Source of the DNA: Hyphochytrium catenoides
Lineage: Eukaryota > Protista > Hyphochytriomycota
Reading direction: 5' to 3'
NCBI GenBank assembly: GCA_900088475.1
Contig: FLMG01001932.1
Span: 1-48,198 of the forward strand
Length of the DNA: 48,198 nt
Below are positions 1 to 48,198 of this stretch, one piece after another (the stretch's first letter is position 1; each line of letters opens with the position of its first letter). The notes below the pieces were generated by a model, which was not told where the DNA came from, did no database searches, and saw only the letters and a program-made list of their open reading frames with translations. The translations under genes and the position numbers were made by a program.

Positions 1-32
<32 letters not shown>
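1..32. repeat. (AG)n microsatellite
   Basis: Directly visible. Confidence 0.9.
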
Positions 33-240
33 GGGTGGTAGAAAGAGCACACATTATTGTGAGTCAGAGGCAATCGAGAGAGACGGCCAAAGTCAACGAG
101 GGCTATAGGGCACTGCGACATATGAGAGGAGAGGACAGGTAGAAGTATCAAGAGGGAGCCAGCGTAAGAAAGGGCGAAAGAATTGAGGCTTGTGAAGACG
201 GAACTACTGCCTTTACCTTCTAACGCGAGCTTCTTCCAAG

Positions 241-1197
241 GGCCATGAGGTTGATGACCGCAAGCTATCCGCAGCCTACACTTACTATGCGCACATAGAG
301 AAGGTGGACAGAGGCGAGGGAGTCAGTGTGCTTAAGGTGCTTATTCCCTCTGCGGTCGCTGTAACAACCATCACGCTCTTGGTGCGGATTGCAAGACAAA
401 GACGGATTATGGACATCCTGTCGCTAGGTGTGTCTCTCGCTCTTGCCTTTTTCCTCTCCATTCTCTCTTTCTCCTGCGTGCCTTGCTTCGTTCCCTTCCT
501 CTAGTTGGTGATTATTACGTCTTCGTCTTTTCTCCGTCTCTTCTCTTGAACTTATCATCATGTCCGGTTGGAAGTTCTTTCTCCTCTTTATTCTATATCC
601 GTCGCTGTGGGTTTCTGTCGCTGTGTCTACTCTTTCCTCCATTCTCTCTCTCTCTTTCTTTCTCTCTCTCTCTCTCTCTGTCTCTNNNNNNNNNNNNNNN
701 NNNNNNNNNNNNNNNNNNNNNCTCTCTCTCTCTCTTCCCCTCTGCGTCTGTCTCTCTCTGCGTTTGTCTCTCTCTTTCTCTCGTTCTGTGTCTCGCTTCC
801 TCTCGACCTTGAAATTGAAAAGAGCACCGCCCCACTCTAGACCCTGCTACGTTCTTAGTTTGTATTCATTGACTCTCGGTCCATACCACTAGACAGCGAT
901 CTCCACGTCATTTGTTAACTGGTGACTTCTGTTTTCGTCGCTCTGTGTCTTGTTTGCTTAGGCGTCTTCGTCGTCGCCCTCCACACTTTTCTCACCGATG
1001 TTCTACCTGCTCGGAGCCGCATTCTTACCCAGACGGTGGGTACACAAGAGGCCAACAAGACCCTGGCGACCATCAGAGAAGCGCACAAGTTCCTTATCGC
1101 CTGCTGTGCTGCCATTCTCGGCCTTCAAGCCTTGGCACCGAGTGGAGGGGCAGGAGGAACTGCATCTCTGAAAGAGGAGAAGAAGAAGAAGAAGTGA
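241..1197 (+). CDS. 5'-truncated multi-pass ER membrane protein, Shr3 (amino acid permease chaperone)-like; exons 241-427 and 962-1197
   Basis: The acceptor ttccaag|GGC, donor G|gtgtgt at 427/428 and acceptor gcttag|GC at 961/962 are phase-compatible. Spliced protein: ...AAYTYYAHIEK...VLIPSAVAVTTITLLVRIARQRRIMDILSLGVFVVALHTFL...AHKFLIACCAAILGLQA...EEKKKKK*. It has three hydrophobic helices and a C-terminal di-lysine ER signal. The Shr3 resemblance (DxxSL, ILxLQA) is from memory. The first exon lies outside the window. Confidence 0.6.
643..782. repeat. (CT)n microsatellite surrounding assembly gap 686-721, inside an intron
   Basis: Directly visible. Confidence 0.9.
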
Positions 1198-1751
1198 AGC
1201 CAGAAAGCCTAACTCCCCGAAGATCAAAGATTGAGCCATACAGAAATGTCTTCTCAGTAGACTTGACCCTGGCAGTAAGACTTAAAAGTTTTCTTGGCAA
1301 GCAAACGGCCAGTGACGAGATCAGAGAGTGGATGCTGGGACGGGAAGGTTCAAAGGCTATGAGGGAAGAGGTAATGCCTCGTTTTTTCCAATTGATAAGA
1401 CTCTAATCAGACATCTGGTTCACTCTATTAACTAAATATGTGCAGCATTCACAGCTTCTTACATTGAATATGGAAAGGGAACGGTAATTGTTGCTCGCTT
1501 TGGAAGAAGGATGTGCCCTGCCTAGATCTGTTGAAGGCATATATATCTATACATACATATATATATAGAGAGAGAGACGCTCTCCGACACTACGATAGGT
1601 CTTCAGGAGAGCCGAAGAGGCTCATTGCCATAAGCAACCAAAATCAACTATATCCAAGCAAGTAGGCCTAAAAGTCTAAGAGAAGGAGAGAAGGAGTATG
1701 TACACAGAAATAAATGATCGCCTCCTTGGGCCCATGGAATGGACTGACTGT

Positions 1752-4700
1752 CTAGGGGGAAGGCGGTTCCCATTGCGTCCTTCCTAACGTCTCGTTATAG
1801 TAGTAATATTGCCCAGTGGAAGAGTCCAACAAGCGGACCCATCCTCTGCCAACCTCGCCTTCTCCGGCGTCCTCCCTAGTCTGGCCTTCTATTTCAGTTG
1901 CTTCATCTACTACATCTACATCACCTCCAGGCGCCTCCCACTGCAGTGACATCGGCAGAGATGTTAGTTGAGATACAGCGTGCAGTATGAAGACCCGTCG
2001 ACCCCAAGAGAGAAAAGGTACAAATATACTTAGGCGAGTAAAACAGAGAAATAAACAGACAGAGAGAGAGACAGGTAGAAGTTGGAAGACGTTACCTGTG
2101 TGATGTTCTTCTCTGGACAATAGTAGTAGAAGCTCCCTGTGTCTTCGTCCCGGAGTCTGATCCAACGTTCTGTCTTCTTAAGATGAGGTACAAAGTTTTC
2201 AAGTTCTCTCTGTGTGCCTTTCTCGGTCGCATCGCTCCTCGCTCTGTCGTTGAGATCCAATGCATCTTGCGTCTTGGTGTACTGATCCTCAGTAATGACG
2301 CTGCAACCTGTCGGCCGGTCCCACTGCAGACAAAATTAGCTGATGAAGCTCTCTGGAGAGATGCCGACACGGACAGAAAACAGAATGCCTAGTAGACAGC
2401 AAATTGACAGGTGGAGGCATACTAGCGCTCAGCATGTCATAGGAAAATCAGCGTAAACGACTCCAGGATAACGGCCCTTGAACAATCGCAAGGCATCAAC
2501 CTCAAAACTACATAAAGGGAAGCGAAAGCGGGAGTGAGGGAGTACCGTCGTCTCCTCTGACTCTGGGCAGTAATAGTAGCTTTTTCCCGTCGAATCGTCC
2601 AAGAGCTCAACCCATATCTTTTGAGAGACATCTGAGATGTGGGTCATAGGTAAGACGGTGGTACTTTCTTCTCTTCTCTTCCTTTCATCTTCTTCCATTG
2701 CCTCGGATGGACTTGTGCTGCCTGCCCTGGGCATGGGGGAGGATGGCAAGAGAGGAGCTCGTTCTTCTGCTGTTGCACTACTTTCTTCCTTCTCCCTGAG
2801 GTCAGAGTGCTCTATGTGAGACACTACCTCCATGGGAGTAGAGGACGGCGGTACCACACCGCCTCTGTGTCCCTCTTCAGTTGGTGTGATCAGGGGCATG
2901 CTCTCTTCGACCCTTTCCCTCTCTAGCCTTTCAGTGCTCTTTGATGGGCTCACACTGCTTACTACAGGCATCGTAGAGGAGGGGAGAAGAGGAGCGTTTT
3001 CTTCGCCATCTTCTCTATAATGCTTTCTTTGTACCTCCTGCTGTGATGGGTGCAGGCTAGCCACGACTGGCATAGGAGAGAGCAGGTTACTCTCGTTCTC
3101 TTCAGAGATACGAGCCTCGTCATTTCCTCCTCTCTCTTCATTCAGATTTTTCACCGCTACAGTGTCGAAGGAGAGTACAGGCAATACTTCTTCTTGATTC
3201 CCTCTTCCTGTCCTTTCAGGAAGTACTGCCGGACTCCTCGTGGCTTCTAGAAGTGGTTCTTTCTCTCTTTCTGTTGCTTCTTCACTCTCCGCTTCGTCTC
3301 GCACATGAGGGTTGATACTGCTACGAATGGGCATGGATGCAAATGTGAGGCCGGGTGATTGATCGTCACTCTTCGCCCCTCCGAATGTTGAAGAAGTGCT
3401 GGATGGCGCTCTTTCTGTCCCAGGAGAGAGGGGAGTGGTAACCTCACCGTCGGGAGGAGACAGCGAATTCGACCTTCCCTCTGTTTCAACCTTCGTTCTT
3501 CCTTGTCTTGTGACCGCCATTCTGAATTCAGCTGCCTCATCGTCACTGTGCCTCTCTTCACGCATTATAGAATCGTCCTTCTTTTCCGCTATTCTACTTC
3601 GTGCGGAGAGAGAGAGAGGCAGAGATTGAGAATCGGCGGAGTTGGAGGCTAGTTGGGCCTTAAGACTGTCATAATGCCTACTCCGATAAGCAGAAGCTGC
3701 AATGAGAAGGCTTTGTCTCTTCGCTGGGTCTGTGTGGCAGAGGAGTAGTAAAGGGAGAAGAACGAGCAGTTCCAGTCCCCCGATCTCATCTGCCACATAA
3801 CTAAAGAAGAAAACAAATGAGGGGAGTGTAAAAGAAAAGTTACGAGCTGCGTTTGAATGGTGGTTGCAGAGAGGAAGGTAGAAATTTATCTTGAAAGAGA
3901 GACGGTGATGGAGGGCAAGTAAAGCAAATCAACTGTAGAGACAGAAAGCAACAGCTAATCGCAATACGTCCTATGTGAGGGAGAAGAGAGAAGCGAGTCT
4001 GGAAAGCGAAGAGAAAGTGGAGCCGTACTTTAGATACTCCGTAGCGGACAAGAAATCCATAGAGAAAAGGTCAGAATTCGTGGTGAAGTCCTCCAAACGG
4101 TACTTATCCCCATGCAAAATCCTCTCAACTATAGTAGCTACTCTTTGTTTCTGTCTTTCAGCTTCCTCGTCGTTGATATGACCCATACCGCGGTCATCAG
4201 GAATCTCTGGCACCTCCTATAAGAGAGAGGTGACATTGACCAGCGTGGGACAAGTAGGCAGAGTGGATGTGAGTAGAGCGGAAGGGACTGAAGGCCATAA
4301 TTGCAAGCTGGCAACAAGCTATCAAGTGAAGCACATCTTCTACAGAGAGAAGAAGGGGCATGAGCGAGCACAGGTGCGCAGATGCAGCGCTTATTCATAC
4401 CGATAGAGAAGAGAAGGCACCCATTACGTCAGTCTTAGGGCTTTCGACGGGATCGAGGGGTGAAGGAGGGACAGAGGAAGACTGCGCTGATGAAGCCAAG
4501 TCCACGGCTGGCGAGACAGATTGACGGTGAAGCCTCTCTTCCCATTCTTTGGCTTCCATCTCCCTTCTTTGCCGCTCCTCTTCTAGCTTCTGCCTTCTTC
4601 TTTCTCGTTCTATCTCTGCCTCCTTCTCGGCTTGTTTACGAAGCTCTTCAGCCCAAAGCCCACTTCCTCGCTGAAAAGAAAGACTTCTCGCTTCAAACGT

Positions 4701-5685
4701 CCGCGGACGAGCCCCAGATAGATCTCTGACTTCCTCGACAGCGGAGGAACTGGTCGTTTCATTAGGCTTCGATGCCGTGTCCTACATTGGGAATGAGAGA
4801 TCACTGAACAAGAGGCATGATAGAGAAAGAAGGAAGAAATGCTCGGGACCAGAAACTTAGACTTGTGAGACCGAGACTAGATTAAGGCTGCTCCAAAAGG
4901 AAGTAGTGGCATGTCCAGAAAAGAAGTAGGTTGTCAAAGCAGTACTTCTTCTCACTTGCCTGTACGGGAGCACGCGGAGGAGCTGGAGGTAGGTTGCGGT
5001 TACTACTGGGCTCCTCTGTCTTTCCTGAATCGGTCGCTGTACTGACAAGAGGCTGTAATGTCGCTTCCGCTTCTTCCCTGCCCTTTAATACCTCGTCCTG
5101 AGGTGGCATAGGTGGCGTCGGCAGCACAGCATCTTTATGATGTGCAGCTATGTCGTCGTCTTCACCGGGCTTTAAAGTAGCTCCGCCCTGCATATCTGTG
5201 GCGTATGGAGATACAGCTTTTGGCAGAGATTGCTTGTCTTGAGATTCTATGTCAATCTTTGCCTCTCCTGCTGTTGGTCCCTTGGCTTCCAATCCAATCG
5301 CAGCACTTGCATTGCTTCCAAACGAATGGGTTTTAGGTAGCAAAGGGAGCTCCTCCTCTTTTTGCTCTAGTATAGCCTCATGTAAATCGTGGTCTTTGCT
5401 GCCGTCAGTACTTGACAGCGCTGAATGTGCTTGGTCCCCTCTGTCGGTCTCTGAAATTCGATTGTCATGACCTAGTGTGCTTGGCTCTGCGTCAAACTCT
5501 TGTGGTGGTTCATGGTACCCTTTTACGACGCCCTTGCTTTTCTCTTCGTTTGAGTTGTGCTCGTTAGAAGTTTCTATAGGTATTATGGGCACTATCTGCT
5601 CCTCCTTTGACTGAAATGTTAATGTCGGGCGACCTGCTCTGGCCCGTCTGCCACTAGGAGGTCGAGGTTTGCTTGCTAAGCTCAT
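1752..5685 (-). CDS. Acidic, largely disordered protein with coiled coil and three C-terminal WW domains; exons 5685-4960, 4781-4428, 4216-4029, 3800-2546, 2323-2096, 1940-1752
   Basis: Splice junctions are phase-consistent. WW repeats: WVELLDDSTGKSYYYCPESEETT|WDRP, WIRLRDEDTGSFYYYCPEKNITQ|WEAP, WVRLLDSSTGQYYYYNETLGRTQWEPP*. Exon 2 has an E/R/K-rich helix. Confidence 0.8.
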
Positions 5686-7699
5686 TGTTCTGTGCCACTA
5701 TGACCGCAGATCCCAGTGATAAGGGTCACCCGACGTGGATACAATCCCGACCCTAATCCAAAAGCCCTCTTCCAGGCAGGTGCGAATGGAATGGTACCCA
5801 GCGCTTTCTAGGCACTGTCTTAAAACCTTCGCATGTACGTCGATGAAGCTTCAGATCAACCTTCGTCTGCAAACGAAGATCAAGCTTCGTCAGCAAAGGA
5901 AGGAAGTGCGCTGGCAGATGATAGGAGTTCCTTGCTTTCTTGTGCTGTGCTTCTGATCTGTCAGCACTTTCGAAAGCAGCATCGCGGCGAAATGATGATA
6001 ATTCGTTTCTAGAATGTAATATTCCTTTTGAGAGTTTTGTATGTGTTGTAGTTCCACAGATATTATTGGGCCTAATCCGACGTTTATTCTCACAAGTCCA
6101 CGTTTTACCCTCTTAACGGCTGAGTACCTCTAGCAAGAGGTAAAAATGGCTTTTTAGAGGTGTCAGATGGAACAAATCCAAGTATTTTGGGTCTTTTTTC
6201 TACATTATTACCGTTTCACACTCGGCGACTCGTGTCGGACATAGTTCTAAGTTCTAACCGTTCCTACTAACAAAACCATGACTGTGAGAAAACCTAAGAT
6301 GCTGATGAGAGAGAGAAAGACTAATGGTTTATTAGGAAAGGGAAGAGGAAGATGTACTACTAATACCGGGCCTGCCCTCTGCTGCGGGACAATAGATAGG
6401 TTGTGATAGCGAAGAGCTTTAGGTCCAAAAGCCATCATTCACCAGGGTAACCTACGTATACTTGGAGGGAGAGGATAAGTGAACCTCTTTCGCTCTTCTC
6501 ACCTCTCTTCGTGTGCTCTTTGGCCCACTGTTGACCGAGCCCAAGTTAGTAGGAAAGACTTGCTCTTTTTCCTCTCTTCTGCCATCTAAAACGCTTACTG
6601 TCGTTTCTCTTCTAGGGAACCAAAAAAGGCACAGACAGAAGCTGCTGCTGTGTCCCGCTTCTTCGCACTCCTTTGTAACATTGTCTCTTTTCATCGATAC
6701 GTTGGGAATGTTTCCATCAACCCAAAGGTCACGTCCCTATCAGAGTTTGGTAGTCCACACTCGCCACTCTTGATAACTTGCTTTTTTTGCTATTTAGCTG
6801 ATAGTAGTAGTAGTCGAGACCTTGCATGTTCTACATATTGGCGATGGGATGGGCAATTGTCGCATCGCCGCGCGCTAATCTGTTCAATTCACATTGTCCA
6901 GACGATCTGCACTTCGGCTTACTGCGCCAGAGTGTTCTTTCCTAGGCTTCTCTGTACATACCATTAGCGTACGAGAGAGACGGGTCTGGGGAAATCATTC
7001 CGGCAGGCTCTAAACGCTACATCCTGTTACTCTCTCATCTCCAAATAGAGCTCTATTCGATGGCTTGACCAACTTATCTTCTTTATTAACTCCACACTTT
7101 ATCTATAAAAGGTATAACAAAGAAGTATCCGCGCATCTTCTGGCTGTCATCAAACTTCTCTTTCTCCACTTCAGCTAGAGATGATAGATCATATTATGAA
7201 GGGACCAGTCATCCTCTGCTTTCTGCCCATCACACGGCGTTGACTCAAAAGGTAGTAGCGGATTCACTCTACCAGAAGGCTCGGGCTGGATTTAGATTCG
7301 GAGTTATAGCAGACGTCACTACTGCTAATTGACTGGAGAGGCTAAGAAGCGAGTTCAACAGAGAGTAAAACGAGGAAGTTACCGCTAGCGTTCGGAGTCT
7401 TGCCGGAGATCTCTCTCGCACTGTCCCTACGCTAGACAATGGTGGTCCTCTGGGGGCTTAGGTTTTCAGAATGGAAATGATGATCGACTGGACTCCTCTG
7501 GACAGACAGCTCACGTAAGATCCCTTCTTTGAAGCCTGGTCTTTGCTAATCTACAAGGATCAAGAGCTTATTAGGAGCTTACCCCCTTACATAACTCTTT
7601 CTTTGTTTTCCTATTCTGCTTCTTGCCGGCACGTGATAGTCATTGCGACTTAGAGATGTAGGAAACAGGAAGCAAGTGATCGTTAACATCTTCAATAGC

Positions 7700-8190
7700 T
7701 TAGACTACTTAGTCTAAGGAGAACTCTTGACAAAACTTGCTGAGCACCTAATCACTGGAATCATTTGTTGCCATCATCTGTTACTTGGTTGCTAAAAGAA
7801 GAAGCTCAAGTCATCCATAACATCATTATGGCAATTAGCGAGGCAATCGATCGGCTGCACCAAGCCGCAGACCCACAATCTATCCTCAACAACATTCTCT
7901 CGTCGCTTCTACGCACAATGGCGTGGACATCAATCCTTCATCAGTAGTGCTGCACATAGACCAAGAGGTCGAGGATGCAATAGAGATAAGAAAGAGTAAT
8001 ATGCTGGACGAGGTTGGGGAGTTTGTGGTGGTAGTCAAAAGTCAGCAACAGGTAATAAAGGACCTGTGTTACGCTGGTTGGCCTTCCAGAGGTTAACCTG
8101 GAGACAGATGAAGCCCTTAGAAGTCCTTGTTCACACCAAAGGCACAAGCATCACATTGCTGAATGATTTATAAATGACATGGACAAATCG
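7700..8190 (+). pseudogene. Possible decayed coding sequence (frame-hopping protein-like fragments)
   Basis: Fragments IIMAISEAIDRLHQAADPQSILNNILSS, HNGVDINPSSVVLHIDQEVEDAIEIRKSNMLDEVGEFVVVVKSQQQVIKDL and VTLVGLPEVNLETDEAL lie in successive frames without clear splice sites. Confidence 0.3.
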
Positions 8191-10168
8191 TAGCGGATTG
8201 TTGTTGTAACGGATGTGGAAAGGATCCGGCGGTCTTGCCTGCTGCGGGCAGTGGACCACCGGAATAAGATGACAGCATTAAAGAAGACGAAGAAGAAAAA
8301 AGTCATCATCTACAGCGACAGGGCGGTTAGCATCACTAAGGAGCCAGGGAGGTCCTCCGCCGCTGCGGAGGCAGCCCAACAATGCCCCGTTTTGAGCAAC
8401 TATTTAGATTCATGTTATGGATCCGCCAGGTTTCTTGATCAGGCGTCAGGATGGTTGTTATCACCTCTTGGAAGAAAGGGTAGTTCATTGAGAAGGAAGA
8501 GGCAGAAGGGAAGTACAGGCAATACGCTTCACATCTTTGGTCGTAAGCAGGCCGCCGGAAGAGAGAAGGCGGAGAGTCTTCTATTATTGATAATCCAAAG
8601 TCGCCCATGGTAGTGGTTAGCCAAGATGATGATAATAAGCAGATAGTAATACTAGTAGATAGCTAATGATGCTCTGGTTGTTGCTCCAACGACCATGCTG
8701 ACCTCCCTGTGCTTGCGGAAGGCCCGGCTACGAACTCACAAGCTGCCGCTACCAAGAAGTGCTTCGAGCCTGCTGCTGAGATCTCAGAAGAGATGCAGAC
8801 CAGCATAATAAGAGTGCAGTGGAAAGCCAAGCATCAAGGAGGCAGCAGGCAGGCAGGCTCAAAATTGTGGGAGATGGGCGGGTGATCTTTGTCAGTGAGC
8901 CAAGCAATGAGCAGTGAGCTAACCTCTTGGTCAATAACTACTGTGACGTAGTACTTGTACTAGGAACTGCACCACAGTGGCAGAGAGGCTATACAAATTG
9001 TGAATATTCCTAGCGATTGTGCCGCCATCGCTCTAAGAACTGTCCACAATGTTCAGAATGCAGGTTTGGCTCCCACCCAGCCCCAAGCCTGCGGTTGATG
9101 ATACGTGTAGGCCTCTACGCCGTTTGCCCACCCACTGTACCGTATCTAACAGCCCAGGACCCACTCTCTCGAGGATAAAACCGTCGCCTTCCACTTTCTT
9201 GTTCAGCCCCCATCCAGTGAAACATTCAACGCAAAGATTTGAGGCAACTTTGCCTTTCAGACCGGCATAGTTCTAAAGGCTTTGCAGGAGGACTGTGAGG
9301 AAAGATGATTTGGAAAAAATACTATCCCGTTTCTTTCCTTTCTGTTCGTTCCCCTGATGACCCCCTGGATAACTACAGAAGAAAAGGCCCAGAATGCTGT
9401 TGTTGGTTTCATGGCAGACGTTTCTCAAGCTGTGAAACGGACGAAGGGAAGAGAAAGATGCTGTACCTTTCAGCGAGAATTCGCCGACCATTAAGAGCAT
9501 GGTAAACGGATGGGCAGGCTGCTGGTGGAGATGGATAGGAAAGCTTTGTGCTGGCAGCAGGTGAACTCTGCTGTGGACAGGAAGATACAGCAGCCTTGCA
9601 GCCAAGAAAGGTGGGCGGCTACCTGTCCTCTGTTTCCTGCTGCTAAGGATAGCGGAAAGAAGCAACAGGTGGAATTATCCGGAGATCGGTTACAGCGGAC
9701 CCTTGGAAGGGAAAAACACCTTCCCAACGTTGTGAGGAGTACCAAGGAGGAGACATGGATTGACGGGTTTTCTTCTCGTCACATTTGTCTTCGCCTTTCT
9801 TAATCGATTAAAAGTAGAAGGTGAGGAAGAGGTGGAGGAGGGACGGCAGGCAATGTGAATTTGGGGAGGGATGGGCCTCTGTGTGCCGATGGCAGTACCG
9901 ATGGCACTGACGCCTCCTCCTCATTAGTCCGTTCGGCGGAAAGCAGCGGAGATGTGCAGAAGTAGCGGAGGCGGAGCAGGCGGTTCAAGACAGTTTGTCT
10001 TTGCCTGGTGCTCTCTCCTTCATCTCCCAGATTGAAAAAATCACGGCGCCGGTCAGGTCGTCGAGTATTTGAATATTCCAACCTTGGGTGAACTGTAGCG
10101 CTTTTCGTTGACTGACTGAACAGCTGTTGCCTTATTGACGCCAAGCGCCTTCGTAAATTATAGCCAAA

Positions 10169-12409
10169 ATGGAGAAGAAGACGAATGAGGAAGCGGCGAC
10201 GAGTCCTGTTATTACAGACCGTAAACAGGAGACGAAGCAGGTCATTAAGGCAACGTTGGCAGTATGGAGTGGCGCAGCTTCATATGTATTGATGATGTTG
10301 GTTACCATGCCAATCTCAATCCATTTGATCGTCAACATGGCTGAAGGTTGCGACCCGGAGAAAGATGCGGCCTGTTTTGCGCCAACAGAATACAGTCAGT
10401 CAAAGCTGACAGTGGTATTGAGTGCTTTGCGTGTCTGCACATTTGTCATGGGTTGCTTCCTAGGAGCACTGTCGGACCGCATTGGGCGCAAGGCTCTAAT
10501 GTTTATGGCGCTTATGGGCTACGCACTGACTGGCATTCTCTATATGGTGGGTTGGTCCACCAAGAGTTTGGCTCTGTTTTTAATCGGTGGCATGATACTG
10601 GGGTCATTTTCCCCCATTACACCGACAGGAGTCTCATACGTCTCTGACATCTCCTCTCCGGACCGACTGGCGGGCAATCTGGGTATTCTTCAAGGAATCG
10701 GGTACTTTGTGGGCCTTCTATGCGGCGCTCTCTTCTCACTGGCTATCGGTGCGGCGACCACGAGCAAGACTCCCACCGTAGAAACGCCCCTGAGTGTACT
10801 CTATGACAATATGTTCTACGCGTCTTATGGTATTGGTTTCGCCCTGGCATTTGTCTTCGCAATCTTCGTTTGGCTGGCTGTTCCGGAGTCTTTACCGAAG
10901 ACCATGCGCAAAACTCTTTCAAATCAAGAGTTCTTCAAGCGCGCAAATCCTTTCCAGACAGTTCTGCTGTTTACTCGTTCCAAGTACATGTTCTGTTTGT
11001 GGCTCTCCGCATTCCTGGGCTACGTGAGCATCGGTGCAAGTGAGGCTGTCACAGGTGGTTGGTGGATGCGTCGCTACCTAGTCACCGATTTGGCTAGTTT
11101 CATCACCTTTCTAGTCTTCTTATGGCTGGTTTCTGGTATAGGATCAATCGTTATGACGAAGATTTACGTGCGATTTCTCGGCGTGAAGAAAGCTTGCCAT
11201 GTTTCTATGATCCTTACAATTGTGCTGGGAGTTGCTGTTTCTGTAGCTCGTAGCGTGACTGAGTCCTACATCGCGGCAGCTGTCAGCTTCTTTGCCTCCG
11301 CAGCAATTCCCACACTTACCGCTCTGTTAGTTCAGCAAGTTGACGTAACAGAGCGTGGAGCGCTGGGTGGAGCGCTACGAAGCTCAGAGGCCCTAGGAAA
11401 ATTCATTGGCATTGTCGTTTTTGGAGCTATGTTTGCAACGTACATTGCTCCATTTACTCCGGATGCAAGTTGTGTTCCACCTACGTACGGGCTTGCTGAC
11501 AAATCTAATACATGTCTTTGTGGCGTGAACACGTGCCCAATCGTTTTCAGCAACTCCAGCACCGTGTACCTGCCAAAGCCGTGCAGCCTGGGTGAGCTCA
11601 CCCCAACCTTTTATGGTGCTTACAGTCGATACGTTCCTTTCGTCCCACCGGCAGAAGAAACAAGACCTGTTGTTCCTCAGGTTTTCATCGAACAAAAGCT
11701 AGTGAAGAGAGACGAAACATGTATCGGGTCTGGAGGATCAAACGCTGGGGTCGGCTTTGTCAGTAAGCTCAATCGGGCATGGTGTGCTGCACCTAGTGTT
11801 CCTAGTGTCGGTCCGATGCTAAACGCGATATATGGTTGTCAAAAGTATGACATAGGCAATGCTGCGATATTGAAATGTCTGTCGGACCCCAGTTTGTACC
11901 CGCATGGCATGGCTTGCTACAAACAGACAGAAACAACCATTCTCTCCAAGTATGCTGCGGCTTCCAATGAGTCGGCAGCTCTTTCTCCCACCGGCCAGAA
12001 CACGCAAGACTGCTTAGCAAGAGCGACCAGCTGCAATATGACAATATTTAGGTCTTTTGTCACCAAATACGCAGCAACAGTTAATGTTAGCAGGACGCTG
12101 CTCATCACTTCCAGAGTGCTCAACACATCCTTCGTTGGAGACGGCCACTGCGCAGAAGATGGTACCGTCGAGTTTAACCTATGCTGGCGCGGACCGATCG
12201 CCTCCTTCCCTGGATTGATTCCATTCATCTATCTGGCCGTTATGGGGATTGCCTCATACTTGCTCTTCGTTATTGCCGAAGTATTCTTTTCTCACTCGGA
12301 AAAGAAGGTGTTGAAGGAAAACTCTGTTGCTGTTTCACCTGATAGTAAAGCAGATGCGGATGCGGGCAGCAATGCTGTGACGAGTATTAGCAAGAACCCT
12401 GCAAGTTGA
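10169..12409 (+). CDS. Major facilitator superfamily transporter (TetA/HIAT1-MFSD14-like) with a large Cys-rich loop; intronless, 746 aa
   Basis: Uninterrupted ORF with MFS motif A (GALSDRIGRK), YVSDISSPDRLAGNLG, the PESL motif after TM6 and ERGALGG after TM10. About 12 hydrophobic segments. Confidence 0.9.
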   Translation: MEKKTNEEAATSPVITDRKQETKQVIKATLAVWSGAASYVLMMLVTMPISIHLIVNMAEGCDPEKDAACFAPTEYSQSKLTVVLSALRVCTFVMGCFLGALSDRIGRKALMFMALMGYALTGILYMVGWSTKSLALFLIGGMILGSFSPITPTGVSYVSDISSPDRLAGNLGILQGIGYFVGLLCGALFSLAIGAATTSKTPTVETPLSVLYDNMFYASYGIGFALAFVFAIFVWLAVPESLPKTMRKTLSNQEFFKRANPFQTVLLFTRSKYMFCLWLSAFLGYVSIGASEAVTGGWWMRRYLVTDLASFITFLVFLWLVSGIGSIVMTKIYVRFLGVKKACHVSMILTIVLGVAVSVARSVTESYIAAAVSFFASAAIPTLTALLVQQVDVTERGALGGALRSSEALGKFIGIVVFGAMFATYIAPFTPDASCVPPTYGLADKSNTCLCGVNTCPIVFSNSSTVYLPKPCSLGELTPTFYGAYSRYVPFVPPAEETRPVVPQVFIEQKLVKRDETCIGSGGSNAGVGFVSKLNRAWCAAPSVPSVGPMLNAIYGCQKYDIGNAAILKCLSDPSLYPHGMACYKQTETTILSKYAAASNESAALSPTGQNTQDCLARATSCNMTIFRSFVTKYAATVNVSRTLLITSRVLNTSFVGDGHCAEDGTVEFNLCWRGPIASFPGLIPFIYLAVMGIASYLLFVIAEVFFSHSEKKVLKENSVAVSPDSKADADAGSNAVTSISKNPAS

Positions 12410-13825
12410 TAGCGAATCGAGGCGCAAGAAGAAGATGCTGAGATGCGCCTCAGAAAGAGGAGATGATGCTCTGGAGTCATTGAGCAGGGACTTCATTGAC
12501 TACTTACTGCATTAGAAGTATGTTAGATTCGTAACAGTGAGGAAAGAGGGTAATATATGCAAGTTACTGTATCATAAGAGACCGAGGCGGGTCTCGAGAG
12601 AGAGAATGAGAAGGTGCTCTGTCTGTACCTTGGCTGCCCAGGCCTCAGTTCAGACAAGCATCACGCAGGAAGACTTTGGGGGAACACGCGCAAGTAGCAA
12701 GGTGTCTTCTACTTCAGAAAGAAGTTAGTTAACTGCCATACCTAGGTGAGAAAGAGTCTCCCTCTCGAGAGTCAGTCTACCTGAGATATGCAAAGATAGA
12801 GTTCTAACATGCAAGAGAGGTGGGGTCAACAGGCTATCCTAAGAACATGCAAAGAAGAAGAGGGCAGAAAGGGAAAACGAAAAAGAGAGCATCCGTCGTC
12901 AGAGCCATTCATTGACTCTCCGAGTCAGGACTACTAGCCGTCCTGACAATAAATCTCAAAGAGGAGAGGCCGCATCCCATACACCGGCCCGATCTTTATC
13001 CAGCGAATCAGGTGGTTGGTTAGCAGTTACTATCCCTGCTTCTTGGTTGGCCGCGCCAGATTGGCTGACCTCATCACCGCCAGACCTTAGTTGCCCTACT
13101 ATACCTCCTCTTCTGGTGCTGGCTTGGCAAACTCATCCAATCCTGATACTGAGAATGATCTCTTCTCCCGCCCCTGCCGCGGTTAATAAGCCTTATTGAT
13201 GCTCAGGTCTGACCAGCGTTCTGCTGCTATCCCTCTAGACGTAAGTAGTACGGCAGCTTGCCCTTATTTTATGTGGGTGCCTGGGGAGCCTCTTCTCTAA
13301 GGCACGAGCTCCTCGCTCGCTCTGGACAGCGTGTGTGATGATCATCCTGTGAACCATCATTACTGCCAACCAATCTCACAACAAACATGATGTTCCTTGT
13401 GGTTCGTCCTTGTACTCCTCGGACATTGAGCATGAGAGTCCGTCCGACTGCTGCTCCAACAATTGGTATTGACAGTGGATGATGATGGTTCCAGCCGGTG
13501 CGAGAACGAACAACGTCGTTAACACAAACCCGTCCCGCCACCACATGACCACGGACCTACCAATGCTGCTATTATATGCGCCTCCTCAGAACGCAGCAGC
13601 TAGCCAATAAGTACTGAGTAGCGGCACAGACCGCATTGAGTCGAGCAGGAGAGGATAGTTCTATGTCAATCATGATGAAAGCAGAAGAGAACTGTACCAG
13701 AGTACGAGTACTAAGATCTTTCCTTCTTCCCAATCTAGTACTCTTCAGCATAGCCTGGAAGCAGGTACAGAGTAGATGCTGAAACCCTAACTAAATGTAC
13801 CGGTTTAGCTCCAAAGGCGGAAGCA

Positions 13826-14131
13826 CTAATTTTTTAAAAATAAACTAGTCCCCAAAATAGACAGAGTCAGCGTTTGCAGGGTATTATCTATAACATCTGT
13901 AGTGCTCGAGATGGTCAAGATTGGGTTGGCTGAAGGCGTGTAAGCGTAGATTTGGGGGGCCGGGGGGGAGGGGGGGCCAAAAATGCCCATAGTTAATGTT
14001 TCTAGGAGGCCAGATTCTAACATTTTGGGATTCTGGGGACTACGAAATTTATTTGGCGCATCCACCTTAGAGTTAGGTTGAAAACCCACTTTCACCTCCT
14101 GATTACCAACAGTGAGGGAATTAAAGACCAT
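13826..14131 (-). CDS. Orphan 101-aa ORF, function unknown (possibly a fragment)
   Basis: ATG-to-TAG ORF with protein-like composition in a locally AT-richer patch. No recognisable motif. Confidence 0.25.
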   Translation of the reverse strand: MVFNSLTVGNQEVKVGFQPNSKVDAPNKFRSPQNPKMLESGLLETLTMGIFGPPSPPAPQIYAYTPSANPILTISSTTDVIDNTLQTLTLSILGTSLFLKN

Positions 14132-14209
14132 GCTTTGAGCGGTCGAGGAATAAACTAAGGATTAGGCCGACATTGGTGCAAATGGACCCATCCTTCCGTT
14201 TAACATGAG

Positions 14210-14245
14210 GACCTTCACTCCTGGCTTCTACCCTGAGTGAAGGTC
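14210..14245. other. Perfect 11-bp inverted repeat with 14-nt spacer
   Basis: gaccttcactc (14210-14220) and gagtgaaggtc (14235-14245) are reverse complements. Confidence 0.85.
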
Positions 14246-14465
14246 ATCGCAGGAGGAACTTCCACAAAATTAGGTAAAGATCTCACTGATCTTCTTCTTT
14301 GTTGACGAAAGACGGAGAGCAGCCTCTGCTCATTTTTGAAGCTCAGAGCTCCCCAGAAGCGTAAAGCTGGCGAGCAGATGGATCAGCAACAGGAGTAAGA
14401 AGGAGAGCGGTCAGCTTGTATCATTGTTTAGTAAGGAGGTTGTCGCCGCGACTCTAAGAAGAAGG

Positions 14466-16406
14466 ATGGCAGCTGCTGGACGACAAGTTCTTCGCATTAA
14501 TAAGTCCACATGCAAGGTTGACTCTGTTCTGGTCTTCAGTGACCGGGCGGAGATCTGCAGAACCACTGAAAGGCTGACCCTACAGGCAGGGGAAGCGGAG
14601 GTGCTGATCACTGGCATCAGCCAGCACTTCGTTCCGGACTCAGTCCGCGTGGAGGGAAAGACGTTTAGCACCACAGCTAAAGAATCAGAAGCTGAAGGAG
14701 GTCAAGATGCTAAAAAAGAAGAAGAAGGCAAAGCCGGTGCTTCTTCTGTTTCTTCTTTCGCTGCCGGAGCTGTTACCATTCTTGCTGTATCCACCAGTTA
14801 CGAAGATTTGGCCAAGAAACGCACAGAAAAGATAAAGGCAGAGGAGGAAGATCTCACGAAACAGATCAAGAAGCACGAGAACGACATCAAAAAGCTCCAG
14901 CTAGAGAGGCGAAGACTCCAAAAGGACCTGGAGCTCCTAGACAGCCTCATTGGCGCCCTCATTCGCTCTGCTGGCGGGGGCTCAATGGGTGGAGATAATG
15001 GTGGAAGCTCTTCCTCTGGCTCTGCTTTCCTCGAAGCTCTCTCGGAAAGAGGCGTGACTGGCATCAGCAACCTCCTCTCGCTTTATCAGGCGAGAGGAAG
15101 AGCAATAGAAGAGGCAATGTACGACAACGAAAAAGAGACATCTCAGGTTCAGGATGAGATTACTCGTCTTTATCAGCTCATGAACACTATGATGTTGGCA
15201 GGGACGGAGGAGTGCAGCTATAACGTGCGTATCCACGTGGAATGCACTCAAGAACTGGATGCTGAGTTCAGTGTGTTCTACCTTGTCACGCAAGCGAGGT
15301 GGACACCTCTGTATGACCTCAGAGTCTTCTCTGACAGCAAGAGGCTGGATGTCGTGTACAAGGCGGAAGTGACCCAGAACTCTGGGGAAGACTGGGAAAA
15401 CGCACGTATCTCACTCTCCACTGCCCGTCCAGCAGTAGGAGGAGATCCACCCGAACTGGGAAGGTGGAAGATTGACATCTACAAGCCTCTCCCTTCCCCT
15501 GTCTCTTCTTCTTTCGGGGGTGCCCCGGCCTTCCTATCTATGGCGTCAGCCAGGGGAAAGAGTACCTCTGGACCACCGGGGGCGGCGGGAGGAGGTCTCT
15601 TTGGTACCAGTTCTGATAGCGCTCCTTACGGTGCTGCCCTTTCACTAATGGCGGATGAACGCAGAGAATATAGCGCTGCAACGGAGAGTTATGGCGCTAT
15701 AATGGCAGAGAGAGAGGCCACAACGCGGCAAGGCATTGCTAGCGCTGTCTTTGACATCCCGGGACTCACATCTGTACCCTCTGATAACTCTGCTCACACA
15801 GTCACAATTGCCACTCTCTCCCTAGAGGCAGACTTCTCTCGCATTGCAGTGCCTAAACTCCAACCTCAAGCCTATTTGAAGGCCGCAGTAACCAACACCT
15901 CACGGTTTATCTTTCTCCCTGGAGCTGCGAACGTCTTCTTGGATGGTTGCTTTATCTCTAAGACTCAATTTAAGGAGACAGTTAACGAGGGAGAGACTTT
16001 GACTGTCAATCTAGGGATTGACGAAGGCTTCAAGATCGTCTATAGGCCAGTAAAGAGGAAGGAGGAACAAGCTGGATCAATCCTCTCCGGAAAGTCCAGG
16101 ACCCACCGCTTTGAGCAAATCATCGAAGTGAAGAATGCCAAGAAAACCCAGGAAAAGATTACCATTGTTGACAGCATTCCGGAGACCTCCAGCGACAAAG
16201 TGAAGATTGCTCTTCTGGAGCCAGATGTTGACAAGGCGAAAGGGGAAGCCAAGACCCTACCAGGCGCCGTCAACTGCAATGTCGTCATCAACAAAGAAGG
16301 CCATGTGGAGTGGAACGCAGTGTTGGCTGGAGGAGCGGACTTGACGCTAAATCTACGCTTTACTGTGAGCTATCCCAATGACGAGCGGGTTACTGGCCTG
16401 CAATAG
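14466..16406 (+). CDS. DUF4140 + coiled coil + DUF4139 protein (mucoidy inhibitor MuiA / F37C4.5-like); intronless
   Basis: N-terminal VDSVLVFSDRAEICR...DSVRVEG (DUF4140), a coiled coil, then YLVTQARWTPLYDLRV, AEVTQNSGEDWENARISLSTARP, AVPKLQPQAYLKA and LPGAANVFLDG (DUF4139). First ATG at 14466. Confidence 0.9.
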   Translation: MAAAGRQVLRINKSTCKVDSVLVFSDRAEICRTTERLTLQAGEAEVLITGISQHFVPDSVRVEGKTFSTTAKESEAEGGQDAKKEEEGKAGASSVSSFAAGAVTILAVSTSYEDLAKKRTEKIKAEEEDLTKQIKKHENDIKKLQLERRRLQKDLELLDSLIGALIRSAGGGSMGGDNGGSSSSGSAFLEALSERGVTGISNLLSLYQARGRAIEEAMYDNEKETSQVQDEITRLYQLMNTMMLAGTEECSYNVRIHVECTQELDAEFSVFYLVTQARWTPLYDLRVFSDSKRLDVVYKAEVTQNSGEDWENARISLSTARPAVGGDPPELGRWKIDIYKPLPSPVSSSFGGAPAFLSMASARGKSTSGPPGAAGGGLFGTSSDSAPYGAALSLMADERREYSAATESYGAIMAEREATTRQGIASAVFDIPGLTSVPSDNSAHTVTIATLSLEADFSRIAVPKLQPQAYLKAAVTNTSRFIFLPGAANVFLDGCFISKTQFKETVNEGETLTVNLGIDEGFKIVYRPVKRKEEQAGSILSGKSRTHRFEQIIEVKNAKKTQEKITIVDSIPETSSDKVKIALLEPDVDKAKGEAKTLPGAVNCNVVINKEGHVEWNAVLAGGADLTLNLRFTVSYPNDERVTGLQ

Positions 16407-18839
16407 TTGTTATCAGATTGAGAAGGAAAGAGAATTGACCTGGGAGGAGGGACCACGCAATCGTCCTTCTTGCGCTTATCGATGTTTTTAGCACACTGGG
16501 TAGTGGTAGTTGACTTAGGATAATCAGATAAATGTAAAGACACGCCCGATGTCCAGTGAGTCCATATTACCCTCCCTTCCTGTCCGAGCATTATGCAGAC
16601 TGTCTACTCAATGCAATGAAGATGCCTAAGTTAAATCTCCTTTCTACAAAGGTCAGAGGGGTTTCAGCTAGCCCACTCCTCGTGCCGACTACTAGGCGTT
16701 TTCAAGACAAATAGCCTTCAAGGACGCTTCATTCTTCATGGGCTTTGGACGTGGTTCGTAAGTGGAGGACAGAGTAACGTTTAACGCTTGACTAGAAGAC
16801 ATCTTGTTTTAGATACAGTCTTTCTCTCTTTTCTCATTCAGATGTTCTCTAACGTAATGGACAAGGTGATCGAGAAGATGAGGCTGACCAGCGGTACCCG
16901 TACTAGAGATGAACAAAATTAGGTTTCATTATGTTCCGCTTAGCTAGCATCAAGGGCAGGGCTACACAGCCACTACATACTGCGGCCAGACGGTAGCCCT
17001 TTCCTTGATATTCCTCTTCAATGCTGAGGAGGTTGGCGGGGGCCGTCCTCAGGTTCAGAGTTGCTCGGAGCAATTAGGTTGACCTTCATAAGGAGGAGCG
17101 TGCTTGGTTTAAAGCTCATCTTCCTCATCCTCCTCATCTTCCCAGTCCTCCTCGTCCTCCTCATCCTCTTCGTCCTCGCAGCAGCGGTCACACTCGTCGT
17201 CGTCCCAGTGGGTGCGGTCGGTGTTGTCGTAGATGGTAGAGATCATCTTGATTGTTAGCTGGGTGCTAAGTAGCTTGCTAGAGGCTTCTTGGCTGTTGGC
17301 TGGTGGTTGCTTGAGTGTTGGCTGGAATATCGTAGAATGAGGATCCTTCTGCCACGACGGATACCACTTCTTCCCGTCAAAGGACTTACTGTGGGACGAG
17401 AAGAGTGAGGCGTAAAGAGGAGAGGGAGAGATGAGAGGTTGGCTGAAGGTAGACACGAGTGAAGAACAAGGGTCAAGCAGAAGAAGGAAAGAACGTACAA
17501 CAACAGAAAGAATGGGCTGCGAGATAGCAGAAGGTTGACAAGGGCAAAGGAAAGAGGACGGGGAAATATCTTTGCCCTTTTGCAGCTGCCTGCCCCTTCA
17601 TCTTGTCTGTGATGTCACACAGCTACTGTTCGCCCAGCCTTGTGGTCCCACGAGGAGAGACAGGCTTACTAGTGGGGAAAGCAGGATGATCTCCAAGGAA
17701 GCAAGATCCGCTGGACAGACGGAGAGGAAGATCGCGAGGAAAGTGAAAGATCAGCTAATCGGTAAGGTTACCAGTGCAGGTTCTAGGAACAGGGAGCCAT
17801 CATCGTGAAGTGTTTTTCTGATTTGTTTCCAATTGATAATACGTCCATTGGTACGCCTAGAGAGTGCGGTTTGCATTTGCTGACCTTCCTTCCTGCCCTT
17901 CTAAACTTCATTCTACATCGCTCTCTCTCACAAGCTGTCCAGTCATGCCTGCGGATAACCACCTTCTAACAGGGTGGTGCGCTTGCTAGGCTACAGATGA
18001 CACAGCTACAACTACGAGTAGGAAGAAAGAGAAAGATCGGCGAAGGAGAATCGGGAAGGAAGCAGAGGAGGAGGCGAAGAATGAGCATAGTCCGAAGAGG
18101 TGACGGAATGTCACCCTTCCCGGCATATCCGTTACTAGCTTATCACTACTGAGGCACAAGATTAAATCTGGCGCCTGCAAGCTCCAGCCGCCAAGTGCAA
18201 GAAGAAAACATGGCAGTAGTTCCATCCAGGACCATGCCACCGAGAAGGCGATGAGACGTGAGAGAGAGGAGGCAGATGAGACAAAGAGAGAGAGACACAC
18301 ACACAGAGAGAGAAAGAGACAGACAGAGCGAGTAGACTCTATTCCCCAAGAGAGCCTGTATGAGAGAGAGAATATATCACCCATGCGAATCTCTTCGTGG
18401 CGCATTCCCTGTGGTGCAAGACGGTTCAACTCCCTAACATTAGCCATGAGATCTTTCAGGCGTGAATCTTTGCCATCACAGGACTGCTATCAAGACTAAG
18501 ACGAGTCATCATCTCAGTCACCAATCAAAAGCCTTGAAGATCAGTTTAAACCAACCAGAAGGCAGAGTCTCTGAAATCAGCCAATAGAAGCCTGAGAAAG
18601 TCTTAGACCGCTGTTTGACTAGGTGCGCCATTGGCCAAGATCTTCCTTCTTGCATGTTACACATTTTTAGGCAATTAGCTCATAGATTCCCATACACTTT
18701 ATGTTCAGGTCTTCTGGGCGATTTCTCGAGGTGTGACGTGATCCAGGTGGATGAATCTGTATCTTTGGCGGAAGAAGTTAGTGCAAGTGTAAGTCAGATG
18801 GAGGAGTAACGACTGTGCCCTTTCATCGCTGACACTTTG

Positions 18840-19028
18840 TTCTCTTTCTCTTTCTCTCTCTCTAACTCTCTCTCTCTCCCCTCTCTCTCTCTCCTCTCTC
18901 TCCCCTCCACTCCCCTTCTCTCTCTCTTTCTCTCTCTCTCTCCCTCTCGCTCTCGCTCTCTCTCTCACCGTCCCCCCTGCTCTCTTTCTCTCTCTCTCTT
19001 CCTCTCTCCTCTCTCTCCCCTCCACTCC

Positions 19029-19066
<38 letters not shown>
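18840..19066. repeat. Imperfect (CT)n polypyrimidine tract
   Basis: Directly visible. Confidence 0.9.
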
Positions 19067-19070
<4 letters not shown>

Positions 19071-20004
19071 TTAACTCCCTCTCTCGTGTGCGTCTTTGTA
19101 TCTTGGCCTATGCTCTCTTTCTCTCCTACGAGCTCTTTCTTCTACGACACAACTCCAGTCCTCCTCACGCGCCTGCCTCTCTCTCTCTCCCTCCCAATCT
19201 TTCTCGTCTATCTCATAAGAGAATAAACCTCTCCACTCCTGGTCTTATTGACTCCCTCTAGTGATGAGGACTTGCCAACTCTGTCGCTTCGTTACTCGTC
19301 CTACAGTTTCTGAGACGTCAGTGTTCTTCGTGTGTGGCTGGCACTTTCTGCGCAAGCTCATTACTGGGCGGGAAGAACTTGGAAGCTTTCCAAGCAGGAC
19401 ATTCTTCGAGTCTCTTTCCCTTCCCGGACCGCACCTAGCTCAACCTCTTAGAACTGATGACCGAGAACCTCAGGATTCTATGAGTTGTTGTCCCGTTCCC
19501 TTCCAGAAGTCTTCTCTTTAATGAAACTCTGTCTTCTGGCCTTCAGGTGGGAGTGAATGCTGCGAAACAGAGACAGGAAAAGGTGTATAAGAAGTGTAAG
19601 ATTCAACGGATACAAAGAGACAAAAAATCTGAGGAGAAGACGGGCCAGAGGAAAGATGGAAACGTCTTGATAGAGAGACAGAAAAGTAATCTGAGGATCC
19701 TGCTGATAGCGAGTCTGTTAGAGAAGACAAAGTTTGGGAGAGAGCAGATCCTCAAGTGCTGGTTCACTTTCTGTGAACCCTGTCGCTCTGCGGGGTAGTG
19801 CTATAGTAGCCTCTCCCTTAGGATCAAGACGCTTATAGACACCTACAGGCTACAGGCAAGAGGCTTATATAGCGCATGAATGCGATGCTGTAGGCAATGA
19901 AACCTCTCTTTTGATGCTCTTATAGATAATCTTTCATCCTAACAATAGCTAGTAACATTGTCACAGACTATACAAGTCGCTGGGATCTCCCCCTTCCTGC
20001 CATA

Positions 20005-23000
20005 CTAGGAATCCCTCGCCTGTATCGATGTCGCCATGTCCTGGATACTGTCCATGGGTGGCTTATAGATCTCAGGCAGGTATCGGCGCTGAATAGAGTT
20101 GAAAGAGTACTTCGGCCGACCAACGTTCTTGAAAGCAACGCCTAGAACAGACGCAGAGAGCGTAGATTCAGTAAAGCTCTGACCGAGGATGCTGTATCGT
20201 GTTCATTCCTCGGCCCATCCTTCGTGTCTCTTTTGATAAGAATTCGTTCTGCCACGTTCTACGCCCACCTCCGTCAATATGGTCTTACCTATACGCACTC
20301 CATGCTGCCTCATAATATTCGCCAGGGCAAGGATGCTCTCCGCGGAGTATTTTCCTTGCTGCCTTAATTCTTCCACGTCTTCTTCCTTGCTGCTGTCGGT
20401 CCTTGAAGACACAGTCAAGGGAGAATGTGCACCGTGCCTTGTCAGCAAACGTGATTGCTCAAGAGTGACAGACATAGCTGTCCGATCTAGAACAAAAGAG
20501 CAAGCGGTTAGTAACAACAGTGTTTCAATCAGCGGAAGGGACATAGAAACAGCTAAGACGCTAGCTCTTTCTCTACCTTTCCCTGACTTGCAGTAGGTAA
20601 TCCTCCCGCCATTCAGCCATCGCACTGCCTCGCTGGACCTCAGAAGAATCTTCTCATTTTTATCCTCACTTGACTCCAGACTAATCGCAGTCTCAAGTCT
20701 AGTAAGGCAAGAGACAAGAACCCACGTGGGGACTTCAGTTGGTTGCACCAGAAGATGGTTAACAGGGTCATTACCTCTGCATCAGGGTGAACACAGTGTC
20801 ATCTGTCTCCGCCCTGGAGAGCCATCCACAAGGTAGTTTCGCAGGCCCAGGTAGCCTCTTGCTCGCCTAAGAAGCGTACAGAGGGGAAAACGAAGTGGTA
20901 CAGTGAGCTGGAGTCGACGACAGGCTGTCTTGAGACTCTAAGGAAGGTAAGAGGCCTGTAGTCATCACTTTCTGAGTGAGAAGTACGACGACAGAGGGCG
21001 AGAAGTCGCCATGCTTGGGAAAGAGCAGGATCTGCACATGCTAAGTTCTCCAACCTACTGACATAGTCACTACGTGGGAGTCGCGGGGTGTCGTGATAAC
21101 GTAAATAGAGTGCTGGAAAGCCCATACCCCAGAAACTGCTAGGAGAACAGGGGCACGGCACTTACCATAAAGGCAGCTTCTCTCTTTCTGTAGTCCTTGT
21201 ACTTGTCATGGTAGGACGATAGGAGTCTAAAGCTTGCCTTGTTAATGCCTTGCTGCAGATAAACTCCCTCATCTCCGACAGTGTTGACAATAGATTGCAT
21301 CTCATTGATTCCCTAAGAGGCAATGAGCAGATAAGGAAGAAGAGGGTCGATGGAGAGGGAGAAGAATGTTAGGTTGCGTAGCGTTTGAACGAACTGCATA
21401 AACCGATGTGGGGAGACACTTGAGGCATCGCATCAGCTAGACAATAAACTTCTCCTTCCTTGCTTTCTTCTCGCGCCTGTAAGCTCTAACCATCTGTCCT
21501 TATCATTGTTTCTCGCCTCAGCCTTACCTGGCTAAAGAGGACAGGAACAACATGAATCAGCTGGCCATGTTGAAGCGGCGGAGGAACGCGGTGCCATACA
21601 AGTGGAGAGACAGTCACCTCAATAATGTACCGCCCTTGCTGTGAAGATGTCAAAGCTTGTTAGCAGCGGGCTAAAAAGTGTTAGGCAAGAGGTCAGCATA
21701 CAGGTGGAGGATGGACGCACGAACAGTGGAGGCGGACGTAGAGAGATCATGTATTGGCTGTCATGAGAACTAGCCGGAATGCAAGGTACCAAAGAAAAGA
21801 GGATGAAACGAGGGTGCTCACCTCTCTCTGCAGATATACGAGGCCATTTGGGTTAGCGGTAGGAAGGACAAAGTCTGTGCCAGCTGTGGATTCCTTCACG
21901 GTCTCAATTGTGTGTTGCGGCTTAGCTTTGGCCTTACAGAGAGAATGACAGAGAAGAAAAGTCAAGGTTAACAAAGCAAAGGTAGAAGGAAAGGCCTGGA
22001 CAACACGACTAGGCAATAGGCAAGGGGATGAAAGAGGGGACCACTGTTGAGGCGGTTCGTGAAGAGAAGCGTGAAATGAGACCAAACGACTAAGTGCAAG
22101 GTCTAGACAGCCGTTGCCCCCTTCGATTCAATTACCTCTCTATATTCCCGCTCCTCCTCTGCTGTTCTCTCTCTCAGCCGGAAGGCAAATTCTTGAAGGG
22201 CATTGATGGCGATGGCACCGTCTGAGAGCATTGTTAACTCCTTTGCATGAGTAGAGACAAGACTTTCCCATCCTAAGAGAAAGCCAATAGATAGCATTTG
22301 AAGAAGAGTTTCCTCTGGAAGTTCTTTCTGAAGTATGAGCTCCAGACGACTGCAAAAGGCGGTGACAAGGGTCGTTACCGCCTGAGACATGCAGATGCAC
22401 TTCCGTAGATAATATTCTGCCTAAAGGGCACAATGGTGAGGTGAATGGAGAAACTCACGGAGCGCCTCAAAGCATCACGAATAAGTAAGACGGTTTCGCA
22501 GTCAGTTGCCTAATCGGCAGCACTAGCGTACTAGGGGAAGGTCAGTGCGTACGGATGATATAAGGCGACAGGAACTACGACAATCACGATATGTAGATAA
22601 AGTAGCGAAGGTCGTAACTCAACGGGCGGAAGTAGCCCCGTTCAGACCTTCAGTGTCTCGAGTTGCTGCAGAAGTCTGACAGGACTTTCAATGGGGGCCT
22701 CATCGAGTCCTGAAGGGCAACAGAGACTGTCAGAATGTAGGAAACAAAGAAGTGGCGGCTACAAAGGTGAAGAAGCGTCTGAGATATAAGATACAAACGT
22801 TCCTCCGCTATCGAGAGGAGGCGAGTAAGACATACCTGAGCTTTTGCCTGCTAGTCCCGCCTTCTTGACTGCGTTTGTTGTTGCTCCCTTGAGTGCTCTC
22901 GCGCTCACCTTTGCACTCTATAGTAGGGAAAGAAGCCCATTAAAAAGCAAGTCCATTTAGTGAGACTCCTGCCAAGTGAGGCAGCTGTAAAGGAAGAACA

Positions 23001-26000
23001 GCAAGACAACTAGTGCCTATACAAAGAAGTAGAGTCCCTTTGGCCATTTACCATGACGGCAAGTTTGATTCCTTGTCCGGCTTTCTGACTGATGTTCGAG
23101 GCAAGATCCCTAGGATCTTTCTGCGACTTCTTATCCTGGTCATAGTCGGCCGATGCTACCTCCAATGCCTAACCGGAGACGTTTCTTAGGGAAATGAACA
23201 AATATTGGACATAGTACGCCAGCTTGCAACGGCCTTTCTCCATCTCCGATTATGCCTTCTACCATCTTGTGTCAACTTTCTGTGCTGCGATCTTTCTGTA
23301 AGCGAGAGATATCTCATCTTGCTTTTCCTATCCTCTCTCTTCATCCCCAGTGCGACCTTTACTATAGCCTCGCCTTTCATCGATGTTTCTCTGTCTCTAT
23401 CACTCCAACCGTCCCTCTCACCTTCAGAACGTCTCCTTCCGTGATGTGGAAGTCGACATCATCTCCTTCAACCTCTCCCTGCAAGGGAGCCTCTTCATCT
23501 GGGGGCAAGAACGCTGAATCACCTGTAGTGTAAGGCAGTGCTAGTTAGTACATCAGCGGGAGACTAACTATGAGGGCAGAGACAGAGTAGCTTGTGAAGG
23601 TTAGTAGTAGGGATGTGGCTCTTACATCTGTCGATAGCGTGGAAAGATGCTCTGTTGGGCCCCTCCGGCTCGTCTGCTACGTTCTCAGCCTCTGTCAGAG
23701 AGTTGGACTCGCCAGCCAGTTCAGCTAACGAGTAAGAAGAGAGAGTACTCCGTAGCTGCTTGTCAAGCTTGTCAATCTTTATAGCCATAGCGTGAAGGCC
23801 TACTTAGACAGCGTCAGCAACACATCAATATCAACAAGAAGACAGAGTAAGGGTTCTTTGAAGACCTAAAGAAGAAACCTAGGCAATCAGTGACAAGCTA
23901 ACACTAGGATTAAAGGGCTACCATCTTTGTCGAGTCCAAGCCAGTGCGCCGCCGGAATGCCGACAGATACGTTATCATAGGTAGCATAGGACTCATAAAA
24001 AGGAGTTTGGTCTGTCAAACGAGTTGCCTGGGGTTGTGCGGACTTGATAGGGAAAGCAGAAGGCCATAAGCACAGGATAAGTGGAGACTTAAAGTGCGAT
24101 CGAGAGCTTGTATCCATTTCAGAGCAAGGAAGGGGGAGAGGGGAAGAAGGTGAGATTTAGCTGAATAGTAGGGAGAAGAGTATTTAGCAAAGAGACCACT
24201 GGAGGACGATCACCTTCGTTGGCGCCTGGTCTTGCGCTCCAAAGTCAGAGAGATCTAGCAAATCGATCTCCTTGACACTATTCATGCAATAGTTCGCAAA
24301 AAAGCACACCCATGGTCAGTGCAACTCCAATGCAAGGTCAGGAAGGCAACAGAGGAACGAAGTCGTTGAATATCAGGCCAGACCTTTGGAGACAAGAAAT
24401 TAAACCAAGGCTGGGCCGAGACCTATTACTTCTTACATGTCTACGGTCTTCTCTGCATCCAGACGGAAAGATGGCTGCCAGATGTTAGGGAACACTTTCC
24501 AGTGCTCAACCTAACGGTACCATCGAAGCGTGAAGTGAGTATGTAGAATTGATGCCTAACTAACGAAGGAAGCACAGAGAACGAAACTGAACTATGTGCA
24601 AGTAAGCCAAATGAAGCGTAAATGGTCCATCTTGGTTCTTCTCTCACTGCCTGAGGACTCTTCCTTCGGTCCTTTAGCGCGTTATACCTGCAGGTTTGTC
24701 GGGATCGCCATCAGTTCTTTGCTCTTCTTGAGCTGGGATGACTTGAAACCTCGTCCACCCTTTGCCATTGTTTCATAGAGCTGAGATAGTTGACGAAGTA
24801 GGAATACTTGGTGCTTTATCTTAACCGCGTGCTCCTTCAGGAAAGATAGCGGAAGATTCTCATAGACTGGATAAAGAGGGTGATTTGGCCTACGAAACGG
24901 CAGATGAAAGGTTAAGAAGAGAGGGACCGATCGTGGAAATTCGCGTATGTGCGGGGCAGACTCTGAGAAAAGTGCGTCCTTGTTAATCTCAAAAATAAGT
25001 AGATTGCAATAGAGAGAGAGAGAGTCATAAGCGTCATCTTACTTGGGGCTGCTCATTCCCGTGCAGAAGAGGCGGCTTCTTGTGGGAACCCTGGTAACTA
25101 CTCGCACCGGTGCGCTCGTTTGTGGAGAGGTCAACCTAACGCCCACATTGACCTGAACCTTTGGTGTGCAGTCTCGTCGAATCTCTGAGTCCGGAGCGAC
25201 AGAAAGTGGGAACCACTGCGAGAAAGAGCTGCCTTGCACCCCTGCGATGTATGAGAAGCGGTTAACAATGGAGCACAATGCATCAACGCAGATTTTAGAG
25301 ATGGACCGATGCATCCGTGGACATGGCTAAGAAGCAAGGCGGCAGGCAACCACAAGAGGATTTGCTGGAGAGGCTCAGAGGGTTTACTTAAGCAGAGGAG
25401 AAGTTAAAGCCTAAAGAGCTTACCTTCAACGCCTCCAAAGTCACCAGTCACCGGCAGGAGGGTTTGCTGCAGAGGAGAGAGAGGAATGTTCACTTTTCCG
25501 AGAACCGCCTTTTCGTAGCCTTTGAAGACGGAGTATCGCTCATGCACCACCTCCAGGTTGATGGAGGATGAGAAAAATGCCTCGGAGGCTGGAAGGTAGA
25601 AAGTGAACGTGTACCCGCGATTATTGTGCACTAATCCCTTCTCAAGCTAACCGACAGTCAGTGCAGAACACAAAGAGGGGAGTGAGAGGGACAGATGGTC
25701 TTTGATTGCCAAGCGCTTTTAAGTCAGTGACCGTAGTAAAGGGAAAGACGAGAGCCGTTGGCAAAGCTTGACGTGCTTACAGCATTGTAAGGAAATAAAG
25801 TGTGGAAAGGCCTCAAAAGGGCATTAACGATGAACAAGCTCCAGCTGAGAGGAGGGCTAAAGGTTAGACCCAGAAAGATAACAGGCGTATACGGGGCAAA
25901 GGTTGGGAAGAGTCACCAGGGTACTTATAGAAGGAGCGTCGGAGGGTCAGCAAGAAGAAGATGGCCATCTTCTCATTTTGGGAGTTTCAGGTTAATGGTG

Positions 26001-29000
26001 ATCAGAAAATGGAGCTACCTTGCATCGCAGTCTCCTGGAGACGCAGTACTTAGTATTAGGCTTGGGATAGGGACACTTGTCCATGTTCTTGTTCGTGCTC
26101 CACTCCGGAGAGGAGGTGAGATACTCTGTATTGGTCCTCCCGATGGTGCGACCTTTAGAGGTTAGAGGAGAGACGACGGGACAAGACGTCAGAGTGAGGT
26201 AGGTAAATGGCCATAAAGGCAGATGGGGCTGCGGTATACCTAAGCTGCCATTGGCCTTGGCTGTCCCCTTGCTAGACGAGTCAAAATAGAGCATGACGTA
26301 GGGTGAAAAAGGGTTGCGGACGGTGTTGCCTGCCTTTAGAAGGCCCTTGACCAGATTTTCTGGAGACGTCGTTGAAAACGGGTGACAACCAGAAGACAAA
26401 ATGGAAGCACAAACATAAGTTAGTGAGCATCCACTTAGAAGTTGATAGAGATTAAAGAAAGCCAAGCTAAACAAGGTAAACAGGTGCCATTCTACGGGCT
26501 CCAAGAACTGAACAAGGAGCCCCTCAGAGCACTTCTGTAGACTCACTTTGTCCTCCTGCTGCTGCTGCAGCAGCTGCTGCCTCTTCCTCTTCCATTCGGA
26601 TGAGATCCGTTGCACGCGGAATCTATACGCCAGAAACGCAAGACCATTAGAACCGTGAAGTTGAGATGCAGGGCGTAGCGTCAGTCCCTTGAAGGCTGAT
26701 GATCTACTCTTAGCGTTTCTGTATATGTATTTCACCAGTTGCGAATCTACTCCCTTTTTTTACCGCTATACCTCTACTTCTTGCCACCTAGTCGTGTAGG
26801 CACCCGCTGCTATTCAGCGGAGGTCCAAGAAGCAGCCTCTAAACTCTCTCTCACTCTCGGAAGAGCCGGTTCTCTCATCTTGTGAGGATCCCTCTTCCCC
26901 TCCTTTAGACCTTACCTGTACTCTCACCACCATGTAGTTGTTGCTGAGCGCCTCTGCATCGTTGTCAAAGAAGCCCAGCCGGACTCTGTGCTCGTTGTAA
27001 GTATGGAGCCAGCTCTCCAGAAGAGAATTCATCTCATAAAGACATTCCCGAAGAAAGAGGGAGGGAATAGAGTAGCAATAGCTCACTTCTGCCCCTTCCT
27101 CCACAAGTAGAAGAGGAGAGGTCGCACCGACATTCATCTGAAAGTAATGACGGCATAATGGGTGAAAGAAAGGCCGCACGCAGTGAGTTGAGCGACAAAG
27201 ATGGAGACAAGCGGAACATTAGAAATAGGCTAATTATGACAGCAAATATCAGTAACATATAATGCTCGACCGGCTAGGAATGGAGCGAGGTAGAGGTGAA
27301 GGCAATGCTCCGTTCCACATAAAGGAAGTAGTCCCAGAGCGAACTAGCACTAGAAGAAGGAGCTTCTACCAGATACTTTTGTCCTAGCAGCCGCTTGGTA
27401 ATCACTTGCGTGTGTTCTTGTCTTTGCATCGGAAGAGAGACGATCGATATCGCGGCACTCTCTGTGAAAGGGGAAGAAAGCTTGAACTGCGACCAGGAAC
27501 CCTTCTTAGCGTCACACTGTTCAGGATTAGGACAAGCGGTCAGAAAATCTTGCAACCTTGCCAGTTCTTTTCCCCCGTTTGTCTCTCTAGTTCTCTCCCT
27601 TCAGTTCTGTCAAGCTTCCGGTATCAATCAATCTCTGAGCGTTCTTTGACAAGGTCATGCCGTTCTGTCTGTTAGTGAGCCTACCATTAGAAGCTCTCTA
27701 CTCACGAAAAGCGACTAGATTGGTCAATGCTCTCTTTCCCTTTGTCCCTGGTAACGTCTCTGCCTGGCTAGAGCTGTCAACAAGGTCTAATCTCCAACTT
27801 ACCCTTTTCATCATCTCCCTGACTGTGGTCTGGTAGGAACCAAAGGTCAGGTGGGTACCTGCTCCTTCGTCCACGTTCAGTCGGACCTCAAGTGTCAGAG
27901 TCCTGTCATAGCCGACAGGAACCTCAAGGCTGGGGACAAGGGAGAAGAATAACTCTGGACCCTTTCCCATCTCTGTGGCAAAGACTTGTCGGTTCACCGT
28001 AGGAAGACTGCAATAATTGAGAGGGTGACGATCAGACTCATGAGATCTGATGAAGGCTGCACAAGCTCAAGTTTGCGCCCACGACCTAGAGGAGGAGGTC
28101 TACCTGATAGGCTTATTTTCTGTAGAGAAGGGAGATGAAACGAGGACAGCCACGTATGCCTCATCCTCTCCCTTTTTACCACCCTGCCACCAAGAGCGAT
28201 TCTTCCTATCCTCTGGCAATCGCACTCCAGAGCATGACAGTCCGAAGTGCAGCTGCTCATAGCCTGATAAAAGAAGCAAACCAAACGAAGGCAAGACAGA
28301 AATGAGGAAAGGTGCAGGATGCCTCCTAGCGAAGAAATAAAGAAGACGCAAACCGGAGGACTCACATACCAAGTCAAAAGGAGTCGAAGGCGTTGTATGT
28401 GCGAGAAGGCAGAGGTAGGAGGTGAAGATGGCAGAATAGAGTGTATAGAAGGGAAGGCTGACTAGCAATAGAGTCCAAGAGACATAATCTGAGGGAATCC
28501 AAGCCAAAACATCACCGAGAATACGGAGAACATAGGGAACTAGGAAGACGTGGAGATCTGACAGGAGATCAGAAGCAAAATGACTATGGGGTAAGGCTGC
28601 TAAATGCACTCAAAGCTGACCAACAGCGGCACATACCGGGCTTCGTTTCGGTGTTCCACCAGAGAGAAGGAGACGTGGATTTTACGTCCTCTCCCTTCAC
28701 GGCAACTCTTTCCTCGCCCAGATAAGGATCTTCAAAGTTTGAGCCACTCTTAGGCTTGATAAGCGTTGTCTTGGCTTGAGGCAGAGATTCTCCATTCGTC
28801 GTAGCAGAAATAGAAGGTGAAGGGCTGGAGGAGCTTTGCCCACGGAAGCTCTCCGCCTTCAAGAGCGTTTTCTGCGTAGAGTTAGACGAAGCAGCCGCCC
28901 CGTTGGTTTGAGGGAGATTAGTCTCTCCTGTTCCCTTGACAACGCCTCCGCCCCCCGAACGAACAGATGAGGAGGAGTTGTTGCTGCCAAGGGAGCCCGT

Positions 29001-30932
29001 GGAGGTGTTTACACCGAGGTTTGCAAGACCTTTGAATGAATTTTTGGTTACTGAGCCAAAGAGAGAGAGCGCGCTGAAGTCACCCTCTTTCTGCTGCCCG
29101 TTCAGAGACCCAAAAGGAGGAGGCTGCGAAAATGAGGAGGAGGGAGAGAGAGAGTTCATTTGGGAAACAGGTGTTGTTGCATTGGCCGCCATCTGCAGCG
29201 ACTGAGAGCCCCATCCGGAAGTAGGGGGCGGAGATTGCAGTGGTGGGGGAAAGCCTATAGGGTGAGGGCGGACATTTAGAGGGAAGGACGCCTCATCCAC
29301 TTCGATAGCATGTTCTCTCACTTTTCTAGGGCTGCTCTACTGAGATGGAGATGGCGTCGTCTCTCTCTCTCTGACGGCCGCCATATTACCATTGCTATCC
29401 TTCCTTCTTTAGCCATTACAACATCGTTCAGCTAGCTCTATTTGTTTCCTTCTTGCGACTTGGCGCTCTTGTCTTTCTTACCTGACACACTCGTGCTGGT
29501 GCTCAAGGAGACATTGGAGTCTAGTGTGGCAAAGGGATCGAAACTCTGAAAATTTACGCCCACAGGTGGTATGAGGAAGGCAGAGAGGAAAGGGAGAGAG
29601 AGAGAGTGAGGGAGAGAAAAAGAGATAGCGATATATACAGAGCGAGAGAAAGAGAGAGAAAGAGAGGGAGAAGAGTCGAAGTGAGAGGCCAGGGGAGAGA
29701 AAGGAGATTGCGATATATGCATAGAGAGAGAGAGAGAGAGAAAGAGAGAGAAAGAGAGAGAAAGAGAGAGAAAGAGGGAGAGGAGAGTCGAAGTGAGAGG
29801 CCAGGGGAGAGAAAAGAGATTGCGATATATGCATAGAGAGAGAGAGAAAGAGAGAGAGAAAGAGAGAGAAAGAGAGAGAAAGAGAGAGAAAGAGAGAGAA
29901 AGAGAGAGAGGAGAGTCGAAGTGAGAGGCCAGGGGAGAGAAAAGAGATTGTGATATGTGCATAGAGAGAGAGAGAAAGAGAGAAAGAGAGAGAGAAAGAG
30001 AGGAGGAGAGGCGAAGTGAGAGGCACAGTGCAGATAGAGAGTTCAAACAACAAAGAACCAGGAGGAAGAACAAAGAAAGAAGCGGAGAAGTATCATCCTC
30101 ACAAGCAAACCGCACTGCTTCAGAAGAAGAGAAGAAGAACGGAAATAGGAGACAGAATGAGCTAAAAGGAGGGACAATGACCTGCAGCGACGACGAAGAT
30201 ATGGTGGGCTTGCTGATGGCTTGGCTGCTGTGCCAGAGAAATGAAGCTCGTTACATCGAAGCGTCACCTTGAGGAGGACTCTCCGCACAAGAAGAAAGGA
30301 GGGAAGGAGAGAAGAAAGAGGCAACATACAGGTTTGGCTAGGGCAAAGTACTAATGACGGAGAGGTGCAGAGAAAGAGCCGGGCACAGAGAGACAGACCT
30401 GAAGCAAGAGTCAGAGAGGTGAGGACAAGGACTTCTCAAGCCATAGCGGGTAGAGGAGAGAAAGAGCAAATAGGGACGGTTGCTGCGGGAGACAGAGAGC
30501 GACTTACGGAGACAGAGACAAGAGAGAGAGAGAGAGAGGCAAAGACATCAGAGAAAAGCTTTGTCTAGCATCACCTTTTCGCTGCACTATCATTGAAAGG
30601 GTCGAAGGTCGGGAACAGGGGAGCTTGCGGCGGGGCCAATGCCGCGGTCGTCGATGGACGCACCTCTGCGAAAGGGTCGAAAGTGGTGGGCTGTTGACCT
30701 TCATTGCCGTGCAAGGAGAGAGAGAGAGAGAGAGAAAGTAAGAAAAAACGGTGACAGCACTGTAGAGGGAGAGAGTCCACAAGACAAGGAAAAGAAGAAA
30801 GCTAGAGTTAGTTGAGAGCTCTGCACCTGTACCATTCTTGACAGGTTGAAAGGCAGAGAAGGCAGCAGGAGCTGCAGCCTTCTTCCTCTCTGGAGCTGAA
30901 GGAAGGGAAAAGACGTCAAAGGGATCTGCCAT
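20005..30932 (-). CDS. INPP4: Inositol polyphosphate 4-phosphatase (INPP4-type PI(3,4)P2 4-phosphatase) with DPF-rich N-terminus and two C2-like domains; many exons
   Basis: The spliced catalytic CX5R motif is LNGGRITYCKSGK(G|AT=D)RTAMSVTLEQ. Other INPP4 blocks: FSQAVTT-like SQAVTTLVTAF, GFLLGWESLVST, VPVLFSQ|GINEMQ and C-terminal KNVGRPKYSFNSIQRRYLPEIYKPP. Stop TAG at 20007-20005; start MADPFDVF at 30932. Not every internal exon was resolved. Confidence 0.88.
29622..30025. repeat. Compound intronic minisatellite: ~50-nt conserved core, 3 full + partial copies, separated by variable (GA)n/(GAAA) tracts
   Basis: The core gagtcgaagtgagaggccaggggagagaaaagagattgcgatatatgcatag occurs near 29673, 29785 and 29913, with degenerate copies at both ends. 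Confidence 0.9.
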
Positions 30933-31227
30933 GGTGCCTGAAGACCCAGTGCTCTTGCGCGCTGTCTTTCACTTGCACAAGAGAGCGGGACAGAGGATCT
31001 GACGTCTTCACAGTGACGCGCTGCGCGTCTTCCTTGACGTCTGAAGATCGTCAACCAGACAGCGCAGGCGGAAGAAGAAGAGAGGCCTCAGAGCGGAGAT
31101 GGAATGTTGGCACCAGCAGAGATGAAGGGAACATGCACAGAGAGCCAGAGAAAGGTGAGTTGCATCCTTCAGCAACCCGTGCAGGGAAAGTGCAAGAAAG
31201 AGAGACACACACACAATGAAGGCATAA

Positions 31228-31272
31228 AGGAAAGAGAAGGAGGAGAGAAAGAGAAAGAGAAAGAGAGAGAGA

Positions 31273-31319
<47 letters not shown>

Positions 31320-31385
31320 AGAGAAAGAGAAAGAGAGAGAGAGGGAGAGGGAGAGAGAGGGAGAGACAGAGGGAGAGAGAGAGGA
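31228..31385. repeat. (GA)n/(GAGAAA)n microsatellite upstream of the INPP4 gene
   Basis: Directly visible. Confidence 0.9.
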
Positions 31386-32208
31386 TTGAGGGAGATAAAA
31401 TAGTCTTCAATGGAAACATAGCTTAACTTGTGTGAAAAATATAAATTATCCTTGATACGAGTAGCTGTTTGCTGGTCCACAGCAAGAAAGAAACACGAAG
31501 CTTTCCTCTCATAAACAAATGATTGTTTCAATCCGTTACGATGTTGTCTGAGTTGATGGAGGGATGGCCGCAGATGATGGGGAAGGTCATGGGAGAGAAG
31601 AGAAGAGAGAGGGAGAGAGAGAGAGACACAACACAGAGGGAGAGGAGAGAGACAAGAGCGGAGGAAACAGAGAGGAAGAGGGACAAAGGGCTGAGGGCTT
31701 TAGGGACAAATGAGAAAAAATTCCTTTCCGTTGTGCTGTGGTGGAAGTTGAGTTTAGCGTCGCCTAAGAGTAAGATATGATGGCAGTGGCTCCAGGCTTC
31801 GGAGCCTCCTCACAGACAGATGGGGACGAGGTTCAGTGGGGTCTGCCGCCCATGCACTGCTGATAAAAGACTAGGTCACTTAAGGCGTACGGATGGGCCT
31901 CATCCCTAGCAAACTCGGCGCTATCTTTCAGGTTAGGGGTGAAGAGTCTATAAGTATCGCTAGACGCCTACAAGGCAGACAGCCCTATTTCCCTCAGGAA
32001 GGCCAGGAATGATCGTGTCTACTCCTCTTTGCTTTACATTGTTCTCATCTTCATGGTTTAGTGAATAGCAGATTATCGATAATGAATTGATCTGCTGAGG
32101 AAGGTCCTTGGCAAAGGAAAGAGAAACAATGTGCCCAGATGCTCTGAATGCTTGATAGAGAAGTCAAAGAACAGAGAAGAACACTAAAAACCTTGATGCT
32201 GTCGCTCC

Positions 32209-35200
32209 CTAAGCCACGTTGAGCAATTTCTTAGCGATCTGATAGTAGTCACCTACACCTCTTCTCAGGTCCTCAAGGGATATGTACTCCCGAGGACAGT
32301 GAGCGTCGCAAATATCTCCAGGGCCAAAAAGATAGGCAGTGCCTGAAGTAAAATGGAGAGAAAGGAAACGTGTGTAACACAAGCACCATGCTATATGAGA
32401 GACTTTGCAGGGTATAGAGGGAGCGGACAACTTGGGCCGTTGGTTGCTAGTTCAGAGTAGTTTGCAGGCTAGGCATATTAACGGTAGGGCAAAAGAGCGA
32501 GACGGAGATACTGACCTTGCTTCTTTCCAAAATTGAAGTATGGTATATCAGTGTTGAAGCACGCCACGTCAACCTCGAAGCCATCCACGACTCCCAGACG
32601 GGCAGGAGGGTTGTGAGTGATAAGCTGCACCTCCACACGGTCACCCGCAATTTTCTACCGACCAAAAGGTGTCAGTCAGTGGCGAACTAGTAAACGTAAA
32701 CATCGAATAGAACAGAGTAGAACACTAGGAGGAGAACCGTTTGATGCCAAGTCAACGGCTCTCTGCCGATAGCCAGCCCCGTATTCCTCCATCTCGCATT
32801 ATCCTGTCTTAGATTACATGCTATCCTCGCCCCAAAACAACCGTCCAGACTTCTCTCTCTAGCTCTCCCTTTCCGAGACCCGCTGAGTACCTTCACAATC
32901 TTTCTCCCTCTCTCTCTACTTTCAGCTTTTTCTCTGCTCGTTCTCTTCCGAGCCACGTCTCTGTCTCGGCCCTTGCCCCTCGCTTGTATTGCTTTCCGCT
33001 GCATTGGTACGATGCCCACCTTTAGTCTCTCAAAGATGGCGAGTGGATCAGAGATCACTCGGAACATTAGGGTTGCCTCTGCATACTCTGGGACTGCATT
33101 GGNNNNNNNNNNNNNNNNNNNNNNNNNNNNNNNNNNNNNNNNNNNNNNNNGCATATAAATCACTCTCCTCTCTCTTCCCCTCCTACTCGTTAACGCATGC
33201 CATGGCTCCTTCCTTCTCCAACCTTGATGACTCCGATATTCATTGTAGTCTCCCCAAGCTCCTCACTTGAGGGCCATTTCTCTGCACGAAGGTCGGACAA
33301 GACATCCAACAGCGGTTCAATAGCTGATTCCCCAAGGTGCGGGTAGCCTGAGAGGTGGCTCAGCGTCAGCTCGAACTCACAGATAGACCACTGAGATTAG
33401 GCAAGTCTCTTATTTAAGGCAAACATCCGCTAAGAAAAAATCAGAAACAAGGCCGGGAGACCGTACAAGGGAAAATTCAGGCCAGACTAAAGAACCACGA
33501 CATAGGGCCAATGACACCGACGGTCAACGGCGAGAATAAAAACTTCATGAATCTCTCTTCCCATATCATAGAGTACGTAGCCCAAAAGATGGAAGATAAC
33601 AAGGAGAGACCTAGAGAAGGACCCACCGCTATGTGCTGATACTCCTTTTTTGGACAGCACAACCTTGAGAATTCCCTTCTGCAGTCTGATAATCTTGCGA
33701 GCTGTGGGCTCAGCGACAACAAGAAACTCAGGATCTAGGCCCAGAGCGTTAGCTGCCTTCATGCCTACCAGATCGTAGCGGTATCACACGTTGATGTTAG
33801 GTGGTGGTAGTGAGGAGCTCGCTATGAAGGCGACTGATATATTGTGGAACGTTTTCACCTTAAGAGAGGACAGACGAACAGTAGAAAGTGCGAGATCGAG
33901 ATACGTCATCTTGACGGGGACCGTATGAAGAGGAAGGATTCCAAACCTCTATAGCTGTTGGAGAAAGAGAGACAACACTCGAGTCTCTTCAAAGGAGATG
34001 CGAAAGAACAGGAGGGACAAATATGATTGTGAAGAGACGAAGACGGATTGAAGAGAGGATAAGGGTGACGAAGAAACACACCTGAATGATCTGTCTCCTC
34101 AGATACCACGAAGAGGATGCCAATATCCTGAGAAGGTTAGAAAGTTTTACATCTTCAATATACTCTTTCTACCTCTTCTGTGCAACTACTTACCTCTATT
34201 CCTTCCTGTACCAGCTTTTGGGCAGCGCAGAGCATAGCAGCGAGGAGACTCTTGGTGTCACAGGCTCCCCTCCCATACAAGTTCTTGTCGTCCAGGCGCG
34301 CAGGGAAGTACGGCGGTACCGTGTCAATATGGCTGCAGGAAAGATTGTTAGGCACTAAGAGTGATCTCGGGAGTGGATCTTCGCAGACAGATAGTGGATT
34401 CATGGAGAAGTGCCATTGCAAAAGAACCTGAAGGTTAGCATGCAGACATACGGCGAAGGGCTACCAGACATCTGAGCACACCACCATTGAGTCTTTACGT
34501 GCGACACGACATCTCTTAACAAAGTAAAGCATGAAAGTGATGTAAGGCTAAAGCCGCCAGCTCATGGGGCAATTCCCGGGGAGGTTAAAAGTAAGAGGAG
34601 GAATGACCAGGTGGGCGAGAGCCAGGAAGAGAGCGTCAGAGCAAACAAATAAGATACCTGTTAAAGATGAAGCGGGGAGAGGGGCAAGTGGGCCTCCTAG
34701 CGTAGATATTGAAGCGCTCTCTTTGAACGGGAGATAGATGCTGAGGAGGAACGGGCTGGAGCACAACTTCCCATCCTCTGGTTTCTAGCCACCGCTGTAA
34801 CACGCTGCTCATTGGGGCCTGAAAGGGAGAACAGACCAGGGATCAGGAAAGGGACGTACACGAGAGGTTTAAGAGGACAGGAGACATAGAAAACATGGAA
34901 GTGCCTGCTATAACCCGGAAGGCTGTGCGAGGTTGAGTTTATGGATGCAGAAGGAGGCGCAAGCCAATTCTAAAGCCTTAGCATGTGTAAAATAAATGAA
35001 AGGCCGGAGCGAAAAGTGACCCCAAACCTAGAGAAGACGACAAGGGAGCCTGTCGACATAGCGCTAATCCTACCTCATCTCCCGAGAGCGAGGCGGTATT
35101 TATAAGGGCAGCAGCCTTAATAGTTCAGGGTCAGAGAAGGGAACGGCAAACTCAGCGTTAGTCGAAATGAAGGCTTGGCAGTCAAGCACTGTCCTCGTGC

Positions 35201-38200
35201 CTGGTACCAAAAAGGACGAAGCTTGCGGGTAGAGCCATGATGATCAAAGGAAAAAGAGAGAGAAAAGGAGAAAGACAGACCAGGGCAACCACGTCGTCAC
35301 TGCTAGGATCTGCAAGGTCCAGGGCTGCCTTCTCTTCTGGCGACAGTTCCTTGTTGGCGTCTCCTGATGGCTCTAAATGGTTGAACGGTAACTTCAGATA
35401 GCATGTCGAGCCTCTTTGCCTTCATTTGGCTATCTCAGGTCTAATACGTTGCCAGAGCTCTCTCCCTTTTGACTCCTCTTTCTCTCGTCATTGCTGGGCT
35501 GCCACACCAGCTATCTCTCTCGGGGTGTCCGCCTTTCACGGACATAGTCATTCGTCTTGTCGACCGAGTTACCTTTATCAAGCGTCCCTTGTTTGTCGTT
35601 TTCCTTAAAATTTGGATGGAGGTGCCATAATCCTCCGACTGCCGTGGCGCAGATCACCTCCGAAGCCGCAGAACCGAAGATAACACTCTCTAAGAGTGTA
35701 TCTGGACGCCAGCCCTATGTGAGAGACATTGTCAAAGGGTAAGAGAAGGAACAACGATAGAGCGACATCTTAAGGGCAAGACAAGAGAACAGCACATTAA
35801 GGGCAAGAGTGAGTGAATGCGAAGGCAGCTGTTCCAATTACAATGACGATGACGGAAAACATCGAGCACAAACGAGCGTTGACGGGAAAGTGGCACCATG
35901 GCTCATCGCTAACGTGGCACATCACAGCTACAAAAGCTTCAAAGTATAGTGCCATTCAAAAAAACCGCAGATCACCGACGTTTCTCACCTGAAGGACCTC
36001 TGCTGATAGGTCAACAACAGCAAAGTCCGCTAGCTTGCCGATGGCAATCTCTCCCTGCAAATATGTCAATTCTCTTAGCACCGGCCAATGCCACCAAGGG
36101 GACCAGGGAGCCAGGAATATCGCTCCCGTCAAGAAAGGCACAACTCAGGAACTTTAAGCCCATGTCTATGGCACCCTGCAATACAGCCTTACCGCGTTGA
36201 CACCAAGCGATCTAGCACCATTTCGGCAGGCATAGGAGAGAAGCTCCGCTGCTAGTAGCTCCTCGCCCACAGCTGCCGCAACAGCTCCTCTTCTGTTCAG
36301 CCTCAGCCTGTGCGCGTACTCTAACCTATAGCGATACATGGTACAGTACGTGAAGAGACAAAGAAGCTTCAGTATAAGGGCCTGCAAACCTGCAAACTCA
36401 AGACACTCTTCGAGCTTTTGAATGCACTGGGAAACGGCACAATCAAGAAGCCCTGTAAAAATAGAGAAACTTGAAGATAACAGCGAGAGGCGGGCTATCG
36501 CTCTGGCAGGTCTAACTTATGGACAAAGGTAAGAGACGCTGGAGAAGAGGAGAATAACGCTGAAGAATGGAGTCGGCACCATCGCATCTCCTCTATCATA
36601 TCAATGCGCGCATTGCAGTCTGAGCCCAAGCAAATACTGCCACCGCAAGATTGTAGGTCAGGAAAGCCATCTCCAAGATTGCCCTAATCAGTGACAGTGA
36701 GCACGCATAGCAAGCAAGGAGAGCACATGAGTCTTTTTCTCTCTAATCTACTCTTCTCTCCCAGCGACAACCAACCTCCTCCTTCTTTCCCGTCCCCCCT
36801 TGTTGCCTCATTCTCTCTCTCTATGTGTCTCTCTTCTCTCTCCTTTTTCCCTCTGCTTCTCTCTTCTTGTTCTGCTCTGTCTCTCTCTCTTTCTCTCTTG
36901 GTCTCTCTTGATCTCTATCCTCACCATCTCAACTCTCTCTCTCTCTCCCCCCTTCTTTCCATTCAGTAGGACTTCAGATAACGACAAAACCAACGGTTAT
37001 GGCTCTCCAACAGTAGCCCTCACTACTGCTACTTTCTCCTTGGTGACTTTTACTTTTTGCATCTGATCTGCCTTATATCATTGGTCCCGTCCTACCTCTG
37101 TAAGGGGGCAGATGCACACATTGCCTCCTCTCCTGACGAACTCCTGCAGATCTTCCAAGGGACTCCACGTACAGTGCACGGCAGTCATCTCCGAACCCAG
37201 CGGTAGTTCCTCTAATAGGATTTGCAGCGGAGTGCGCGCCAGGGCAGCGCGGCAGTCCTCCAGCTCTTTGGGCTGACAGAAGTGAGGGAGAAGGCGGATA
37301 AGTGGCTATGCGATGAAGAAGCAGACGTGTGCTGCGACATCTTTTTAGCTATATGTGGGAGGTTCGGTGGCTTTCTTCTAGGAGAACAGAGGCTTTAACG
37401 ATAAGTATGCGCAAATAACAACCTGGAGATGCCAAAGACAGAATGACGTAGAGGCAAGCGGAACCCCAGAAAAGGAACCGGCGAAGATAGAGAGCCAGAG
37501 AGCCAGATGAGACATAGAGTAAAGGATCGCCTATACAAGTCACCTGCTCCTCTACGTGCATGTGGAAGACGAGCCCTCGTCGTAACGCCTCCGCATGCAG
37601 CTCTATAATCTGCGGCACAGAGGCAGCCCGGAAGCTGTGCGCTACGGCACCTAGAGACTGTGAGAAAACAATCAAGCCGCAAGTGTCATGAAGCGCTTAA
37701 GTTGATGATGGCGCGAAGGGAGCAATAGTGGAAATGAACAGAAAGATAAGGAGAGAGAGATACTCCTATTGCATTATAGAGGAATATAGTTGCACAGGAG
37801 CTCTGGCTGACTGAGCACAGCATCACACTTCTCATCGTCGATCTGTTTAAGTACACCTCGAGCTTCCAGCTTGCCCGGGGCCAAGAGTAAGTTATTCTCA
37901 CCTGACTCTTCTTGTCCAGCAGGCCCTCCAATCTGTCCATATTCTCCCAATACAGCCGCACATCCGACGTCTGAAACCGTAGCTGAGGCGCAGAGGGAGG
38001 CGCATCTTGGAAGCCAGAGAAGGCGTAGAAGACGTTCAAAAGAACGAGGCGGATGCCTAGAAACATAGAACGCCAGAGTGCGAATATCCAAGTTCAAATA
38101 TCAATGATGGGGACACAGAAAAGTGACGGAGACAGAGAAAGAGAGAGGTTAAAGAGGGACTGGCGTAGGAGAAGAATCGGCTTCCGTAAGAGCAGGTCCC

Positions 38201-40125
38201 CTCTCTTGCCGCTGTAAACAGTTCTTTCCTTCCATCAACCTCCTCTCTTGATCGGTCCTTTCGCTCCTAAATGGGGCTGCTTCTTCCCTTCACCCCGCAT
38301 CTCTCTCTCTCCTCTTTAGTTCTTATGTATCTCTTTTGTCGTTACTTGCGAGCTTGTGTCTCCTCTCTCTTTCTCCCTTTCTCGTCCATCTCTTCAGTTC
38401 TATCTCTCTCGCCTCTTCCCTTCTCCCTTCTCTTTACGTTTCTACTTACCCACATCCTTTGCCGCCTTAAGCACGAGCTCATCAAGAGAGAAATCCTTTG
38501 TTCCTCTTCTGTGGTGAAGATAATGGAACTCTCCCACCGTCGTGATGCCTCTTTCTCGCATCTCTTGGAAGCAGCTTCGTGTGAGAGAGTAGAACTCCTC
38601 AGGTGTAATATTCTCCGCTATATTGGGAGAGACAATGGAAGCGCAAAGTAGAGAGAGAGAGACAGATAAAGAATTAAAGAGAGAATATCCCTAATGTTTG
38701 CACTGGCATCTGTTTGGTGAAGCTTCAAGGCCAACCTTTTCTTCGCCCGGCGTTATATACTCTTTCTCTCTCTCTCTCTCACTCCCCTCTTTCTTTGTCT
38801 CTCTCTCTCCTCCCTCTCTCTCTCTCTTCTCCCTCTCTTCTTACCCCTCTCCGTATGCCTCTCTCTTCCCCCTCTCTCCCTCTCTCCTCTTCTCCCCTTG
38901 TCCAGTCGCTCTGTTCGTTCGGTGTCTCTCCTATGTTTTCCTTTTAGCAAATCTTACCAAGTGCATACATCTCTTTTCTCCAGGTCCAGAAGCTGTTAAC
39001 TCCTTGCTCTCTCGGGTAAGTCTCTCCTTTCCCTCGAAGGCCTCTCTGGAAGGCGTGAGAGTGAGCGTTCACAAATCCTGGAAGAAGAGCCTTTCCCCTT
39101 AACGTGACGGTAGCTAGAGAGAAAGAAGGAAAAAAGAGAGAGAGCGCAAGAGAGAAACAGAGAGAGAGAGAGGCGCAAACAGCAAGAGAGAGAGAGCCGC
39201 AAGAAGCGGAACCCCAATTGAAGGTGGCGGGAAGTTGAGAATGTGGGGCAGGGAGAGAGGACGTAGAAGAAACAGTTAGAGTAGATAGAGCAGACAGTGT
39301 TTGAAGAAAGCCACTTAGTCTGGTGGAAAGAGAAAGAGAAAGAGAGACTTCATGGTGAAGGTCTGTTCCATGGTAATAAGGAGGTAATTAGAGGGAGAGG
39401 AAGGAAATCAAAGAAAAGAGAGGGAGAGAAGACACTGAGCGCCACGTTGGACCCTTCTTGTCAGTCCGCTCCATCTTTTCTGTCATGTCTCTCCTGTTCG
39501 CGCTATAGATCGCCACAATGACTTCCCCTCTCTCTCTCTCTCTCTCTTCCGCTCTCTCTCGCGTGCGCTCTCTCTGTCTCTCTCTCTCTTCGTTAGCATA
39601 CCTTTCTCCTTGATCTCGCTGGCTTTTCCCAAGGACTTGATGAGTCCATCCTCCCCAACCACGATCTTGACGTCTCTCTGGGGCAGATGAAGAAGGAAAA
39701 GAGTTACAAACGCGGAGACGAAGAGAGAAGGAGAGAGAAGGGGAAAGACTGCTACAATACCGGTAGGTTGTGAGGAGGAACCGGTGTACCGCGTTATAAG
39801 AAAAAGAAAGTGGATTCGAGCAAGGGAGAGAGAGAGAAAGACAGGGAGAGAGAGAGAGAGACAGAAAGAGAGAGACAGAGAGAGAGAGAGAGTAGAGAAA
39901 CACAAAGACGTCTAGGAAGAAGACGTGGCAAGGAGAAAGACTTTGACACGGTTTGAGCAAGCGATAGGAGAACGGATAAAGCTCTAAAAAAAGGGAGAGA
40001 GAGAGAGCGAGGGAGAGAGAGAGAGAAGAAAGAAAAAGAGAGAGAGAGAGTGTTACCTGGAAACTGCGGCCAAGCCAGGCCCAATCCGCCTGGATTACCT
40101 GCGCGGCAGATTGTTGCCGCTCCAT
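32209..40125 (-). CDS. hutF: Fusion: formiminoglutamate deiminase (HutF-type amidohydrolase) + M20 (ArgE-like) metallohydrolase; 21 exons
   Basis: Exons: 40125-40057, 39677-39602, 39113-38958, 38617-38450, 38056-37902, 37657-37544, 37272-37096, 36683-36580, 36325-36193, 36054-35989, 35714-35573, 35372-35281, 35115-35074, 34818-34658, 34332-34194, 34127-34082, 33764-33627, 33347-33223, (gap)-33020, 32654-32516, 32342-32209. HutF motifs: LPGFVNAHSHAFQRGLRG, SFWTWREEMY, GITTVGEFHYLHH, AHSFRA, HMHVEEQ, VHCT, CPLTEGNLGDG, GSD, EEMRWLEY. M20 motifs: SLSGDE, NSHIDTVPP, GRGACDTK, VSEET, AEPT, AHSGYPHLG, NAVP, FGPGDICDAH. Confidence 0.85.
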
Positions 40126-40449
40126 CTTCTCACTTTCCCTCTCTCTTCGCTCCTTCCCTAGCCACCTACTTTTATCCTCTTCTCTTTCTCTACGTTCAGG
40201 AGTCGGTCTCTCTCTTCCTCGCTGGTTCACGCCCGCGAAGTCACGCAAGGAGGTGCAGGATGAGCCTTGTCGGATACTGAGACACGGGAAAAACTGAAGG
40301 CGAAAGAAAAAAGAGGAAGGGAAGAGAAGAGAGAGAGAGAGAGAGAGCCGTGGCGTAAAGCGAGACAAACCCGTAGAACAATTCATTTTGGGAGATCGAC
40401 GAGGTGGGAAGAAACGGAAAGCGCCAGAGAGGGAGAAAAGACGCTGACA

Positions 40450-40945
40450 AGAGGAGAGAGAGAGCAGGAGAGAGAGAGAGAGACGGACAGAGACAGAGAG
40501 TGAGAGACACAGAGAGAGAGACAGAGACAGAGAAGAAGAGAGACAGAGACAGAGAGAGAAGAAGAGGGAGAGACAGAGAGAGAGTGGGCGACACAGAGAG
40601 AGAGAGACAGCGAGAGAGAGAGAGAGAGAAGAAGAGAGAGAGACATCAGAAGCATCAAGAGATCCTTCAAGTTGCCTTTTGACAACTTAGGTTTGGCGGA
40701 TTTATTAGGCCGCGTCTAACTATAATAAACCTACACAGACTCCGCTATCTCGCTTTAGAGAGTAAGATCTTCATCATCTCTGTCAAAGATGCACAACATC
40801 CCAGTTCGAAGATCATCTACCTCTCTCTCTCTCTCTCTCTCTNNNNNNNNNNNNNNNNNNNNNNNNNNNNNNNNNNNNNNNCTCTCCCTCTCTCTCCTGT
40901 CTCTCTCCTCTCTTTCCCCTCTCTCTCTCTCTCTCTCTCTCTGTC
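40450..40945. repeat. (GA)n/(GACA) tract followed by a (CT)n tract with gap 40843-40881, upstream of the HutF-M20 gene
   Basis: Directly visible. Confidence 0.85.
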
Positions 40946-42126
40946 TAATAATGGAGAAGGCATATGGTTCTGCTTTCTCTCTTTCAGAAAGGCGGAAGCT
41001 GCAGCAAAGGTCTGTTCCTGAGAAATGATAAGGACCCAAGTTTTCTCTCTCCTCTTTTCACTGACACGCCGCTACTAGCAGACAACGCAGTGATGGTGGC
41101 TTCACACGAGAAGAATCTGTATCACGGCAATTTATGAAGAAACGGCGCTTCAGATTCTGAAGCGTATTCCCCTTGAGCAGCCGCTGGACCCTTCGCTGGC
41201 TTGCCTCCTCGCGGCGGTTGAACTTCTTGATGATGATGATGACATTGTGGTTGGTGGTGGTTCATCACCTGCTGCCTCCTTCTTCTCCCATTATTATCAC
41301 GGAAGAAGATGAGATCAACTATGATTCTTCCTTACCGATGATGATGAGCATCGCGGAGGAGATCGGCGAGCTGAGGACGAGACCAACAACAAGAAAGGCT
41401 GTCTCTTCTTCTTTTTCCTCTCCTCTTCCTTCTTCTTCTTCTTCTTCTATCTTCTTTCTTTTACATCTTCTTCTTAGTTAGAGCAGTAGGCAGTAGTAGC
41501 TATCTTCCTTAGAAATCATCTAAAAAGAAAAGCTCTGTGATCTCAAATGGGTAGAGAAAGAGAAGAGACCACCATATTTTTGTCCTTTCCTTTGTCATAA
41601 CATCTAGTAGTTCTGCTGCTGCTTGCTGGTCTTCCATGATTGTCCCACCACCATCATGGTGTTGCCCATGCCAGCGGCAAGTTAATAAGCTGCTGCCGAT
41701 GACAGACTCGTCATCATCATCATGTCCTTGCGCATCATTGATCATCCTCCTACTACTATGGGTTCCTCCTATAAGAAGCCTGAAATTTGGACATGCACAT
41801 AGACCCTGTCTCTTCTGAAGAAACGAAGAAGGAGCTGCAGGAACTTACAATCTGCTTCATTAGTGCTCAGAAGTTCCTGCTCTTTGTTCTTTTGTCGAAC
41901 TGAAAGCGAGAAGAAGGGAAAGCAAAAAGAAGCTACAGCCGGCGGCCGTGTGAAGCAACATCAAGAGTTCTTCGCACTATCACAAGCGGGCCTCTCCTCA
42001 TTTTCTAAAGCCCGTCCCCACCATAGATAAGTCAACTCTTCAACGAGCCTTCACTAGCGTGAGGTCTACCCCCAACCACGTAAGCCCCACCAGAAGAGCA
42101 AGGAGGAAGAGATATCACGCTGCAAG

Positions 42127-42399
42127 ATGAAGCTGGTACTCAACAACGCTATCCTTCTAGCAGCTATTGCAGCGATCACCTGGCCCCGGGACGCAGAGGC
42201 AGCCTGCCGTCCTGGTAGCCACAGGATAACATGGCAAGCTCCGGGAGGCTGTCAGATGGGCTGGGCAGGAAGGTGCAACGACACCTGCAAGGGCTCCGGT
42301 GTCAGTCGCGGCTGCTGCGGTGCTGTGGAGTCCAGCATTGACAAGGCGGGTTGCGGACCATTCTACCGTGTGTGCAACTGTGCTTGCCAGAGAAACTAA
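42127..42399 (+). CDS. Small secreted cysteine-rich peptide (90 aa, signal peptide, 10 Cys)
   Basis: MKLVLNNAILLAAIAAITWPRDAEA looks like a signal/pro region. The mature part has the pattern C-C-CxxxC-CC-C-CxCxC. Clean ATG...TAA, no intron. Confidence 0.8.
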   Translation: MKLVLNNAILLAAIAAITWPRDAEAACRPGSHRITWQAPGGCQMGWAGRCNDTCKGSGVSRGCCGAVESSIDKAGCGPFYRVCNCACQRN

Positions 42400-43785
42400 G
42401 GCTTGAAAGACACCAACAGCGGGCCGACGACCGCCAGTCCAGATACTCCTTGTCCAGCAGTAACGCAGCAGCAGTACGACGCGGCAGTTATTCAACCATA
42501 ATGATGAGCAGCATAAGTCCTAGCAATTGTTCCCTTCATCATGTGTTGCCTTCTTCGCTGTTTCAGCGGCCAAGCTCTGTCACCAGAGCAGGCAGCAGCT
42601 AGTAGACAGGTAGAGCCCTATTGTTGCTCTTATTCCTACGTACGACACGTGATAACAGTGATAATCCTCGACGCATGCAGTCAAGTGTCTCAGTAACGCG
42701 ATGTTGGAAACAAAGAATGTAGTAGCAGGCAGTGGGAGGAGGCCGTCTGTCCGTGAAGTGTGGCTAATTGCTTCAGCGATAACATCATCAGCAACTGCCA
42801 TACTTTGGTCCCCACTCTATTGCAAACAGGCGTGCCTTCCACCAGGCATCTCCGCCGTGCTTCTTCGTCATTCGTCCCTTGGCGGCGGCGGCCATCAAAA
42901 TGGTGCGTAAACTGAGCTAGCTAGGTCAAGCCTTCTTCTTTCTTCTGCCTGTGAGGCGATCCTCATCATCAAACTCATACCTGTGGAAGGTCTGACCACC
43001 TACCATCCATAGCTGGAAGTCGTTTGATGGAGATTATTGCTAAGCAGGGATGCTGTGCAACAACGGCTCTAAGGAAATTCCTTCTTATTAACGACAATGA
43101 TACTGTGGTGTATGCAGAGGGCAATCTTCCGCCGCTCCTTTACTATGCTACGCGGCGCAACGGACAAACTGATGCTGTGTAGCAAATTCATGAAGTCTCA
43201 GTGGGCCACTCCGCGAGTTGTTTGCTTTACTTAACAACGACACCATTCGTTCACGATCTCCGCGATTGAGATTCCCGCGAAGATCATGTTTCTTCTCAGC
43301 GACAGAAAGAGAGGTCATCAAGAGAACGGATGGTAGCTTACGGTCACGGTTAGCTTCAATCCGACATCGATAATAGGAATACCGCTTCGAACTAACGCAT
43401 ATTCTTCTTCTTAGCGATGGAGAGGCCATCAAGCATTTTTCCTCTTCTCTCGCATCATCGGTGAGGAAGATGATCTCCCCGCGTCCTCCTCGATAGCCCC
43501 GTAGCTCCCACTTCTTGTTGATCCTCCCCGGCCGTCCCTCAGTGGCCAGGTGACGATGTAGCTGCTGCCTTTTCCTTCCTCTTATTTCTTCTTTTGGTCT
43601 ACTACTACTTGTCGCTCTTGTTCCTCCTCTTCTTCTTAAGTAGCACATTTTTTCATACCTTCTTTATAAAACAGTTGTCTCTTGTCTACTAGTCACACTC
43701 CTTTATCATTGCTCGTTAAATAAAAGGCAATTTTCTTTCTTCTTTGCTTCAGCAGATTCTCTCTCTCTTTCTCTGTTCTGCTAAA

Positions 43786-46700
43786 TTATGCCGCAGCTAT
43801 TTGATCTTGGGCCGGGCCTAGAGAGCCATTGACGAGAGAGGCGGCGATAGCTTCCCTGTCTCTGCCGCGTCTACTCTTCTTCGCCTTCTCTGGTCCTCCC
43901 CCTTGTCTCTTCTTCTGCTTCTCCCCTCCTCTACTGCTGTTTCCTGGCTGATCTTCTGAAAGTAAGCTGTCGATGTCATCGTCAGGCATTTCCCTCGTGC
44001 TGCTTCTTCCCTTCTCCGTTTCGTTCCCTTCTGCTGTATCCTTGGACGGTACCTCGGTCTCCACTATCCTGTTCTTATCTCTCTCCATCTGCCTCTGGAC
44101 AAGTTTGGCATAGATGCCTCCAAGAGAGAGGAGAGAGTCATGGTTCCCTTTCTCTACAATCCTTCCTTTGTCCACCACCGCGATAATATCAGCGTTGATC
44201 ACAGTGGAGAGCCTGTGCGCCACAAGGACCACAGTGGAGCCGCTAAGGCGAATGAGCTTGTCCAGCGCCTCCTGGACTTGAGCCTCGTTCTCTGCGTCAA
44301 GGGCTGAGGTGGCCTCGTCTAGGATTAGTAGCTTAGGCTTTCGAAGGAAGGCGCGGGCGATGGCGATACGCTGCAGGGGAAGAAAGGTGGAGAGATAGGG
44401 GAGCGAGATTGTTTGTTAATTAGCGGCAATGAAAGGGGTGTTGGGTGGAGGGAGAGTAAGCGCGCGCAAGAGAGAGAGAGAGACAGTGGGTGAGAGAGAA
44501 GGAAAAGTAGAGAGAAATAGTTCAAAACGAAGAGCAAACAGTGCCGTGTGAAACCTCTAAAGAAGCAAAGATAGTACACATAAAGAGTTATGCCGGACGG
44601 CGGAACAAGGCGGTTATGCTTAGCAGGACAAGATAACAGAGGCGAACAGGGGGGGGGGGTTTAAGCCACCAAGGAAACGAGACAAAAGACGCGAGAGAAA
44701 GTTGACCATATGAGAGACATCCAGAGTAACTGGGGAGAAACAGATGCAAACTGACCAAGAAAGAGAGGAGAGAGAAGGGGAGAAGGAGCAGAAGATAGAA
44801 AGAGAGCGAGAGAGAGAGAGAGAGGTATACGCGTCCACCTCACCTGTTTCTGCCCTCCACTAAGCCTGACGCCTCTATCTCCCACGAGGGTCTTATAGCC
44901 CTCGTCAAAGCCCATGATGAACTCATGAGCGTTGGCCCGCTCCGCAGCCTCTCTTAGCTCTCTCACCGAGTAGCTGGGCACCCCGTAGGCAATGTTCTCC
45001 TCAATGCTCCCGGCAAACAACTGTGTCTCTTGCGCTACCAGTGCACTGTTTGAATGTAACGCCTCAAGGTTAAGGTCTCGAAGATCTTGGCCGTCGAGAC
45101 AGATCGAGCCCTTTACAGGGTCGTAGAACCTCGTGAGGAGGTGCACAAGAGTGGTCTTGCCGCTCCCCGACCGGCCCACTAGCGCACAGACTTGGCCTGG
45201 GAAATCAGANNNNNNNNNGGCTGTCGGGTCTCAGCTGATAATGGAAAGAGACAGCCTGGATGTCAATCTCTCCCTTGATCTCCTCTCTCTTCAGTACTCT
45301 TCCCTTCTGACTATCAATGTCCGGCACACTGTCAATGAGAGAGAGAACTCTTTGGGCAGCTCCCGCTGCCCTTGTAAAGGAGTTCAACACACCATTCAGC
45401 GCCTGTATGGCCGCCTTCATCATTGACCAGTACAGCTGAAACGTTATTAGCTTGCCTATGGTGACGTCGTCTGGAGATGGAGTATACCCAGGCATAGACG
45501 CTCTTCTATGTGTCTCCATCGCGAGGACGCCTCCGTACCAGAGAATGAGGACACCTGTCCCTAGGTTAATGTACTTGGAAAGAGCGTTCGTGGCAGAAGA
45601 AGCCATCGCGTCCTTTATGCCGTTGCGTAGCGCCTCTTCCATGTGAGTGCGGAACTTAGATATCTCTAACTCCTCCGTAGAGAATCCTGCAAGGCAGGAG
45701 AAGGGAACGAGAGATTGCAAGAGATGGACGTGGGGGAAGACAGCTGTGTCAAAGACTGCTTAAGCGACAGAAAATTGGAGCCATTACTACGTGACAGACA
45801 GACAGAGATAGAGCAAAAGTAGAGCAGAGTAAAAGAGACTAAAGTTGCGAAGATGAGAGACAGGAAGAGCTGAGGAAGAGCTGGAAAAGAGCCACAATGG
45901 GCGAGGGATCCTAGGGACCAACAACTGAAGGCTACGCAGTGCCAGTGAGAGATAGCAAGATGGAGAAAAGTAGCAATAGAGTCCTACCTCTGATAGTTCT
46001 AATATTATAGAAGGCCTGTGTTGCCACGGAGTTAGCCTCGCCCAGCGCATTCCAGATTTCCATGTTGATCCTCTTCGACCAGCCCGCGTACTCGCCGGTG
46101 ATATAGATAACAGGTCCGACTGAGGTGAAGGCGAGCATGCACAGACGCCACGAGGTATAGAAAGACATGATCATGCCTCCGACCAGCTTCACGCTGTTGC
46201 TGACCACCACGTTAAGAAACGTCTTAGCCGGAGAGACCATAGCAGCAGCATCTTGAGAGATCCTGGAGGTCAAGTGTCCAGTGGTCGTGCCATCAAAGAA
46301 AGCAATGTCCTGTCTCAGTATGCTGCGGAAGAGCTTGGTCCGGACATAAAACGACATTTTCCTCCCCGCAATGTTAAAGCACAGAGCCTTGATGCCGCCA
46401 AAGAGTCCTGAATAGAAAGGAGTTGCAGAAGAAAGAACGCGGGCAGACAGTAGGATAACAAGTGGACGTCAATGGAGCGAAGATAGAAATAGGATTACCC
46501 CTAAGAACGATGGAAAGCATGCGACTGCGGCGGATGTTATCGAGATAAGCTAACGATATCACGAGGAAGGAGAAGAGCATCAGGAGAGAGGGTTGGAGAG
46601 AGGGAAAGTAGAGAGAGTAAAACTAGAGGTACTATATACCAACCTGTTGCGATGCTAAGTGCCACAAACACTTCCAGGTCTGCCCAGAACTGCTCTGCAT

Positions 46701-47775
46701 GGCCTGCAACTACCCTATCCAAAATGTGTCCCTGATACTTCGGCAAAAGGAGTACACAGAATAGAGTCACCGCCATGCATGCGAAGCCAATCCCCAAGAG
46801 AGGTATGTGAGGAATAGAGAGCTGCAGCGCTCGAAAGAAGTACTTGCTATTGCTGATCTCTTCCTCGATCTTAGCTCCTTTGTCTCCTCTGAGCACCACC
46901 CCTTCCTTCTCACCACTCCTTGACTTCGAATGCTTCACGAAGCACTTCAAACAGACGTCATAGTCACAGGCGTCACATCGATAGCCCGTATCTTTGATCT
47001 TCGCTAGACAGACATCGCAGGTGTGCCCTGCCAGCTTAGAGGAGGATTGCACCTCATGATTATGAAGACTCTTGAGGAGCACGCCTTCCTCTGCCGTCAC
47101 TTGCTCTATGCAGCTCTTACCTACTGAGAAAGAGAATGAAAGAAGGAGAACTAGAGAGGTGATACAGATCTTCTCCCACGGTTCAAAGTTCTCTTGAAAA
47201 GCCACGCATTTGATGCCAATGTATAGAGAGAAGGCGGCTTGGCCCACAAACAGAGAGAGGATAATGCCGCTCACGCGTAGGGCATTGCGGTCCCTTGAAG
47301 CCTCAGTAGCCTTTGTCTGTGCCTCTTCGGCACGTAAAGCCTTTCCTTCTTTATCTTTGTCTATCGTCTCTTCTCCCGTCTCTCTAAGAGAGATACCGCC
47401 GTAGCTCTCTCTTTTCTCCACAGGAACTAGCAATGGCACGCTCTCCTCGCTTTGTTGCACCTCCTCCTGGTTCAGAGGATCGCTGGGTCGCCTAGGCTTA
47501 AGTTTAGGTGCAGACAGCGTAGCAGTCAGCACTATTGCGGACCAGAAGAGAGAGAGTACGAAGAGATCTGATGTTTCCTTTCTGAAGTCCGTTAGACTGT
47601 GCAAGAAGGAGAAAAGAGACACAGACTGCGTTGTAAGGAAGTATTGAACCGCGCAAGTGACGACAAGTGTTGCCAGAAGAATATAGAGAAGAAGGTACAA
47701 TGCGTTCGCTGAGAGCCACTTGAGGCTGCTCTCTCTCCCGCTAGCGTTTCTCCTCCGTCTGCCCGTTATAGACAT
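43786..47775 (-). CDS. ABCB-type half ABC transporter (TAP/ABCB9/ABCB10-like) with extra N-terminal TM helices and a ZZ/C1-like Zn finger; exons 47775-46644, 46407-45988, 45686-44844 (contains N-gap), 44370-43786
   Basis: TMD motifs [14 protein letters not shown] and NIRTIR|GFSTE; Walker A GRSGSGKT; Q-loop VAQE; signature LSGGQKQ|RIAIARA; Walker [12 protein letters not shown]; switch AHRLSTV. Confidence 0.93.
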
Positions 47776-48198
47776 GATTCTCTTTGGATGTAAGCCTAGC
47801 TGACTGCCGGGCCTGGGGTTGGCATCACCTGTGTTACAGCTTCAGTAGTTGTCTAGGAGTGCAATGATCTTGGAGCAGAGGGACAATGCGAGAGTCCCGC
47901 ACCAGCCGATAAGGAGAGGGGTAAATGTTGGGGAAGAGCGGCGATCTTCTTTGAGAAGGGACTTCGAGTTCAACTCCTCAGGCTCAGCTGGAGCACCTTC
48001 CGCAAGCTCTTAGAATCCAAGACGGTAGGGTGGGCTCCTTGACCCACGCCTTCCTTAATAAAAGAACAGCTTAGTTATCGGGGAGCCTGAAGAAGAGCTG
48101 AAGATCAAGAAGAGAATCTGCGATGTCTCTGTGGCAATGAGCTGCCGGCTATCTCACGCGGGCGATGCCGCCTCAGGTCAGAGGCACAACTTATTTCT

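Follow-up and report, generated by a model that had tools for sequence, protein, structure and literature searches.

The locus analysed here, on contig FLMG01001932.1 of Hyphochytrium catenoides, raises the question of whether a HutF-like amidohydrolase and an M20 hydrolase are joined in a single gene and, if so, which reaction the M20 half would catalyse. The route of histidine breakdown through HutF and HutG is textbook knowledge for Pseudomonas. To our knowledge, no formyl-removing enzyme is known in eukaryotes, nor in bacteria that possess HutF but lack HutG. The window examined, meaning the whole stretch of DNA that was analysed, comprises 48,198 nucleotides.

The gene was rebuilt from the sequence as 21 exons on the minus strand (40125-32209), running from an ATG at 40125-40123 to a TAG at 32211-32209, with GT-AG borders at every intron and no internal stop. 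Its product of approximately 823 residues consists of a HutF-like part (exons 1-11), a linker (exon 12) and an M20 hydrolase with its dimerisation domain (exons 13-21). All exons and introns given below are on this strand. Exon 1 (40057-40125) carries the start codon and the HutF N-terminus, and its alignment begins at residue 1-10 of the homologues; it is followed by exon 2 (39602-39677). Exon 3 (38958-39113) contains the metal motif HSHAFQR and the motif FWTWR, and matches NF006681 with 62 bits over profile positions 46-88. Matches to the hutF models were also found for exon 4 (38450-38617; EFHY), exon 5 (37902-38056), exon 6 (37544-37657; AHSFRA and HMHVEEQ), exon 7 (37096-37272; VHCTW and CPLTE), which served as the query for the representative search, exon 8 (36580-36683; GSDCN with the catalytic Asp) and exon 9 (36193-36325). 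Exon 10 (35989-36054) and exon 11 (35573-35714) complete the domain, the latter reaching AVGGLWH, where bacterial HutF ends, and then entering the linker.

The family names proposed in an initial annotation made from the DNA alone, and its statement that the metal and catalytic residues of both halves are kept, were borne out. In the HutF half, Pfam placed Amidohydro_1/3 on exons 3-4. The NCBIfam scan, which covered HutF exons 3-9 and 11, returned the hutF equivalogs (TIGR02022/NF006681) as the best family for each of exons 3-9, colinear over profile positions 44-377, and a chance-level match for exon 11; the scanned exons, scored one by one, sum to about 220 bits on the hutF models. The motif columns that carry the metal and catalytic residues are invariant in an alignment of HutF relatives (A1). 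Orthologues score 323-390 bits on the hutF models, whereas the next family reaches about 100 bits, and for the P. oligandrum orthologue (P0118) the nearest solved structure is P. aeruginosa HutF (3MDU, 248 bits). The first 445 or so residues of the fusion are colinear with this enzyme and keep its HxH, HxHxxE, H and D residues, whereas bacterial HutF, roughly 450 residues long, is not fused and stops at the point where the linker of the fusion begins. In the HutF tree, the eukaryotic sequences are nested as a clade among HutF proteins from Planctomycetota, Gemmatimonadota and Thermoanaerobaculia rather than among those of Pseudomonas. By sequence, the N-terminal domain is a HutF orthologue and a predicted formiminoglutamate deiminase.

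A real fusion in which the HutF-like domain uses a different substrate, an amidine or guanidino compound, in a two-step pathway outside histidine breakdown, would account for several observations. Most M20-fused orthologues lie just below the curated NF006681 cut-off (354-359 versus 362 bits; full range 349-359), and all fall below that of TIGR02022 (323-381 versus 413 bits), a slight difference from P. aeruginosa HutF; a deformylase-fused HutF protein (P0102) exceeds the NF006681 cut-off with 377 bits. In addition, no other hut gene was found in the 48,198-nt window, and bacterial hutF loci with an adjacent M20 gene have no hutH, hutU or hutC within 6 kb, and hutI in one locus only. We nevertheless give this reading only a small chance, given the margin of more than 200 bits over the next family, the top-ranking structure being HutF itself and the retention of the motifs conserved among HutF relatives. 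Furthermore, the gene placed head to head with the fusion gene in Phytophthora sojae is hutI (TIGR01224, 400.7 bits).

The assignment of the N-terminal half as HutF leaves the junction with the M20 half to be considered. Intron 11 (35373-35572; GT…AG, 200 bases) separates the two halves, and its predicted splicing in H. catenoides joins AAA G to AG CCA in frame at 35573/35372. The rebuilt model gives the same junction and the same linker as the initial annotation had read. Reading through the donor at 35573 leads to a TAG at 35513-35511, also as described there. Exon 12 (35281-35372) encodes the linker and the first M20 residues and has no ATG; it is followed by exon 13 (35074-35115) with the N-terminal motif SLSGDE of the M20 domain. 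An in-frame TGA (35424-35422) sits inside intron 11 upstream of exon 12, and the earlier observation that no in-frame ATG lies between it and SLSGDE was reproduced.

Two neighbouring genes might have been merged wrongly, with HutF stopping at the TAG at 35513-35511 and the M20 gene having a first exon of its own that was overlooked. In H. catenoides the junction is a prediction from the DNA sequence, and both halves exist as stand-alone versions in other eukaryotes. However, a separate M20 gene would have no in-frame ATG to use from the TGA to the conserved motif, and more than 30 HutF-M20 proteins from oomycetes, Sphaeroforma arctica, Perkinsus and Amoebophrya (e.g. OWZ10915.1, XP_002765497.1) align with the model end to end as one segment (residues ~4-823 of the model, 40-55% identity), in identical domain order. 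Exon 12 contributes a linker peptide, AALDLADPSSDDVVA, that has its homologue in the oomycete linker, and in the P. sojae orthologue the domain boundary lies within one genomic exon. The spliced P. sojae contig (L009) holds the entire reading frame, continuous over 861 codons, and transcriptome frames of 980-1011 residues from Amoebophrya contain both domains. The HutF and M20 trees also place both domains among the fused proteins, with moderate support (SH-aLRT 88-89). We therefore regard two separate genes as very unlikely and treat the locus as one fusion gene, as first annotated.

The same comparison shows that the fusion is conserved across eukaryotic lineages. The initial annotation knew of no characterised enzyme with this architecture, and a literature search found no paper describing HutF-M20 fusion proteins; the architecture itself, however, is already public in dozens of species, in database entries with automatic names, mostly 'formiminoglutamate deiminase'. 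By sequence, the H. catenoides gene adds an intron-rich member to this existing, unstudied family, with 20 introns compared with four in the P. sojae gene.

The M20 half continues with exon 14 (34658-34818), exon 15 (34194-34332), which carries the His ligand in SHIDTV and the bridging Asp in GRGACDTK, exon 16 (34082-34127), with the catalytic and metal-binding Glu residues of SEET, and exon 17 (33627-33764), with the Glu ligand in AEPT, the start of the dimerisation domain and AHSG. The dimerisation domain extends through exon 18 (33223-33347) and exon 19, of which 33020-33102 is visible, in frame from 33100. Exon 20 (32516-32654) and exon 21 (32209-32342), with the His ligand in DAHCPREY and the stop codon, complete the protein. 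An assembly gap of 48 N (33103-33150; joint 33102/33151), with 18 exons before it and three after it, stands in place of 130 real letters; these come from DNA runs X1 and X2, each of which has a single contig of 1459 letters across the gap. Homologues have exactly five residues (GGQAA; pattern GGxAx) at this point, between NIGVIK and NAVPE. The length of the bridge and these five residues together indicate that the gap covers the 3' remainder of intron 18 together with some 13 coding bases of exon 19. The frame agrees on both sides, and the gap is harmless to the model as read from the sequence. Variation between the DNA runs is as expected from the exon model: every one of the 12 listed indels is intronic, and among the 40 listed substitutions only seven are exonic (five of them synonymous), although 35% of the stretch is exonic. 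Four substitutions, three of them synonymous, fall in exon 14. The differences between the runs thus avoid exons.

Pfam searches assigned exons 15, 18 and 21 of this half to Peptidase_M20 and M20_dimer, as its annotation as M20 had implied, with 34.1 bits for exon 15 on PF01546 (E = 3.4e-8; gathering cut-off 24.6) and 29.5 bits for exon 18 on PF07687 (E = 7.5e-7; gathering cut-off 21). All five metal ligands and the catalytic Glu are in place. Three established families were considered. The domain is not an FGase (PF05013/TIGR02017), so HutG membership was rejected; HutG belongs to a family unrelated to M20 and resembles this half in function only, as it catalyses the reaction proposed here. 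A tblastn search with a HutG revealed no FGase homologue in the 48,198-nt window. Membership in ArgE (TIGR01892) was ruled out, the fused orthologues scoring 111-130 bits versus a cut-off of 297.7 and forming a separate clade in the tree, and so was membership in DapE, as no DapE model reached its cut-off in these proteins. ArgE and DapE (E. coli ArgE 7RSF; DapE 4PPZ, 5VO3) are the nearest solved structures, at only about 70 bits, and share the M20 fold, the dimerisation domain and identical metal ligands; the subfamily of the fusion differs in being shorter (about 333 residues when stand-alone) and in forming its own clade.

The initial annotation had assigned the M20 half as an N-formylglutamate deformylase, and the sequence comparisons suggest that this half does catalyse the final, formyl-removing step of histidine breakdown. 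We infer this role from the hutI neighbour in P. sojae and from the partners of HutF elsewhere. HutF is also fused to a peptide deformylase in marine picoeukaryotes, with GAGIAAPQ, EGCLS and HELDH intact and uninterrupted frames on eukaryotic contigs; judged by sequence, this is a second fusion, independent of HutF-M20. In a set of 80 bacterial hutF loci, an ArgE-like M20 gene lies within 6 kb of hutF in 30, and in 26 of these it is the immediate neighbour on the same strand. The gene for HutG, which is HutF's usual partner in bacteria, occurs within 6 kb in 15 of the 80, and no locus has both, these being raw counts that include shared ancestry. One clade of the HutF tree (SH-aLRT 99) holds all eukaryotic HutF and every M20-adjacent bacterial hutF, and all hutG-adjacent hutF genes lie outside it. 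The hutF-adjacent bacterial M20 proteins are only 26-32% identical to the M20 domain of the fusion, belong to a different subfamily and pass the ArgE model TIGR01892; as far as sequence tells, they support the chemistry and are not orthologues of that domain.

The idea itself is not new. An M20 protein (COG0624), probably of another subfamily, was predicted in 2011, from genome context, to be an alternative N-formylglutamate deformylase, and the Streptomyces avermitilis protein assayed for that prediction lacked deformylase activity (PMC3223725). The two proposals are alike in placing an M20 hydrolase in HutG's position on the strength of genome context; they differ in that the S. avermitilis protein was inactive and probably in the M20 subfamily concerned: At5g43600 is a ureidoglycolate amidohydrolase, from the branch of M20 that includes allantoate amidohydrolase.

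This negative assay is also consistent with a real fusion whose M20 half is an ArgE/DapE-type N-acyl-amino-acid deacylase, a peptidase or mainly a dimerisation scaffold, N-formylglutamate being taken by another enzyme. The sister clade of the subfamily is fused to aspartate kinase or to a DapD-like transferase, suggesting deacylases of the lysine pathway. Stand-alone members without hut linkage are known as well: the closest bacterial relatives of the M20 half (50-55% identical) have no hut context in three genomes, and in brown algae the subfamily is a separate gene with no HutF alongside. Against this, N-formylglutamate made by HutF requires a deformylase, HutF has been fused independently to a peptide deformylase, and hutG is absent within 6 kb from all 26 bacterial loci in which hutF stands beside another M20 gene. 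A purely structural role is unlikely because all metal and catalytic residues are kept. Overall, another substrate or role for the M20 half appears unlikely, though it deserves more weight than the alternatives discussed above, and we favour the deformylase assignment.

We consider it fairly probable that the gene encodes one cytosolic polypeptide carrying out the last two steps of folate-independent histidine utilisation. In this proposal, the HutF domain would convert N-formimino-L-glutamate into N-formyl-L-glutamate and ammonia. It is followed by a linker that varies and spans about 40 residues, and then by the M20 hydrolase and dimerisation domain, of a short ArgE/DapE-related subfamily, which would release glutamate and formate from N-formyl-L-glutamate, replacing the unrelated HutG. 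Both activities are predicted ones, the substrate of the M20 domain above all. Mammalian formiminotransferase-cyclodeaminase (FTCD) likewise combines two activities in one fused protein and removes the formimino group from formiminoglutamate in two steps, but it is folate-dependent, has unrelated folds and yields 5,10-methenyl-tetrahydrofolate instead of formate.

Taken together, the HutF-M20 fusion, the deformylase-HutF fusion and the bacterial hutF-M20 pairs provide a concrete deformylase candidate that could be tested at little cost. Should the role prove correct, dozens of eukaryotic proteins whose automatic names reflect one half only would need new ones, as probably would many bacterial genes annotated as 'ArgE', and a folate-independent histidine pathway would exist in oomycetes, perkinsids, syndinians and ichthyosporeans. 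More tentatively, and with slightly more doubt than confidence, we propose that HutF has recruited a deformylase partner at least four times: as HutG/FGase, through operon linkage with an ArgE-like M20 (in Acidobacteriota, Planctomycetota, Gemmatimonadota and Myxococcota), through the short M20 fusion of protists and through the peptide deformylase fusion of picoeukaryotic algae. Were this so, many bacterial 'acetylornithine deacetylase' genes would encode N-formylglutamate deformylases, and several eukaryotic lineages would degrade histidine independently of folate by a complete pathway that relies on bifunctional enzymes, in which the intermediate may be passed between the two active sites.

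The gene model was rebuilt by script from the minus strand between 40400 and 32000, with all three frames read. Eighteen exons precede the assembly gap and three follow it; every border is GT..AG, there are no internal stops, and the product has 823 residues, five of which are allotted to the gap. Exon 11, the last exon of the HutF half (ending at 35573), runs into the linker exon 12 (starting at 35372) with the frame kept, as in the initial annotation. When the exon 11 donor is left unspliced, the frame terminates at a TAG at 35513-35511. The claim that the M20 half is hard to model as a separate gene also held when the frames were read: an in-frame TGA lies upstream of exon 12 at 35424-35422, and no in-frame ATG was found between it and the conserved M20 N-terminal motif, the first subsequent methionine coming after the motif. 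A separate M20 first exon within intron 11 was considered and rejected, as each ATG in that intron is either in the wrong frame or lacks a usable splice site. A search for RNA runs matching 35200-35750 found none, and a search for runs of any kind with 33151-40125 returned DNA runs only. Judged from the comparative evidence given below, the HutF-M20 fusion is very probably real in the window gene. Across the CT-rich stretch of intron 12 and a portion of intron 11 (35209-35328 and 35449-35568), contig word depth is raised 2- to 5-fold; this low-complexity sequence recurs elsewhere in the genome, and many introns of the gene are filled by long CT/GA microsatellites. The Hyphochytrium genome has been described as intron-rich (PMC5795050), and its genome paper also reports 454 cDNA reads.

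The assembly gap (33103-33150) could be closed with contigs from DNA runs. In each of two DNA runs from the same organism, one 1459-letter contig bridges 33102/33151 and carries 130 letters in place of the 48 N of the window. In an alignment of 11 homologues covering the region, every one has five residues, usually GGQAA, separating the last residues of exon 18 from what is visible of exon 19. The contig and this spacing together show that the flanks are continuous and in frame; concealed in the gap are the last part of intron 18 and some 13 coding bases. Between 32209 and 35800, three DNA runs that share one species label depart from the window sequence at dozens of positions, mostly intronic, and some sites in this interval stand at half depth inside a single run, which points to allelic or strain variation. 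The differences between runs agree with the predicted exons: all 12 of the listed indels are intronic, and only seven of the 40 listed substitutions are exonic (five of them synonymous), exons making up 35% of the stretch. An aerosol metagenome run contained 12% of the words sampled from 33151-40125.

The architecture was then found in other eukaryotes. A phmmer search of 1.84 billion representatives with exon 7 as the query returned eight proteins of 725-934 residues, seven of which showed the Pfam order Amidohydro_1, Peptidase_M20, M20_dimer; the eighth (P0058, a 737-residue fragment) lacked only the M20_dimer match. Together with further matches, these proteins represent oomycetes (Phytophthora, Hyaloperonospora, Pythium, Globisporangium and Lagenidium), Sphaeroforma arctica, three Perkinsus species and Amoebophrya, the last including transcriptome-derived frames of 980-1011 residues. 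The window model aligned with more than 30 fused proteins as one segment, from about residue 4 to 823, at 40-55% identity. Its linker starts where bacterial HutF ends and ends where the bacterial stand-alone M20 starts, and a motif of the exon 12 peptide recurs in the linker of oomycetes. The Phytophthora sojae gene has four introns and its domain boundary falls within one genomic exon; a Logan contig from this species matches the exact spliced form as a continuous 861-codon frame. Taken together, the alignments, the linker and the P. sojae gene structure show that the architecture is real in relatives and that the window gene is a member. Another representative, P0018 (1265 residues), combined HutF with MutS domains II, III and V, which probably reflects the merging of gene models and not a true fusion.

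Head to head with the P. sojae HutF-M20 gene lies an intronless hutI (L008:1353-2654; TIGR01224, 400.7 bits), and the two genes form a small hut cluster in an oomycete. No hutI neighbour was present at the Pythium oligandrum locus (L007), and tblastn of the 48-kb window with HutI, HutU, HutH and HutG gave no match. In the HutF tree the window sequence is sister to the oomycetes.

The proposed HMM searches, carried out on single exons and on orthologues, supported the assignment of both halves. Pfam placed Amidohydro_1/3 on exons 3-4 and Peptidase_M20 with M20_dimer on exons 15, 18 and 21. Against NCBIfam, formimidoylglutamate deiminase was the best family for all seven HutF exons with any match (exons 3-9), and their matches run colinearly through profile positions 44-377; for exon 11 the match was at chance level only. 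Every expected metal and catalytic motif was found in both halves, as first described. With hutF models the HutF half of orthologues reached 323-390 bits, whereas the runner-up family, 8-oxoguanine deaminase, gave about 100. Most of the HutF halves joined to M20 fell slightly under the curated cut-offs (e.g. 358.6 vs 362). Among solved structures, P. aeruginosa HutF is the closest to this half (3MDU, 248 bits). The M20 half scored well under the ArgE and DapE cut-offs, and the solved structures closest to it, those of E. coli ArgE and several DapE, reached only about 70 bits. The M20 half falls in a short M20 subfamily, of about 333 residues as a stand-alone protein, with bacterial members in Acidobacteriota and Acanthopleuribacter and eukaryotic members in brown algae, Tribonema, Chattonella, nematodes, a chytrid, a choanoflagellate, Diphylleia and a foraminifer. 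The M20 tree places 15 of the 17 fused domains, including that of the window, in a single group (SH-aLRT 89), whose sister clade consists of bacterial M20 domains fused to aspartate kinase or a DapD-like transferase. The C. elegans protein T12A2.1 was considered as a HutF and rejected, being amdh-1 (the HutI step), and the argument from nematode co-occurrence was dropped.

Bacterial hutF neighbourhoods were sampled as the 80 best loci with 6-kb flanks. An M20 gene was present in 30 of these, directly adjacent and on the same strand in 26. The loci belong to Planctomycetota, Gemmatimonadota, Acidobacteriota and Myxococcota, with M20 upstream of hutF in Planctomycetota, Gemmatimonadota and Thermoanaerobaculia and downstream in Pyrinomonadaceae and Myxococcota. 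The hutG gene (TIGR02017) occurred in 15 of the 80 loci and never together with M20 (Fisher's test p = 6e-4, a value that ignores the relatedness of the loci). In the HutF tree, one clade (SH-aLRT 99) holds all M20-adjacent bacterial hutF and all eukaryotic HutF, and all hutG-adjacent hutF lie outside it. The bacterial pairing is a case of convergent chemistry rather than of orthology: the M20 near bacterial hutF is of another subfamily, only 26-32% identical to the window domain. These genes pass the 'acetylornithine deacetylase' model TIGR01892 (ArgE-like), and may be misnamed N-formylglutamate deformylases. Thirteen of the 80 loci, in Pyrinomonadaceae, carry a conserved ORF of about 360-375 residues (L046:7175-8254 and 12 similar) with no Pfam or NCBIfam match; all 13 also have the ArgE-like M20 near hutF, and the ORF could be a third member of the hutF-M20 module.

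A second fusion, with a peptide deformylase N-terminal to HutF and its three catalytic motifs intact, was found in uninterrupted frames of 659-707 residues on marine metagenome contigs (L001-L006 and L102:10001-12124). These contigs are gene-dense and are marked as eukaryotic by neighbouring genes for Josephin, Skp1, Oscp1, Myb and ABA4-like proteins; they probably come from a picoeukaryotic alga.

The bacterial stand-alone proteins most closely related to the window M20 domain had no hut genes next to them in three genomes, and no HutF adjoined the stand-alone eukaryotic M20 at the Ectocarpus gene or on one metagenomic eukaryote contig. In two Acidobacteria loci (L013:8982-13224 and L014:5083-9325), the gene for the bacterial protein nearest to the window domain, a short M20 that stands alone, lies tail to tail with, and slightly overlaps, genes for NAD-dependent formate dehydrogenase alpha and beta. 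This pairing, seen in two loci of one lineage only, is suggestive of a formate-releasing enzyme.

The initial annotation had taken the fusion itself as assigning the M20 domain to N-formylglutamate deformylation. Given a real fusion, removal of the formyl group by the M20 half is the best-supported interpretation and, on homology and gene context, a reasonably likely one. It is favoured by the deformylase-HutF fusion, the bacterial M20 neighbours, the HutF tree and the P. sojae hutI. It is limited by the bacterial neighbour being of another M20 subfamily that passes the ArgE model, by the closest bacterial relatives lacking hut context and by the Ectocarpus copy. The idea of an M20 in place of HutG has moreover failed before: Gerdes et al. 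2011 (PMC3223725, Table 3, case 20) predicted an M20 (COG0624, At5g43600-like) as an 'alternative N-formylglutamate deformylase', and no deformylase activity was found for the Streptomyces avermitilis protein. That candidate is probably of a different subfamily from the window M20 half. No other literature linking M20 to formylglutamate was found.

The novelty first claimed for the architecture stands only in part. No paper describing or testing a HutF-M20 fusion was found; it is not listed in the text or supplements of an oomycete domain-fusion survey (PMC2705460), nor mentioned in the Hyphochytrium genome paper (PMC5795050) or the osmotroph gene-transfer paper. Public databases nevertheless contain proteins of this architecture from dozens of species, named automatically. 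What the present analysis adds is proof of the fusion from orthologue gene structure, a parallel fusion of HutF to a deformylase, and hutF-M20 pairs in four bacterial phyla that do not overlap with hutG in the sample.
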